Shown: positions 1 to 64,000, counted from the stretch's first letter. The stretch: DNA of 64,000 nt from Spirochaetia bacterium (GCA_965198005.1 CBDAOI010000004.1:2126763-2190762), one strand, 5' to 3'. Notes: generated by a model from the letters alone, not told the origin. A program made the numbers and translations.

Positions 1-467
1 GCGGCACGTTGGGCGAGGAGCTGCTCGACGAAGCGGACCAGCTCCTGACCCGCTTCCCGCAGCGCTACGCCGCGCAACGCGCCCTGTACGTCCGGGCCCA
101 GTACTGGTTCGAGCTCGAGCGCTGGCAGGAGGCGGCGGACGACTGGCTGCGACTGGCTGACACCTGGCCGGCCAGCTATCTGGCGCCGCTCAGCGTGTTC
201 AACGCCGCAGTGGCCGCCGAAGAGGAGAACGAACCGGCCAGATCACGGGCGCGCCTGCACCGGTTGGTAACGGAGTGGGGCGATGACGTGCTGGTGCCCC
301 GCGCGCTGTTCTCCATCGGCCGAATCGAGGAGTCGCTGGCAGACCATACGGCCGCGAAAGCGGCCTACGACCGCCTGACCGATGAGCATCCCGGCAGCGG
401 CTGGGCCACCGCGGCGCGCAACCGCCTCATTGCCCTGCAGGTCGAGGGCCGGCTCACCGCCGAGTAG
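1..467 (+). CDS. TPR-like repeat protein, C-terminal fragment (open at the 5' window edge)
   Basis: The ORF has no upstream stop before the window edge and strong GC3 bias. It contains helical-repeat motifs of the form W..A...Y..L. Confidence 0.45.
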   Translation, partial: GTLGEELLDEADQLLTRFPQRYAAQRALYVRAQYWFELERWQEAADDWLRLADTWPASYLAPLSVFNAAVAAEEENEPARSRARLHRLVTEWGDDVLVPRALFSIGRIEESLADHTAAKAAYDRLTDEHPGSGWATAARNRLIALQVEGRLTAE

Positions 468-485
468 GCGGCGGGCACACCGGCG

Positions 486-1154
486 GTGAGCCCCCCCTGG
501 CGCTGGCTGCCCTGGCTCGCCGCCACCGCGCTGGTGGCTGCCTGCGGCCTGCCGGACGCACGTCCCGTGCTCGCTCTGCCGGTGCGCCCGCTGGCCGAGG
601 ACAATCGCGACCGGTTCACCTTCGCTGTGCCGCCGGACCCGAATCCGGTTGAGTTTCAGGGCTACGTCGTGTTCTACCGCCTGTTCGACGATGAACAGGA
701 GCGACTCAATCTGAGGCCGTCCCAACTGTGCCGGCCCGACTTCTTTCTCCTCGGAAGTGCGGATCACAGACCGGATGACGACGCCCAATGTCCACCCCTG
801 GGTACCGTGCTGCCGCTCATTCCCGAGCCGGCCGCCGCGGTCGAGCGCGTGGTGCTGGACTTCAGCGACCTCGAACAGCCGGTCGCGAGGCTCGAGCCAG
901 GCGCCGGGGAAAACGACGAGATCGCGCTGCGCCGTGACGTCGTCCGCGACGACCGGTTCGCCGCGTTCACCGACTGCGAGTTCGCGGCCGACCCGGATCT
1001 GGCGCTGCTCGACCCAGGCTCCGGCTGTCCGGGCCGCGCTGCCGGAGACCGCGTTCGGATACAACTCTACGTCATGTCCTACGGAGTCACCGAGTCCGGC
1101 GGGCCGCTGTGGAGCGAAGCCGCGCTGTCGCTGGGCAGCATCACGTTGCCCTGA
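486..1154 (+). CDS. putative lipoprotein (hypothetical)
   Basis: GTG start, then a signal peptide with an LVAAC lipobox. GC3 bias is strong. The antisense ORF 243..1226 is judged spurious. Confidence 0.5.
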   Translation: MSPPWRWLPWLAATALVAACGLPDARPVLALPVRPLAEDNRDRFTFAVPPDPNPVEFQGYVVFYRLFDDEQERLNLRPSQLCRPDFFLLGSADHRPDDDAQCPPLGTVLPLIPEPAAAVERVVLDFSDLEQPVARLEPGAGENDEIALRRDVVRDDRFAAFTDCEFAADPDLALLDPGSGCPGRAAGDRVRIQLYVMSYGVTESGGPLWSEAALSLGSITLP

Positions 1155-1157
1155 CCC

Positions 1158-1433
1158 ATGTTCCAGTACGTCGACGTCGGCCTGACCTACATTACCGTCG
1201 GCCTGGCCGCCGCGGTGGTTGCCCACTTCGGCCTGCGGCAGCGGGTGCCGGGCGATTTCTGGGGAGCGTTGATCCTCGGTCTGATCGGCGCCGCGGCGGG
1301 CGGTCTGCTCGACCAGGTTCTGGCCGACCTCATCCGGCGCCTGTCCAACTTCAACTCGGTGAATCTGTTCGCGGCCGGTTTCGTTGCGCTGCTGCTGATC
1401 TGGTTATTCTCCCGGCTCAACGATCCGCGCTGA
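1158..1433 (+). CDS. GlsB/YeaQ/YmgE family stress-response membrane protein
   Basis: 91 aa with two TM segments and the GxxGAxxGG motifs typical of the transglycosylase-associated protein family. Confidence 0.7.
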   Translation: MFQYVDVGLTYITVGLAAAVVAHFGLRQRVPGDFWGALILGLIGAAAGGLLDQVLADLIRRLSNFNSVNLFAAGFVALLLIWLFSRLNDPR

Positions 1434-1458
1434 CCCGGCCCCGGCCCCGTGCGCCGCC

Positions 1459-1926
1459 TCAGCGAGCGCTCGCTCCGGTTGCGCGCACCCAGGCGAGCGC
1501 ATACGAGACGTGCAGGGTAGCCCGAAACAAAGCCGAAAACTGATCGCGCACCACCCCATGTTCGTCGAGCAGGTAGGTCACGCGCCCCGGAACCAGCGGG
1601 GAGACCGCGGTCGTCGCCCCGTACCGCCGCCGCAGCGCTCCGCCCGGGTCGCTCAAGATCGGAAACGGCAGCGCGTGCGCCGCGGCGAACCGCCGATGCG
1701 ATGCCACCGAGTCGCTGCTGATACCCACGACCTGCGCCCCGGCGGCCAGAAAATCGGCGTACGCGTCGCGCAACCCGCACGCCTGCGCCGTACAGCCCGG
1801 CATACCGTCGCGCGGATAAAAGAACAGCACGACTTTCCGGCCGCGAAGACTGCTCAGCCGCAACGGCTCTCCCGTGGCGCCGGGCAGTGTGAAGTCAGGC
1901 GCCTGGTCACCGATCGTTACCTTCAC
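1459..1926 (-). CDS. bcp: thiol peroxidase / peroxiredoxin Bcp
   Basis: DxAPDFTL...G..V.L.FYP.D.TPGCT motif with the peroxidatic Cys in a PGCT context; 155 aa. Confidence 0.85.
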   Translation of the reverse strand: MKVTIGDQAPDFTLPGATGEPLRLSSLRGRKVVLFFYPRDGMPGCTAQACGLRDAYADFLAAGAQVVGISSDSVASHRRFAAAHALPFPILSDPGGALRRRYGATTAVSPLVPGRVTYLLDEHGVVRDQFSALFRATLHVSYALAWVRATGASAR

Positions 1927-2071
1927 GACAGGCTCATCCTAACGCAGGGAACGCGCCCGTTCCACCCGCCATCCGACTTCCGATAATGTATATTCTGTCT
2001 ACTCGCGGACGCGCCCCCCGAATGAAGGGGAAGCTGGCCGCAGCCGCGCACGAGTGGTACTCTTTTCGACC

Positions 2072-3004
2072 ATGAACCGAATTGAACGCATGCGAACCAT
2101 GCTCCGGGGCCAACGGCCCGACCGGGTACCCGCCGGGTTCTGGCTGCATTTTCCGGCGGAGCAGGCCGCCGGCGCGGCCATGGCGCAGGCGCACGTCGAC
2201 TACTACCGGGCGACCGGCACCGATCTGCTCAAGGTGATGAACGACAATTACTACCAACCGGCCGGGATCGACCGGGTCAGCTCGCCCTCCGACTGGCGCA
2301 AGCTGGAGCCGGCGCCGCTGTCGGCGCGGCCGTTTCAGGCCCAGCTCGAGGGGTTGCGGATCCTGGTGGATCAGCTCGGTGACGAGGTGCTGATGGCGAC
2401 CACGATTTTCAACCCGTACGCCACCGGCAATCACGTCAGTGACCGGAGCGTAACCGAACACCTGCGCGTCGACCCCGAGGCGGTGTCGTTCGGGCTGGCG
2501 ACGATCGCGGCCAGCCTGGCCGAGTTTGCGCGCGCCTGCATCGCTGCCGGGGTCGCTGGCATCTACTTCTCCGCGCAGGGCGGCGACGGCGATCGTTTCA
2601 CCCCGGAACAGCGGGCCAAGTACCTCAGGCCGCACGACCTGGTGGTGCTGGAGGCCGCCACCGCGGCCGGTGCCACCTGCAACGTGCTGCATATCTGCGG
2701 CCGGGGCTTGCGACTCGACGAGTATCGGGAGTACCCGGGACACGTGGTCAACTGGGCTCCGCAGAACGACAATCCCAGTCTGGGTGCGGGCCGCGAGCTG
2801 TTCCAGCGGCCCATCATCGGCGGGGTCGACGAGCGCGGCGCCATCGTCAACGGCCCGCGCGCGGCGCTCACGGATGAGGTGCAGGCGGCGATCACGGACA
2901 TGGGCGGCGCCGGCTTCATGGTCGGAGGCGGCTGCACGGTGCCCAGCGATACCCCCCTGGAGCATCTCGTGTGGGCCCGGGAGGCGGCCGCGGACGCTTC
3001 CTGA
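2072..3004 (+). CDS. uroporphyrinogen decarboxylase (URO-D) family protein
   Basis: The N-terminus reads ERM..ML.G...DRVP..FW, as in the URO-D/MtaA-like family. Length is about 310 aa. Start chosen at the ATG at 2072 rather than the ORF's first ATG at 2054. Confidence 0.7.
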   Translation: MNRIERMRTMLRGQRPDRVPAGFWLHFPAEQAAGAAMAQAHVDYYRATGTDLLKVMNDNYYQPAGIDRVSSPSDWRKLEPAPLSARPFQAQLEGLRILVDQLGDEVLMATTIFNPYATGNHVSDRSVTEHLRVDPEAVSFGLATIAASLAEFARACIAAGVAGIYFSAQGGDGDRFTPEQRAKYLRPHDLVVLEAATAAGATCNVLHICGRGLRLDEYREYPGHVVNWAPQNDNPSLGAGRELFQRPIIGGVDERGAIVNGPRAALTDEVQAAITDMGGAGFMVGGGCTVPSDTPLEHLVWAREAAADAS

Positions 3005-3016
3005 AGAGGCCCCCCG

Positions 3017-4030
3017 CTACGGGTACCTGGCGCGGAACTCCCCTACCCGGGCGCGGGCGTTCACGTCCAGAGCGCTGCGCTCGCCCCGCTTGAGCAGTTG
3101 GTATCCGAAGCCCGCGATCATCGCGGCGTTGTCCGTGCACAGCGGCAGACTGGGAAATACGCAGCGCACCGCCTCCTCCTGCTGCAGGCGCTGCCGCAGG
3201 TAGGTGTTGGCGGCCACGCCGCCGGCGGCCACGATGCAGTCCAGGCCGGTCGACCGGCAGGCCAGCAGCGCCTTGTCGACCACGATGTCGATCGCGGTCT
3301 GTTGGAAGGCCGCGGCGATGTTGGCGCGCGTCTCCGCGTAGGCGCGATCGCGGAACTGTTCGCGCTGATGAATCACCGCCGTCTTCAAGCCCGAGTACGA
3401 GACGTCGAACCGATGGTTTCCCTTGTGCAGCGACGGCCGCGGAAACCGATAGGCGGCCGCGCTGCCCTGGGCGGCGAGTCGTTGAATTGCCACGCCGCCC
3501 GGATAGCCGATGGCGAAGTGCTTGGCGACCTTGTCGAACGCCTCCCCGCAGGCGTCGTCGATGGTCGCTCCCATGACCTCGATCCGATCGCAATCATCGA
3601 CCCGCGCGATCAAGGTGTGCCCGCCGGACAACAGCAGCGCGACGTACGGGTACCGCAGCTCGGTCTCCAGGTGCGGAGCGTAGATGTGCGCGAGGACGTG
3701 ATCGACCGCGATCATCGGCAGCTCGCAGGCCAGTGCCAGTCCCTTCGCATAGCTCAGCCCCACCAGCAGAGAGCCGATCAGGCCGGGTCGGGCGGTTACG
3801 GCGATAGCGTCAATGTTGCCGAGTGAGCACTCGGCTTCCTGCAGAGCCCGCGCCACCACCCGATCGATCCATTCGATATGCTTGCGGCTGGCGATTTCCG
3901 GCACCACGCCGGAATAACGCCGGTGCTCCTCGGTCTGCGAGTAGACGACGTTGCTGAGAATCTCGAGGCCGTTGCGCACTACCGCGGCGGCACACTCGTC
4001 ACACGATGTTTCGATGCCTAGAACGGTCAC
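3017..4030 (-). CDS. tsaD: tRNA N6-adenosine threonylcarbamoyltransferase TsaD
   Basis: MTVLGIETSCDE at the start, plus a GGHT metal-binding motif and AGGVAAN in the Kae1/YgjD fold. Confidence 0.92.
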   Translation of the reverse strand: MTVLGIETSCDECAAAVVRNGLEILSNVVYSQTEEHRRYSGVVPEIASRKHIEWIDRVVARALQEAECSLGNIDAIAVTARPGLIGSLLVGLSYAKGLALACELPMIAVDHVLAHIYAPHLETELRYPYVALLLSGGHTLIARVDDCDRIEVMGATIDDACGEAFDKVAKHFAIGYPGGVAIQRLAAQGSAAAYRFPRPSLHKGNHRFDVSYSGLKTAVIHQREQFRDRAYAETRANIAAAFQQTAIDIVVDKALLACRSTGLDCIVAAGGVAANTYLRQRLQQEEAVRCVFPSLPLCTDNAAMIAGFGYQLLKRGERSALDVNARARVGEFRARYP

Positions 4031-4049
4031 GAGAACTCGGAGGTCGCGA

Positions 4050-5066
4050 TCAGTAGGTGTCCACGGCCGCGGTTTCCACCGAAGGAACCATCAGCTCCGT
4101 TACGGACACCAACTCGTACCCCTTATTCTGCAGCGCGGGATAGATCTCGGCAAGCGCTTCCACCACCGCCGGTACCGAGGAGTGGCCGATCAACACCGCA
4201 TGCCCCTGCTCGCGCGCAACCTCAAGGCCGTAGCGCAGTGCCGCCCGGATTGCCGCCGGATCACGGTCGTGATCCAGGAACACGTCGCGCTGCATGAACG
4301 GGACCTCGTACTTGGCGGCATAGTCGGACGCCACGCTGCCGGCCGTGGTGCGGCTGTCGACGAAGAACATGCCCTTTTCCGCCAGATACGCCATCACGAT
4401 GTCCATGGTGCGGGCGTCCGCCGTAACTGCCGAACCCATGTGATTGTTGGCGCCCGCGGCGCCCGGCGTCGAGGCGAAGTTGCGGTCCAGAATGCGGCGG
4501 ATCTCGGCCTTCGACAACTCGGTGGAGATGGTTCCGGGGCCGGGATAGAGGCCGCTGTCGGCGGCCATCGGCAGGTGCAGAATCACGTCGTGACCGTGGG
4601 CGCGCGCCAGCTCCACGGCCCGCGCCGAATGCGGCAGTTGCGGCAATACCGCGAACGTCAACTTGCCGGGGAATTCGAGGAACGGTCGGAGTTCCTGCAG
4701 GTTGTTGCCGGCGTCGTCGATCAACAACACCAGACGGGCGCTCCCCGTGGCGGCCGGAATCGGTGCGCGGGCGGCAGCATGGGTCTCGGTGTCGCGGCGG
4801 CGACCGGCGCCGGCCGCCGCCGCGGCGTCCCGCCGCGCCCGCCGTTCCGCCTCCACGGCGACCAGCATGGACAGCATCTGGTCGAATGGGTCCATCCCCG
4901 CGGCAGCCCCCGACCCCCCGATGGTGACCTGGGGCGGACGCCACACCAGGAGGATCACCAGCGCCCCCGTCAGGACCCCGATTACCGCAACCAGGCTCAG
5001 GACTTTGCCGACGTGAGCCCGTACCTGCTTGCCGATGGACCGCATCAATCGCTTGGGAACGCGCAA
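4050..5066 (-). CDS. divergent polysaccharide deacetylase family protein (YibQ-like)
   Basis: An N-terminal TM anchor followed by LLIDDAGN....HLPME and NNHMGS motifs typical of the YibQ / divergent polysaccharide deacetylase family. Confidence 0.75.
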   Translation of the reverse strand: MRVPKRLMRSIGKQVRAHVGKVLSLVAVIGVLTGALVILLVWRPPQVTIGGSGAAAGMDPFDQMLSMLVAVEAERRARRDAAAAAGAGRRRDTETHAAARAPIPAATGSARLVLLIDDAGNNLQELRPFLEFPGKLTFAVLPQLPHSARAVELARAHGHDVILHLPMAADSGLYPGPGTISTELSKAEIRRILDRNFASTPGAAGANNHMGSAVTADARTMDIVMAYLAEKGMFFVDSRTTAGSVASDYAAKYEVPFMQRDVFLDHDRDPAAIRAALRYGLEVAREQGHAVLIGHSSVPAVVEALAEIYPALQNKGYELVSVTELMVPSVETAAVDTY

Positions 5067-5182
5067 CTCTCTCCCCCACCCCGATTGTCGGTTACGCCGC
5101 CGGACGGCTCAACCCCCGTGGCCGCCGGCGCCGGCCGCCGCCCGCTTTGACCGGAGCCGGGCACCTCCGGCACAGTAGGTCC

Positions 5183-5929
5183 ATGTGCGGCCGGTACGCG
5201 TTGTATGCCGAACCCGAGGAGTTGATCGAAGCGCTTGGCATCGCGCGGGACGCCGCTACGCCGCACCTGCAGCCGCGCTACAATATAGCGCCGACCCAGG
5301 ACGTGCCGGTGGTCCTTTTCGAGCGTGGAATGCGCCGGTTGCGCGTGGTGCGCTGGGGGCTGGTGCCGGCGCAGTGGTCGGCTCCCGACGAGCGCCGCCC
5401 TCCATTGATCAATGCCCGCGCCGAGACCATCGCCGCACGGCCGGTATTCCGATCGGCGTTTGCCCGTACGCGCTGCATCGTTCCGGCCAGCGGCTACTTC
5501 GAGTGGTGCACCGAAGGACGCGTGCGGCAGCCCTACTACTTCACGCTGCGCTCCGGGGCTCCGCTGGCACTCGCGGGCGTCTACGACCTGTGGCAGAGGG
5601 GTGACCTGCCGCCGGTCGTCAGTTGCGCAATCGTTACCGTGCCGCCCAATCCGTTGAATGCGCGGCTGCACGACCGCATGCCCGCGGTGCTCGGCGCCTG
5701 CGATCCTGGCGATGCCATTCGACTGTGGCTCGACCCCGCTACGCCGCGCGCTCGGTTGGCGGACCTGCTGCGGCCGTTCGCCGGCGCAGCGATGGTCATG
5801 CACTCGGTCACGCCGCGCATGAACCACTACGCCTACGACGAGCCAGGCGCCGTGGCACCGCTCTCCCCCACCCCGCGGGCGCACGCCGCAACCGACGCCC
5901 CTCAAACCGAGTTCAAGTTTTCCGGATGA
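5183..5929 (+). CDS. SOS response-associated peptidase (SRAP/YedK/HMCES family)
   Basis: Starts MCGRY with the catalytic Cys2. Also carries YNIAPTQ and P....NAR.ET motifs. Length 248 aa. Confidence 0.85.
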   Translation: MCGRYALYAEPEELIEALGIARDAATPHLQPRYNIAPTQDVPVVLFERGMRRLRVVRWGLVPAQWSAPDERRPPLINARAETIAARPVFRSAFARTRCIVPASGYFEWCTEGRVRQPYYFTLRSGAPLALAGVYDLWQRGDLPPVVSCAIVTVPPNPLNARLHDRMPAVLGACDPGDAIRLWLDPATPRARLADLLRPFAGAAMVMHSVTPRMNHYAYDEPGAVAPLSPTPRAHAATDAPQTEFKFSG

Positions 5930-6021
5930 GACCGATGAGACCGATGAGATTGCGCGCGCAACAACCGCCAGTGCATGGTAGGGTGGCAAACGTGGACCTC
6001 CGAACTCCGGCCTTTACCGCG

Positions 6022-7437
6022 ATGTTCCGGGAGTACGACCTGCGCGGCCGCGTGTCCGACGCGGAGCTCAACCCCGATTCGGTGCGCGCCATCGCCAATG
6101 CATTCGGCCGACTGCTCGAACGCCGCGGCATCGACTCGGCGGTCGTGGGCCACGACCTCCGCCCGGCGTCGCCGGCCTTCAAGGACGCGGCGGTCGCCGG
6201 GTTGCGGGCGGCGGGCCGCCACGTGGTGGACGTCGGACTGACCATCAGTCCGGCCCTCTACTTCAGCCAGCACCATCTGCAGGTGCCCGGCGGCCTGATG
6301 GTCACCGCCAGTCACAATCCCAGCGAGTGGAGCGGGATGAAGCTCGCGCACGGCTATTCCCGGACCCTGGGCCCGGCCGAGATGCGGGAACTGCACGCGC
6401 TGGTACGCGCCGGAGAGCAGAGTGCCGGGGCCGGCCGGTATACCGTGACCGACACCCGTGCCCCCTACCTCGAGCGGGTCGCCGCCGGGACCCGGCTCGA
6501 GCGTCCCCTGCGGGTTGCCGTGGACTGCGGCAACGGCGGCGCCGGCGTGTTCGCGTACGAACTCCTGCAGCGCCTCGGCTGTCTGACCTTTCAACTCCAT
6601 TGCGACCCCGATGACAGCTATCCGCACTACTTTCCCAATCCGTCCGATCTGAAGGCGCGCCGGCGGCTCAGGCAGATCGTGACCCATCCCTACATCCGGG
6701 CCGACGTCGGGCTGGCGTTCGACGGCGACGGTGATCGCATCGGGGTGATCGACGAAGCCGGCGCCGACGTCTGGAGTGACCGGGTCCTTATTCTGCTGGC
6801 ACGCCGGCTGCTGGACGCGCAACCGGGCGCGGCCATCGTCTACGACGTCAAGTGTACGCGCGGCCTGGAGGAAGAGATCCGCGGTCGCGGCGGCACGCCG
6901 GTGATGTGCAAGACGGGACACTCGCACGTCAAGGCGAAGCTGCAGGAGATCGGCGCCGCGCTCGCCGGGGAGCGGAGCGGCCACATTTTTTTCCGCGCCG
7001 GCTACTACGGCTTCGACGACGCGCTGTACGCCGGCGTCCGCCTGCTGGAGGTGCTGGCGGCATCCGCGGGCTCCCTGTCGGAACTGGTGGCCACCACCCC
7101 CCGGTACGTGACGTCGCCCGAGATCGCCGCGCCCTGCCCGGACGACCGGAAGTACGGCGTGGTCGATGCGCTGGTGGCCGAATTCAAGCGCGAGTTCGGC
7201 GCCGCCGTGAACGACGTCAACGGCGCGCGCGTGGAGTTCGGCGACGGTTGGGGCCTGGTGCGCGCCTCCTCCAACCTGCCGGAGCTGGTGCTGATCTTCG
7301 AGGCCGGGAGTGAAGCGCGCGTGCGTGAAATCCACGCGCTGTTCCGCGCCCGCCTGGCCGCCTACCCCGAGATCGACCCGCACTGGCGCAATGATCCCTA
7401 CGTCGACGATCGGTCCATCGGCCGCGGCCGGCGCTGA
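6022..7437 (+). CDS. phosphomannomutase/phosphoglucomutase (alpha-D-phosphohexomutase)
   Basis: Active-site TASHNP, a metal-binding D.DGDR loop and a GE.SGH sugar-binding loop. Start placed at MFREYDLRG. In-frame alternative ATGs lie at 5926-5944 inside a tandem GAGACCGAT repeat that overlaps the SRAP stop. Confidence 0.85.
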   Translation: MFREYDLRGRVSDAELNPDSVRAIANAFGRLLERRGIDSAVVGHDLRPASPAFKDAAVAGLRAAGRHVVDVGLTISPALYFSQHHLQVPGGLMVTASHNPSEWSGMKLAHGYSRTLGPAEMRELHALVRAGEQSAGAGRYTVTDTRAPYLERVAAGTRLERPLRVAVDCGNGGAGVFAYELLQRLGCLTFQLHCDPDDSYPHYFPNPSDLKARRRLRQIVTHPYIRADVGLAFDGDGDRIGVIDEAGADVWSDRVLILLARRLLDAQPGAAIVYDVKCTRGLEEEIRGRGGTPVMCKTGHSHVKAKLQEIGAALAGERSGHIFFRAGYYGFDDALYAGVRLLEVLAASAGSLSELVATTPRYVTSPEIAAPCPDDRKYGVVDALVAEFKREFGAAVNDVNGARVEFGDGWGLVRASSNLPELVLIFEAGSEARVREIHALFRARLAAYPEIDPHWRNDPYVDDRSIGRGRR

Positions 7438-7462
7438 CCGCCCCTGGTGATGTCTCCGGTCA

Positions 7463-7535
7463 AGCCAGAAAGGGGATTCGAACCCCTGACCTGTTCATTA
7501 CGAGTGAACCGCTCTGCCAACTGAGCTATTCTGGC
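7463..7535 (-). tRNA. tRNA-Thr (anticodon CGU)
   Basis: Cloverleaf folded by hand: 7-bp acceptor stem GCCAGAA/UUCUGGC, D-arm GCUC-AGUUGGCA-GAGC, anticodon loop CUCGUAA, T-arm AGGGG-UUCGAAU-CCCCU. CCA is not encoded. Confidence 0.85.
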
Positions 7536-7590
7536 ACGTCCCCATTCTGCCGCGTTTGCGGCTGACAATCAATACCCCGCCGCGGCGGCG

Positions 7591-8265
7591 TCAGTCTTCG
7601 CTGGCCGGCGCGGCCAATCCATCCAGCAGCAACCCGGTGAACGCGTCCGCGAGTCGGTCGCCGGCAGCCAGCAGCGCCTGCATCTGGGTATCTCCCATCT
7701 GGGCGAGCAGGTCGATCCCGAGACTGATGGCGTACACCAGGCGGGCCACCACCGGCAGGTCCACCGGGCGGACCACCCCGGCCTCGACTCCGGCCTGCAG
7801 ACCGCGTTCCGCCTTGGCGACCCCCGGACGGATCAGGTGGCCATATACGTACTCCGTCAGCTCGGCGTCCGCCAGCACCGCGGACAGCAGCGCGGTCAAG
7901 GTTTGCCGCTGTGGCCGCCCGGTGCGGACCCGGGCACTGATCACGTGCCGATAGCGGCTGCGCAGGTCTTCGCCCGCGGCGCCCGGCGGCGCACCGGCAG
8001 CGCGAATCTCTTCGATCACCCGCTGCAGAACGCCCAGAAACAGATCGCGCTTGCTGTCGAAATGATGGTACAGCGCCCCTTCCGACAGTTTCGCGGCGGC
8101 CGCGATCGTCTTGGTCGTGGCCTGCTCGTAGCCGCGCTCGGTAAATACCCGCGTGGCTGCCCGAATGATGTGCTCGCGCCGACCTCTCCCGGCGCGCCGA
8201 CTTTCCGGTTTCGGTTCGGGCGCGGCCTGACGGCCCGTCTCCGATGGCTCTCGCTGCAACGCCAT
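7591..8265 (-). CDS. TetR/AcrR family transcriptional regulator
   Basis: N-terminal HTH with the signature I..AA..VF.ERGY..TT...IA.AA..S.GALYHHF. Start chosen at MALQREP (8265); the longer ORF start at 8403 is considered an over-extension. Confidence 0.8.
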   Translation of the reverse strand: MALQREPSETGRQAAPEPKPESRRAGRGRREHIIRAATRVFTERGYEQATTKTIAAAAKLSEGALYHHFDSKRDLFLGVLQRVIEEIRAAGAPPGAAGEDLRSRYRHVISARVRTGRPQRQTLTALLSAVLADAELTEYVYGHLIRPGVAKAERGLQAGVEAGVVRPVDLPVVARLVYAISLGIDLLAQMGDTQMQALLAAGDRLADAFTGLLLDGLAAPASED

Positions 8266-8392
8266 GTCAGTCTCCCCTCCCCAAGGTAGTGAGTGCTTGC
8301 TCCTAGCGCTAATGTACTGAGTAGTCCGCGTGCGCGTCCACCGGTGTGCGCCGGATGCGCCGCAGCCGCCGTAGCGGTACACTGCCAGCATC

Positions 8393-9952
8393 ATGCTGCC
8401 CAACCCGTCGTGGATCGGGTCCGCACTGAGCGATCTGCTGGTCGGAGATCCTGACCGCCACCGGCGTCCGGACTATCGGCAGGCGTTTTTCCTGGCACTG
8501 GCCAAGGTGCTTGGCGCAGCGGCCTGGGTCGACGCGCCGATCAATCAGAATGAAGTGAACGTGATCAAGACGCTGCTGCACGACCTTTCTCCACGCCTGA
8601 CGGCCCGCGAGCTGCAGCGGGTCGCGCGGTACCTCGAGGAGTCGGTCCCCGATGAACACTTTCGGGAGCTGGTGTCTCAGCTCGGCCGGTTCACGCGGCG
8701 CCGGGCGCGCCTGCGGTTTGCCGTGACCCGGCTGCTGGCGCTGCTGGCCGCGGACGGCACGCCGAACCAGCCGGAGCAGGAACTGTTCGAGCGGACCTGC
8801 GCGATTCTGGGCTGGAGTGGTGGTGATGGTGGTGGCGATGAGGAGCCGCCGGCGGCGAGCGCCCCGGGCCGCTCGCACCGGGTGCGGACGGGACTGCAGT
8901 TGGGCCGTCTCACCGGGCAGCCGGACGATGCTGCGCCACGGAGCCTGCTCGACCGGGTACGCACGGCCACCTGGGAGCGGCTGCAGGCGGGCGGCGGACA
9001 CGAGACTCCACCTGACAAACTGTACGTCCTGGCGGCGACGGTGGCGTTTCTGCGCGGCGCCCGCGTCGGGAACGTCGGCGAAGACGCGGAGCTGGTTGGC
9101 TTTACCGCAGCGGTGTCGGCGGTGCCCGACGACGTGGCGGAAGCAGCCCTTGCTGCGGCCCGGCAGTTCCCGGCGGCACCGGCCGAGCTGCCGGCGTTGG
9201 CCGCGGAGCTGCAGCGGCGCACGGATGCCACCGAGCTTGGTTCACTGGCGCAACTGTTGAACGCCATGGCCGACGGCGAGGCGGCACTGCGCCGGCTGCG
9301 TCAACTTGCCAGCCCCGCTGACCGCATGGCGGCCACCATTGACCACCTGGTGTACGGCGTGCCCGAACTGGAGGCCGGCGTCGCGTTGCTGCGCGAACAA
9401 TTCGGAGTGTCCGCCGTCTACGGGGGCCGGCATGAAGGACGCGGCACGCACAACGCGCTGCTCGGATTGGGCGGCGATGCATATTTGGAGGTGATCGCGC
9501 CGGACCCTTCCCAGCCGTCGAACCCGGGGGGCCGGAGGTTTCTCCTGGAAGACCTGGATCGGCCGCGTCTGATCACGTTCGCCGTCAGAGTTCGCGGCCT
9601 CGAGCAGCGGCGCGCACGCGCTGTCAGCCGCGGCTACGATCCGGGACCGGTGACTGCCATGAGTCGGCGGCGGCCGGACGGCGCGCTGTTGCGCTGGCAA
9701 CTGTGCCGCGCCCCGGAACCGCCGTTTGGAGGGGTCGTGCCGTTTCTGATCGATTGGGGAGCCACGCCCAGTCCCGCACACTCTGCGCCGGCCGGCTGCC
9801 GCCTGGACCGACTGCAGGTCGCTCATCCCGATCCGGACCGGGTCCGTCAGGTGCTGCACGCCATCGACGTAACGATTCCGGCTGAGCGCGGCCCGGCGCC
9901 CGCGCTGCATGCCGAGTTGCAAACCCCAAGAGGACGTGTCATGCTCCGTTAG
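8393..9952 (+). CDS. fusion protein: TerB-like N-terminal domain + C-terminal glyoxalase-like (VOC) domain
   Basis: Residues about 30-150 resemble a tellurite-resistance TerB / DjlA N-terminal domain. Residues about 300-440 carry GGRHEGRGTHNALLGLGGDAYLEVIAPDP, which matches the glyoxalase-like domain family. An Ala/Pro/Asp-rich linker sits between them. Confidence 0.55.
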   Translation: MLPNPSWIGSALSDLLVGDPDRHRRPDYRQAFFLALAKVLGAAAWVDAPINQNEVNVIKTLLHDLSPRLTARELQRVARYLEESVPDEHFRELVSQLGRFTRRRARLRFAVTRLLALLAADGTPNQPEQELFERTCAILGWSGGDGGGDEEPPAASAPGRSHRVRTGLQLGRLTGQPDDAAPRSLLDRVRTATWERLQAGGGHETPPDKLYVLAATVAFLRGARVGNVGEDAELVGFTAAVSAVPDDVAEAALAAARQFPAAPAELPALAAELQRRTDATELGSLAQLLNAMADGEAALRRLRQLASPADRMAATIDHLVYGVPELEAGVALLREQFGVSAVYGGRHEGRGTHNALLGLGGDAYLEVIAPDPSQPSNPGGRRFLLEDLDRPRLITFAVRVRGLEQRRARAVSRGYDPGPVTAMSRRRPDGALLRWQLCRAPEPPFGGVVPFLIDWGATPSPAHSAPAGCRLDRLQVAHPDPDRVRQVLHAIDVTIPAERGPAPALHAELQTPRGRVMLR

Positions 9953-10024
9953 GTAAGCGCCGGAACCGATAAAGACTGCCGTGAAAATTTTGCTGTTGCT
10001 ATACAAACTGTCCTGTGTTAACCT

Positions 10025-10067
10025 ATTGCAATAACCTGTACGTTCACCATATCGTGGGAGTGAACGT
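10025..10067. promoter_or_regulatory. candidate operator region: perfect palindrome TATTGCAATA plus inverted repeat ACGTTCAC-N12-GTGAACGT
   Basis: Read directly in a low-GC (about 45%) intergenic stretch upstream of a small gene that has an AAGGAG Shine-Dalgarno. A TATACA -10-like hexamer lies at 10000. Confidence 0.4.
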
Positions 10068-10090
10068 CGACTACTGTTTAAGGAGTTTCC

Positions 10091-10348
10091 ATGCCACGTT
10101 TTACGACTCGTCTCGTCAAGGAAGTCCAGGAACCGACGGTCACCGACAGCCTGGTCCAGAAGTACGGCGCCTATATCTCGCGCATCGACGGGAATTCCGT
10201 CGGCGTCTTGAAGTTTCGGGAGTCGGAAGACATCACGCTGGCGCGAGAAGCCCTGCGGCTTGCTGCAGAAAAGCAGGGCAAGGATCTCATTATTCGCCGT
10301 CCCCGCGGCGTTGACGGCGTGCTTGAGTTCCGATTGCGCAACCGCTAG
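10091..10348 (+). CDS. small hypothetical protein (85 aa), orphan
   Basis: AAGGAG sits 6 nt upstream of the ATG. The ORF is about 58% GC versus about 70% in its flanks. A strong downstream hairpin follows. No family recognised. Confidence 0.5.
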   Translation: MPRFTTRLVKEVQEPTVTDSLVQKYGAYISRIDGNSVGVLKFRESEDITLAREALRLAAEKQGKDLIIRRPRGVDGVLEFRLRNR

Positions 10349-10377
10349 GTCCGAGTACGCTCGCACAATCGAACCAA

Positions 10378-10425
10378 CCACCAGACAGCCCGCGCACCGT
10401 CCCGGCGTGCGGGCTGTCTGGTGGG
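10378..10425 (+). terminator. GC-rich hairpin (terminator-like, no U-tract)
   Basis: CCAGACAGCCCGC..GCAC-loop-GTGC-GGGCTGTCTGG gives a stem of about 16-20 bp immediately after the small ORF. Confidence 0.4.
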
Positions 10426-10452
10426 TCGGTGTAGTCTGCCTGCTGGGCACGG

Positions 10453-11148
10453 ATGATTTCGATCAGCAATGTCACCAAGGTGTATCGTAGCGGCACCACC
10501 GAGGTCGCCGCTTTGCGCGGCGTCAGCCTGGAGGTGGAGCGCGGCGAATTCCTCGCTATCGCCGGACCGTCCGGTTCCGGCAAGTCCACGCTGCTCAACC
10601 TGATCGGCTGTCTGGACGTCGCTACCGGCGGCGACGTGCTGATTGACGGCCAGGCGGTAGCGGGCCTGAGCCGCAAGCAGCTCGCGCTGTTCCGGCGCCA
10701 CCATCTCGGATTCGTGTTCCAGTCGTTCAACCTGATCCCCGTCCTCACCGCCTACGAAAACGTCTCCTTCGCGCTCGCGCTGACCACCCGAGACGCCAAG
10801 GAGGTGCGCTCGCGCAGCCTGCAAATGCTCAAGCAGGTCGGCTTGCAGGACATGACCGACCGCCGGCCCGGTGAGCTCTCCGGCGGCCAGCAGCAACGGG
10901 TGGCGATCGCGCGGGCGCTGGTCAAGGAGCCGCAGATCGTGCTCGCGGACGAGCCCACCGCCAACGTCGATTCCGAGACCGGCGAGGGGCTGCTGGAACT
11001 GATGCGCCGGCTCAACCGGCAGCGCGGCTCCACCTTCATCTTCTCCACCCACGATGCCATGGTGATGGACTATGCCGACCGCTTGGTGCGGTTGCAGGAC
11101 GGCCGCGTCTCCGGCGACGAGCGCCGCACGGCCGCGGCCGGGAGCTGA
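10453..11148 (+). CDS. ABC transporter ATP-binding protein (LolD/MacB/FtsE-like)
   Basis: Walker A GPSGSGKST, Q-loop, signature LSGGQQQRVAIARAL, Walker B ILADEPT and an H-loop. Confidence 0.9.
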   Translation: MISISNVTKVYRSGTTEVAALRGVSLEVERGEFLAIAGPSGSGKSTLLNLIGCLDVATGGDVLIDGQAVAGLSRKQLALFRRHHLGFVFQSFNLIPVLTAYENVSFALALTTRDAKEVRSRSLQMLKQVGLQDMTDRRPGELSGGQQQRVAIARALVKEPQIVLADEPTANVDSETGEGLLELMRRLNRQRGSTFIFSTHDAMVMDYADRLVRLQDGRVSGDERRTAAAGS

Positions 11149-11153
11149 GCGCC

Positions 11154-12497
11154 GTGGCCTCGACCTCGTCCGCCGCCGTGACCGCGGTGCCGCACGGCCC
11201 ACGCTCCGCCTCCGCCGGCGGCCATGACCTGAAGTTTCTGCTCCGGCTGGCCTGGAAAAACCTCAGCCGCCACCGCCGCCGCACCGTCATCACCGCCGGC
11301 GCCCTGGCGGTGAGCGTCGCCATGTTCATCTTCATGGACTCGATGCTGCGCGGCATCGACACCGAATCGCAGCGCAACCTGGTGTGGTACGAGACCGGCA
11401 CCGGCCGCATCGTCAGCTCGGATCAGTACCGCGACCTGCGGCGGCCCCGGCTGCGACACGAGATCGTCGACTACCGCCCGCTGAGCGCGTGGTTGAACGA
11501 GCGCGGCGTGGCCAACGCCCCGCGCATCACCTTCACCGGCGAGCTGTTCTTCGGCGAGGGCGCGCTGCCGGTGCGGCTGGTCGGTATCGATCCGGCCAGC
11601 GACCCGCAGGTGTTCCGGCTGCCCGAAGCCCTGCTGCCCGGCAGCGAGTTCCTTGCGGCCGGCGTCCCGGGACTGCTGCTGGGCGCCTGGATGGCCGAGG
11701 ATCTGGGGATCGCCGCCGGCGACTTCGTGGAGGTGCGTACCCGCACCCGCCACGGCGCGGTGCAGACGCTGGAGCTGGAAGTGGTGGGCATCCTGCTCAG
11801 CCCCAACCCGACCATCAACCGGGGTGTGGGGTTTCTGCCGCTCGACGTGGTCCAGTACGACCTCGACCTGGCGGGCGTTACCGAGGTGGTCCTCGGCGCG
11901 TTGCGCACGTCCATGGGACGCCGCATCGCGGTGCCGTCCGGCGCGGTCCTGAAGCGCGAGATCGAACGTCTGAACGCCGACCTGGCAGGTGCGATGCCCG
12001 GCGTCACCGCGGCCGGATGGCACCAACTGGCGCCCGATTACCTGGCCATAGTCGAGTCCAAGCAGTCGAGCAACGGGCTGCTGCTGTTCCTGATCTTCCT
12101 GATCGCGGCGGTGGGCATCTCCAACACCATGCTGATCGCGGTGTATGAACGGTTCCGCGAGTTCGGGATGATGCGCGCCCTGGGCATGGACGACGCCGCG
12201 GTCCGCGCCACCATGGTGTTCGAGGCCGGTGCGATCGGCCTGATCGGAGCGCTGGCGGGACTGGTGGTGGGCGCCGCCGCCACCTGGTGGCTGGTCAACT
12301 GGGGCCTCGACCTGAGCGGGCTGTACGGCAACGTCAACATCGGCTACCGGGTGACCGGCATCTTCCGCGGCGCCTGGAACCCGGGCATCATGCTCACCGC
12401 AGTGATCTTCGGGGTGGTCGCGAGCATGCTGATCGCCCTGCTGCCGGCGCGCCGGGCGCTCAAGCTCGACGTGGCGCAGTGCCTGCGCTACGAGTAG
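11154..12497 (+). CDS. ABC transporter permease, FtsX/MacB-type (LolC/E-like), copy 1
   Basis: N-terminal TM, a large periplasmic domain and a C-terminal FtsX 3-TM bundle. About 75% identical to the permease at 13850..15121. Confidence 0.85.
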   Translation: MASTSSAAVTAVPHGPRSASAGGHDLKFLLRLAWKNLSRHRRRTVITAGALAVSVAMFIFMDSMLRGIDTESQRNLVWYETGTGRIVSSDQYRDLRRPRLRHEIVDYRPLSAWLNERGVANAPRITFTGELFFGEGALPVRLVGIDPASDPQVFRLPEALLPGSEFLAAGVPGLLLGAWMAEDLGIAAGDFVEVRTRTRHGAVQTLELEVVGILLSPNPTINRGVGFLPLDVVQYDLDLAGVTEVVLGALRTSMGRRIAVPSGAVLKREIERLNADLAGAMPGVTAAGWHQLAPDYLAIVESKQSSNGLLLFLIFLIAAVGISNTMLIAVYERFREFGMMRALGMDDAAVRATMVFEAGAIGLIGALAGLVVGAAATWWLVNWGLDLSGLYGNVNIGYRVTGIFRGAWNPGIMLTAVIFGVVASMLIALLPARRALKLDVAQCLRYE

Positions 12498-12532
12498 CGG
12501 TGGCGCTACGAGTAGCGGTGGCGCTACGAGTG
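12484..12532 (+). repeat. 18-bp tandem repeat x2.7 (GCGCTACGAGTAGCGGTG) spanning the stop codon of permease copy 1
   Basis: Read directly. Each unit contains an in-frame stop (TAG, TAG, TGA) preceded by RYE codons. Confidence 0.75.
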
Positions 12533-12546
12533 ACCGGGAGCGGGGC

Positions 12547-13845
12547 GTGAAGCTGTGGCGCATCGCCGTGCGCAACGTGGCGCGCAACAAGCGCCGCTCG
12601 CTGCTGTCCGGCTCCGCCATCACCGTGGCGACGCTGTCCGTGGTGCTGCTGTTCTCGGTGCTCGGCGGCATGCTCGGCGATCTGGTGGCCACCACGCTGA
12701 CCTACGACAGCGGGCACGCCCGCGTGCGCCATGCCGAGTACGGCCGCTACGAGACCCTCAACCCGGTGCACCTGGCCGTGACCGACGCCGGCAGCGTGGT
12801 AGAACGGCTGCAGGAGCTGCCGGAAGTGACCGGCGTGCTGCCGCGGGTGCGCTTCGCCGGCGCCATCTATCGCGAAGACCGCAACCACGGCGCCTTCGGC
12901 CTGGGCCTCGACTTCGCCCGCGAGATCGAGGTGGCGCGCGACCGGCTGCCGCAGATGAGCGGCGCCGCCGCCGGCAGCGCCACCCTGGAGCAGTTCGCCC
13001 GCGCCTGGCAGCTCGAGGTGCACGGCGGCAGCCTGCCACGCGCCGGCGAGCGCGAGCTGCTGATCAGTGCGGCGCTGGCCGAGGAGCTGGGACTGGCGGC
13101 GGGCGACAAGCTGACGATCCTCACCCGCACCGCGCTGCTGAGCACCCAGGCCTGGACCTTCACGGTGAGCGGCGTGGTCGGCTTTCCGATCGGCGGCATG
13201 CGCGGCCTGCTGCTGGCGCCGCTGGACACGGTGCAGCGCTTCCTCAAGTTGACCGCGGCCGACGCGGTCACCGAGATCCTGCTCTACACCGGCAGCGAGG
13301 AGGAGGTGCCGGCGCTCACCGAAGCGTTGGCATCCGCGCTGCCGGAGCGCGATCCGGGGCTTGCCGTGCAGGCGTGGACCGACACCAACCCGATGTTCTC
13401 GATGCTCCAGGTCGCCAGCCGGATCTACGACGTCATCGGGCTGTTCTTCTTCCTGCTGGCCACCACGGTGATCGTCAACACCACAATGATGGTAGTATTC
13501 GAACGCATGAAGGAGATCGGCACCATCGCCGCGCTGGGGATGACCGGCAACCAGATTACGCGCCTGTTCTTCCTGGAAGCACTGTTCATCGGCATGGGCG
13601 CGGCGCTGCTTGGGGTGGCGCTGGGCTGCGCCATCGTGCTGCCGCTGTCGCAGGTGGGGATCGACTACAGCGCCGCCATGGAAGGCGTGGAGCTCAACAT
13701 GTCGGACGTGTTGTTCCCCCGGCTCAGCGTGCGCTCCACCGTGCTGGTATTCCTGTACTCCATTGCGGTGACCGCGGCGGCTTCCTACTGGCCGGCGCGC
13801 AAGGCGGCCCGGCTGCAGCCGGTGGTGGCGTTGCGCGCCGCCTGA
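12547..13845 (+). CDS. ABC transporter permease, FtsX/MacB-type, copy 2 (divergent)
   Basis: GTG start. Same FtsX topology, but the periplasmic domain differs from copies 1 and 3. Confidence 0.8.
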   Translation: MKLWRIAVRNVARNKRRSLLSGSAITVATLSVVLLFSVLGGMLGDLVATTLTYDSGHARVRHAEYGRYETLNPVHLAVTDAGSVVERLQELPEVTGVLPRVRFAGAIYREDRNHGAFGLGLDFAREIEVARDRLPQMSGAAAGSATLEQFARAWQLEVHGGSLPRAGERELLISAALAEELGLAAGDKLTILTRTALLSTQAWTFTVSGVVGFPIGGMRGLLLAPLDTVQRFLKLTAADAVTEILLYTGSEEEVPALTEALASALPERDPGLAVQAWTDTNPMFSMLQVASRIYDVIGLFFFLLATTVIVNTTMMVVFERMKEIGTIAALGMTGNQITRLFFLEALFIGMGAALLGVALGCAIVLPLSQVGIDYSAAMEGVELNMSDVLFPRLSVRSTVLVFLYSIAVTAAASYWPARKAARLQPVVALRAA

Positions 13846-13849
13846 GTCG

Positions 13850-15121
13850 ATGACCGCGACGCTGTTCCGGCTGGCCGTGCGCAATCTCGGCCGCCACCGC
13901 CGCCGCACGTTGATAACCGCCGCGGCGCTGGCGGCCGGGATCGCGCTGTTCATCTTCATGGATTCGATGCTGCGCGGGATGGACTCCGAGTCGCAGCGCA
14001 ACCTGGTGTGGTACGAGACCGGCTCCGGCCGCATCGTCGGCCGCGCGCAGCACGCCGAGCTGGAGCGGCCGGCCCTGAAACACGAGATCGTCGAGTATCG
14101 GCCGCTGCTCGCCGCGCTGGCGGAGCGCGGAGTGGCCGCGGCCCCCCGCATCCGTTTCACCGGCGAGCTGTTCTTCGGCGAGGGCTCGCTGCCGGTGCGC
14201 CTGGTGGGCATCGACCCGGCGCTCGATCCCGAGGTGTTCCGGCTGCCCGGAAGCGTGCTGCCCGGAGGTGGGTACCTTGAGAGCGGCGTTCCGGGGCTGC
14301 TGCTCGGCGCCTGGATGGCCGAGGACCTGCAGATCGCCGTGGGCGACTTCGTCGAGGTGCGGACCCGTACCCGCCATGGCGCGGTGCAGACCCTGGAGCT
14401 GGAGCTGGTGGGCATCCTGCGCAGCCCGAACCCCACCATCAACCGGGGAGTGGGCTTCCTGCCCCTCGACGTCGCCCAGCTCGACCTCGACCTGGAGGGG
14501 GTAACGGAAATCTCTCTCGGCGCGCTGCGCACCCGGCTCGGACGTCCCGTCCCGGTGCCGGTGGGGGCGACCCTGGAACGCGAGGTTCAGCGCCTGAACG
14601 AGGACCTGGCAACCGCCTTCCCGGGCGTGGTGGCGGTGGGCTGGACCGAGCTGGCGCGGGACTACCTGGCGGTGTTGGAGACGGACAGCGCGGGCACCAG
14701 CATCATGCTGCTCCTGGTGTTTCTGATCGCCGCGGTGGGCGTGTCCAACACCATGCTGATCGCGGTGTACGAACGGATCCGTGAGTTCGGGACGATGCGT
14801 GCGCTGGGCATGGACGACGGTGCGATTCGCGCCACGATGGTGCTGGAGGCGGGAGCGATCGGTCTGCTGGGGTCGCTGGCGGGGGTGGCAGTGGGCGCCG
14901 TCGCAACCTGGTGGCTGGTGAACTGGGGCATCGACATGAGCGGAATGTACGGCGACGTAAGCGTCGGCTACCGGGTGACCGGGATCTTCCGCGGTGCCTG
15001 GAATCCGGGGACCATGGTGGCGGCGGTGATCTTCGGGATTGCGGCCAGCATGGCGATCGCGCTGCTGCCGGCGCGCCGGGCGCTCAAGCTCGACGTCGCG
15101 CAGTGTCTGCGCCACGAGTAG
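13850..15121 (+). CDS. ABC transporter permease, FtsX/MacB-type, copy 3 (paralog of copy 1)
   Basis: The N-terminus LAVRNLGRHRRRTLITAAALA...FIFMDSMLRGMDSESQRNLVWYETGSGRIV and the C-terminus ARRALKLDVAQCLRHE closely parallel copy 1. Confidence 0.85.
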   Translation: MTATLFRLAVRNLGRHRRRTLITAAALAAGIALFIFMDSMLRGMDSESQRNLVWYETGSGRIVGRAQHAELERPALKHEIVEYRPLLAALAERGVAAAPRIRFTGELFFGEGSLPVRLVGIDPALDPEVFRLPGSVLPGGGYLESGVPGLLLGAWMAEDLQIAVGDFVEVRTRTRHGAVQTLELELVGILRSPNPTINRGVGFLPLDVAQLDLDLEGVTEISLGALRTRLGRPVPVPVGATLEREVQRLNEDLATAFPGVVAVGWTELARDYLAVLETDSAGTSIMLLLVFLIAAVGVSNTMLIAVYERIREFGTMRALGMDDGAIRATMVLEAGAIGLLGSLAGVAVGAVATWWLVNWGIDMSGMYGDVSVGYRVTGIFRGAWNPGTMVAAVIFGIAASMAIALLPARRALKLDVAQCLRHE

Positions 15122-15177
15122 CGGCCAGGTTGGACGGCCCGCGACCGGATCGAGTACCTTTCCGGAGGGGGTGGTTG

Positions 15178-15933
15178 ATGATGAAGACTCGGCGATGCGC
15201 GCGCGGCGGAATGCTGCTGTCGCTGGTGTTTCTGACCGGCGCCGTACCGCTCGGCGCTCTGACCGGAGCGGAGGTGATCCAGCAGATGGAGCGCAATGAG
15301 CGCCATTCCTCGGTGCACTCCACCGGCGCGCTGGAGATCAGCGACCGGTTCGGAACCCGCACCAAGACCTTCATCTCGACCGCGGTGGGCGACGACCGCT
15401 CATTGCTGGAGTTCACCAACCCGGAGGAAGCGGGACAGAAGATCCTGCGCCTGGACGACGATCTCTATCTCTACTTTCCGGAGGCGGAAGAGGTGATCCA
15501 TCTGCAGGGCGCGGCACTGCGCGAGAACGTCCTCGGGTCCGACTTCTCGTACGAGGACATGACCGGAGAGGGCAGCCTGCTGGAAGACTACCAGGTGGAA
15601 CTGGAGGGCACCGAGCCGATCGACGGTCACGACTGTTACCGGCTGCGGCTCACCGCCACCCGGCGCGACGTGGTGTATCCGATCCAGGTGGTGTGGATCG
15701 ACGCCGAGCGGTTCGTCACGCGCCGCGTGGAGCAGTTTTCCCGGCGCGGCCGGCCGCTCAAGCAGATGACGATCTCCGACTACCGCGAAGTGGGCGACAA
15801 GCTGATTCCGGTGCGGCTGGAGATGTCGGATCTGATGAAGAAGGACTCGCGCACGATGTTCCTGATCGAGACCATCGAGGTGGACATCGCGATCGACGAG
15901 AGTCTGTTCTCGCTGGAGGAGCTGACCTTTTGA
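15178..15933 (+). CDS. LolA-like outer-membrane lipoprotein-sorting protein family (putative)
   Basis: Signal peptide MMKTRRCARGGMLLSLVFLTGAVPLGA. Mature domain of about 220 aa with LolA-like (half-barrel) family features. It immediately follows the Lol-like ABC genes. Confidence 0.6.
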   Translation: MMKTRRCARGGMLLSLVFLTGAVPLGALTGAEVIQQMERNERHSSVHSTGALEISDRFGTRTKTFISTAVGDDRSLLEFTNPEEAGQKILRLDDDLYLYFPEAEEVIHLQGAALRENVLGSDFSYEDMTGEGSLLEDYQVELEGTEPIDGHDCYRLRLTATRRDVVYPIQVVWIDAERFVTRRVEQFSRRGRPLKQMTISDYREVGDKLIPVRLEMSDLMKKDSRTMFLIETIEVDIAIDESLFSLEELTF

Positions 15934-17075
15934 GCGCGCTGGCGGGCGGGCGGGCGGTGGCGGCGCTGCTGCTGGGCCTGCTGGCGGCGGCGTCCGCGAG
16001 CGCTGATCTGCGTACCGTCGTGACGGTGGAGGCGCGCCTGACCGGGCTGTCCGACCCGGGCGGCGTACCGCTGCTCGTCGGCGGCGGCAGCGCCCGCCTC
16101 GATCTGGCAGCGACCGGCAACCGCAACGTGCGCGGCCAGCTCAGCCTGAGCGCCGAGCTGCGGCGTACGGAGGACGCGGCCGGGGCGCCAGCCGCGGTCG
16201 AGGTGGAGCGCGCCTTTGTGCGCGCCCGGCTGCCCGGGTTCCGCCTCACCGCGGGCAAGACCCGTCTGGCCTGGGGCCGGGGCCGGTTGTTCAACGCCGG
16301 CGACATCCTGTTCGGGCAACGGCCGGCGTTCGCGGCCGGCGCCGGCGAGTTCCTCACGGCCGCCGACTGGCTGGTGGCCGCCTACGTGCCGTTGGGCCGG
16401 CTGTCGTTCCTGGAACTGGTCGCGTTGCCGCCGCTCGACCCGTTCACCATCGACCGCACCGACGCCGGCGGCCGCCTCCTGCTACGGCTGGGAGAGCTGA
16501 CCGTGGAGAGCGGCTACCTGTACGCAGCCGCGCGCGCGGCCGCGGCGCAGGCGCGGGAGCGGGAGCACCGCGGCTACCTCAGTCTGAAGGGAGCGGCCGC
16601 CGGCATCGACTGGCATCTGAGTGCCGGCACCGCGCTGCCCGCCACTCCCGGGGCCGATCTGCGCCGGGCGGCCGAGCAGCACCTGCTGCTCACCGGCGGC
16701 GGCCTCGGGTTCCTGGATCTCGGGCCGGAAGCCGGGGTCGTCATGCTGCTGCTCGAAGCGGGCGTACGGCCGTGGCGCGCGTGGCAGGACACCACTCCCC
16801 CGCCCTCCCCGACGCTCGACCACTACGGCGTGTACCTGTTTCCCGAAGTGGGCTACAGCCCCGCCGACGGCTTGAACCTGTCGCTGAGCGGCGTGCTGTC
16901 TCCGATCGACAGCTCGGGGGTCGCCGCCGCCGGCGCCTCCTGGAACATCCTGCAGGGACTGACCCTGGGGCTGTACACTTCGGTGACGTATGGCCACGCC
17001 GACGCCACCTTCGCCTGGGAGCGCCCGGGCGGACTGGCCGCTACCCTGCTCGCCCGCTACGTATTCGGCTCGTGA
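15930..17075 (+). CDS. secreted hypothetical protein (possible outer-membrane protein)
   Basis: The TTG start overlaps the upstream stop (TTTTGA). Signal peptide LSALAGGRAVAALLLGLLAAASASA. Gly/Ala-rich beta-type sequence ending YVFGS. Confidence 0.45.
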   Translation: MSALAGGRAVAALLLGLLAAASASADLRTVVTVEARLTGLSDPGGVPLLVGGGSARLDLAATGNRNVRGQLSLSAELRRTEDAAGAPAAVEVERAFVRARLPGFRLTAGKTRLAWGRGRLFNAGDILFGQRPAFAAGAGEFLTAADWLVAAYVPLGRLSFLELVALPPLDPFTIDRTDAGGRLLLRLGELTVESGYLYAAARAAAAQAREREHRGYLSLKGAAAGIDWHLSAGTALPATPGADLRRAAEQHLLLTGGGLGFLDLGPEAGVVMLLLEAGVRPWRAWQDTTPPPSPTLDHYGVYLFPEVGYSPADGLNLSLSGVLSPIDSSGVAAAGASWNILQGLTLGLYTSVTYGHADATFAWERPGGLAATLLARYVFGS

Positions 17076-17111
17076 TGAGACCGCCGCACGTGATCTCGGG
17101 TATACTGCGGC

Positions 17112-17429
17112 ATGCTGCACGTAATCGTCACCATGCACGTCAAGCCGGGCCGTCTCGAGGAATTCCTGGTGCTGGCGCGCGCACTCGGAAAGCTGGCCGA
17201 GGCCGAAGCAGGCTGCGTGCGTTACCAGTACACGGTTGACACCCCCTCGCCGCTCTCGATTCAGGATCCGGTAGACCCCCACCGGGTGACGCTGATCGAG
17301 CAATGGGAGTCCCCCGCGACGCTGGCCACGCATCTTCAGGCACCACACATGAAGCAGTACGGGCCGCCCATGAACGAACTGCGTACCGGCGGCCTCACCG
17401 CCCGCGTCACCCGCCCGATCGACTCCTGA
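17112..17429 (+). CDS. antibiotic biosynthesis monooxygenase (ABM) family protein / putative quinol monooxygenase
   Basis: 105 aa with the ABM ferredoxin-like signature: ...V.V.PG..EEF......L......E.GC..Y......P......E.W.S..A...H. Confidence 0.65.
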   Translation: MLHVIVTMHVKPGRLEEFLVLARALGKLAEAEAGCVRYQYTVDTPSPLSIQDPVDPHRVTLIEQWESPATLATHLQAPHMKQYGPPMNELRTGGLTARVTRPIDS

Positions 17430-17512
17430 GAGATTCGCCGGCCGCGCGCGCCCAACCCTCCGCCAGGGTACGACTGCGCCAACTGGCGGAACGCGTTGCC
17501 GGCGGCTATCTC

Positions 17513-17905
17513 ATGCTGCTCCGCGTGAGCGCCGTGGTGCTGATCGTGGCCGCGGCCGCGGCCGTGTGCGGGCTCATCATCGCCACGCCCTTGTGGCTGT
17601 TCGCGACTCGGGCCACCGCCTCTTACAACGTGTTCGTCGCGGTCGTCGCGGTCGCCGCGCTGGGCGGGACGCTGGCTGTGCGCCTGGCGCGCCGTACGCG
17701 CCAGGCGCACAGCGGCCGCCGCGCATTGGTTTCCGGAGCGCAGGTCCTGGCCCGCACGGTCGCGGCGATCGCAATTGCCTGCGCGCATCTGCTGGCCTTC
17801 ACCCGCTGGGGGTTGATCGCTGGACTGGTGGGCCTGCCGGTCACGCTCGGGGTGCTCGGGGTGCTCCTGTTCGGGGGCCGCCGTCCGCGCTCCGAGTCGT
17901 TCTGA
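17513..17905 (+). CDS. hypothetical membrane protein
   Basis: Four predicted TM helices with Ala/Leu/Val-rich segments. The function is not recognised. Confidence 0.35.
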   Translation: MLLRVSAVVLIVAAAAAVCGLIIATPLWLFATRATASYNVFVAVVAVAALGGTLAVRLARRTRQAHSGRRALVSGAQVLARTVAAIAIACAHLLAFTRWGLIAGLVGLPVTLGVLGVLLFGGRRPRSESF

Positions 17906-17924
17906 GAAATCTGAGAATACTGCT

Positions 17925-17955
17925 TGAACGCTTATCGGAATGTTCGGTATAATCG
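17925..17955 (+). promoter_or_regulatory. near-consensus sigma70-type promoter TTGAAC-N18-TATAAT
   Basis: Read directly in an intergenic region of reduced GC. There is no ORF with a Shine-Dalgarno downstream before the terminator. Confidence 0.45.
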
Positions 17956-17959
17956 CTGG

Positions 17960-18150
17960 TGACGAGCCGGAGGAGCGGTGGTGGTGCACTCGGCGGGTTC
18001 CGGGAAAGCCCACATCGTTGCTTCAGGTTTCGTCCATGCTGTCGATAATTAGGGTGTCGGTAACAGCTATAGTTCCCCTCCCAGTTTACTATACTGATGT
18101 GCCGGCACCCGAAAGGGTAGGTCGGTCCCGTCCCGGGGCCGACCTTTTTT
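17960..18150 (+). ncRNA. candidate small RNA or cis-regulatory leader (about 190 nt) ending in an intrinsic terminator, immediately upstream of PBP1A
   Basis: Promoter at 17925-17955. Terminator at 18120-18150: an 11-bp stem GGTCGGTCCCG/CGGGGCCGACC with a 3-nt loop and TTTTTTATT. Only a short poor-quality ORF lies between them. The RNA family could not be identified. Confidence 0.35.
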
Positions 18151-18190
18151 ATTGCCGCTGCCACCGGCTCGGGCGCCCGGCAGGAGCGCT

Positions 18191-20692
18191 GTGCGCGTGA
18201 CGCGTTCGCCGTGGCGGGTGGTGGTGTTCGCCGCCTGCACGCTCGCAGCCGCCGGGGTGGGCGCACTGCTCGGGCTTGCGCTCGCCACCACGTCCAACAT
18301 TCGCGGCCTCGACGAACCGGACCGGCCGGCGCTGCCGGCCCGGATTCTGGACCGGCACGGCCGGTTGATCACGGAGTTCTTTCGCGACGAAAAGCGGGAG
18401 ATCATTCGCATCGAGGAGATCCCGCCACACTTGGTCCACGCACTGCTGACCCGCGAAGACCGCCACTTCTTCCGGCATCGCGGGTTCCGGATTCCCGACA
18501 TCGTTCGCGCTGCCTGGCATCTGGCAACCGGCCAGTTTCGCTCCGGGGCCTCCACCATTACCCAACAACTGGCCGGTTCCCTGTATGCCGACCGTAGCGA
18601 ATTCTCGATTCGGCGCAAGCTGGTCGAGCTGTGGTGGGCCATTCAACTGGAGCGCTGGCTGACCAAGAACGAGATCCTGGAGCGCTATCTCAATCTGGTG
18701 TACTTCGGGAAAGGCACGCACGGCGTGGAGGCCGCTTCCCAGTTCTACTTCAAGCACTCGGCGCGCGAGGTGACCCTGGCCGAAAGCGCGATGCTGGTCA
18801 TCCAGCTCAACCGGCCCGGCGGAAACTCACCCATCAACTACCCGAACCGGGCCCGGCCACTGCAACTGGAGATTCTGAATCAGATGGTCGACCTGGGTTA
18901 CGCCACGCGCGAACGGGCGGAGCTGTCCTTTCAACAGTATTGGGACAGCTACGACTTCACGCGGTCGAACCAGGCCACGGCGTTTGTCGAACGTGAGGAC
19001 GCCGCTCCCTACTTCAGCGAGTACGTCCGCCAGCAGCTTGACGAGTTGCTGCTGGGGTCGATGGACGTCTACGAAGAGGGATTGATCGTGCACACCACGC
19101 TCGACCTGGACTACCAGCGGGCCGCCCGCGGCACCCTCGCCCGCCACCTGCGGCGCGTCAACGACACCCGTGCCGCTCAAGCCGGCAGCCGGCTCAGGAC
19201 CGCCGACCGCAGCTTTCTGCCGGTGCTCGACCTGCTGTCGCTCACCTTCAACGTCGAACAGATCCGTATCGCCGGCGTACGCGAACGCAAACAGGGTGTC
19301 GCCCGATTCGTCGATGGTATGGCGCCGACCCTCGACCTGCTCGGCATGATGCTGAACGCGGACGAACTGCGGTTCGTCTCTCAGGTCGCCTACCAGCGCG
19401 GCGAGCGGGACGCGCAGCGCACTCAGGTTGAGGCTGCGCTGGTGTCGCTCGATCCACGCACCGGCCACATCCTGGCCATGGTGGGTGGGAGCAAGTTCGA
19501 GACCGGCAACCAGTTCAACCGCGCCACCCAGGCGAAGCTGCAGCCGGGATCCGCCTTCAAGCCGTTGTACTACTCGGCAGCGATCAGTTCACGCCGCTTT
19601 ACGCCCGCGTCGATGATCCTCGACGCGCCGGTCGTGTTCCGCAACGACGACGGCACCAACTACATTCCCTTGAACTACAAGGGCGAGTGGCAGGGGCGCG
19701 TCCTGTTGCGCCGGGCGCTGGCGAAGTCAATGAACGTTCCGTCGCTCAAGGTGCTCGACGAGATCGGTTTCGACGCCGCGATCGACCGTGCCAGCCGCAT
19801 GCTCGGGATCACCGACCCGGAACAAGTCGAAGCCACGTTCCCGCGCAAGTACCCACTCGGGCTTGGCGTGATCGCCGTCTCGCCGCTGCAGATGGCGCGC
19901 GCCTACGCCACCTTCGCCAACCAGGGCAAGGCGGTGACCCCGCTGGCGATTCAGTACATTGCCGATCGCCACGGCCGGGTGCTGCTGGAGGTGGAAAAGG
20001 AACTGCGCGCGCGGCAGAAGCTGGATCAGGACGAGTTGAGAATCATGACCCCGCAGGTGGCCTATATCATGACCGACATTCTCCGGAGCACCGTGGAGTG
20101 GGGTACGCTGCGCTGGGCGCGTGAACAGGCGGGAGGCTTCGACACCGCCATCGCCGGCAAGACCGGGACCACGCAGAACTGGTCGGATGCCTGGACCGTC
20201 GGCTTCAATCCCCGGGTCGTCACCGCGCTCTGGATGGGGTTCGATGAACGCGGAGAGACGTTGGGATTGTCGCTCACCGGCGCCACCGCCACGGGGCCGG
20301 CGTGGGCGCAGTACATGAAGGCGATCCAGCCGCAGGGAAACCTGCGGTTCAGTCGCCCCGACACCGGCTTGATCGAAGTCACCGTGAACGCCCGTTCGGG
20401 CCTGCTGCCCGCGGGCACCCCCGGCGAGGAGATAATTACGGAACTGTTTCTGATCGGCACCGATCCCAAGGAGCGTGACGCCTTGGCGAGTCTCGAAACC
20501 GCCCGGCGGGAAACCGTCAAGCAGAACATTCGCAACGCGTTGCTCACGATCGATCTCGGCCCCGCGCCTCGAATCGAGCCCGTGGCGCTTCCGGCCGGGG
20601 TGGCGACGGCGCTCCCGTCAAGTGGTACATTGGACCAGGGAGCCGGCACCCCGGCACCGGCCCGGCCGGGGTCCAATCCCCTGATCGACTGA
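18191..20692 (+). CDS. mrcA: penicillin-binding protein 1A (class A PBP: glycosyltransferase + transpeptidase)
   Basis: GT51 motifs (EDRHFF.H.G, RKL.E) are present. Transpeptidase motifs are SAFK (active-site SxxK), SMN and KTGT. GTG start after AGGAG. Confidence 0.9.
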   Translation: MRVTRSPWRVVVFAACTLAAAGVGALLGLALATTSNIRGLDEPDRPALPARILDRHGRLITEFFRDEKREIIRIEEIPPHLVHALLTREDRHFFRHRGFRIPDIVRAAWHLATGQFRSGASTITQQLAGSLYADRSEFSIRRKLVELWWAIQLERWLTKNEILERYLNLVYFGKGTHGVEAASQFYFKHSAREVTLAESAMLVIQLNRPGGNSPINYPNRARPLQLEILNQMVDLGYATRERAELSFQQYWDSYDFTRSNQATAFVEREDAAPYFSEYVRQQLDELLLGSMDVYEEGLIVHTTLDLDYQRAARGTLARHLRRVNDTRAAQAGSRLRTADRSFLPVLDLLSLTFNVEQIRIAGVRERKQGVARFVDGMAPTLDLLGMMLNADELRFVSQVAYQRGERDAQRTQVEAALVSLDPRTGHILAMVGGSKFETGNQFNRATQAKLQPGSAFKPLYYSAAISSRRFTPASMILDAPVVFRNDDGTNYIPLNYKGEWQGRVLLRRALAKSMNVPSLKVLDEIGFDAAIDRASRMLGITDPEQVEATFPRKYPLGLGVIAVSPLQMARAYATFANQGKAVTPLAIQYIADRHGRVLLEVEKELRARQKLDQDELRIMTPQVAYIMTDILRSTVEWGTLRWAREQAGGFDTAIAGKTGTTQNWSDAWTVGFNPRVVTALWMGFDERGETLGLSLTGATATGPAWAQYMKAIQPQGNLRFSRPDTGLIEVTVNARSGLLPAGTPGEEIITELFLIGTDPKERDALASLETARRETVKQNIRNALLTIDLGPAPRIEPVALPAGVATALPSSGTLDQGAGTPAPARPGSNPLID

Positions 20693-20703
20693 TCGAGCAT
20701 CGT

Positions 20704-21102
20704 ATGGAACTGCGCTACACACACGATCATCAATGGGTCCGGCACGACGGGTCGGCGCCGGCCATGCCCATGCAAGTCACCGTGGGCCTGTCCGACTTCG
20801 CCCAACAGGAGTTGGGAGAGATCGCACATCTCGATCTGCCCCGGGTGGGCGCCCGGGTCGAACGCGGTCAGGTGGTGTGCGCAATCGAATCGCTGAAGTC
20901 GGCCAGCGAGCTGTATGCTCCGGCAACCGGCGTGGTAGTGGCTGCCAACCGGGATCTGACGACCGCCGCGGGGCGCACCCTGATCAATCGGGACCCGCTC
21001 GGGGCGGGCTGGATCTTCCGGCTCGAGCTGGCCGATCCCGCCGAGCTCGAGCAGCTGCTGTCGGCCCGCGACTACGCCCGCATGACGGCCTCCGAGCCGT
21101 AG
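20704..21102 (+). CDS. gcvH: glycine cleavage system protein H
   Basis: Lipoyl-lysine motif IESLKSASELYAP, WIF near the C-terminus, 132 aa. Confidence 0.85.
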   Translation: MELRYTHDHQWVRHDGSAPAMPMQVTVGLSDFAQQELGEIAHLDLPRVGARVERGQVVCAIESLKSASELYAPATGVVVAANRDLTTAAGRTLINRDPLGAGWIFRLELADPAELEQLLSARDYARMTASEP

Positions 21103-21111
21103 GCGCCGGCA

Positions 21112-21551
21112 TGAGCGGTCCCGTCCTGTCGGTCCCCATCGGCTCGATCGTGGTGGGTAAGCGCATCCGCATCGATCTCGGCGATCTGGCACCGCTCATG
21201 GACAGTCTGCGCACCCATGGCCAGCTCAGCCCGATTCTGCTTACCCATGATCTGGAGCTGATCGCCGGCCACCGCCGGCTGGAGTCGGCGCGCCGCCTCG
21301 GCTGGACCAGCATCGACGCGATCCTGATGGACGACGTGGGCGAGTTGCGGGCGCTCGAGCTCGAGATCGAAGAGAATCTGCAGCGGCGCCAGCTCAGCGA
21401 GGAGGAACTGGCCGCGGCGCTCATCCGCCTGGATGGACTGAAACGGGGAAGCTGGCCGCGGCGTGTGCTGCGCGGCCTTGGCGCGGTGTTCGGCCCGTGG
21501 CTCGAGGCCATGCGGCGCAGCCTGCGGCGGCTCCGGCGGCGGCGCGGCTGA
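21112..21551 (+). CDS. ParB-like nuclease domain protein (ParB/Srx N-terminal domain only)
   Basis: Motif I..HGQLSPIL and LIAGHRRLESARRLG (ParB box II GxRR). No HTH or dimerisation domain. Followed by an Arg-rich tail. Confidence 0.6.
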
Positions 21552-21567
21552 CCCGGTGCCGCGCCGG

Positions 21568-23274
21568 TCAGCGGCCGACACCGTGCAGGAGCTGCTCCCG
21601 CGTAACCGTCAACCAGAGCGGCCGCCCGTGCGGGCAATGCTGGAGGTCGATGGCGAACGAACGCCGCAGGATCTCGCGCGCGGCGCCTGCGTCCAGCACT
21701 TCGCCATCCTTGACCGCCAGCTTGCAGGCCACGTTCGCGAACGCCGCGCGTTGCAGGTCGGCAGTGACACCGCGCAGTCCCGCTACGTGGGCGGCCAGCC
21801 AGTCGGCCGGGAGCTGGTGCAACGGTTCCGCCAGGGCCACGATCCGCGCCGACCTCCCCTCCCCGGCCGCCGCTTCCACCACGATGCCGAGCTCCTCCAG
21901 CCGCGCGCAGGCCGCCTGCAGCGCCTCGACCTCGTCCTGGTTCAACTCCAACTCGATCGGCAGCAGCAGCCGTTGGATCGGAAACGCACGCCGGCACAGG
22001 TCCTCGTACAGGACCCGTTCGTGGGCCGCGTGCTGATCGACGAAGTACAGCTTCCCGCCGATCTCCACCAGCAGGAACACGCCCAGCGCCTGCCCGAGGT
22101 AGTGCAGGTCGTCACCGGCGGTCTCCGGCGGCTCGGCGGCGAACGCCGCCGGTACGGCGGGCGCACCCGATACGGCGGGCGCAGCCGCCGGTTCCGGCGC
22201 GGGGCGCGCGGGCGCGGCCGCCGGGGGCGGTGCACCCGCGGGCGCGGGGCTGAAGCTCGCGCGCGCCCCCGGGGCCGCCAGCGGCGACCGGTTCCCGAAC
22301 CGGGGAGTCAGCTCCTGCGCGACGCGCGCCACCGCCTGATGCAGCGGCGGCAGATGCCGAAACCGGACTTCGCGCTTGGCGGGATGGACGTTGAAGTCCA
22401 CCAGGTGGGGAACGATCTCCACGAACAGGCACGCGACCGGATGGCGGCCGCCCGGCACGATCCCGGCGTAGCCGTACTCGACCGCCTGCAGCAGCGCGTA
22501 CTCCTGGATCCGGCGCCGGTTGACGAACACCTGCAGCCGGGTGCGATCGCGGCCGGCCAGCTCGGGGCGGGCGCCGATGACCGTGATCGCGAAGTCGGCG
22601 AAGGTGCGTTCCGCGCTGGCCAGGTCACCGGGATCGACGCGGTTGCCCAGCGCGTCCGCTACCCGCTGCAGCGGCGTGGTGGCAGGCAACACCAGGCTCA
22701 CCGCGCCATCCGCCGCGAACCGAAAGGTCACCTGCGGATGGGCGAGAGCCTTCTCCAGCATTGCGCGCCGGCACATCGCGGTCTCGGCACCGGGACGACG
22801 CAGGAACCGCCGGCGCGCGGGCAGATCCGCGAACAACCGGGTCACCTGCACCCGCGTACCCGCGGCCGCGGGGACACTGCCGATCCGGCGCCGCGCACCG
22901 GCAGCCACCAGCCGCGACGCGTGCGCCGCATCCGCGCTGCGCGTGGTCAACTCCAGCCGCGCGCAGGCTGCAATGCTGGCCAGTGCCTCGCCGCGAAACC
23001 CCAGCGTGGTGAGGCGCTCCAGATCGTGCTCGGTGGAGATCTTGGAGGTGGCGTGGCGCAGGGCAACCCGCTCGAGGTCGGCGCGGGCGATGCCGTGCCC
23101 GTCGTCGCGGACCGCCACCAGCCCGAGCCCGCCCGACTCCACCTCCACCTCGATCCGACCGGCACCGGCGTCGAGCGCGTTGTCCAGCAGCTCGCGCACG
23201 ATCGAGTACGGCCGGTCGATGACCTCGCCGGCGGCTATTATCCCCGCAACCTGCTGGTCGAGGAGCCGAATCAC
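21568..23274 (-). CDS. mutL: DNA mismatch repair protein MutL
   Basis: GHKL ATPase N-terminus IAAGEVIDRP, ELLDNALDAGA and DDGHGI. The C-terminal dimerisation domain is present. Confidence 0.92.
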   Translation of the reverse strand: MIRLLDQQVAGIIAAGEVIDRPYSIVRELLDNALDAGAGRIEVEVESGGLGLVAVRDDGHGIARADLERVALRHATSKISTEHDLERLTTLGFRGEALASIAACARLELTTRSADAAHASRLVAAGARRRIGSVPAAAGTRVQVTRLFADLPARRRFLRRPGAETAMCRRAMLEKALAHPQVTFRFAADGAVSLVLPATTPLQRVADALGNRVDPGDLASAERTFADFAITVIGARPELAGRDRTRLQVFVNRRRIQEYALLQAVEYGYAGIVPGGRHPVACLFVEIVPHLVDFNVHPAKREVRFRHLPPLHQAVARVAQELTPRFGNRSPLAAPGARASFSPAPAGAPPPAAAPARPAPEPAAAPAVSGAPAVPAAFAAEPPETAGDDLHYLGQALGVFLLVEIGGKLYFVDQHAAHERVLYEDLCRRAFPIQRLLLPIELELNQDEVEALQAACARLEELGIVVEAAAGEGRSARIVALAEPLHQLPADWLAAHVAGLRGVTADLQRAAFANVACKLAVKDGEVLDAGAAREILRRSFAIDLQHCPHGRPLWLTVTREQLLHGVGR

Positions 23275-24635
23275 CAGAGCGTCACCATGCTCTCGATGCC
23301 GGAGCTGATCACGGGAGCGCCGTCCCCGTCCCTCAGCCGACTGTAGACGTAGGAGAGCACTACCGGACCGAACTGGTAGTTGACGCGCGCCCGGATGACG
23401 CTGGCGGTCTCGGCGATCATCAGGGCGCGCAGCCAGCCGCGACTGCGGGCGTTGGCGGGGTCGACGGTCTGGTCGTAGGTGAGGTCGAAGCTCAGGCCGC
23501 CGACGATGCCGGCGGGGAGGAACCCGCGGGCACGCAGGTGGGCGTACCCGCTGGCGGGACCCGGCTTCTCGGAGAGCTCGAACGGGCCGTCGAGGCTCAG
23601 GCTGACGCCGGCCCCGCTATCCAGGCGGATCCCCACCTGCGCCAGCCACCCCAGGTGGCCCAGCCGGTCCGGTTCGTCCTCCTTCTCCTCCTGCACCCGC
23701 AACGCCTCGTAGTTCCGCCGGCGCACGGTGTCGTAGGCGGGACCGAAGTAGCCGGGAATGAAGTTGTACGAGTGGTACCGGAGCTGGGCCCGCCAGTCGA
23801 ACCAGGCCACCTTGCCGTCCAGGCCGATCGCCCCGCCGGTCGGTATCTTGGCCCGGTTGCTCCCGTGGTGGCTCCCGTGGAGCTGCGCCCCGTCCAGGAG
23901 CGCGGCCACCGACACCGGCCCGGTGTAGAGCAGCGGCACCCGCAGGTCGATGCCGTAGCCCGCCACCCGCCCATCTTCCGCCGGCATGCGGTCGAACACG
24001 TAGGCCGCGCCGATCAGGATCTGCTGCAGGAACAGGCTGTCGCCGAGACTGAACGGACGGACGTACACCCGCGTGCCGATCAGGTCGAACGCGACGAGGT
24101 TGCCCACGAACAGTTGCGTGCCGAGGAACGGGACCCCCACCAGCTCGCCATCCAGACCCACCTCGCCGCCGAACACCCGGCGGCGCGCCAGGAACAGCGT
24201 GTTGGCGTAGTGGTCGACGATGAAGCCGTTGCCGAAGGTGACGCCCTCGATCGAGCCGAACTGGAGGTACAGCGGGGCGCCGCGCTCGGCCCAGCGCAGG
24301 TACACGATCTTGGTCAGGTAGACGTCCAGGAACCGGCGCTCAGGCGTGGGCACCCAATCCGCGCGGCGGATCTCCACACCCCCTTCCGTGAGAATGCGGA
24401 AGTGGAGATCGAGATCCAGGCCCAGCGCGAACGGGCCGACGCCGAAGTGCGGCAGCAGCGACAGCCGCTGGTAGGCGTGCTCGTCACTGAGAAAGAACTC
24501 GGTGCCCATGCCGAGACCGAGTCCGAACTCCAGGCGGGGCGCCAGCTCCTGGGCACCGGCCCGCGCCACGCCGGCGAGCGCCGCCAGCAGCGTCCAGAGG
24601 GCGATTGCGCTATACTTGCGCACGGTACGGCGCAT
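23271..24635 (-). CDS. hypothetical outer-membrane beta-barrel-type protein (signal peptide)
   Basis: Signal peptide MRRTVRKYSAIALWTLLAALAGVARA. Alternating Gly/aromatic-rich strands and a C-terminal ...MVTLW aromatic end. The stop overlaps the mutL start. Confidence 0.45.
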   Translation of the reverse strand: MRRTVRKYSAIALWTLLAALAGVARAGAQELAPRLEFGLGLGMGTEFFLSDEHAYQRLSLLPHFGVGPFALGLDLDLHFRILTEGGVEIRRADWVPTPERRFLDVYLTKIVYLRWAERGAPLYLQFGSIEGVTFGNGFIVDHYANTLFLARRRVFGGEVGLDGELVGVPFLGTQLFVGNLVAFDLIGTRVYVRPFSLGDSLFLQQILIGAAYVFDRMPAEDGRVAGYGIDLRVPLLYTGPVSVAALLDGAQLHGSHHGSNRAKIPTGGAIGLDGKVAWFDWRAQLRYHSYNFIPGYFGPAYDTVRRRNYEALRVQEEKEDEPDRLGHLGWLAQVGIRLDSGAGVSLSLDGPFELSEKPGPASGYAHLRARGFLPAGIVGGLSFDLTYDQTVDPANARSRGWLRALMIAETASVIRARVNYQFGPVVLSYVYSRLRDGDGAPVISSGIESMVTLW

Positions 24636-24645
24636 GGTGGTGTCG

Positions 24646-24921
24646 ATGCTGCATCTGGTGGTCGATCTGCCAGGCGTGGGGTCCCTGAAGGAGAAACGGC
24701 GCGCCCTGGGCTCGCTCAAGGACCGCATTCGCGGCAAGTTCAAGGTGTCCGTGGCCGAAGTCGGCGGCAACGACCTGTGGCACGTGGCCGAGATCGGCTG
24801 TGCGGTCGTGTCCAATTCACATACCCACGGCGAGACGGTGCTGCACAAGATCGTCGCCTTCGCCGAGCACAACCTTGCGTTTCCGATTCGCAGCGCCCAC
24901 GTGTTCTCCGAGCACTACTGA
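24646..24921 (+). CDS. DUF503 family protein (YlxP-like)
   Basis: About 90 aa with L.V.DLPGVGSLKEKRR....K, characteristic of DUF503. The start is uncertain; an alternative ATG at 24634 shares a CATG with the divergent gene's start. Confidence 0.55.
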   Translation: MLHLVVDLPGVGSLKEKRRALGSLKDRIRGKFKVSVAEVGGNDLWHVAEIGCAVVSNSHTHGETVLHKIVAFAEHNLAFPIRSAHVFSEHY

Positions 24922-25076
24922 CCGGACCGGCGGCGGCACTCCGGTCGTGCCGTCCCTGCGAGACCGGTTCGGCGTGGCGCACACCCGGCATTGAACCGTT
25001 CGCCGGTACCAGCGTCAAATACCCCGCCTGCTGCCCTGCTGCGCCCGGCGCCGTGCGAGCTTGCCGCCGGCGCCGG

Positions 25077-26378
25077 TCATCCGCGGCCACCGAGCAGCTC
25101 GCGGCCGAGCCCGGCCGCGGCGCGCAGCAGTCGCGGATCGCGCCGCGTGATCAACGCGATGGCGCGCAGCCGGCCGCGGAAACCGGACACCACCGCGCCC
25201 GTGAATACCGTCGCGGAATCGATCAGCGCGGCCGCCGGCCGTCCCGGTTCCGCGCCGGAGTGATCGACCACGGTCAGATCGACGTCGAACGTCACCGGTT
25301 CGGGCAGGTCGACGATCACCTCGGCCGCGTCCACGGCGCCGCCGGTGGCACGCGCCAGCTCGGCCGCCAGCCGCTGCTCCACCTCCAGGCGCGCGGCCGG
25401 CGTCTCGAGGGCGCGATGGGTAGGACAGTCGGGGTCGTAGGGCACCGCGTACGCCCGCCGCAGCAGGTCACGCCGAAACACCCGCTCCGCCAGATCGAAC
25501 GGCGCAACGCTGCGTTCCCTCAGCAGCCGGCGAAACCCCTCGTCGTCCAGCCCGTACAGTTCCCGGGGCTCAAGCCGCCCCGCGCGCAGCCCGAGCAGCA
25601 CTGCCTTCTTGATCATCGCCGTCGCCACCCGCACCGTCTTGTGCCAGTACACGGTACGGTACATCAGGTACCGCGAAAACAGGATGCTCTCCACCGCCGG
25701 CAGTCCATTGGCGGAGATCGCCATGCCGCCGGCGCGCAGGCACAACTCGCCCAGGACGAAGTCGGTATCCTGGATCCCGTACGGTACGCCACAGTAGTAG
25801 GCATCGCGGTTCAGATAGTCCAGCTTGTCCGGATCGAGCACCCCCGACAACATCGTGCGGAACCGTGCCACCTCGCTGCCGGCGGGAATCGGCCGGCTCT
25901 CATCGACGATTGCCGCCACCAGCGCGGGATCGACGCCCACGTCTTCACGGATGGTTCGCGCCGCGTCCCGATCGCCGAGTATCCACTCGGCTGTCAGTCG
26001 TTCATGAGCGCACACCTCGAGATCCTTCAACGAGTGCGCAAACGGATAGTGCCCGACGTCGTGTACCAACGCCGCGCACAGAAACGCAGCCGCTTCCTCG
26101 ACCGACGGGCGCCAGTCCGGAGTGGCGCGCAGTAGCTGAATGAGCATTCGGCGCGCGAGATGGAGCACGCCGAGGCTGTGGCTGAAGCGGGTGTGGGTGG
26201 CTCCCGGGTACACCAGGTAGGCCGGCCCCAGTTGCTTGATACCGCGCAACTGTTGGAACGCGGGCGTCCGAATCAGGCGCAGCAACGGCCGGGACACCTC
26301 GACGTGACGCCACAGGGGATCCCGGATCGGTTGATCGTATGCCTCCCGCGCGTACTCCAGTGCCGGTCTGCTCGCCAT
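25077..26378 (-). CDS. HD-domain dNTP triphosphohydrolase (SAMHD1/dGTPase-like)
   Basis: FQQLRGIKQLG..YLVYPGATHTRFSHSLGV and LVHDVGHYPFAHS closely parallel the SAMHD1/dGTPase HD motifs. Confidence 0.8.
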   Translation of the reverse strand: MASRPALEYAREAYDQPIRDPLWRHVEVSRPLLRLIRTPAFQQLRGIKQLGPAYLVYPGATHTRFSHSLGVLHLARRMLIQLLRATPDWRPSVEEAAAFLCAALVHDVGHYPFAHSLKDLEVCAHERLTAEWILGDRDAARTIREDVGVDPALVAAIVDESRPIPAGSEVARFRTMLSGVLDPDKLDYLNRDAYYCGVPYGIQDTDFVLGELCLRAGGMAISANGLPAVESILFSRYLMYRTVYWHKTVRVATAMIKKAVLLGLRAGRLEPRELYGLDDEGFRRLLRERSVAPFDLAERVFRRDLLRRAYAVPYDPDCPTHRALETPAARLEVEQRLAAELARATGGAVDAAEVIVDLPEPVTFDVDLTVVDHSGAEPGRPAAALIDSATVFTGAVVSGFRGRLRAIALITRRDPRLLRAAAGLGRELLGGRG

Positions 26379-26453
26379 CCGCGGCCGCCGCGCCTATTGT
26401 ACGGGGGCGCCGCCGATTTGACCAATGGGGACCGGCACGGCACCTTCTCAGTA

Positions 26454-27098
26454 ATGACGTCAGTAATGACCGTTTCCCGCGCGCACGGATGGTTCCTGGC
26501 CCTGGCAGTGCTCGCCGCCTGGGGCGCGGCGGGGTGCGCGCGCGGCGGCGACGACCCCGCCGCCGGCACGCAGGAGCCCGCGCCGCCCGCGTCCGAATCC
26601 GCGGCCGGCGACGGCGCCGGCGCGCTGCCGCGCGCCGCCCAGCCTGAAGCCACCTTTCTGCAGCACCGCAGTACCCGAACCATGCCGCATGACTTCAGCA
26701 TCGGCCGGCTGCACGATCGGCTGGCCGGTCGCGCCGCCGTAACCGAGACCGTGACGCGCTTCTTTGTCAGCCTGGCCGCCGGCACGATCGAGACCCGGCT
26801 CATCGCCGCCGATCGGCGCCGGAGCCTGACCGGTGCATTGCGGCCGCACCTGGCGGCCGGCCACCTTCCCCAAGCGCTCCGGATCGGCACGCTCGCGGTA
26901 GCGGGCGACACCGCGCATGCCGCTATTCGGCTGTTCGGCCAACCGGGCCGCGCCGCCGGCGAGGTCTACCTCGCCCGCACCGCGCAGGGATGGCGCATCG
27001 CAGACCTCCAGATCGACCTGCAGCAGCTCGGCGTGCCGTACGCCGCCGCCGAGAGAGAGTTTCGCCCGCGCCGCGACCGCTGGATTCTGGTGCGCTGA
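26454..27098 (+). CDS. putative lipoprotein (hypothetical)
   Basis: Signal peptide with an AAGC lipobox. The stop overlaps the next start (TGATG). Confidence 0.45.
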   Translation: MTSVMTVSRAHGWFLALAVLAAWGAAGCARGGDDPAAGTQEPAPPASESAAGDGAGALPRAAQPEATFLQHRSTRTMPHDFSIGRLHDRLAGRAAVTETVTRFFVSLAAGTIETRLIAADRRRSLTGALRPHLAAGHLPQALRIGTLAVAGDTAHAAIRLFGQPGRAAGEVYLARTAQGWRIADLQIDLQQLGVPYAAAEREFRPRRDRWILVR

Positions 27099-28696
27099 TG
27101 TCCATGGCGCTACGCGTGCGACTTGCCGCACTGCTGTTGGCCGGCACGGCACTCACCGCGGCCGCGCACGACAGCGGCGACTCGACGCTGACCACCGTGC
27201 AGCGGATCGACCGCATTGCGGAGGCCGCAGTGCAACTGGTGGCCGCCGCCGCCCCGGACGCCCCGGACGCAACCGTCCGCCTGCTGCCGTTTCTCACCGA
27301 CGCCGGTGAGCGCACGCGGTTCGGACACCGGCTCCGGAGCGTGGTGTATCTGCGGCTGCTGCGTCACTACCGGGAGACCTCGGTCACGGCCGCCGCCGCA
27401 ACGCCGGTAGCCGAGTCCACCGCCGCGGACGCGGCTGCCGCCTCGTCGGCAGCCGCCTTCGACCTGGAGATCGAGATCCAGCCGTTTCGGGCAGTGGTGC
27501 GCTTGCTGGTCAAGGTGATGCACGCGGGTGGTCTCCACAGCGGCGACTGGGTCGACCTGGACTACAGCCCCGAGCTGCGCGACCTGCTGGGCGATGCCGC
27601 GGCTGCCGCCGACCGGTCACCCGTCCCGGCAACCACGCGACCGGATCCGCTTCCCGGTTCGAACGGCGAGGACCCGTTCGAACCGGATGACGTCGCCGGA
27701 GCGGAGGTGGTAATCGACCCGGCCGCCGCGACCGCGTTTACGCGTTTCCTGACTCCGGGCGACCGCGACCGGTTCTCGTTCTATCTGGGTCAGCCGGCTA
27801 CGGTCGTGCTGGAGACGACCACCGAGCTCGATAGCCAGCTTCTGCTCTACGCAGACCGCGACAGCGTCCCGTTTTCGGTCAACGGCGACCGCACCGGTGG
27901 CGGCGGCTCGCGGCTGAGACAGGAGCTGGAGGCCGGCTGGTACGTAGCCGAGGTGGTCGGGTTCACCGATCAGGTCTCGGGCCCGTATCGGTTCCTGCTT
28001 ACCGTGGATCGCGGCGACCGGGACCGACCGGAGGCGCCGCCCGCCGACCCGCCCGGTCCCGATCCCGCGCCGCGCGCACCGCCCGCCACCATCACCGCCG
28101 GCGACACCCAGGAGCGGCACACCACCGCGGGCGAGGACTGGGTCGAGCTGCGGGTGCGGGAGCCCGGCTTCTACCTGCTGGAAGCGCGCTCGTACGGAGC
28201 ACCCGTGGATCTTTCTCTGCACAGTGACCTCGGTCAGCCGGAACTGGTTGCCGCGGCCACCGGGTTCTCAACCCGGATCCGCTCCGTCGCTCTGTTCGTG
28301 GGGCTGAGCACGATCTACGCCCGGACGGCGACCGGCACCGGAGAGGCGATCTACAGCCTCACGCTGAGCCGTGTCGACCCGCCGCGCAGATTTACCGACG
28401 GTGCTCCGCTCTCGGCGGAGCTGGAAGGCGGCGTAGCGTTCCATACCCTCCGCGTGTTTCGTCCCGGCAGCTACGCGCTCACGATCAACGGCAGTTCCGA
28501 CGCGGTCGCCGTCAGGGTGTTCGGCGTGCCCGACATGCACCCCCGACCGGAGCGCGCGCACCCGTCGGGCGCCGGCGTGCGCGAGTATCAACTGACGTCC
28601 GGCGACTATCTGGTAGAGCTGACCGGCGCGCGGCCCGGCGCGCGCGCCCGCGTGTGCTGGGCACCAGCCGCCGCCGCGGCACAGTGCCGCGCCTGA
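27098..28696 (+). CDS. secreted protein with three pre-peptidase C-terminal (PPC)-like repeats
   Basis: Signal peptide MSMALRVRLAALLLAGTALTAAA. Three repeats of the form GD.DRF.F.L........T..D..L.LY.D......G.....L.AG.Y..EV.G. match the PPC-domain pattern. Confidence 0.45.
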   Translation: MSMALRVRLAALLLAGTALTAAAHDSGDSTLTTVQRIDRIAEAAVQLVAAAAPDAPDATVRLLPFLTDAGERTRFGHRLRSVVYLRLLRHYRETSVTAAAATPVAESTAADAAAASSAAAFDLEIEIQPFRAVVRLLVKVMHAGGLHSGDWVDLDYSPELRDLLGDAAAAADRSPVPATTRPDPLPGSNGEDPFEPDDVAGAEVVIDPAAATAFTRFLTPGDRDRFSFYLGQPATVVLETTTELDSQLLLYADRDSVPFSVNGDRTGGGGSRLRQELEAGWYVAEVVGFTDQVSGPYRFLLTVDRGDRDRPEAPPADPPGPDPAPRAPPATITAGDTQERHTTAGEDWVELRVREPGFYLLEARSYGAPVDLSLHSDLGQPELVAAATGFSTRIRSVALFVGLSTIYARTATGTGEAIYSLTLSRVDPPRRFTDGAPLSAELEGGVAFHTLRVFRPGSYALTINGSSDAVAVRVFGVPDMHPRPERAHPSGAGVREYQLTSGDYLVELTGARPGARARVCWAPAAAAAQCRA

Positions 28697-28812
28697 CCCG
28701 GTGCAACCGGTACAAAACCGGATGCTTGACAAGTGGCGCCGTTCGACGTCACATTAGAGTTCGGCGGGAGCCTGGGGAACGACCTCACGACTACCGCTAC
28801 GGGGAGCGCTGG

Positions 28813-29130
28813 TTGAGATCTTATGAAGCCACGTTCGTGTTCCGCACGAACGAAGATGCGGTGGAACGCGGCAAACAGAGCGTCCGCAGCATTCTGCACA
28901 ACGTCGCCGCACGCACCGTGCGCGAGAACGACGTCGGGGAGCGTCAACTGGCGTACGTGATAGACCGGCAGGAGCGCGGCTTCTACACCTTCTATGAAAT
29001 CGAGAGCGCTCCCGAAAAGATCCGGGCGGTGAGGCAGGCGGTCGGGCTGGTGCCGGAAGTGCTGAAGTGCTTTATCGTCCGCGCGGAACAGAGCACCGGC
29101 AAGCGCAAGCCGAGGGAGTCGGAGACGTAA
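28813..29130 (+). CDS. rpsF: 30S ribosomal protein S6
   Basis: TTG start 6 nt after GGGGAG. Starts YEATFVFR and continues with S6 family features. Gene order is rpsF-ssb-rpsR. Confidence 0.8.
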   Translation: MRSYEATFVFRTNEDAVERGKQSVRSILHNVAARTVRENDVGERQLAYVIDRQERGFYTFYEIESAPEKIRAVRQAVGLVPEVLKCFIVRAEQSTGKRKPRESET

Positions 29131-29131
29131 C

Positions 29132-29572
29132 ATGGCGGACATCAATCACGTGGTCCTGGTCGGGCGCCTCACGCGCGACGCCGAGTTGAAGTACACCAAC
29201 TCGGGTCAGGCGGTTACCAACATTTCCGTGGCGATCAATCAGCGTCGCAAACGGGACGACCAGTGGGTGGAGGAGGGACACTTCTTCGACTGTGTCGTGT
29301 GGGGCAAGACCGCCGAGTCGTTGAGTTCCTATCTGGTAAAGGGCAAGCAGGTCGGGATCGAAGGGCACCTGCGTCAGAACCGGTGGGAGCAGGAGGGACG
29401 CACGCGCAGCAAGGTCGAGATCTTTACCACCAACATACAGTTGCTCGGGAGCCGTTCCGACAGCAGCACGGGGGCCGCCCCGCGCACCGATCGCGACGAC
29501 CAGGTTCCAGCAGCGCCGCCCTCGGACGGAATTCCCGCGAACGACGAGTTCGCCGACGACATTCCCTTCTGA
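29132..29572 (+). CDS. ssb: single-stranded DNA-binding protein
   Basis: [18 protein letters not shown]-fold start and the acidic C-terminal tail DDIPF. Confidence 0.92.
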
Positions 29573-29598
29573 ATACGATTTGTTGCAAGGATACTTTC

Positions 29599-30138
29599 AT
29601 GTCTGACACACCTTCCACGGCGGCTGCCGCGGCCGAGTCCGAAGCCGCGGCACCGGTTGCGCCGCCGGTCACCGAGGCCCCGCCTGTTGCCGGGGCCCAG
29701 CCTGCCGCCGAGGCCGCGCCTGCCGCGGGCGTGGCCGACGCTGCGAAAACGCCGGCCACGCCCTCCGAACCCCGGTCCGACAGCGCCGTCCAGGCCGCGC
29801 CGGAACGGGGTGCCGCGCCGTCACGGCCCCCCTACGGTGGCGCACCCATGCGCGACCGCCGCGAGGTCAACCTGGGCGATCGCCGCGACAGCCGCCCGCG
29901 GGGTCGCCCGGGACGGCCGTTCTACCGCAAGAAATACTGCAAGTTCTGCGCGCGCAGTACCGGACGTGCAGTGGTGATCGACTACAAGGACGTCGACACG
30001 ATCCGCCGCCTCATTACCGACCGCGGCAAGATTCTGCCCCGCCGGGTAACCGGCAACTGCGCCAAGTGCCAGCGCAAGCTATCGACCGCTATCAAACGCG
30101 CACGCGCCCTGGCGCTGCTTCCCTTCGCAGCGCAGTAG
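29599..30138 (+). CDS. rpsR: 30S ribosomal protein S18 with a ~95-aa Ala/Pro-rich N-terminal extension
   Basis: C-terminal core [10 protein letters not shown]...[55 protein letters not shown] Shine-Dalgarno before the ATG. Confidence 0.8.
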
Positions 30139-30169
30139 AGCGAGCAGTCCTGCTTGGAGAAACCGAGCG

Positions 30170-31177
30170 GTGGACGAGCGGGGCTTCCCCAACCGCGTCT
30201 GGATCGAGATCGGAGTAGTCGTAGCCGTTGCGCTGGGACTGCACGTGCTTACTCCCGGCCTGTCCTTGATCCCTCTTCAGATGCTCGTGGTGCGCCACGG
30301 CCGGCGGCCGTTCAGCTATGCGATGATCCTGCTGGTGCTGGCGGGCGCGCTGGTGGAACTGATGCTGCGCGGACAACCGGCGGCCGCGGATGACGCGTTG
30401 CTGCACGTGCGTTCCATCGGGTTGTTCCTCAACGTCGCATTGCTGGGCGGCCTGTGGCTGGTGAACGAGTTCCGGGTTCTGCCCTACCGCAATCTGTTGC
30501 GGATCCTGACCGCCACCGCGGTTGCGGGATTGCTCGCCGTACCGTTCTTCGGCAGGTTCGCCGACGACCCGGAATTCACGACCATGATGAGCCGCATACT
30601 GGCCGAGCACCCGTTGTTCGCGCAATCGAACCTGGAGCCCGGCGCGGGCGCGGAATTGGCCTCCGAGTCGATCGAGCAGCTCACCGCGCTGGCGGGCCGG
30701 ATGTTGCTGCGCATGGCCCTGCTGCTCTACATGCTGTACCTGATTGCCGGCTGGTGGCTGGGGTCGCTCTGGGGGGCACGCTCGCTGGGCATGCCGTCGC
30801 CGGTGGGACGCCTGCTTTCGTTCCGCGTCGAACCGTGGTTCATCTGGGCGGCGCTGGTGAGCGGCGCCGTCGTTCTCGCCGACCTCCTGCTGGGCGGAGC
30901 CGGTCCGCTGTCCTACGTCGGCTGGAACGTGCTGGCCATCTTCCTGTTTCTGTTCGGCCTGCAGGGCATCGGGGTGCTGCAATGGCTGTACCGGCGGTAC
31001 AACGTTCCGGCTCCGATGCGGGTGATGATCGGGGTCTCGCTGGCATTCATGGTGCTGAGCAACGTGTTCAGCCTGGTGCCGTTGCTCGGGCTGCCATTGC
31101 TGGGCATGTCCGAGACCTGGGTTGATTTCAAACGGCCGCGGCCCGGTGCCGGTGCCGCGGGCACTGGTCCGAACTGA
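30170..31177 (+). CDS. YybS-like integral membrane protein (DUF2232-type), hypothetical
   Basis: About 8 TM helices. Sits between rpsR and rplI, as Bacillus yybS does. Confidence 0.5.
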   Translation: MDERGFPNRVWIEIGVVVAVALGLHVLTPGLSLIPLQMLVVRHGRRPFSYAMILLVLAGALVELMLRGQPAAADDALLHVRSIGLFLNVALLGGLWLVNEFRVLPYRNLLRILTATAVAGLLAVPFFGRFADDPEFTTMMSRILAEHPLFAQSNLEPGAGAELASESIEQLTALAGRMLLRMALLLYMLYLIAGWWLGSLWGARSLGMPSPVGRLLSFRVEPWFIWAALVSGAVVLADLLLGGAGPLSYVGWNVLAIFLFLFGLQGIGVLQWLYRRYNVPAPMRVMIGVSLAFMVLSNVFSLVPLLGLPLLGMSETWVDFKRPRPGAGAAGTGPN

Positions 31178-31226
31178 GCGTCGGCGTTACAGTGAACGGG
31201 TCACACGGCGACCCGAGGAGGAAACG

Positions 31227-31679
31227 ATGAAGGTTATTCTACAGGCCGACGTCCCAGGAGTGGGCGAAGAGGGCGATATCTGCGACGTGGCGTCCGGTTA
31301 TGCCCGCAACTACCTGTTCCGGCAACAGGCTGCCGTGCCCTACTCCAGCCACGCCGTCACGCTGCTGGACCATCGCCGCGGGACGATCGAGCGCCGCAGG
31401 GAGGAGAAGCGGGCCGGGGCCGCCGGCCTGCGCGAACGGTTGGAGAACGAGGATCTGACCTTCCACATGACCGCCGGCACCAGCGGCAAGTTGTTCGGCT
31501 CGGTCACCAGCGTCGCGATTGCCGCCGAGCTGGAGAAACGGGGCTATTCGATCGACCGGAGACGGATCGAGGTGCCCGACCATTCGCTCAAGCTGGTCGG
31601 CGAGCACGAAGTGCGGGTGCGCCTCTACGAGAGTCAGGCCGCCACCTTGCGGGTGGTGATCGAACCCGACGCGCACTGA
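31227..31679 (+). CDS. rplI: 50S ribosomal protein L9
   Basis: MKVILQADVPGVGEEGDICDVASGYARNYLF. GAGGAGG Shine-Dalgarno. 150 aa. Confidence 0.9.
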   Translation: MKVILQADVPGVGEEGDICDVASGYARNYLFRQQAAVPYSSHAVTLLDHRRGTIERRREEKRAGAAGLRERLENEDLTFHMTAGTSGKLFGSVTSVAIAAELEKRGYSIDRRRIEVPDHSLKLVGEHEVRVRLYESQAATLRVVIEPDAH

Positions 31680-31689
31680 TGCCCGCCTG

Positions 31690-33051
31690 ATGGCCACGGC
31701 CGCACCGTCGGCGGCTGCCGGCCGCCGCGACCGGCAGCTTCGGGACGCCGTTCCGCCGCACAACCTCGACGCCGAGGTAGCCACCCTCGGCGCACTCCTG
31801 CTCGATTCGCAGGCGCTGGCCACCGTGTTGCGCTATCTCCGGGCCGACGACTTCTACCGGGCGAGCCATGGCAAGATCTACCAGGCGATCCTCGCACTGT
31901 TCGACCGCAACGAGGCGATCGACCTGATTACCCTCAGCGAAGAGCTGAACCGTGCGGGCGAACTTGAAGCCTGCGGCGGCAATGCCCGGATTCTGCAGCT
32001 CACCTCGGCGGTCCCTACCAGCGCCAACGTCGAGTACTACGCGCGCATCGTTCGGGCGTTGAGCATGCGCCGGGCGCTGCAGCGGATCTCGGCGGCGATC
32101 ATCGCCGATTCCCATGACGAGACGCTGGAAGTGCGCTACATCATCGAGGAAGCGGAACGGCGCATCTTCGATATAACCGATCGCCAGCACAGCGGCTCGT
32201 TCCGACCGGCGAAAGAGATCATCGCGCAGACGGTCGAGGCGATCGAACGCCTCTACCACGCCAGCGGCAGCTACACCGGCATCCCCAGCGGATTTCCGGA
32301 TCTCGACAGCCTCACCAGTGGCTTCCAGAACTCGGAGTTCATCATCATCGGGGCGCGCCCGTCGGTCGGCAAGACCGCGCTGGCGCTGACGATGGCCGCT
32401 CAGATTGCGGTTGAGCAGCAGCGTCCGGTCGGATTCTTCACCCTGGAAATGTCCGCCGTCGCCTTGATGCAGCGCCTGCTCGCCAGCGAAGCGCGCCTCG
32501 ACTCCAACCGGATCCGGTCGGGGCTCCTCAAGGCCTCCGACTTCCACAAGATCACCGAAGCGGCCGGCCGCATCTACGATGCCCCCTTGTACATCGAGGA
32601 CTCGCCCAACCTCAAGTTGCTCGATCTCCGCGCCCTGGCGCGGCGGATGAAGTCGAATCACGCGGTCGAGATCGTGTTCATCGACTATCTGACGCTGATC
32701 ACTTCCGAGCACCTCGAGCTGGCCCGCCACGAGCAGATCGCGGAAATCAGCCGTTCGCTCAAGGCCCTGGCGCGCGAGTTGGACCTGCCGGTGGTCGCGC
32801 TGTCTCAGGTGCGGCGCGAATCGGAAGGGAAACTGCCCAACTTGGCGGACCTGCGGGAGTCCGGATCGATCGAGCAGGATGCGGACGTGGTGATGTTCCT
32901 GCACCGTGAGCGCGGCACGGACGAGAATCTGAACGACGTGGAGACCGACCTGATCGTAGCCAAGCAACGGAACGGTCCGGTCGGCAAGGTCAACCTGGCG
33001 TTCATCCCCGAGTATACCAAGTTCGAATCGCTGTCGAATCGGACTCCGTGA
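31690..33051 (+). CDS. dnaB: replicative DNA helicase DnaB
   Basis: PPHNLDAEVATLGALLLD N-terminal motif, Walker A GARPSVGKTA, RecA-like core with a C-terminal arginine finger. Confidence 0.93.
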   Translation: MATAAPSAAAGRRDRQLRDAVPPHNLDAEVATLGALLLDSQALATVLRYLRADDFYRASHGKIYQAILALFDRNEAIDLITLSEELNRAGELEACGGNARILQLTSAVPTSANVEYYARIVRALSMRRALQRISAAIIADSHDETLEVRYIIEEAERRIFDITDRQHSGSFRPAKEIIAQTVEAIERLYHASGSYTGIPSGFPDLDSLTSGFQNSEFIIIGARPSVGKTALALTMAAQIAVEQQRPVGFFTLEMSAVALMQRLLASEARLDSNRIRSGLLKASDFHKITEAAGRIYDAPLYIEDSPNLKLLDLRALARRMKSNHAVEIVFIDYLTLITSEHLELARHEQIAEISRSLKALARELDLPVVALSQVRRESEGKLPNLADLRESGSIEQDADVVMFLHRERGTDENLNDVETDLIVAKQRNGPVGKVNLAFIPEYTKFESLSNRTP

Positions 33052-33061
33052 CGGCGCCGCC

Positions 33062-35146
33062 CTACTGCCCGTAGGGGGTGACGACGTAGCGGTCCGCGCC
33101 GCGCGATTGCGCCACCTCTCCGGGTGGCGAGACCGCCAGCCATTCGAGGTCCCGAAACAGGTAGAGGTTGAACAGCACGCTGCGCCGGGCCCGGTCCCAT
33201 ACGGTGAACGAGGCGTCGGCATTGACCGACACGAGCAGCGTATCGGTCACGGTGAGTTGCCGCGGCCGGTGGCCCGACTGCTCCAGGTCGAGGAGCGTGT
33301 TCCCGTCCCACGCCCGTACCGTGTCTTCGCCAAGCGAGGAGTAGACCTGCCGCCGATCCGGGGCCACGGCGAGAGCGGCGAACAGATCTTCTCCAGGGTA
33401 CGCGTCGATTACCCGTGAATGCGCGGCGTGGCGCCCGAAGTGCTGTTCCAGCACGGTCCGCCTACCCTCTTTCGCCACGCCCAGACTGACCAGCAGCCCG
33501 TTGTCGAGCAGGGCCAGGTCGTAGACCAGCAAGGAGGCCAGGGACAGAGGCAGTGTCTCTTCGGTGTCGGTGTCTACGTGCAGCAGCGGCGCCGCGAGAT
33601 TGGATGCGCTGCGCGCGGCGATAAGCCGATTCGCGCTGCCCACCACGGTGCGCGCTCCGGGCGCCCAGAACCGCTGCAGCGGCCGTACCGGCCGGCCGCG
33701 GTCGGCGGCGAGCACCGCGCGCAGCGAGTAGAGCCGGATGGTGCCCGCGCTGTCCAGCACCAGCAGGCGTTCGTCATCCATGACGCTCACCTGCCGCACC
33801 GGCGCCTCGAGCCCGGTCAGCCGGTAGCGAACCGCGCCGCTGCTCGGGTCGACCGTCGCCAGTGTGCCGGTCGCGCCCGCGCGCGGCCATATCAAAAAGG
33901 TCGCCCGGCGGGTGAACGGCGTCGTCCCGCCCGCCGCCGGCGGAATTGCGGTTACGCCCACCGGCGTCCCGAACGGATTGCGAATCACCTGCAGTCCGAG
34001 ACTGGCCGGCAGGCGGCTGTCCGACCGCGGACTCGACCTGAAACGCGCCAGTATCAGCCGATCGCCGGTTGCCGCAAGCACAACGTCGGGGCGCCCGGCA
34101 CGGCCCTCGACCGCCGCGAGTTGCACGCCCGTCAGCAATTCGTTCCGCAACACGCGCTCTGTGCCGCCGCGCGGGTACAGTTCGGCGATTCCCCCCTGAT
34201 CGGCGATGAACACCGACCGGTCCCCGTACGCGACCGCGGTCGCCGCTCCCTCCAAAGCGATCCCGCCGCTCACCCGGCGGCGCAGGCCCCGATCAATCTG
34301 CAGCCGGTCCGCCACGGTCTCGTCCCGGCTTCCGGTGCGCGCGGGGCGCAGCAGCGTGAGCTCCGAAATGCGCTCCGAAACGGCGAATCCGAGCGCATCG
34401 GGAACCGCGACCCGTCCCCGGACCCGGCCGGTAACGACGTCCACGACCACCAGATCGGGCCCGTCACGGGCAACCATGAAGGCCTTGTCGTGACTGATGG
34501 AAATCCGATCCAGCCCCGGCGGTGCCCCGACCTGCGCGCTCAACGCGCCGCTCCGAGCGTCCCGGTACTGAATCAGTCCGGTCGGCTTGTAGGTCATGAC
34601 GGTGCGCTCGTTGGTGGAGGTGGTCACGAACGACACGATACCGAATGGTTCCCAGGTGCGGCCTCGGACCTCCCCGGTCAACGGATCCAGGAACACGACG
34701 CTGTCGAACCTGGCCCGCGTGTACACCAGTGCCGTGCCGCGGCTGGTGAAGCCGAAGTGAAGCGGCTCCTCTTCCACCAGGCGGGCGAACAATCGCTGGC
34801 CCGTGCTCCAGTTCCACACGCCGATCGACCTGGCGCCGGACTGGGTCCCGCTGCCGGTGGTCACGACCGCGGCCAACAGCGGCCGCGCCGGATGCACGGC
34901 GATCCGGTCCACCGGGTTCATTCCCAGGCGCACCTGCCCGACAATGCTGCGCCGGGCGTGACTCCACACCCGCACCGAACCATCCTCGCCGGCGGAGAAC
35001 AACAATCGGCGGGCGGCGTCATACCGCAGTGCGGTCACCGCCCCGACGTGGCCGCTGTTGATCAGCACCGGCTGCGCCGTGGCGGCCGCGGCCGCGCTCG
35101 CCAGCAGCGCCGCGACGAGCACCGGAGCAAGGCGTTGGGGCATGAT
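33062..35146 (-). CDS. secreted beta-propeller (WD40/PQQ-like repeat) protein
   Basis: Signal peptide MPQRLAPVLVAALLASAAAAATA. Repeated motifs of about 40 aa include ...SGHVGAVTALRYD...FSAGEDGSVRVW. Start trimmed to 35146 to remove overlap with rseP. Confidence 0.55.
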   Translation of the reverse strand: MMPQRLAPVLVAALLASAAAAATAQPVLINSGHVGAVTALRYDAARRLLFSAGEDGSVRVWSHARRSIVGQVRLGMNPVDRIAVHPARPLLAAVVTTGSGTQSGARSIGVWNWSTGQRLFARLVEEEPLHFGFTSRGTALVYTRARFDSVVFLDPLTGEVRGRTWEPFGIVSFVTTSTNERTVMTYKPTGLIQYRDARSGALSAQVGAPPGLDRISISHDKAFMVARDGPDLVVVDVVTGRVRGRVAVPDALGFAVSERISELTLLRPARTGSRDETVADRLQIDRGLRRRVSGGIALEGAATAVAYGDRSVFIADQGGIAELYPRGGTERVLRNELLTGVQLAAVEGRAGRPDVVLAATGDRLILARFRSSPRSDSRLPASLGLQVIRNPFGTPVGVTAIPPAAGGTTPFTRRATFLIWPRAGATGTLATVDPSSGAVRYRLTGLEAPVRQVSVMDDERLLVLDSAGTIRLYSLRAVLAADRGRPVRPLQRFWAPGARTVVGSANRLIAARSASNLAAPLLHVDTDTEETLPLSLASLLVYDLALLDNGLLVSLGVAKEGRRTVLEQHFGRHAAHSRVIDAYPGEDLFAALAVAPDRRQVYSSLGEDTVRAWDGNTLLDLEQSGHRPRQLTVTDTLLVSVNADASFTVWDRARRSVLFNLYLFRDLEWLAVSPPGEVAQSRGADRYVVTPYGQ

Positions 35147-35160
35147 TCGCGCGGCCCCCG

Positions 35161-36525
35161 CTACCTGCCGACGAAGAACAGAATATCGCCGAAGGTCACG
35201 ACCAGGGCGAGGGTCAGCAACAACGAAAATCCCAGAACCTGAATCCGATACAGCAGCGCCGGCGGCAACTGTCGGCCACGGATCAGTTCGATCAAGTACA
35301 GCACGATATGGCCGCCGTCCAGCGCCGGCAAAGGCAGCAGGTTCATGACGCACAACACGATGCTGATCGCGCACAGCAAGCGGAAAAACTGCACCAGGCC
35401 GGTCCCGACGCCGCGCGCGAAGCCGTCCGAGGCGGCTCGACCCACGTCGTAGGTGATGCGGAGCGGCCCCGCCACGGTGGGAGCATCGCCGCCGCCGAAC
35501 AGCCGGGCCAGGGCATTCACGGTGGCGCCGATCAGGCGCCCGGTGTCCTGCCCCGCACGCGCGAGCGCCGCCGCCGGCGACAGCCGGGGAGTGCGCAGCC
35601 GCGGCACGACGAAGCCGAAGCCCGGGTCGCCCCCGGCCGGTGCCGGCTCCAGCGTCACGACCTGCCGTGCGCCGTCACGTTCGACCGCCACGGCCAGCGA
35701 CAACCCCTCCGCGCTCGGTCGGAAGTGCTCGAGGACGTCGATCGAGTGCCGGACCGGCGACCCGTTCACCGCCACGATCCGGTCACCGGTGCGCAACCCG
35801 TCCGCGGCCGCCGCACCTCCGAGGCGTACCTCGACCACCGGGTCGATCCACGGGTAGACCCAGATCCGTCCGGCGCCGGTCCGGGCGTCCAACTCCGGAG
35901 TGACGTCGGTCGCCAGCAGGGTACCGTCGCGCTCGACCATCAGCTTCAGGAGCCGTCCGGGAGCCGCTGCCACGCGCCGCCTGAGCTCCCGAAAGGTGAC
36001 GACTTCGTGGCCGTCGATGCTCACGATGCGGTCGCCGGAGCGCAGGCCGGCTGCAATTGCCGGAGTCTGCGCCGGCACCGCGTCCAACGTATGGTCGGCG
36101 GCCGACACGATCCTGGTACCGGGGCTGTCGATCCGGAACCCCGCCCACCAGATGACCGTCAGCACGAGCAGCGCGAACAGCAGATTGGCCAGCGGACCGG
36201 CGGCTATGATCAGAATTCGTTGCCACGCCGCGGCCGCGAAGAACGATCCCTGCTCGGGTCGATGCTCGCTATCGCCGAGCCGCCACTCGGAGCGCAGCGT
36301 GGCGTCGTTCTCGCCCTTCATCCGGCAATAGCCGCCGAGCGGGAACCATGAGATCTGGTAGCTGGTGCCGCGATAGTCGAAGCCGACCAGCCGCCGGCCC
36401 CACCCCAGCGAAAACACCTCGACCGTCACTCCGTTGGCCTTGGCGGCCAGAAAGTGCCCGCATTCGTGCACGAAAATCAGGATGCCGAGCCCGAGCGCTC
36501 CGAACAGAATGGTGGCCAACAACAC
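35161..36525 (-). CDS. rseP: RIP metalloprotease RseP (site-2 protease)
   Basis: HExxH site HECGHF, two PDZ domains, LDG motif in a C-terminal TM. Confidence 0.88.
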   Translation of the reverse strand: MLLATILFGALGLGILIFVHECGHFLAAKANGVTVEVFSLGWGRRLVGFDYRGTSYQISWFPLGGYCRMKGENDATLRSEWRLGDSEHRPEQGSFFAAAAWQRILIIAAGPLANLLFALLVLTVIWWAGFRIDSPGTRIVSAADHTLDAVPAQTPAIAAGLRSGDRIVSIDGHEVVTFRELRRRVAAAPGRLLKLMVERDGTLLATDVTPELDARTGAGRIWVYPWIDPVVEVRLGGAAAADGLRTGDRIVAVNGSPVRHSIDVLEHFRPSAEGLSLAVAVERDGARQVVTLEPAPAGGDPGFGFVVPRLRTPRLSPAAALARAGQDTGRLIGATVNALARLFGGGDAPTVAGPLRITYDVGRAASDGFARGVGTGLVQFFRLLCAISIVLCVMNLLPLPALDGGHIVLYLIELIRGRQLPPALLYRIQVLGFSLLLTLALVVTFGDILFFVGR

Positions 36526-36531
36526 TTCAGA

Positions 36532-37428
36532 TCACGTCCATTCGACTGACCGCATCCAGAAGAAGAACAACGGCGCGCACAGCAGCAGCGAGTCGATCGA
36601 ATCCAGCAACCCGCCGCGGCCCGGAATGATCTTCCCGGAGTCCTTGACCCGGGCCGCACGTTTGAGAGCGGACTCGATGAGGTCTCCCACCACGGCGCAC
36701 ACACCGATTGCAGCGCCTCCCACGGCTGCCTCTATGGTACCGAACCGCGGAGCTCCGGGAAACAGCCGGTGCGCCACGATCAGGGCCCCGACCGACGCCA
36801 TGATCCCGGCGGCAAAGCCGATCGCCGTCTTGGCAGGACTGACCGGCAGACCAATCGCCGTGCGTCCGCGGGCGAGCTTGCCCGCCACGTACGCGCTGGT
36901 GTCATTGGCAAACACCGCTACGAAAAACGTGAGCAACATCCAGCGCGGATCGCCGACCCCGACCAGCCGCACAATGTAGCCGATGAACAACCCGGGATAG
37001 CACCCGGCGAACAGCGTCGCACTGGCGTGCTCCAGCACCTGGGCCAACGTGCGACTGCGGTTGGCCCGCACCACCGCCACCACCAGGACCGAAACCACGA
37101 CCGCGGTCACCAGCACTCCCAGGGCGTTAGCGGGCAGCAGGTCCCAGTTCTCGAGATAGGCGACCACCGGGAATGCCCCGGCGCTGAGTCCCGCCAGCCA
37201 CCAGTCACCCGCGACTTTACGGTGGGCAAACAGCCCCGCCACCTCACGTGAACCGAGCACCGCCCCCACCACGGCGCAACTGCTGAACAACAGGTACCGG
37301 TAGCCGGGAACCAGGAAGATCAGCACGTAGAAGAACGGGATGGCGGCGACCAACAGCAGAAGTCGGATCCAGAAGCGGTCCGCCTGCGGAGGCGCCGGCA
37401 CGTCAACGTCGTTCACCGCCTGTCGCAT
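36532..37428 (-). CDS. cdsA: phosphatidate cytidylyltransferase
   Basis: CTP-transferase 1 family C-terminal signature: SALKRAARVKDSGKIIPGRGGLLDSIDSLLLCAPLFFF. Confidence 0.88.
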   Translation of the reverse strand: MRQAVNDVDVPAPPQADRFWIRLLLLVAAIPFFYVLIFLVPGYRYLLFSSCAVVGAVLGSREVAGLFAHRKVAGDWWLAGLSAGAFPVVAYLENWDLLPANALGVLVTAVVVSVLVVAVVRANRSRTLAQVLEHASATLFAGCYPGLFIGYIVRLVGVGDPRWMLLTFFVAVFANDTSAYVAGKLARGRTAIGLPVSPAKTAIGFAAGIMASVGALIVAHRLFPGAPRFGTIEAAVGGAAIGVCAVVGDLIESALKRAARVKDSGKIIPGRGGLLDSIDSLLLCAPLFFFWMRSVEWT

Positions 37429-37507
37429 TTCGACAGGCTCCTAACGCCCCGAAACCAGCCGCCTAGCGGCGCCGTCTTTCGCCTGTCGCATTTCGACAGG
37501 CTCCTAA
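37417..37507. repeat. 63-bp direct duplication of the cdsA translation-initiation region, each copy containing the hairpin CCTGTCG-N5-CGACAGG
   Basis: CGCCTGTCGCATTTCGACAGGCTCCTAA occurs at 37417-37444 and again at 37480-37507. On the minus strand the upstream copy gives AGGAG-N9-ATG and opens a 16-codon uORF. Confidence 0.65.
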
Positions 37508-38070
37508 ATCTCCATTATTTCCTGTTCTTTGGCGGCGAGCAGCGTGTTGATCTGCTCGATCCGTTCATTGGTAAGCGTCTGAATCCGGTCCACCCCGCGC
37601 TTGGCGTCGTCCTCGCTCAACCCCTCTTTCTTCTGCTGCTTGACACTCTCGTTCAGGTCCCGGCGGATGTTGCGCACCGCCACCCGCGCCTGTTCCGCGG
37701 CTGCCCGTGCCTGCCGGACAATCTCTTTGCGGCGCTCCTCGGTGAGCTGCGGGATACTGATGCGGATCACCTTGCCGTCGTTGTTCGGATTGAGCGAGAG
37801 GTCGGCCTTCTGGATGGCTCGCTCGATTCCGCCCAGCAGCGCGCGATCCCACGGCTGGATGATCACCAATCGAGCTTCGGGGATCGATATGGTCGCGGTC
37901 TGGTTCAGCGGCATCCGCTGCCCGTACGCTTCGACGCGAATCCGGTCGAACATCGCCGCACTGGCGCGTCCGGTTCGAATCGTCTTGAATTCGTCCGCCA
38001 ACGCGTCGATCGACTTCTGCATGCGCTGGCTGGCTGTGCTGGAGAAATCGGCCACGCTACTCTCCCTCAA
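37504..38070 (-). CDS. frr: ribosome recycling factor
   Basis: 188 aa, conserved RRF sequence throughout. The start overlaps the tsf stop. Confidence 0.93.
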   Translation of the reverse strand: MRESSVADFSSTASQRMQKSIDALADEFKTIRTGRASAAMFDRIRVEAYGQRMPLNQTATISIPEARLVIIQPWDRALLGGIERAIQKADLSLNPNNDGKVIRISIPQLTEERRKEIVRQARAAAEQARVAVRNIRRDLNESVKQQKKEGLSEDDAKRGVDRIQTLTNERIEQINTLLAAKEQEIMEI

Positions 38071-38918
38071 GCTTCGGCGTTCTCACCCACCCGGTAGTAT
38101 ACGAACTCGCGGATCGCCACGTCGGTGCCGAGCGACCGGCCAAGGTCCGCCACCACCTGCCTGACGCTACGCTTCTGCTCCTTCACGAACGGCTGTTCCA
38201 GCAAGCATACCTCCTGCAGGTGCTTGCGCAGCTTTCCCTTCACGATGCCGGCCACCACGTGCGCGGGCTTGTCCAATCCTTCCGCCTGCTTGCGAAAGAT
38301 CGCCTCATGCTCGGAGAGGTACCCGGCGTCCACCCGGTCGGGGCCCAGAAACGGCGGCGCGAACGCAGCGACGTGCAACGCGAGATCGAACGCCACCCGT
38401 CCGAGGCGTTCGTCCTGCGCCTTGGCAGCGTCCGCCGCGTTCAACTTGACCAGGACACCGATCGCGCCTTCGCCGTGGACGTAATCGGCAACATGGTCAC
38501 CCGGCTCCACCGCCAGGTAGCGGAAGCGGCGTACCTCGATGTTCTCCTTGATCTTGCCGATCGCCTCGGTCATCAGGCCCCGCATGTGCTCGGTGGGGGC
38601 GTCGGGACGGCTTTCGGCCACCGCGCTCACCAACCGCTCACCGAGCTCCACGAACTGCGAATTGCGCGCCACGAAGTCGGTTTCGGTGGACAACTCGAGG
38701 ATCGCGGCGGTGCCCGAACCATTGGCGAGCGAGAACACCCGCCCCTCGGTGGTGGCACGCCCGCTGCGCTTGGCGGCGGCGGCCAGGCCCATCTCCTTGA
38801 GCCGGCGCTCGGCCGCGGCGGAGTCTCCCCCCACCTCCACCAGGGCGCGCTTGCAGTCCATCATGCCCGCCCCGGTCTGTTCTCTGAGACGTTTTACGTC
38901 CTTCGCTGTAATTGCCAC
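38067..38918 (-). CDS. tsf: elongation factor Ts
   Basis: N-terminal UBA-like AITAKDVKRLREQTGAGMMDCKKAL, then a dimerisation domain. Confidence 0.93.
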   Translation of the reverse strand: MAITAKDVKRLREQTGAGMMDCKRALVEVGGDSAAAERRLKEMGLAAAAKRSGRATTEGRVFSLANGSGTAAILELSTETDFVARNSQFVELGERLVSAVAESRPDAPTEHMRGLMTEAIGKIKENIEVRRFRYLAVEPGDHVADYVHGEGAIGVLVKLNAADAAKAQDERLGRVAFDLALHVAAFAPPFLGPDRVDAGYLSEHEAIFRKQAEGLDKPAHVVAGIVKGKLRKHLQEVCLLEQPFVKEQKRSVRQVVADLGRSLGTDVAIREFVYYRVGENAEA

Positions 38919-38948
38919 GTACTGCTCCCGTTCACGTGCGACCAGGTT

Positions 38949-39947
38949 TCAGCGGCCGTCATACAGGGTATCTTCGTCGATCCCCGCCTTCTCGGTGACG
39001 GTCTCGGGTTCCGACTGAGCTTCTTTCCGCCCCTGCGCCTCCGGGTTGTAGTCGGAGTAGTCCCGGTCGGTGAAGCCTCCCGCGTCAGCCAAGCCCGCGT
39101 CGCCGCCCGCCGCAGTACCGGCCATCTCGCCCAGCGGGACCGTCTCCGTCTGCACGCTCGCCTCGCCGTACTCGTCGCCGTACTGGTCCTTGTCGATCAC
39201 CCGGTTGTAGTCGTATTCCTCGCTCCGGTCCTCATCCTGGAGAGTCTCGATGACTTCGAGACCAACCTCGTTCTCGGCCTCGACCACGGCGTTGGCTACG
39301 ATCTGCGTGAACAGATTGATGGCGCGAATCGCGTCGTCGTTACCCGGGATCGGCAGGTCGATCACGTTCGGATTGCAGTTGGTGTCGACGATGGCCACGA
39401 CCGGGATGTTCATCTTGTTGGCCTCGGCGATGGCGATCGCCTCCTTGCGCGTGTCGACCACGAACATGACGCCCGGCAGATCCTTCATCTCCTTGATGCC
39501 GCCGAGGTTGCGTTCCAGCCGGGCCTGCTCCTTCTGCATGCGCGAGATCTCTTTCTTGGTCATGTTCGCGAACGTACCGTCGACTTCCATCTTCTCGATT
39601 TTCTTCAATTTCAGCACCGACCGCTTGATCGTGGAGAAATTGGTGAGCATTCCCCCCAGCCACCGGCTGTTCACGTAATACATGCTGCAGCGCTTCGCTT
39701 CCCGTTCGATTGACTGCTGCGCCTGCTTCTTGGTGCCGACGAACAGCACGTGCTTGCCGGCGAGCACCGCCTGGCGTACCGCCTCGTACGCCTCCTTGAT
39801 GGCGGTGATGGTCTTCTGGAGATCGATGATGTGGATCCCGTTGCGCTCGGCGAAGATGTACCGCGCCATACGCGGATCCCAACGCTTGGTCTGATGCCCG
39901 AAGTGGACCCCGGACTCAAGCAGATTCTTCATGGTAACGACGGCCAA
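38949..39947 (-). CDS. rpsB: 30S ribosomal protein S2 with ~80-aa acidic C-terminal extension
   Basis: [19 protein letters not shown] near the N-terminus. The full S2 core is present. An Asp/Glu/Tyr-rich tail follows. Confidence 0.93.
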
Positions 39948-39994
39948 TTATTCCTCCCTGGCACCGCCATGGTCGCGTGCACGCCGCGGCGGTG

Positions 39995-40588
39995 CTACCG
40001 GAACCGGTAACCGGTCTGCGCCAACATACGATAAATCGTTTCCAGCGGCAACCCGACCACGTTGCTGTAGGAGCCGTGCACGCGCCGCACCAAAAGGCCG
40101 CCCCGGCCCTGAATGCGGTATCCGCCGGCCGCCCCGCGCCACTCGCCGGTGGCCAGATACCACTCCCGCTCGCACGGTGCAAGCGGCGCGAATTCCACCT
40201 CGGTACGCACCAGCCCGGTCACCGCCGCGCCGCCCGGCGGACACAGCGCCACCCCCGACAGCACCACGTGCGTGGTACCCGCCAGGCGGGCCAGGATGCG
40301 GGCCGCGGCGTCGCGGTCGGGCGGCTTGCCGACCAGCCGGCCGTCCAGCACGATCGCGGTGTCCGCGGCCACGATCCAGGCGGGGCGCCGGATGCGCCGC
40401 GCCACCGCGTCCGCCTTGCGCCGCGCCAGCTCCACCACCGCCTGGCGCGGCGGCAGCGCCGCGGCCGCCGCCTCGTCCAGGTCCGGCGGGACGACCTGGA
40501 CCGGCAGCGACACCGCCTCCAGCAGCCGCCGCCGCGGCGGCGACCGGGAGGCGAGCACGATGGTCGGCGAGAGTGGCGAGAGTGTCAT
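39995..40588 (-). CDS. maf: Maf-like nucleoside triphosphate pyrophosphatase
   Basis: IVLASRSPRRR.LL and D..V Maf family motifs. Start chosen at MTLSPLSP. Confidence 0.8.
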   Translation of the reverse strand: MTLSPLSPTIVLASRSPPRRRLLEAVSLPVQVVPPDLDEAAAAALPPRQAVVELARRKADAVARRIRRPAWIVAADTAIVLDGRLVGKPPDRDAAARILARLAGTTHVVLSGVALCPPGGAAVTGLVRTEVEFAPLAPCEREWYLATGEWRGAAGGYRIQGRGGLLVRRVHGSYSNVVGLPLETIYRMLAQTGYRFR

Positions 40589-40640
40589 CACTTGCACCTT
40601 CAACGGTGGATTCGTAGGATGAGAGTTACACAGAGGAGCC

Positions 40641-41606
40641 ATGAGTACCAGACCACAGATCTTCAACACCTATGCCAATCTCGAAGCGGACCTCGTGGCG
40701 CGGCTCGAGGCCGCCGGCGACGTGCGTCCGGTCGCTGCCGGCGCGCGCGCCGACGTGCTGCGTCAGCTCGCGCCGGCGCACGGCCTGTTCGGCCACGTAG
40801 CCGTGGACGCGGAGCTGCTCGACGCGGCCCCTGACCTGAAAGTCGTAGCCACCGTCAGCGTCGGCTACGACCGCATCGACGTGACCGCCGCCACCGCGCG
40901 CGGCGTGGCGGTGTGCAACACGCCCGGCGTGCTGACCGGAGCGGTGGCGGACGTGACCACGGTGCTGATCATCATGCTCGCCCGGCGCATCCTGGAGAAC
41001 GAGGCGTTCGCGCGCAGCGGCGCCTGGGGGCGGCGCGAGCGGCTGCCGGGGCTGGGCGTGGACATTGCCGGCAAGACCCTCGGGGTGGTCGGGTTCGGCC
41101 GTATCGGCCGTGAGGTCGCACGCCGCATGCAGGCGTTGGGGATGCGTCCGACCTGGTACGACATCTTCGATCAGCTTCCCGCGGGCGCGCCCGACGTGCC
41201 CTACCGGCCGCTGGACCAGTTGCTGCGCGAGTCGCACTTCGTGTCCGTTCACATGGACCTCAACGACAGCTCGCGCAAGCTGATCGGCGCCCGCGAACTG
41301 GGCCTGATGCGCGGCGACGCGTACCTGATCAACACCGCCCGTGGCGGCGCGGTGGATCAGGCGGCGCTCACCGACGCCCTGCGTAGCGGCAGCATTGCCG
41401 GCGCGGGGCTGGACGTGGTCGATCCGGAGCCCCCGGCCGAAGATGAACCGCTGGTCACCCTGCCCAACGCGATCGTCCTGCCGCACATGGCCAGCGCCAC
41501 GCACGAAACCCGCCGGGCGATGCGCGAGTTGGCGGTGGACAACGTGGTGGACGTGCTGGCGGGCAGACGGCCGCGGGCGATCGTCAATCCGGAAGTGCTG
41601 GAGTGA
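40641..41606 (+). CDS. D-isomer-specific 2-hydroxyacid dehydrogenase (glyoxylate/hydroxypyruvate reductase-like)
   Basis: NAD-binding G.GRIG motif and a catalytic R/E/H triad context (MPH...). Length 321 aa. Confidence 0.85.
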   Translation: MSTRPQIFNTYANLEADLVARLEAAGDVRPVAAGARADVLRQLAPAHGLFGHVAVDAELLDAAPDLKVVATVSVGYDRIDVTAATARGVAVCNTPGVLTGAVADVTTVLIIMLARRILENEAFARSGAWGRRERLPGLGVDIAGKTLGVVGFGRIGREVARRMQALGMRPTWYDIFDQLPAGAPDVPYRPLDQLLRESHFVSVHMDLNDSSRKLIGARELGLMRGDAYLINTARGGAVDQAALTDALRSGSIAGAGLDVVDPEPPAEDEPLVTLPNAIVLPHMASATHETRRAMRELAVDNVVDVLAGRRPRAIVNPEVLE

Positions 41607-41750
41607 CCGGCCGGCAACCCCGGCAACCGGCGTGCCTGGACCGGAAGCCGCATTTTCTGCAATACTCGGTCATGCACCGACACGCACCTGCACGCTGGCG
41701 GCGGCGCGCAGGTGTGGCGACCTGAAACGTGCGGCGAGGTAAACGCGACC

Positions 41751-41999
41751 ATGAACGATGTTGATCTGCAGAGCGAGCTGGAACGGCTGAGGGCCGAAAA
41801 TGCGGCGTTGAAGCGTCTCCGTACCGCCGGACTGACCTTGAAGGTAAGCGGCAAGGGCGCGTTGTCCGTCTACGGCCTCGGGCGGTTCCCGGTCACACTG
41901 TACCGGGAGCAATGGGAACGGCTGCTCAACATGACCGACGAGATCCGGAGCTTCATAAGCGAGCACGCCTCCGAGTTCAAGACCCTGGCGGACCGGTAG
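41751..41999 (+). CDS. small hypothetical protein (coiled-coil N-terminus)
   Basis: An ORF with GC3 bias in an otherwise empty 400-bp gap. No family recognised. Confidence 0.3.
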   Translation: MNDVDLQSELERLRAENAALKRLRTAGLTLKVSGKGALSVYGLGRFPVTLYREQWERLLNMTDEIRSFISEHASEFKTLADR

Positions 42000-42009
42000 C
42001 CGGGGGTCT

Positions 42010-42810
42010 TTACCCGGTTGCGCCGATCAACTCGCGCAGCTTGGCCCCGGCGTCGTTCCAGAACTGGCGCAACACGCCGTGGTCGCCGCCCAGGGAAAAG
42101 TGGCGGACGCCCAGGTCCAGGTACGCCTGCGCCTCGTCGGGATGGGAGATCTCCGCGCGCGGCGCCACGCCCAATGCGAGTGCGCGCTCGAACACCTTGT
42201 CGCGCGCCGCCGCCACCTCGGGATGCGTGCTCCGGCCGTAGCCGGCACTGCCGTACCCGGAGCTCATCGCGAAGTCGGTGCCGCCCCATTGCACCAGGTC
42301 GACGCCCGGCACCGCCAGGATTTCCTCCAGGTTCTCCAGCGTCGGCTGCTTTTCGATCATGATCGCCACCACCACGTCCCGAATCGCCTGCAGGTACTCC
42401 GGGCTGCCGACTCCGGTGAGGGCATTGCGACGTACGGCCGCACCGTACAGTCCGCCGTCCTCGGGTGTGTCGGGACGGGCGACGCGCAGGCAGGCACGTA
42501 CGTCGTCCGCCGAGCGGCAGTCGGTGAACAGCACCGATTCGAACCCGGCGCCGATGCCACGCTGCGCCAGGAACCACTGGTGGCTCTGATCGATCTTGAA
42601 CATCGACCCCATCCCGTGCAGCTCCGCGGCGCGGCAGAAGTTGTCCAGGTCGTGCATGTGGAAGGAACCATACTCGCCCACGAACTCGACGTAGTCGTAA
42701 TGCCCGGTTTGTCCCGCGATCTCGACCAGGGTCGGGTCGCACACGTACAACCGCGTGCCGACGGTAATCTGGCCGGAGTTCAGCTTCCGGCGCAGGGAAT
42801 TCGCTCTCAT
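42010..42810 (-). CDS. HpcH/HpaI aldolase family protein
   Basis: (beta/alpha)8 family features, including the G..D.EH.......L.......G.......IRI..... region. Length 266 aa. Confidence 0.75.
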   Translation of the reverse strand: MRANSLRRKLNSGQITVGTRLYVCDPTLVEIAGQTGHYDYVEFVGEYGSFHMHDLDNFCRAAELHGMGSMFKIDQSHQWFLAQRGIGAGFESVLFTDCRSADDVRACLRVARPDTPEDGGLYGAAVRRNALTGVGSPEYLQAIRDVVVAIMIEKQPTLENLEEILAVPGVDLVQWGGTDFAMSSGYGSAGYGRSTHPEVAAARDKVFERALALGVAPRAEISHPDEAQAYLDLGVRHFSLGGDHGVLRQFWNDAGAKLRELIGATG

Positions 42811-42903
42811 GAAATCTCCTCGTTGGGTCGTCAGGGATAGGACGTGACCGGTGGTAAGATAGCACGGTAGAGGGCTTGTGTGTGCGTGCCGCGGCGGCTC
42901 CGG

Positions 42904-43341
42904 TCAGTGGTGGTCGAACCGCATGCCGCGGCTGCGGCACTGAAATCCGAGCTTCTCGTAGAACGGGACGAGCTGCCGGTCGCAGTCCAGGATCGTCTTG
43001 TAGCAGCCTGCCGCCGCCGCCCTCTGCAGCAGGTAACCGACCAGCGCGCGGCCGATCCCCCGCCCCTGCCGGTCCGCCGCCACCGCCACGTCTTCGACGT
43101 GGCCGGCCGTGCCGCCGCCGTGAATGAACTTGTGCTCGATCAGCAGCGTCGCCGTCCCGACCACCCGGCCGTCGAGCTCCGCCACGGCCACCACGCAGTC
43201 GGGGTTGCGCTCCAGCCGCCGGAACACCGCGTGGGTCTGCTCCGGCTCGAGGCCGCTGGCCGGACGCAGCGCGTCCAGCGCCTGGAGGAACCCGTTTGCC
43301 AGATCGGCGGCCAGCAACGGCCGAATGATCACCCCGTCCAT
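42904..43341 (-). CDS. GNAT family N-acetyltransferase
   Basis: Acetyl-CoA-binding motif A: V.V....QG.GIG.AL. Start chosen at MDGVIIRPL. Confidence 0.75.
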   Translation of the reverse strand: MDGVIIRPLLAADLANGFLQALDALRPASGLEPEQTHAVFRRLERNPDCVVAVAELDGRVVGTATLLIEHKFIHGGGTAGHVEDVAVAADRQGRGIGRALVGYLLQRAAAAGCYKTILDCDRQLVPFYEKLGFQCRSRGMRFDHH

Positions 43342-43477
43342 GACCGCACCGTAGCGCGATTGCGTCCGACACGTCATGCGGGGTCATGCGCAGGTCATGC
43401 GCTATCCAGGCGGGCGCAATTGGGGCACTATCGGATAATGGCGGCTGACGCCGCGCACCCGGGACCCGTGCGCGTAC

Positions 43478-44752
43478 ATGACTGACCTGAGGCGGGCGCT
43501 GCGCCTGCTCCACCCCGACGTCCGCAAGTACCTGCTGGTCGCCGCCCTGATCGGCATCAGCTACATGGGCTTCCAGACCGTGCTGTTCAACCTGTTCCTG
43601 TTGCGGATGGGGTACGGGACCGACTTCATCGGGATCAGCAATGGCGGCATGGCGCTCGCGTTCGCGGTGTGCTCGCTGCCGGCCGGGGCGCTGGGTAACC
43701 GCTTTGGGCCGCGGCGGGTCACCATGGCCGGGGTATTCTGTCTGACCGTCGGCAGCATCCTGGTGGCGTTTGCCGGTCTGCTGCCGGGAACCGGGCGTGA
43801 TCTCTGGATCGTCGCGACGCGGGTTCTGGCCGGGATCGGATTCGCCCTGCACATGGTCAACGCCTTTCCCTATCTGGTGGCGGCGACCGGACCCGCCGAG
43901 CGCCCGCACGCGTTCGCGCTGCTGACGGCGATGCCGCCGATGGCCGGGTTCGCGGGCGCCATCGTCAGCGGTCTGTTGCCCGAATGGGTGGCCGGCATGC
44001 TCGGCCTGCCGCTGACCGACCCTACCCCGTTCGCCCTCCTGCTGGCGCTGTCCGGCGTGGTCCTGGTGCCGGGGATACTGGCGCAGATGAAGACGCAGGA
44101 GCGGCCGGTAGCGCGGCCGCCGCCCCGGACCCGGGCACGCGGCGGCGACGCGGCGCACGGCATCGTGCTGGTGATCTTGTTCCTCGGCCTGACCGCGCTG
44201 CTGCGCATGGCCGGCGAGAGCGCGGCGCGCAACTTCGTCAACGTGTACCTGGAGGTGGAGCTCGGCCAGACGCCGGCGCGCATCGGCCTGCTGGTGGCGT
44301 TCGGCCAGCTCGTCGCCGGACCGGCCGCACTGGCCGGACCGATGGTGGCGGCGCGCACCGGCAAGGTGGCGGCGATCACGGTCTCCACGCTGATCTCGGC
44401 GGTGGGCCTGGCGGCGATGGCGGTGATTCCCCACTGGGCGGTGGCGGGCCTGGGGTTCATCCTTGCGCTCGGCACCCGTTCGATGACCCAGTCGATGGCC
44501 AGCGTGCTGCACATGGAAATCGTGCCGGCGCACTGGCGCGGCGTGACCTCGGCGGTGGTGGCGATGTCGATGGGCACCGGCTTCACGTCAATGGCGTTCG
44601 CCGGCGGCTACCTGATCCCGGCGTTCGGATTCGGCGGCCTGTACGGTCTGGCCGCCGCCGTCGTGGCCTCCAGCGCGGCGGTGTTCTGGCTCTACTTCCG
44701 CGTCCCGCGCGGCGAGTACCGGGGCGGACCGGGGGCGCGGTCGCACGGCTGA
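43478..44752 (+). CDS. MFS transporter
   Basis: Twelve predicted TM segments. Typical MFS loop between TM2 and TM3: GALGNRFGPRRV. Confidence 0.8.
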   Translation: MTDLRRALRLLHPDVRKYLLVAALIGISYMGFQTVLFNLFLLRMGYGTDFIGISNGGMALAFAVCSLPAGALGNRFGPRRVTMAGVFCLTVGSILVAFAGLLPGTGRDLWIVATRVLAGIGFALHMVNAFPYLVAATGPAERPHAFALLTAMPPMAGFAGAIVSGLLPEWVAGMLGLPLTDPTPFALLLALSGVVLVPGILAQMKTQERPVARPPPRTRARGGDAAHGIVLVILFLGLTALLRMAGESAARNFVNVYLEVELGQTPARIGLLVAFGQLVAGPAALAGPMVAARTGKVAAITVSTLISAVGLAAMAVIPHWAVAGLGFILALGTRSMTQSMASVLHMEIVPAHWRGVTSAVVAMSMGTGFTSMAFAGGYLIPAFGFGGLYGLAAAVVASSAAVFWLYFRVPRGEYRGGPGARSHG

Positions 44753-44818
44753 CCGCACTGGCGGCCCGGCAGGGCGCGAACCGTGAAGTGAGCGCTCGCC
44801 CGCATGATCCGCCCGTCG

Positions 44819-44843
44819 GGGGGTCTTGACCGGGTCTTGACCG
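44819..44843. promoter_or_regulatory. tandem GGGTCTTGACC x2 (each unit a GGTC..GACC palindrome) upstream of ferritin
   Basis: Read directly. It overlaps a TTGACC -35-like box. AAGGAG Shine-Dalgarno and the ferritin ATG lie about 45 nt downstream. Confidence 0.4.
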
Positions 44844-44888
44844 CCCGCCGACCGCGCCGGTACCGTGTAGGCTAAGGAGCACCCGCAC

Positions 44889-45401
44889 ATGATCTCTGAG
44901 AACATCACCCACGCCCTGAACGACCAGATCACCAACGAGCTGAATTCCAGCTACATCTACCTGGCGATGTCCGCACACTTCTCGGCGCTCAATCTCAACG
45001 GCTTCGCCCACTGGTTTCGCATCCAGTACGAAGAGGAGCGCGGCCATGCGCTACGGATCTATGATCACGTCCTGGACCGGGGGGGAACGGTGAACCTCGC
45101 GGCCCTGGCGCAACCCTCCCTGGAGTGGGACTCTCCGCTGTCGGCGTTTACCGAGGCGCGCGACGAAGAGCGCCGCATCGCCGGCAGCATCGATGAATTG
45201 ATCGAGCTGGCGGTGGCCGCGAAGGATCACGCGACGCGCATCCTGCTGGACTGGTTCGTGAGCGAGCAGGTCGAGGAGGAGCGGATCACCACCGAGATCG
45301 TCGACCAGTTGCAGATGGTCGGCGACTCCCGGATCGGACTGTTCATGATCGACGAGCGCCTCAAGAGCCGGGTCCCGGACGAGGAGCCGCCGGGCGGCTG
45401 A
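44889..45401 (+). CDS. ftn: ferritin (non-heme, Ftn-like)
   Basis: LN.QI..EL.SSY.YL.MS..F, EE..HA and a four-helix ferroxidase E/H ligand pattern. Confidence 0.85.
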   Translation: MISENITHALNDQITNELNSSYIYLAMSAHFSALNLNGFAHWFRIQYEEERGHALRIYDHVLDRGGTVNLAALAQPSLEWDSPLSAFTEARDEERRIAGSIDELIELAVAAKDHATRILLDWFVSEQVEEERITTEIVDQLQMVGDSRIGLFMIDERLKSRVPDEEPPGG

Positions 45402-46527
45402 CCGGCGCGCCGGTCAGCGCCACGGTGACCGGCTGGCCGGTGTGGAATCGCCTGCAGGCGGGTACGTGCACCGTGAGTTCGCGCACGGCCGGCAGGTCGT
45501 CGTCCGCCGCGCCGGCTGAATCGTCGACCCTGACCCGCAGTTCGCGGAACTCACCCATGAACCGTTGCGCCTGAATCACGCCGCGCAGCCCGGGCGGGAG
45601 ATGGCCGTTCGCCGAGTCCCCGCCGCTGTCCGTCGCGGCCGCGACCAGCAGTTGTGCGGGCCGCACGGATACCGCCGGCCCGCCGTTCAGCCGGAACGGC
45701 ACGGCATTGGCCAGCCGGCCCAGCGCGCACCGCCACGCCGCACCCACCCGCCGTACCGCGAGCAGATTCGCCGCCCCCAGGTATTCGGCCACGAACGCGT
45801 TGGCGGGCGCGGAGTACAGGCTCTCCGCATCGCCCACCTGCTCGATCCGACCGCGATGCAGCAGCGCGATCCGGTCGGCGACGGTGAACGCTTCGTCGCG
45901 ATCGTGGGTCACGAACACCGCCGTGGTCCGGGTGGCGCGCAGCACTTCGCGCACCTCGTGCAACAGGTGCCCCTTGAGCACCGGATCGAGATTGTTGAAC
46001 GGCTCATCGAACAGCAGCAGCGCCGGCTGCGGTGCCAACGCACGCCCGATCGCGGCCCGTTGCGCCTGACCGCCTGATACCTCGTGCGGATAGCGGTCGC
46101 GCAGGTCGGTGATGCGCATCAACCCGAGCGTGTGCTCGGCCCGCTGTCGCCGCCGCGGCTCGGGCAGGCGCCGCAGGCCGAAGCTGACGTTCTGAAGAAT
46201 CGTGAGGTGCGGCAGCAGCGCGGTCTCCTGAAACACCACTCCCACCGCCCGGTCCTCCGGGGGAACGGACACGCGCCCGCCGGCGACCAGGGTTCCGCCC
46301 AGATGGATGGTGCCGGCGCCGGGCTGATCGAACCCCGCCACCAGCCGCAACAGGGTGGTCTTGCCGCTGCCGCTCTCGCCCAGCAGGGCCAATACCGCCC
46401 CGCGCTCCAGTGCCAGGGAGACGCCGGCCAGAGCCGGACGCGGATTGCCGGCGTACCGCTTGCCGACACCGCTCAACTGCAAGTAGGCCGGTTCCTGTGT
46501 CCCGCGGCCGCGCCCGCCGGTGACCAT
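45361..46527 (-). CDS. ABC transporter ATP-binding protein, Fe3+/polyamine importer type (FbpC/PotA-like) with C-terminal TOBE-like domain
   Basis: Walker A GESGSGKTT, signature VSGGQAQRAAIGRAL, Walker B LLFDEPF. The 3' end overlaps the convergent ferritin gene by 41 nt. Confidence 0.85.
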   Translation of the reverse strand: MVTGGRGRGTQEPAYLQLSGVGKRYAGNPRPALAGVSLALERGAVLALLGESGSGKTTLLRLVAGFDQPGAGTIHLGGTLVAGGRVSVPPEDRAVGVVFQETALLPHLTILQNVSFGLRRLPEPRRRQRAEHTLGLMRITDLRDRYPHEVSGGQAQRAAIGRALAPQPALLLFDEPFNNLDPVLKGHLLHEVREVLRATRTTAVFVTHDRDEAFTVADRIALLHRGRIEQVGDAESLYSAPANAFVAEYLGAANLLAVRRVGAAWRCALGRLANAVPFRLNGGPAVSVRPAQLLVAAATDSGGDSANGHLPPGLRGVIQAQRFMGEFRELRVRVDDSAGAADDDLPAVRELTVHVPACRRFHTGQPVTVALTGAPVSRPAAPRPGPGS

Positions 46528-46540
46528 ACGCCGGCGCCGG

Positions 46541-48283
46541 TTACGCCGCGGCCGCCGGCTCGGCCGTTCCCAGCCGCACCAACGCGTGCTGCCGCCGCGT
46601 GGTGGCGAGCCGCTGCAGCACGATCACCGGCAGCACGCCGATCGCCACGATCAACAATGCCAGCACCGCGGACTCGGCCACCATCTCGTTGCTCGCCAGC
46701 CGGAATACCCGCGTCGCCAGGGTCTCCAGATTGAACGGGCGCAGGATCATGGTCAGCGGCAATTCCTTGAGCATGTCCACCACCAGCAGCACCGCGGCGC
46801 TGATCAGGGCCGGCCGCAGGTTGGGGATCCCCACCCGCAGCAGGGCTTGGCGCGGGCGCAGGCCGGACGCGCGCGCCACCTCGTCGAAACGGGTCGTCAC
46901 GCGGCAGAAGCCGGAGTCGATGGTGTGGTAGCCCACGGCAAAGAAGCGCACCACGTAGGCCGCCAACAGCGCGGCCACGCCGCCGGTGATGATCAGTCCC
47001 GGCGACATTCCGAACAGCCAGCGGGCAGCCGCGATCAGGCGGTGATCGACCCACGTATAGGCGGTCGCGATGCCGACGGCGAGCACCGCGGCCGGAATCG
47101 CGTAGCCGACCGTGGCGAGCCGCGCCATCGACGAAACCCAGGGCCCGGACCGCAGGCGCGCCGCGTACGCCACCGTTACCGCCAGGACGATGATCATCAG
47201 CGCGGCGCCGGCGGCCAGACCGACGCTGGCGCCCAGCGCAGCGAGCGTCTGCGGGCGCAACAACTGCCCGGGGGCCGCCGCCGCCCACCAGAAGAGCTGC
47301 GCGACCGGCACCGCGAATCCCAGCAGCACCGGGGCGGCGCACGCCAGCGTGGCGCCGGCGGCCGCCCGCCCGCGCAGCCGTTGGCGCAGCAACGGCCGTT
47401 CCACCAGGCCGGGGGCGTGGTACCGGGCCCGGCGCCGCTGCCAGCACTCGCCGAAAACGATCAGTCCCACCACCAGCAGCAGCACCGCGGACAGGGCCAG
47501 CGCGGCCTGCACGTTGCCCAGCGCAAACCAGGCGCGAAAGATGCCGATGGTGAGGGTGTCCACCCCGAAGTAGTGCGCGGCACCGAACTCGCCCAGCGTC
47601 TCCATCGCGACCAGCATCACGCCGGCGACGATGGCCGGCCGCGCCAGCGGCAGCACCGCCCCGAAGAAGGTGCCGGTGGCCGAGTAGCCCGCGCCGCGCG
47701 CCAGCTCCAGCAACGCCGCGCTCTGGCGCGCGAACACCGCGCGCGCGGTGAGGTACACGTACGGGTAGACGGTGAACGCGAGCACGCAGCTCAACCCGAC
47801 CGGATTCTGGATATCCACGGTCGGGTAGGTTCCCGGAGCCAGCTTCAGGGTGTTGCGCAGGAACAACTGAACCGGTCCGGTGAAGTCGACCAGCCCCACG
47901 TACGCGAACGCCGCGATGTAGGTGGGCAGCGCCAGCGGCAGCACCAGCAGCCAGCTCAGCGCCGCACGCCCCGGGAACTGGAACGCGGTCGTCAGCCACG
48001 CCGTCGCCACGCCGATCAGCCCGGCCAGCGCGGCTACCACCACCACCAGCGTCACCGTGTTGAACAGGTAGCGCAGCAGCACCGTCTGCGCCAAGTGGCG
48101 GACTTCCTCGCCGCCCAGGGCAGTCACGTGCGCCGCCACCACCAGCAGGGGAACGCCGATCAGCCCGGCCAGGAGCGCCGGGCCGAACAACCACACGCGT
48201 GAACTGGCCCGCTGCGGGACCAGGCGCCGGGCCACGGAGCGCACTGCCGCGACGCCCGACACGGCCGAAAACGTTCTAATCAT
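46541..48283 (-). CDS. iron(III) ABC transporter permease (FbpB-like, duplicated BPD domain)
   Basis: Two tandem six-TM domains, each with an EAA-like loop. Length 580 aa. Confidence 0.85.
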   Translation of the reverse strand: MIRTFSAVSGVAAVRSVARRLVPQRASSRVWLFGPALLAGLIGVPLLVVAAHVTALGGEEVRHLAQTVLLRYLFNTVTLVVVVAALAGLIGVATAWLTTAFQFPGRAALSWLLVLPLALPTYIAAFAYVGLVDFTGPVQLFLRNTLKLAPGTYPTVDIQNPVGLSCVLAFTVYPYVYLTARAVFARQSAALLELARGAGYSATGTFFGAVLPLARPAIVAGVMLVAMETLGEFGAAHYFGVDTLTIGIFRAWFALGNVQAALALSAVLLLVVGLIVFGECWQRRRARYHAPGLVERPLLRQRLRGRAAAGATLACAAPVLLGFAVPVAQLFWWAAAAPGQLLRPQTLAALGASVGLAAGAALMIIVLAVTVAYAARLRSGPWVSSMARLATVGYAIPAAVLAVGIATAYTWVDHRLIAAARWLFGMSPGLIITGGVAALLAAYVVRFFAVGYHTIDSGFCRVTTRFDEVARASGLRPRQALLRVGIPNLRPALISAAVLLVVDMLKELPLTMILRPFNLETLATRVFRLASNEMVAESAVLALLIVAIGVLPVIVLQRLATTRRQHALVRLGTAEPAAAA

Positions 48284-48419
48284 CCGAATTCATCCAAATT
48301 CATCCGAATCCTGGTGAATAGTCATGAAGATGGATTAACTATGTCAAGTCCAATGAATAAGTCGAACGGATATTTATCGAATTTATCGAATTTATCGGCT
48401 GTTGGTGGCTCTCCCGGCC
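48284..48419. promoter_or_regulatory. AT-rich promoter/operator region with two sets of short tandem repeats upstream of the iron ABC operon
   Basis: CATCCGAATTCATCCAAATTCATCCGAAT at 48283-48312 and ATTTATCGAATTTATCGAATTTATCGG at 48380-48406 (coordinates approximate). The minus strand reads GATAAATTCGATAAATTCGATAAAT, which resembles Fur-box hexamers. Confidence 0.45.
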
Positions 48420-50150
48420 TCAGTAGCTGGTCAATGGGCTGGTAACGTCCTTGAACGACACGCGGAACGAGGTGACCACGTCGATCACCGTCGTGACCGT
48501 TGCCGGTAGCGCCGTGGCCAGAGCTTCCGCCAACTGGTCCGGTGTTTCGACCCGGATCCCGTTGCACCCCATCGACCGGGCGATCGCGGCGAAGTCCATC
48601 GGGGCGAAGTCGCTCGCGATGACCCGTTCGCTCTGGCCGTGCTTGACCCAGCCGAGCGCGCTGTTGTTCAGCACCACCACGGTAATCGGGATATCCTCGT
48701 CGCGCGAGGTCAGCAGGCCGTTCATACCCATCCCGAAGCCGCCGTCTCCGGTAACTGCGACCACCTGCCGCCCAGGATGGACCAACTTGGCAGCCATTGC
48801 CGCGGGCAGCGAGTAGCCCATCGCGCCGATGCCCGGCATGATCAGCGACCCCGCGCTCTTGGTGCGGAAGAAGTGGGTCATGAACAACCGGTTCTCGCCC
48901 GCGTCGCAGGTAATGAAGGCATCGTCGGCGATCGCCCGGTGGATTTCGGCGAACACCCGCTGCGGCAGGATCGGAAGCTCGTCCGATTCGTATTCCGGAT
49001 CGGCAAACAACCCGTCGGCGCGGCGGGTTTCGTCCGCCGCCGCCTGGCGGGTGGCGCGCACTGCGGCGGACGGCGCGCCCGCCCGCGTCACCGCCTCGGC
49101 AAGCTGCGCCAGCACCAGCGCGGCGTCCCCGACCACGCCCTGATCGCAGGGGAACGACCAGCCCACGTTCTTGGGCTCGACGTCGACCTGAACCAGCGTC
49201 TGCCGGCTGGGATCGAGCAGCGCAGGGTTCTCATTGGCGGTGTCGGCGGGACCGAGCCGGGTGCCGACCGCAAGCACCAGATCCGCGTTGCCGATCACGG
49301 TGTTCGCCGCCGTCTGCCCGAAGTTGCCGAACACGCCCAGCGCCAGCGGATGGGTCTCGGGAAACACCCCCTTGCCGGAAGCGGTGGTGGCCACCGGCGC
49401 GGCGAGCAGCTCCGCCAGGGCGGCGAGCTCGGCATACGCCTGACTGACACGCACGCCGTTGCCGGCGATCACGACCGGCCGCTGGGCGGCCGCCAGCAAG
49501 GACGCCGCCGCCTCGACCTGTCCCGGGTCGGCCTGGGTCTTCGCCGGCAGATAGGCGGCGGTCGGATAGAGCGCCGGCCGACTGTCCGGGCCGACCGTGC
49601 CGCCCAGGGCCGCGCTGTGATAGATCACCCCGACCGGGCCGCGTTCCCCGCTCAGCGCGTGCTTGATGGCGAGCTGGGTGACGTGCACCGCCTCGACCGG
49701 GGTATAGGCGACGGCAGTGTGCTTGGTGACGCCGTCCAGCGCCTTTCTGGTGTCGAACGAGCCGTAATCGCCGGTGCCGCCCTGGTAGGGAGAGTGCTGC
49801 GTGAACGGCGCCTGATCGGAGAGATCCGTCAGCAGCAGCATGGGTGAGCTGCCCATGTGCGCCTCCAGGGTGCCCAGCAGAGCGTTGGCCAGAATGAAGG
49901 CCCCCTGCCCTATCGCGACGCCCGGCTTGCCGGTCAGGCGGCCGTACACCTCGGCCATGACGCTGGCCAGCTGCTCATGCCGCACCAGCACCGCACGAAT
50001 CGACGACCGGTGATCGTACAGCGCATCATAGATGCTCCCGGTGTTGCCCCCGATGATCCCGAATACCATATCGATGCCGGCGCCCTGCAGCGCGCGCACG
50101 ATCCCCTCGACCGAACGAACCTCTTCCTGTAACAGCTTCTGTGTTGCCAC
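48420..50150 (-). CDS. thiamine pyrophosphate-dependent enzyme (acetolactate synthase large-subunit-like)
   Basis: N-terminal TPP PYR domain, central domain, C-terminal PP domain with GDG-N-N motif (VTGDGGFGMG...NN). Confidence 0.85.
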   Translation of the reverse strand: MATQKLLQEEVRSVEGIVRALQGAGIDMVFGIIGGNTGSIYDALYDHRSSIRAVLVRHEQLASVMAEVYGRLTGKPGVAIGQGAFILANALLGTLEAHMGSSPMLLLTDLSDQAPFTQHSPYQGGTGDYGSFDTRKALDGVTKHTAVAYTPVEAVHVTQLAIKHALSGERGPVGVIYHSAALGGTVGPDSRPALYPTAAYLPAKTQADPGQVEAAASLLAAAQRPVVIAGNGVRVSQAYAELAALAELLAAPVATTASGKGVFPETHPLALGVFGNFGQTAANTVIGNADLVLAVGTRLGPADTANENPALLDPSRQTLVQVDVEPKNVGWSFPCDQGVVGDAALVLAQLAEAVTRAGAPSAAVRATRQAAADETRRADGLFADPEYESDELPILPQRVFAEIHRAIADDAFITCDAGENRLFMTHFFRTKSAGSLIMPGIGAMGYSLPAAMAAKLVHPGRQVVAVTGDGGFGMGMNGLLTSRDEDIPITVVVLNNSALGWVKHGQSERVIASDFAPMDFAAIARSMGCNGIRVETPDQLAEALATALPATVTTVIDVVTSFRVSFKDVTSPLTSY

Positions 50151-50203
50151 CCTACCCTTCCTGTTGCGAATTATTGCGTCACGCTATATCAAATTGTCGA
50201 CTT

Positions 50204-50234
50204 GGTAAACCGGGTGGCTCCAGTATGGTTTACC
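50204..50234. promoter_or_regulatory. inverted repeat GGTAAACC-N15-GGTTTACC in the divergent promoter region
   Basis: Read directly in the reduced-GC spacer between the TPP-enzyme gene and the nuclease-helicase gene. A second inverted repeat CTATCG-N13-CGATAG lies at about 50236-50260. Confidence 0.35.
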
Positions 50235-50327
50235 TATCGATCCCGCAGCCGGCGATAGACTTCGAGACGCACTGCAACGCATAATGACAACCATGTCGTT
50301 CATGCTGCCCCCGCGTTCGTTGGCAAC

Positions 50328-53795
<3,468 letters not shown>

Positions 53796-53860
53796 GCCGC
53801 AAGCGACGTTCCGCCGCCCCCGCGGAAGAAAGGGGGAGCGGAGCCGTCGGAGAGGTGTAC

Positions 53861-54082
53861 GTGAGCGCAGAGCTGATCGGAATAATTGCCGCGCCGATCG
53901 TCCTCGGTACCGCCATGCTCGCGTCGATACGCAGCGTCCGCCACGACGTGCGCGGCGTCCGCGACGAGCTACGAGGCGAGATTCACGGCCTCCGCAACGA
54001 AATGAACTCCTTCCTATCCCATTTGCGTCGTTATTCTCCGCGCCAGATGGTCGAAGTCTTCATGGCACTTCTGTCGAATTGA
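53861..54082 (+). CDS. small hypothetical membrane-anchored protein (questionable)
   Basis: GTG start after GGAGAGG. It overlaps the 3' end of the convergent DUF4276 gene by 69 nt, so it may be spurious. Confidence 0.2.
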   Translation: MSAELIGIIAAPIVLGTAMLASIRSVRHDVRGVRDELRGEIHGLRNEMNSFLSHLRRYSPRQMVEVFMALLSN

Positions 54083-54580
54083 GGCTACTCTCCGAGAGGC
54101 CTCCTCTCCCAACGGACCACGTCCACGGCCCGGATCATTGGCCACACCCCGTTCTCGAGCAAGCACGGCAAAGTATCGCTCCTTCACGGATACTTCACTG
54201 CGGACGTCGGACCACCTCCAGTCGCTAGGGAGATCAAGACCGGCGAGGACCCAGGTTTCCAACTCCTCCCACGCATTTTCGGCAAGGAACCGTCGGGGCA
54301 GGTTACCGAACTCTTTTTCGATTTGGTCGAGACGCCGGCGCCGCGAAGCAACACCGTCCCGGTCAACGCACAGGATGAACAGATCGGTCATCCCATCATA
54401 CTGTTCGACGATTTCCGCCACCCGTTCTGACTTCAACGCCTCATCAACGCCTCCAAGCAACGGATCCGTGCACACCGTGACGGTCGCCCGCACACTCAGA
54501 GATCGGAACAACCGCTGGAAAAGAGGCCTGAGAATATACTGATCATTCCGAAAGTCCTCAGGAATAATGAGGACGTTCAT
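54014..54580 (-). CDS. DUF4276/RloB-like TOPRIM-fold protein (AbiLii/AriB-like partner of the adjacent ATPase)
   Basis: N-terminal IIPED (TOPRIM Glu), LFILCVDRDGV (DxD) and the E.W..LA motif typical of the RloB/DUF4276 family. The start overlaps the ATPase stop (ATGA). Lower GC than the genome. Confidence 0.6.
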   Translation of the reverse strand: MNVLIIPEDFRNDQYILRPLFQRLFRSLSVRATVTVCTDPLLGGVDEALKSERVAEIVEQYDGMTDLFILCVDRDGVASRRRRLDQIEKEFGNLPRRFLAENAWEELETWVLAGLDLPSDWRWSDVRSEVSVKERYFAVLARERGVANDPGRGRGPLGEEASRRVASIRQKCHEDFDHLARRITTQMG

Positions 54581-55851
54581 CTAGAGTTTTCTCCATCCTT
54601 GCTCAGGTCGAACAGGACCGCGTTCTCCATCCAGCCGGACCGGTGGAGCCGTCCCAGTCCCTGCGACCGGCGTAACTTGACGGCGTTGGGTAACTTCGAG
54701 ACCGGAAGTACCACGGCATCGTCGGTATCCGGACGCCGGCACACAACGGACGTGTTCTCGAACGTGTCGGTGCCCACCAGTTCGATCAGGTCGGGTGAAT
54801 GGGTAGTGGTAACCACCTGGTACTCGCCGTTTGAAGTCTGGCCTTCGATCAGGTCGATCAGTAACTGCTGACGTGACGGATGAATCCCGTTATCGATCTC
54901 TTCGAACACGTAGAGGCCGGCCGGATTGGTCCCGAGCAGGGCCGCCAGCATCGCGAGAAAGCGCAGCGTCCCATCCGATGCGGAATAGGCGGACACCCTG
55001 TTGCCGTTCCGTTCGCAAAAGACGAGCTGGACGTGCCCGGTAGTCGGATCGGTCGGAAACTCGAAGTCGTGCACGTCCATCGGCGTCAGGGCTCGGGTCC
55101 ATTCCGCCAGTGTGATCTTGCGCCGTTCGTCCGTGCAAATCTCTTTCAGTACGGTAGACAGATTCCCACCGCTATCGCCCAGTACGGTCTGGCCTGGAAA
55201 CGCGGGTTGCCTCATACTGTTTGGCGACAAATCCAAGAAACGCATGTCGGCAAGGATCTTCATGACCCGCTCCGCCCATATCTTATGGAGCCTTACAACA
55301 CGTTTGTGTTCTCCAATCTGTGCCAGCGCCGGCTGGTCCGACCGCACCGCGATTCGGTGGCCGTATTTTTTCTGCTCTCCGGTCTTTGCCATGCGAAGCA
55401 GGAGATGGTTTTCGTGATCCTGATCGTGAACCGGATCGTACTTTCCGGGATGGCTCGTGTAAATCGGAGATCCGGCTAATTTCAGTTGTTCCGCGATTAC
55501 CTTGAATGATCCGGATTCTGCTCTGTCCATCCGAACCACGATCACGTAGGTCACCGTACTGCCATTCAGGGCAAGTCTCAACGACAGAGTGAATTGGGAG
55601 TGGCCGAAGCGCACCAGTTCCCTGGCCGTGCCTCGAATCTGCTCCCACTCAACGTGACCGCCGGCCCCGTACTTACCGCCAATGATGTCGGCCAGAGTGT
55701 ACCCTCGCCCAATGCCGTGCAGGAATCTGAACGCGTCACGGAGGTTGCTCTTGCCGCTCGCGTTGGCGCCCACGATCACGGTGAACGGGCCCATGCGTAC
55801 CGTTGCGTCGGGAAAGTTTTTGAAGTTGATCAGACGAAGCGCAGTGATCAT
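54577..55851 (-). CDS. AAA family ATPase (ABC/SMC-like, AAA_15/21; AbiLi/AriA/OLD-ATPase-like)
   Basis: MITALRLINFKNF start, Walker A GANASGKSN, Walker B/D-loop LYVFEEIDNGIHP, H-loop TTHSP. GC is about 55-58%. Start set at ATG 55851, not the TTG at 55917 used by the ORF caller. A TATAAT lies at 55900-55905. Confidence 0.8.
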   Translation of the reverse strand: MITALRLINFKNFPDATVRMGPFTVIVGANASGKSNLRDAFRFLHGIGRGYTLADIIGGKYGAGGHVEWEQIRGTARELVRFGHSQFTLSLRLALNGSTVTYVIVVRMDRAESGSFKVIAEQLKLAGSPIYTSHPGKYDPVHDQDHENHLLLRMAKTGEQKKYGHRIAVRSDQPALAQIGEHKRVVRLHKIWAERVMKILADMRFLDLSPNSMRQPAFPGQTVLGDSGGNLSTVLKEICTDERRKITLAEWTRALTPMDVHDFEFPTDPTTGHVQLVFCERNGNRVSAYSASDGTLRFLAMLAALLGTNPAGLYVFEEIDNGIHPSRQQLLIDLIEGQTSNGEYQVVTTTHSPDLIELVGTDTFENTSVVCRRPDTDDAVVLPVSKLPNAVKLRRSQGLGRLHRSGWMENAVLFDLSKDGENSR

Positions 55852-55957
55852 GGGCGTCGGTGCGGGTGCGTCGGCGGCATACCGGAAGTCATGGCGCAGA
55901 TTATACCGTAAGGCCAACCAACTAGTCTGGCAACGGCACCGTCGAGGTGGACGGGCG

Positions 55958-57613
55958 TCAGCCTTCGGCTTTCCCCAGCAGCTTCGCCTCTTCCTTCTTG
56001 ATCTCGTCCATCAGCACGACCAGGTCGAGGACGTCATGGCTCGCTACGGTACCCAGGAACGCACCCGATTTCCGGTCGGTGACCGGGATCACGCCCAGCG
56101 AGTTGGCCGCCATCCGTTCCAGCACGTCGACGATATACTCGTCCGGCCAGGCCCACGGCAGGTTCAGCCGGAGCGCGTCGCGCAACGGCGTGGCCGCCCA
56201 TGAATCGTGGGGAATGGCGCGCAGCCGGGCCAGGGATACGACTCCCGCCACCTCGCCCTCGCTGACCACCACGTAGTCCTGCTGATCGGGCATCAGCCAG
56301 TCGTCCATGAAGCCCTGCACCGACAGGGACGCCTCCGGATAGGGCCGCGTCCGGTCCAGCACGCTGCTGACCTTGACGCCGTCGAGGGCGTAGCGGGCGT
56401 AGGACGGCGTGACCACCGGCGCCGGCACGGCTCGATCCGCCGTCCTGGCGCGCTTGACCGTGAAGTCGATCACAGGCGGCATCAACAGGATGTAGCCGAA
56501 CATGATCAGCACGAACAGAGAGAACACGTCCTGCGCAATCACGCCGCTCTCGAGCAGGACCAGCAGCAAGGCGATCTCGGCCACGCCCTTCGACATCAGC
56601 CCCGTTGCCAGCGTGAACGGCGCGTCCAGACGGGTCAGGTAGGTGCTCAGGAATGCGCCGACGAACTTTCCCGCCAGGGGGATCAGCACCAGCGCGACAA
56701 TCGTCGCGGCCGGAATGGAGGTGAACGACAGATCGAACTGCAGGCCCGCCGAGGCGAAGAACAGTGGCACGAACAGGCCCTCGGACGCGCTGCGCATGCC
56801 CGGGATGATGTCCCGCCGCACCCGCTGCGGCATGCCCGACAGGGCGATACCGAACAGCAGGGCGCCGATCGTGCCGTGCAGGCCGATCTTTTCGGCCCCT
56901 ACCACCACCAGAAACAGGCCGCCGATCAGCAGCCCGAACGAGAGTTCCGGCACGTTCAGCAGGCGCTGCAGGAACAGGATCACCGGCGGCAGCACCCGCG
57001 TCGACAGAATCCACATCACGATCACGAAGCCCGCGATCTGCAGCAACAGCACCGGCACGCCGATCAGGCTGAAGTCGTGATGCTCGCCGATGGTGAACCC
57101 CACCACCAGCAGCGCGGTCACCTCCGCAATGATCACGACCGTGAAGATCTTGAGCCCGATCGGCTCCTTGAGATGGCCGCCGTCGGCCAGCACCTTGGCC
57201 ACCAGACCGAGGCTGGACAGCGACAGGATGCCCGCCAGCGCCAACGCCTCCGTGAAGCCGAGGCCGAGCGCGAACTCAAGGCCCAGGGGATCCGAAGTCA
57301 CGATCATGGCGGTCAGCAGCGAGATGACCACCGACACGACGGCGGCCACGAAGTAGCGGCCGCGGATGGTGGCCATGAAGCCCGGCAGGTCGATCTCGTC
57401 AAGACCGATCAGAAAGAACAGCACGAAGATGCCGATGCCGAGAAACAACTGGATCTCGGTAGTCGGCTCGACGATGCCGAGGACCGGGCCGAGCACGACT
57501 CCGGTCACCGTATAGGCCAGGATCGAGCTGAGACCGAACCGGCTCAGCACTCCCTCGACCAGCTTGGCGACGACTATCAGCAGGCCGAGCGGAAGCAGGA
57601 CTTCCAGTAACAT
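55958..57613 (-). CDS. cation:proton antiporter (CPA family Na+/H+ exchanger) with C-terminal CBS domain pair
   Basis: About 11 TM helices of the Na_H_exchanger type, then tandem CBS domains with a terminal KKEEAKLL. Confidence 0.8.
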   Translation of the reverse strand: MLLEVLLPLGLLIVVAKLVEGVLSRFGLSSILAYTVTGVVLGPVLGIVEPTTEIQLFLGIGIFVLFFLIGLDEIDLPGFMATIRGRYFVAAVVSVVISLLTAMIVTSDPLGLEFALGLGFTEALALAGILSLSSLGLVAKVLADGGHLKEPIGLKIFTVVIIAEVTALLVVGFTIGEHHDFSLIGVPVLLLQIAGFVIVMWILSTRVLPPVILFLQRLLNVPELSFGLLIGGLFLVVVGAEKIGLHGTIGALLFGIALSGMPQRVRRDIIPGMRSASEGLFVPLFFASAGLQFDLSFTSIPAATIVALVLIPLAGKFVGAFLSTYLTRLDAPFTLATGLMSKGVAEIALLLVLLESGVIAQDVFSLFVLIMFGYILLMPPVIDFTVKRARTADRAVPAPVVTPSYARYALDGVKVSSVLDRTRPYPEASLSVQGFMDDWLMPDQQDYVVVSEGEVAGVVSLARLRAIPHDSWAATPLRDALRLNLPWAWPDEYIVDVLERMAANSLGVIPVTDRKSGAFLGTVASHDVLDLVVLMDEIKKEEAKLLGKAEG

Positions 57614-57647
57614 CGCGCCTTCACCATAGGATAAAGTGGACGGCGGG

Positions 57648-58559
57648 TCATGCAAAAGGACCCGGCGGCTCGAAGTCGGGCGGGAGCGGTGCCTCGAAGG
57701 TGGATGCGGTTGCCGCTGCGGGCAGCGTGACCGTCAGACGGCGGGCGTGCAGCAGCAGGCGCGGCGCCGTGCCGCGGGCGCGTCCCGCGTACAGCGGGTC
57801 GCCCAGGATCGGGTGGCCGAGCCAGCGCACGTGCACCCGGAGCTGGTGGGTGCGCCCGGTGACCGGGCGCAACGCGACCAGCGCCGCATCCGCCCGCCGC
57901 GCCAGCACGCGGTAGCGGGTAACGGCCGCCTTGCCCCGCGAGTCGGACACCCGGAAGCGCAGCGGATCACGCGGGTCGCGCTGCAGCCGGGTCGCAATCC
58001 GGCCGGTCGCCGGCAGCGGGTGGCCGGCGACCCACGCATGGTAGATCTTCCGTACCCGCCGCGCGCTGAACTGGGCTGCCAGGCACGCATGGGCGGCCGC
58101 GTGCCGGGCCACGATGATCACGCCGGAGGTGTCCTTGTCCAGTCGATGCACGATCCCGGGGCGCAGCGAGTCGGGAAACCGGTCGGCCAGCTCCGGATAC
58201 CGATACAGCAGGGCATTGACCAGAGTACCGCCGCGATTGCCGTCGCCCGGATGCACGACCATGCCGCTCGGCTTGTCCACGACCACGACGTTGCGGTCTT
58301 CGAACAGGATTCGCAGCGGGATCGGCGCCGGCTCGGCGTGACGCGGGCGCGGCGGCGTCAGCACCGCCTCCACCCGATCTCCGTTGCCCAACCGAGCACT
58401 CGGTTTTGCAGCGTGCCCGTTCACCCGCAAACCCGCGAGCCGCTGCCTCAGTTGACTGCGTGAAGCGATGTTCACCCGGTCACTCAGAAACCGGTCGGCG
58501 CGCAGTCCCGCACCGCCTTCATCCACGACCAACGAAATCTCGACCGGGGCGGAGTCCAT
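57648..58559 (-). CDS. RluA family pseudouridine synthase (RluD-like, S4 domain)
   Basis: Catalytic [14 protein letters not shown] motif and an N-terminal S4 RNA-binding region. Confidence 0.85.
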
Positions 58560-58565
58560 GCCGGC

Positions 58566-58985
58566 TCAGGGGGAGCGGGCCGCAGACCGGTCGTGGGACC
58601 TGCGTTCCTCGGCCGCCAGAATCTGGTCCACGATAGCGACGCCGAGCGCCACCCCGACGGCCGCCAATGCGATGCCCACCTTTTCCCCGGTGTCGTAGGG
58701 ATCCACGTCCCAACGGCGCACCAGCGGCACCCGGTCCGGGTCGAACCCCTCGCCTGCCCAGACCACGTAGTCGTACACCATCGCCGTAAACAGCAGGGCG
58801 ATCGGGAACACGCCTACGGATACGATCTCGGCCCGCCGCAGGTCGTGCAGGATGGGCGCGAATTCCGCCGGGTCGTACGGCTCAGGCTCGGGTGGCGACT
58901 GCTGGGCCGCCAGGTTCGGAGAAGCGCCGGCCAGCAGCGCGACCACGGCAATCACGCCCGCGCGCCGCCGGCACGGATCACGCAT
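58566..58985 (-). CDS. hypothetical membrane protein
   Basis: N-terminal signal/anchor plus two TM segments. No family recognised. Confidence 0.35.
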
Positions 58986-59736
58986 CCGGTGCACCCGCAG
59001 CCAGCGCCGGCGGCTGCTCACGCGGACCGAACAGCGCCGTGCCGAGCCGGATCAGGGTCGCTCCCTCCTCAATCGCCAACTCGTAGTCCGCGGACATGCC
59101 CATCGACAGCGTGTCGAAGCCGTCGCGTCCGGGCGCCAGCCGCTCGAACAGCCGGCGCAGTCGCTGGAAGCACCGGCGTACGGCGCGTGCGTCGTTGCTC
59201 CACACCGCCATGGTCATCAAACCGCGCACGCGAATCCGATCCAACTGCGCGATCGCGTCCATCGCCCGCTGCAATTCGGTCTCACTCGCAAACCCATGTT
59301 TCGCCGTCTCCCCGGAGGTGTTCAGTTCCAGCAGCAGGTCCATGCCGCGCCCGCCGGGCTCGTCGGGGTCGCTCGCATCTCGGTGGCGGAGCACCCGGTG
59401 CAGCGCCACGGCCGTCTCCACCTTGTCGATCGACTGTACCGTATGAAACAGCTCCGCCGCGCGCCGTGCCTTGTTGCGCTGCAGATGGCCGATCAGGTGG
59501 AGTTCGGCACCGGGCGGCACGGGGAACAACTTGGCGTCCGCTTCCTGTACCCGGTTCTCGCCGATCAGGCGCAGGCCGGCCTCAAGCGCGTCCTCCACCC
59601 GCGCGCGCGGCTGGGTCTTGGTCACCGCGAGAATGCGTATCTCAGCCGGATCCCGCCCGGCGCGCGCGGCCGCCGCGGCCACCCGCTCGCCGGTCAGCGC
59701 GAGCCGCTCTCGAAGCTGCTGCGACGCTCGTTCCAT
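58978..59736 (-). CDS. yggS: YggS family PLP-binding protein (PLP homeostasis)
   Basis: PLP-lysine motif ILAVTKTQP, then IGENRVQE and GHLQRNK. Length about 250 aa. Confidence 0.85.
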
Positions 59737-59855
59737 CGTTTCCGTCGGCACCCAGCTTCCACGGTAGCGCATTCGACCGGTTCTGGCGAGGCCGGTGCGG
59801 CTGCCGCCCGCGGGCGCGTTGCCAGCTCCCCAGTCCGCGCCATATATTGTCCGCG

Positions 59856-60752
59856 ATGGTGAACGGCGACAAGAAAACCGGTACCTGGACGGTGAAGGCC
59901 GGACTGGCCCAGATGCTCAAGGGCGGCGTGATCATGGACGTGGTGACCGCCGATCATGCGCGGATCGCCGAGGACGCGGGCGCCTGCGCGGTAATGGCGC
60001 TCGAGCGCGTACCGGCCGAAATCCGGGCGGCCGGCGGGGTGGCGCGCATGGCGGACCCCACCAAGATCGCCGAGATCCAGGACGCCGTCACGATCCCGGT
60101 CATGGCCAAGTGCCGGATCGGTCACTTCGTCGAGGCCCAGGTGCTGCAGGCGCTCGGCGTCGACTACATCGATGAATCGGAGGTGTTGACGCCGGCGGAC
60201 GAGGCCCACCACGTGTGGAAACACGAGTTCTCGGTGCCGTTCGTGTGCGGTTGCCGAGATCTGGGGGAAGCCCTGCGCCGCATCGCCGAGGGAGCGGCGA
60301 TGATCCGCACCAAGGGCGAAGCGGGAACCGGCAACGTGGTCGAAGCGGTCCGCCATGCGCGCGCGGTTCTGAGCGAGATGCGCCGCATCAAGACGTTGGG
60401 TGAGGATCAGTTGATGGCGGCCGCCAAGCAGCTCGACGCCCCGCTGGAGTTGATCCGCGGCGTCCATCGCGACGGCCGGCTGCCGGTCGTGAACTTCGCC
60501 GCGGGCGGCATCGCCACGCCGGCCGACGCCGCGCTCTTGATGCAGCTCGGAGTGGACGGCGTGTTCGTGGGCTCCGGCATCTTCAAGTCCGAGAACCCCG
60601 CGCGGATGGCGGATGCGATCGTGCGCGCCACCACCCATTACCAGCAGCCGGAGATAGTGGCGGAGGTGTCGCGCGGCCTCGGGGCCGCGATGCCGGGGAT
60701 CGACCTCAACGAGCTGCCCGCGGCCGAGCACCTGGCCATACGCGGCTGGTAG
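59856..60752 (+). CDS. pdxS: pyridoxal 5'-phosphate synthase lyase subunit PdxS
   Basis: KGGVIMDV and [18 protein letters not shown]. Near full-length identity to the PdxS/SNZ family. Confidence 0.93.
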
Positions 60753-60793
60753 CGCAACCACCGGCGCGCCCAACCGCGGCTGACGTTCGTCCG

Positions 60794-61393
60794 ATGTTGA
60801 TCGGCGTCCTGGCGCTACAAGGCGACGTGGCCGAGCACTGCGCCGCGCTGGCCGAGCTTGAGGTGCAGTCGTGCCCGGTGCGGCTGCCGGAGGAGCTGGA
60901 GCCGATCGACGCCCTGATCATCCCGGGCGGCGAGAGCACCACCATGGCGCGCTTGCTGGACCTGTACCGGTTACGAGCGCCGCTGCAGGCGCGCATCGCC
61001 GGCGGCATGCCTACCTGGGGAACCTGCGCCGGCATGGTGCTGCTGGCGCGCCGGCTCACCGACGCCCGGCCCGAACCGCTCGGAACAATCGACATGGTGG
61101 TCAGTCGCAACGCGTTCGGCCGACAGATCGACAGCTTCGAGAGTGAACTGGCGGTAGCGGAGATCGGCCCGGGGCCGCTGCACGCCGTGTTCATCCGGGC
61201 GCCGGTGGTGCATGCGGTGGGGCCGGAGGTCGCAGTGCTGGCCCGGCTCGCGGACGGCCGTGCGGTGGCGGTCCGGCAGGGTCCTCACCTGGCCACCGCG
61301 TTCCATCCCGAGCTGACCGCCGATCGCCGTCTCCATCACTACTTCCTGCGGATGGTGCGACCTGCGCGCGCCGCCGGGAGGCGTCTTTTATAA
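60794..61393 (+). CDS. pdxT: pyridoxal 5'-phosphate synthase glutaminase subunit PdxT
   Basis: Class I glutamine amidotransferase with GTCAG catalytic Cys and a FHPE His/Glu pair. Confidence 0.9.
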   Translation: MLIGVLALQGDVAEHCAALAELEVQSCPVRLPEELEPIDALIIPGGESTTMARLLDLYRLRAPLQARIAGGMPTWGTCAGMVLLARRLTDARPEPLGTIDMVVSRNAFGRQIDSFESELAVAEIGPGPLHAVFIRAPVVHAVGPEVAVLARLADGRAVAVRQGPHLATAFHPELTADRRLHHYFLRMVRPARAAGRRLL

Positions 61394-62430
61394 TGTCGCT
61401 TGAAGTCGCCATCGCGGTGGGCTTCGTAGCGCTGGTGGCGATCGAAACCGCCATCAGTTGGCGTCACGATCTCGGCTCCTACGAGTTCCGGGACACCACG
61501 GCCAACTTCCTCCTGGCGCTCGCCGACCTGCTCATGGCGGCCGCCATGAAGGGGTTGTTTCTGCTGCTGTTCGCGCTCCTGCACCGGTGGGCCCCGCTGG
61601 ACTTCGGCCACGCGTGGTACGGGTGGGTGCTGCTGATCGTGGTGAACGACTTCATCTACTACGCGTTCCACCGCCTGGCGCATCGCAGCCGCTTCATGTG
61701 GGCGTTCCACGTCACCCACCATTCGTCGCGGAAATACAATTTCTCGGTTGCGATCCGCCTCAACCTGTTCATCTTACCGCTCCACTTCCTGTTCATGCTG
61801 CCGCTGGCGCTCGTGGGGTTCCGGCCCGAGGCGATCCTGGTGGTCAACTCGATTGCCACGCTGTATCAGCTTTGGGTGCACACCGAGCTGGTCGGGAAGC
61901 TGGGCGTGCTCGACAAGGTCTTCAACACACCGTCCAATCATCGCGTCCACCACGGCTCCAACTCCTGCTACCTGGACCGCAACTACGGGGCCATGTTCAT
62001 CTTCTGGGACCGCCTGTTCGGCACCTACCAGCCGGAGGCGGAACGACCGGTCTACGGCCTCACGAATAACGTCGACACCTACAACCCGGTGACCCTCACG
62101 CTGCATGAGGTGCGGGCGATGATGCGCGACGTGGCCCGCCCCGGGCCATTGCGGCAGCGCCTGACGTACCTGTTCGGGCCGCCGGGATGGAAGCCGAAGC
62201 AGGCCGCGTCGCAGGCCGCGGCCCGCCGGTTCGGCACGCGTGCCGCCGGCGGCTCGAGGCGGCGTCCGGGAGCGGCCAGGCCGCCGCTGACCGGCCGCAG
62301 GCCGCTGCGACAGCGTCTGATCTACCGTCTCGCGGCTGCCGGCGGCGCACGCCCGGAGCGGACGCTGCAGTGGCTCCGCCTGCGCACTCGGCGGCTCCCG
62401 GACCCGGGCCGCCAGCACCACCGCGATTGA
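61393..62430 (+). CDS. sterol desaturase / fatty acid hydroxylase superfamily protein with Arg/Ala-rich C-terminal tail
   Basis: Histidine boxes HRLAH, HVTHHS and HRVHHG in a 4-TM context. The start overlaps the pdxT stop (TAATG). Confidence 0.75.
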   Translation: MSLEVAIAVGFVALVAIETAISWRHDLGSYEFRDTTANFLLALADLLMAAAMKGLFLLLFALLHRWAPLDFGHAWYGWVLLIVVNDFIYYAFHRLAHRSRFMWAFHVTHHSSRKYNFSVAIRLNLFILPLHFLFMLPLALVGFRPEAILVVNSIATLYQLWVHTELVGKLGVLDKVFNTPSNHRVHHGSNSCYLDRNYGAMFIFWDRLFGTYQPEAERPVYGLTNNVDTYNPVTLTLHEVRAMMRDVARPGPLRQRLTYLFGPPGWKPKQAASQAAARRFGTRAAGGSRRRPGAARPPLTGRRPLRQRLIYRLAAAGGARPERTLQWLRLRTRRLPDPGRQHHRD

Positions 62431-62458
62431 ACGCCCCCGGCGCGGCGGGCTGACGCCG

Positions 62459-63436
62459 ATGGCGCGCACCATGCTGGTTACCGGGGCGACCGGCCAGATC
62501 GGGCGGGCGCTGGTGCGGGCCCTGCTGGACGGCGGCGCCCGGGTGCGCTGTCTGGTGCGGGACCCCGAGCGGGCACGCGCCCTGCTGGGCAACGAGGTCG
62601 AGCTGGCGCGCGCGGACTTGACGGTGCCCGACTCGCTACCAGCCGCGGTGCGTGGCGTCGAGGCGGTCGCGCACCTGGCCGGCAAGGCCTCCTACTGGCC
62701 GGCGCTGGGCCCGGCGATGCGCGCGGTGCACGTGGCCGGCACCTCCCACCTGCTGGACGCCTGCGCCCGGAACGGAGTGCGCAGGCTGCTGTACACCAGC
62801 TCGATCGCCACCCTCGGCTGGGTGGCCGGCGACGGCGCCGGCGACGAGACCACGGCCTACAACTGGCACGGCCTGGGCATCGACTATTTCGACACCAAGT
62901 ACGAAGCGGAGCGCCGGGTGCTGGCCGAAGCGAGAATGGAGACGGTGGTGGTGAATCCGGGGCTGGTGTTCGGCGCCGGCGACAGCGCGGTGAACGGCCT
63001 GCGGCTGCTGCGCGAGATCGCCGCCGGCGTGCCCGGCTATCCTCCCGGCGCCACTACCGCGGCCGTGCTCGACGACGTGGTGGCGGGACACGTCGCGGCT
63101 CTGGAGCGCGGGCGCCCCGGCCAGCGTTACGTCCTGGGAGGGGCCCCGTTGTCGTTCGCGGAGCTGTTCGCGGCCATCGCCGCGGTGGTGGGCGTGGCGG
63201 CGCCACGCCGCCGGTTGGCGCCGGCAGCGCTGGCCGGCATGGCGCTGGTGTCGACCGGTCTCGGCTACCTGAGGCGCCGCGAACCGCGCGTCACCTTCCC
63301 CACCTACCGCATCCTGACCCGCAACCGGCGGTACAGCTCCGCCAAGGCGGTCGCGGAGCTGGGGTATCCGATCTCGCCGCTGGCGGCGGGGCTGCGTCAG
63401 TGCTGGGAGTGGGACCGTTCAAGGTATACCCAGTGA
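62459..63436 (+). CDS. NAD-dependent epimerase/dehydratase (extended SDR) family protein
   Basis: Rossmann-fold motif VTGATGQIGRALVRAL, YxxxK, 325 aa. Resembles dihydroflavonol-reductase-like / HpnA-like sugar epimerases. Confidence 0.8.
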   Translation: MARTMLVTGATGQIGRALVRALLDGGARVRCLVRDPERARALLGNEVELARADLTVPDSLPAAVRGVEAVAHLAGKASYWPALGPAMRAVHVAGTSHLLDACARNGVRRLLYTSSIATLGWVAGDGAGDETTAYNWHGLGIDYFDTKYEAERRVLAEARMETVVVNPGLVFGAGDSAVNGLRLLREIAAGVPGYPPGATTAAVLDDVVAGHVAALERGRPGQRYVLGGAPLSFAELFAAIAAVVGVAAPRRRLAPAALAGMALVSTGLGYLRRREPRVTFPTYRILTRNRRYSSAKAVAELGYPISPLAAGLRQCWEWDRSRYTQ

Positions 63437-63449
63437 GCGCTCGGTTTTA

Positions 63450-64000
63450 TTAGCCTGAGCCGCCGCCCGCGGCTACCTCGGCCAGCGCGGCATCGGCGAT
63501 GTCGATCGTGCGTTCGATGTCTTCCTCGGTGTGGGCGGCACTCAGAAACCAGTTGTGATAGGGATGCAGGTAGGCGCCGCGGCGGGTGGCCGCGGCACAG
63601 AATTGCTGAAACCGCATGAAGTCGTTCTCGGTGGCAAAGCGCACCTTGGGCATGCTCGGCAGTCCGGAAACGTGGAGCTGCTCACCATGGCGGGTCGCGA
63701 CCTGCTGCAGCCCTTCGACCAGCCGGGTGCCGCGCTCGTGCATGAGCGTCACTGCGCCGATCTCCTTCAACCGCTGCAGGCAGGCGAGCGCCGCCGCCAT
63801 CGGCCCCTGGTGCATCCAGAAGGTGCCGGTGGTGAACACCGCGCTGGCGGCCGGCAGCAGGCCGCCGATCCCCATGCAGACCGCGATCGGGTAGCCGTTG
63901 GCGATCGCCTTCGAGAAGCAGGTCAGGTCCGCCCGGAAGCCGAACGCGCTGTGCGAGCCGTCGAGCGACGCGCGGAACCCCACCCGCACGTCGTCGCTGA
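63450..64000 (-). CDS. class-III aminotransferase (GSA-aminomutase-like), C-terminal part (the 5' part lies beyond the window end)
   Basis: C-terminal domain motifs: FSKAIANGYPIA (PLP-Lys region) and the C-terminal helices. The ORF is open at the window edge. Confidence 0.7.
   Translation of the reverse strand, partial: SDDVRVGFRASLDGSHSAFGFRADLTCFSKAIANGYPIAVCMGIGGLLPAASAVFTTGTFWMHQGPMAAALACLQRLKEIGAVTLMHERGTRLVEGLQQVATRHGEQLHVSGLPSMPKVRFATENDFMRFQQFCAAATRRGAYLHPYHNWFLSAAHTEEDIERTIDIADAALAEVAAGGGSG

Follow-up and report, generated by a model that had tools for sequence, protein, structure and literature searches.

A translationally coupled ABC-type ATPase and TOPRIM-like protein form a probable immune-type module in a Spirochaetia genome

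Organization and composition of the cassette

Within the window, the whole 64-kb stretch of Spirochaetia DNA that was analyzed, ORF calling located two overlapping genes on the minus strand, flanked by genes for a PHP-UvrD helicase and a Na+/H+ exchanger.

54577..55851, minus strand: ABC/SMC-type ATPase, 424 aa, proposed sensor/regulator component (ORF and profiles)
54014..54580, minus strand: TOPRIM-like protein, 188 aa, predicted metal-dependent nuclease effector, distant from DUF4276
54577..54580, minus strand: ATGA stop/start overlap of the ATPase and 188-aa genes, translational coupling (translation; the 4-nt overlap, at -4, is also found in 74 of 81 related cassettes)

The sequence-only reading of this DNA had placed two ATGA-coupled minus-strand genes here, and both ORF calling and translation agree with it; translation also returned every motif that it had quoted for the two proteins. 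The frame of the ATPase is open upstream to a TTG at 55917, and its start was assigned to the ATG at 55851, which coincides with position 1 of the family profile and with the starts of the homologues. The ATPase and the 188-aa protein form an obligate unit; the ATPase gene lies immediately upstream of the 188-aa gene in 80 of 80 related loci.

The cassette has a GC content of 0.576, compared with 0.683 on average for the window; measured over segments of equal length (sd 0.026), this corresponds to z = -4.1, and no other part of the 64 kb is as poor in GC. Similarly, the GC3 values of the two genes are 0.61 and 0.71 versus 0.83–0.90 in five neighboring genes. The immediate neighbors have GC contents of 0.65–0.72, near the approximately 70% given earlier, and the description of a low-GC cassette survived calculation, with windowed GC differing from the rest of the window and GC3 from the neighboring genes. 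A TATAAT that had been proposed to drive the genes does occur on the minus strand (55905..55900); it is accompanied by no acceptable -35 element and was not called as a promoter. A promoter scan returned a single promoter-like site in the region, no more than shuffled sequences give. The region upstream of the ATPase is not conserved with respect to relatives, and the ATPase gene here has lost the Shine-Dalgarno site that the relatives keep. Because this site is lost and no convincing promoter was found, expression in the window is uncertain. Flanking direct or inverted repeats bounding the cassette were not found above chance, and there is no tRNA near it, the only tRNA of the window lying at 7463..7535.

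Motifs and fold of the ATPase

Based on Pfam profile searches, the upstream protein is an ABC/SMC-type ATPase of the AAA_21/AAA_15 kind, as had been read from its motifs. It matches AAA_21 (7.2e-32), AAA_15 (5.3e-17), and SMC_N (2.6e-15, across residues 1–358). The top PADLOC model is PDC-M07A (E 1.5e-65), which aligns end to end, with residues 1–412 against model positions 1–407 of 432, followed by HEC-01A (5.7e-41). Kinship with RecF, which would have spoken against the earlier assignment, was not seen: the RecF model TIGR00611 scores 31.1 bits against a cutoff of 172 and covers residues 2–44 only. The features of the protein are as follows.

55744..55770, minus strand: Walker A GANASGKSN, aa 28–36 (translation; invariant in 45 homologues)
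55252..55629, minus strand: hypervariable Insert 1, aa 75–200, proposed trigger-recognition surface (alignment and AF2)
54967..54978, minus strand: ABC signature SDGT, aa 292–295 (translation; A291-S-D-G-T295 invariant)
54877..54915, minus strand: Walker B and D-loop LYVFEEIDNGIHP, aa 313–325 (translation and homologue alignment)
54793..54807, minus strand: H-loop TTHSP, aa 349–353 (translation and homologue alignment)

Walker A, signature, Walker B, D-loop, H-loop, and head fold of an SMC/Rad50-like ABC ATPase are all found. In the AF2 model (pTM 0.83), the closest solved folds are the heads of Septu/retron PtuA, Rad50, and SMC (Foldseek E ~1e-11, probability 1.00, TM 0.4–0.5), with which the protein is 12–16% identical. 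This likeness holds at the level of a generic ABC head only, and the partners differ, being an HNH protein for PtuA (PtuB) and Mre11 for Rad50.

The variable part of the ATPase is Insert 1, predicted to fold as a four-stranded beta-sheet (strands 86–95, 98–108, 116–125, and 128–133 in the AF2 model), a loop, and a helix. Its mean pairwise identity is 0.16–0.31 versus 0.6–0.93 in the remaining ATPase, and its dN/dS is 0.20–0.73 versus 0.05–0.21 in the core. In some pairs of ATPases, the core is ~90% identical and Insert 1 ~20%. Moreover, two diverged copies of the cassette were seen per genome, with unrelated inserts. Insert 1 is hypervariable and is exchanged among otherwise 90%-identical ATPase backbones; it would be the sensing element of the ATPase.

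A predicted TOPRIM-type active site in the 188-aa protein

The family of the 188-aa protein was aligned at two depths, with 39 close sequences (A1) and with 67 diverse ones (A2, 36% mean column identity). The following positions stand out.

54554..54565, minus strand: IPED, TOPRIM glutamate E8 right after strand 1 (invariant in 67 sequences)
54542..54544, minus strand: D13, candidate counterpart of OLD E404 (invariant in 67 sequences)
54449..54454, minus strand: G43-G44, glycine after strand 2, TOPRIM motif (alignments)
54356..54364, minus strand: D73-R-D75, TOPRIM DxD after strand 3 (translation and alignments)
54251..54271, minus strand: WEELETW, aa 104–110, acidic helix after strand 4, with E106/E108 as candidate metal-B ligands
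54182..54184, minus strand: K133, lysine of the helical domain, candidate counterpart of OLD K562 (conservation)

In the predicted beta-alpha-beta core, E8 follows the first strand (residues 2–7), G43 and G44 follow the second (33–36), and the DRD comes directly behind the third (67–72), in line with the Toprim superfamily, in which a glutamate, a glycine, and a DxD follow strands 1, 2, and 3, respectively. E8 is invariant in both alignments; both glycines are invariant in A1, with G44 at ≥90% in A2, and the DRD is likewise invariant in A1 and ≥90% conserved in A2. The TOPRIM signature that had been read at IPED and DRD therefore lies where it was placed and is kept by the relatives. Furthermore, in A2, E108 is invariant and E106 is ≥90% conserved, while K133 is invariant in A1 and ≥90% conserved in A2. 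For the OLD nuclease, the work that gives the TOPRIM motif definition and active site lists E404, T506/E508, and K562 in the catalytic set (PMC6755086). The conserved residues E8, G44, D73xD75, D13, E106/E108, and K133 appear to match this set; by analogy, E106/E108 are candidate metal-B ligands likened to T506/E508, and K133 would be the equivalent of K562. On this residue pattern, the 188-aa protein is predicted to be a metal-dependent nuclease.

The pattern also bears on a different role, in which the 188-aa protein is a Rossmann-like, MID-like adaptor that binds nucleic-acid ends or nucleotides and leaves the activity to the ATPase. A cluster of seven conserved residues, acidic or basic, occupies canonical TOPRIM positions, and strand 4 is followed by an acidic helix; MID domains have no such cluster. 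Moreover, DUF4276 and RloB are placed in the Toprim superfamily (PMC12065111), and HEC-01B superposes on the metal site of OLD (Payne et al. 2024, bioRxiv 10.1101/2024.01.29.577857). An adaptor of this kind is thus improbable.

The family membership proposed earlier, DUF4276/RloB, failed at the level of profiles. Against DUF4276 (PF14103), the protein scores 15.9 bits (E 0.015), below the gathering threshold of 30.2, and RloB (PF13707) gave no match at E ≤ 1. Among the 67 diverse members, DUF4276 is the sole recurrent Pfam match (30 members, weak, best 2e-7), and weak RloB matches occur in five (best E 0.0018). No Pfam domain is precomputed for any of the best 120 listed homologues of the 188-aa protein, whereas PF14103 is present in all 120 that are listed for HEC-01B. 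The comparison of the family with true DUF4276 by hhalign gave E 0.0025 and a probability of only 12%; the alignment covers the whole core with the motifs in register and sets WEELETW against the DUF4276 'CRELExFY'. The E.W..LA motif noted earlier is thus upheld, as an 'ELExW/FxLA' motif that aligns with true DUF4276. The family comprises ~2,600 proteins and has no Pfam, NCBIfam, or PADLOC model. Foldseek found no solved structure below E 0.03 in the PDB, and a profile search of PDB sequences returned nothing relevant. The dN/dS of the protein is 0.11–0.47. From these profile comparisons, the 188-aa protein is best placed in a separate sister family to DUF4276, for which no model exists.

Distribution and transfer

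The 80 related loci span at least 10 phyla, and several belong to MAGs of sponge symbionts. About 70% stand alone amid unrelated housekeeping genes, not in defence islands, and no recombinase was seen in the standalone neighborhoods. Another 22–24 of the 80 (~28%) sit between DUF1156 and DUF499 genes in operons of the Hma/MADS type; the pair is thus also used as an embedded cassette within DUF1156-methylase/DUF499 operons in other genomes. The window copy is standalone, and searches of the 64 kb with the Hma neighbors of two related loci (L012 and L060) found no homologues of DUF1156 or DUF499.

The cassette has clearly moved between phyla. Copies from different phyla share 91–93% identity, over a segment that spans just the gene pair (-21 to +12 nt), and the GC content of the cassette is below that of the host in 64 of 76 loci. 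It occurs in two plasmid records and in no phage record. Both genes are under strong purifying selection.

Closer to the window, a 99%-identical ATPase lies on one metagenome contig, whose synteny matches that of the window. The cassette is also found next to the same PHP-UvrD gene in two further Spirochaetia species, where its nucleotide identity is 75% and dS is saturated (1.25–1.4). Helicase and cassette together make up a 5.5-kb block, and the window and these two MAGs have no other DNA in common. Since the site is the same in two species at 75% identity with saturated dS, the acquisition is not recent. Of the recent horizontal acquisition proposed earlier, the horizontal part is upheld by the inter-phylum transfer and the odd composition, while the recent part is not supported, given the saturated dS. 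An empty-site search through Na+/H+ exchanger homologues in metagenomes gave seven loci, none of them syntenic.

We also considered the PHP-UvrD helicase as a conserved component of the system, by analogy with Gabija and class 2 OLD. A UvrD neighbor is present in 3 of 81 loci, all of this lineage; the gene is convergent to the cassette, and its GC3 of 0.90 is host-like. Because no other lineage has a UvrD neighbor, the genes are convergent, and the GC3 is host-like, the helicase was rejected as a component.

Comparison with known systems

Searches of Pfam and PADLOC with both proteins, which the sequence-only reading had suggested, matched the ATPase (AAA_21/AAA_15, PDC-M07A) and left the 188-aa protein below the DUF4276 cutoff and without RloB. 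Judged by profile matches, the cassette comes nearest, among catalogued systems, to PADLOC PDC-M07 (for the ATPase only), HEC-01, and Mad3-Mad4 of MADS.

HEC-01, Hma-embedded candidate 01, is the nearest relative of the pair to have been assayed; it joins an ABC ATPase to a DUF4276 TOPRIM protein, is defined by its embedding in an Hma operon, and in E. coli protected against none of the phages tried (Payne et al. 2024). Similar to HEC-01, the cassette has the order of ABC ATPase followed by a TOPRIM-type protein of ~190 aa, and the DUF1156-DUF499 embedding is met in ~28% of its relatives. HEC-01B is also the commonest PADLOC match in the 188-aa family (24 of 67). In contrast, the 188-aa protein of the window matches HEC-01B only weakly (E 0.0042, 14.9 bits), the B proteins can be aligned at the profile level only, the ATPase is 24% identical to the tested P. 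agarici HEC-01A, and the window copy lies outside any Hma operon.

PDC-M07 (FAM_00005>>FAM_01367) supplies the best model of the ATPase, PDC-M07A, and the ATPase superfamily FAM_00005 is common to PDC-M07 and HEC-01 (Payne et al., supplement). However, PDC-M07B (FAM_01367) matches neither the window partner nor any of the 67 family members, so the effector of the cassette comes from another protein family than that of PDC-M07. This PADLOC candidate was not named in the texts covered by our literature search.

In MADS of P. aeruginosa, Mad3, an AAA_21-type ATPase, and Mad4, a DUF4276 TOPRIM protein, are encoded in an operon of the DUF1156/DUF499 type, and deletion of mad3 and mad4 reduces defence. 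The pairing of an AAA_21-type ATPase with a TOPRIM-type protein is shared with the cassette, and the PADLOC mad3 model matches the window ATPase (1.2e-23). However, NCBIfam MAD3 (NF047739) gives 99.2 bits against a cutoff of 420, and the mad4 model matches 4 of the 67 family members and not the window protein. A MADS locus must also have Mad6, Mad7, and Mad8 nearby, and the search with the Hma neighbors of L012 and L060 found no DUF1156- or DUF499-type gene in the window.

For PARIS, the ABC ATPase AriA is a scaffold that senses a phage trigger via poorly conserved surfaces and frees AriB, a tRNA-cleaving DUF4435 TOPRIM protein; an insertion near the nucleotide-binding domain of AriA, IS1, is predicted to recognize the trigger. 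PARIS serves as a mechanistic template for reading the pair as an ATPase sensor with a TOPRIM effector. Nevertheless, the AriA model matches two stretches of the window ATPase, best at aa 281–357 (C-terminal motifs), AriA is absent from its best 50 fold neighbors, and the window ATPase is shorter (424 aa) and has no predicted coiled-coil insertion; the 188-aa protein has no DUF4435/AriB match. AbiL and RloA/RloB likewise combine an ATPase with a protein of the TOPRIM superfamily. The AbiLi model matches the window ATPase at 2.6e-24, and RloB is a TOPRIM family related to DUF4276, but the 188-aa protein matches neither AbiLii nor RloB. Thus, of the claim that the pair has the architecture of AbiL, RloA/RloB, and PARIS, the pairing of an ATPase with a TOPRIM-type protein held, whereas the assignment to these systems did not: the resemblance is that of a generic ATPase head, with AriB, AbiLii, and RloB unmatched.

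Unlike the OLD family (class 1, P2 Old and Ts OLD; class 2, Bp OLD and GajA), the window carries its ATPase and Toprim on separate polypeptides; the sequence match to OLD 6p74 is limited to the first 41 residues, and the helicase neighbor is convergent, lineage-specific, and PHP-fused.

Proposed mechanism and alternative explanations

We consider the pair to be, with fair probability, a self-contained two-gene module of the immune type, in the class of an ABC ATPase with a TOPRIM nuclease, and a split, OLD-like one. The class is already known as candidate anti-phage systems, and this branch of it lies outside the current family models. The ATPase may act as both sensor and gatekeeper through a nucleotide-binding head like that of Rad50, SMC, and PtuA, with the hypervariable, exchangeable Insert 1 (aa 75–200) recognizing a cue derived from the invader. 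The 188-aa protein, co-translated with the ATPase via the ATGA overlap, would be a two-metal TOPRIM nuclease that is presumed to form a complex with the ATPase and is probably inactive in it. Binding of the cue and an ATP-driven cycle of the head would release or activate the nuclease. Once freed, it might cut nucleic acid, either RNA such as tRNA or DNA, and halt phage replication or host growth. An anti-phage function of the pair is the role that we infer from this scheme.

Alternatively, the pair could be an orphaned accessory of restriction of the Hma/MADS type that needs a DUF1156 methylase, a DUF499 ATPase, and a helicase, with the window copy non-autonomous or inert. Full MADS defence needs both mad3 and mad4, deletion of mad5 is possible only together with removal of mad2 or mad3, HEC-01 by itself conferred no defence, and the window copy has no Shine-Dalgarno site; the ~28% of related loci between DUF1156 and DUF499 genes fit such a dependence as well. 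However, these genes are absent from the 64-kb window, and the ~70% of loci that stand alone keep both genes intact under strong purifying selection. Moreover, the ATGA coupling is conserved, and transfer between phyla involved precisely the gene pair (-21 to +12 nt). We regard dependence on the larger operon as unlikely.

A selfish role, in addiction or in competition between elements, is less probable still. The nuclease would then be toxin-like and restrained by the ATPase, and the pair would be kept by post-segregational effects or conflict between elements. Wide horizontal spread with anomalous GC, a minimal and tightly coupled cassette, the HEC-01 record of no demonstrated defence, and the Pfam description of AAA_21, which mentions AbiEii/type IV TA proteins, are consistent with it. 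Against this, the cassette is rare on plasmids, absent from phage records, and seen with neither recombinase nor terminal repeats, and a hypervariable, swapped insert fits the recognition of varied external targets better than it fits a fixed toxin-antitoxin pair.

Housekeeping DNA repair like that of RecF with the TOPRIM protein RecR, perhaps with the PHP-UvrD helicase, is disfavored to the point of being very improbable: the cassette adjoins a UvrD/PcrA-family helicase in this lineage and the ATPase weakly matches RecF and SMC models at its N-terminus, but the RecF match is 31 bits against 172 over only 44 residues, the distribution over taxa is patchy and horizontal, with GC below that of the host in most loci, the helicase is the convergent, host-like neighbor of 3 of 81 loci, and a hypervariable insert is unexpected in a repair protein.

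Implications

Beyond the immune-type module proposed above, we tentatively raise a further possibility, that the two proteins constitute an autonomous defence family so far in no catalogue. Its members would be a PDC-M07A-like ATPase with swappable specificity in Insert 1 and a TOPRIM effector that has no model, spread as a two-gene unit with neither promoter nor recombinase across at least 10 phyla, with several hosts being marine sponge symbionts. If so, the system would be widespread in host-associated marine bacteria of many phyla, and annotation tools would miss it because its effector has no model. If the pair is not autonomous, modules of the HEC-01/Mad3-4 type would still commonly survive away from their host operons, with strong purifying selection acting on them. 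The mobile unit is limited to the two genes and shows no mobility machinery, which also raises the question of how such small cassettes cross phyla and enter larger systems. Finally, the swapped Insert 1 on near-identical ATPases provides natural chimeras for mapping how immune sensors of the ABC-ATPase type recognize their triggers.

The gene pair and its ATPase

The sequence-only reading had placed two coupled minus-strand genes in the window, and both are present:

54577..55851, minus strand: ATPase gene, 424 aa counted from the ATG, reading frame reaching back to a TTG at 55917
54014..54580, minus strand: TOPRIM-like gene, 188 aa (the small protein)

The ATPase stop overlaps the start of the small gene as ATGA, and this 4-nt overlap is conserved in 74/81 cassettes. 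Translation confirmed every quoted motif, including Walker A GANASGKSN, signature SDGT, Walker B/D-loop LYVFEEIDNGIHP and H-loop TTHSP in the ATPase, and IPED, DRD and WEELETW in the small protein. A 73-aa ORF on the plus strand (53861..54082; GTG start, upstream GGAGAGG Shine-Dalgarno-like site) is antisense to the final 69 nt of the small gene. Its product combines a hydrophobic helix at the N terminus with a coiled-coil-like tail; among related Spirochaetia loci, L002 holds a weak counterpart at the equivalent place (46% over 39 aa), and the segment is missing from L001.

The ATPase carries the ABC-ATPase motifs and matches AAA_21 (7e-32), AAA_15 (5e-17) and SMC_N (3e-15, residues 1-358) in Pfam, so its assignment as an SMC/ABC-type protein stands. 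The top PADLOC model was PDC-M07A (1.5e-65, end to end), from an untested candidate system, followed by HEC-01A (5.7e-41); the AriA, AbiLi, mad3 and PtuA models matched more weakly than these two. MAD3 equivalog membership failed in NCBIfam (99 bits, cutoff 420), and a RecF identity was rejected because that model scored 31 bits (cutoff 172) and its match is confined to the first 44 residues. Sequence matches in the PDB were confined to SMC, OLD and PtuA head motifs. The nearest folds to the AF2 model (pTM 0.83) were PtuA, Rad50 and SMC heads (E about 1e-11, identity 12-16%), and AriA, GajA and OLD were missing from the top 50. The protein is thus an ABC ATPase head of SMC/Rad50/PtuA type, and no solved structure is closely related to it.

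A TOPRIM-like family related to DUF4276

Homologues of the small protein numbered 2580 at E <= 1e-3 in a 5.8-billion-protein set, and the best 120 of these are at least 67% identical and have no precomputed Pfam domain. An exhaustive profile search with the family gave 645 clusters (50% identity) at E <= 1e-3. The protein had been called DUF4276/RloB-like. In the window copy, DUF4276 scored 15.9 bits, under the Pfam cutoff of 30.2, RloB gave no match, NCBIfam gave none, and the sole PADLOC match was HEC-01B (E 0.004); membership in DUF4276 and in RloB was thus rejected. Among 67 diverse members (mean column identity 36%), DUF4276 alone recurred among Pfam families (30/67, best 2e-7), with RloB in 5/67; PADLOC returned HEC-01B for 24/67, mad4 for 4/67 and PDC-M07B for 0/67. 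For profile comparison, we gathered homologues of the tested HEC-01B sequence ('DUF4276 family protein') from the supplement of Payne et al. (2024, bioRxiv 10.1101/2024.01.29.577857); every one among the matches listed carries PF14103. Hhalign gave E 0.0025 and probability 12% over 111 columns, pairing VLVIPED with LVFLLEE, VDRDG with RDQDS and AxQExExWxLAG with ACRELExFYLAD (small-protein family first, DUF4276 second). The sub-cutoff score together with the motif-aligned profiles points to a distant sister of DUF4276, a non-member by the curated criterion. Remote DUF4276 kinship thus survives from the earlier assignment.

Three motifs define TOPRIM domains: Glu after strand 1, Gly after strand 2 and DxD after strand 3 (PMC6755086). 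In the AF2 model of the small protein (pLDDT 88.6, pTM 0.85), strands 2-7, 33-36, 67-72 and 96-102 alternate with helices and are followed by a helical bundle. The split signature seen earlier (Glu plus DxD) holds: E8 after strand 1 is invariant, and G44 after strand 2 and D73-R-D75 after strand 3 are conserved. Moreover, invariant D13 is a candidate for the OLD acidic residue 4-5 positions past the Glu, conserved E106 and E108 for the OLD acidic helix past strand 4, and conserved K133 for the Lys supplied by the OLD helical domain.

An AbiL, RloA/RloB or PARIS architecture had also been proposed. The split ATPase and TOPRIM motifs are there, but the AriB, AbiLii and RloB tests failed, which removes PARIS and AbiL membership; the PDC-M07B partner test failed as well. 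Collectively, the pair is an M07A-like ATPase with an unmodelled, DUF4276-related TOPRIM family, an architecture that will not surprise a specialist.

Genomic context

A genome-collection scan gave 331 loci, of which the best 80 (L001-L080) were fetched. All 80 have an ATPase homologue (46-77% identity) directly 5' of the small gene (62-79% identity). In 22-24 of the 80, the pair is flanked by a DUF1156 protein (~1080 aa) on one side and a DUF499 protein (~1100 aa) on the other. This is the Hma/MADS-type arrangement (Hma, helicase-methylase-ATPase operon; MADS, methylation-associated defence system) that served to define HEC-01 through 'guilt by embedding' (Payne et al.). The nearest neighbours of the remaining loci are heterogeneous, metabolic or housekeeping genes (117 Pfam families, each in <=3 loci), with no integrase or transposase family among the 25 most frequent neighbour families listed. 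The 64-kb window lacks DUF1156 and DUF499 homologues; there, the cassette is flanked by a PHP-UvrD/PcrA-type helicase and a Na+/H+ exchanger with a CBS domain, then RluD, YggS and PdxS. The sole tRNA lies well away from the cassette, and a tRNA-associated integration site is therefore not involved:

7463..7535, minus strand: tRNA-Thr (CGT)

A further, distant ABC ATPase gene (24-27% identity) occurs near the cassette in L036 (10708..11811), L029 (11569..12774), L006 (18741..19784) and L037 (543..1697). The one in L036 has the cassette on one side and the DUF499 gene on the other, suggesting that embedded cassettes stand in tandem there. L029 has a 76-aa DUF499 fragment just downstream of the cassette, possibly a remnant of an Hma operon.

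Composition, age and transfer

The anomalously low GC noted by eye was confirmed: the cassette is the lowest-GC segment of the window (0.576 vs 0.683; z = -4.1, sd 0.026, equal-length windows), with GC3 of 0.61 and 0.71 vs 0.83-0.90 in five neighbouring genes. Across loci, cassette GC is more than 0.02 below the flanks in 64/76 and above them by that margin in 0/76. Acquisition had been read as recent; however, the Spirochaetia MAGs L001 and L002 have in common with the window only one block, the PHP(TIGR00375/MJ0043_C)-UvrD/PcrA fusion helicase plus the cassette:

window 50324..55858
L001 8723..14213
L002 4926..10577

At the nucleotide level the helicase is 81-91% identical and the cassette, whose dS is saturated (1.25-1.4), 75%; homology ends within a few nt of two outward-facing start codons, with unrelated flanks on both sides. 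The low GC has therefore been kept since before these three species diverged. The helicase adjacency, seen in the window lineage only, is reminiscent of OLD class 2/Gabija. No repeats bound the window cassette, and an empty site at its locus was searched for and not found.

Horizontal transfer of the pair is supported by its low GC and by closely similar copies across phyla. At least 10 phyla are represented among the hosts of the 80 loci, with groups including Spirochaetota, Acidobacteriota, Pseudomonadota (alpha, gamma), Latescibacterota, Chloroflexota, Nitrospirota, Gemmatimonadota, Binatota, Rhodothermaceae and Mycobacteriaceae. L029 (a Gemmatimonadota MAG) is 91-93% identical over 1859 nt to L054 and L057 (Latescibacterota); the L029 contig may be mis-binned, but the flanks differ regardless. 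Homology runs from 21 nt upstream of the ATG, including the GGAGGA Shine-Dalgarno site, to 12 nt past the stop, and no mobility gene or repeat is evident at these cassettes. These limits make the transferred unit exactly the two genes, without promoter, repeats or recombinase. Only 2 plasmid records carry the family, and no phage record does. Several hosts are sponge-microbiome MAGs (SB06xx and RHO series confirmed sponge-derived), and sponge origin of many more is inferred from isolate names (Langseth, CAR, CO364 and p16x/jk18x point that way). Numerous long-read MAGs with UUID names come from phyla that sponge microbiomes typically contain. Marine sponge symbionts appear to account for a large part of the host genomes, and habitat-linked spread is possible.

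A TATAAT does lie at 55905..55900, but the proposal that it drives the cassette is not supported: it has no usable -35 and was not called by the promoter scan, which found nothing exceeding shuffle expectation in the cassette region. L001, L002 and most cassettes have the GGAGGA site 7-12 nt 5' of the ATPase ATG. The window counterpart (55852..55875, minus strand) reads CACCGACGCCC; with the site lost, initiation on the window ATPase may be weak.

Selection and an exchangeable insert

Both genes are maintained by selection (in related pairs, the ATPase core has dN/dS of 0.05-0.21 and the small protein 0.11-0.47). ATPase residues 75-200 (Insert 1) are hypervariable, with mean pairwise identity of 0.16-0.31 vs 0.6-0.93 elsewhere and dN/dS of 0.20-0.73. 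When L023 is compared with L029, L054 and L057, and L055 with L054, L057 and L072, the core is 86-91% identical but the insert 17-22%, and nucleotide homology picks up again at about +560-590; the insert has therefore been exchanged between genes that are otherwise nearly the same. Two genomes hold two diverged copies with unrelated inserts (L037 and L072, both OZ244619.1; L008 and L065, Defluviicoccus RHO1_bin_59; core 70-72%, insert 14-20% identity). The segment corresponds to 'Insert 1' of HEC ATPases (Payne et al.) and resembles the proposed trigger-recognition insertion of PARIS AriA; as in PARIS, the effector is conserved more than the sensor. In the AF2 model it forms a four-stranded sheet (86-133), a poorly predicted loop and a helix (187-201).

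Some relatives show decay. L064 has a ~1.2-kb insertion between two ATPase matches (~8257..9480), L067 an apparent frameshift near aa 374 (~9831), and L078 an ATPase match at aa 167-414 only; in L046 and L048, copies 99.6% identical and ~17 kb apart on one contig, the match is interrupted between aa 134 and 168.

Proposed mechanism

The pair reads as probably working like the split OLD-type systems PARIS, AbiL, MADS Mad3-4 and HEC-01. In the model that we consider reasonably probable, exchangeable Insert 1 of the ABC-ATPase sensor would recognise an invader cue, while the ATPase would keep the co-translated TOPRIM nuclease in check. Cue binding and the ATP cycle would then release or activate the nuclease, and its cleavage of RNA or DNA would abort infection. 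The motifs, the purifying selection and the insert exchange are direct observations, and from them we infer nuclease activity, complex formation, sensing by Insert 1 and defence itself. The main rival, that the pair functions only as an accessory of Hma/MADS systems, accords with the need for mad3 and mad4 in MADS defence, the inactivity of HEC-01 alone (Payne et al.) and the lost Shine-Dalgarno site in the window; it seems unlikely, since standalone loci predominate, such copies are under purifying selection, and what moves between phyla is the pair alone. Collectively, the sensor ATPase with a gated TOPRIM nuclease is the preferred reading, and the additions to this class are modest: an unmodelled effector family, insert swapping, an exact two-gene transfer unit, and cross-phylum spread that includes sponge symbionts.
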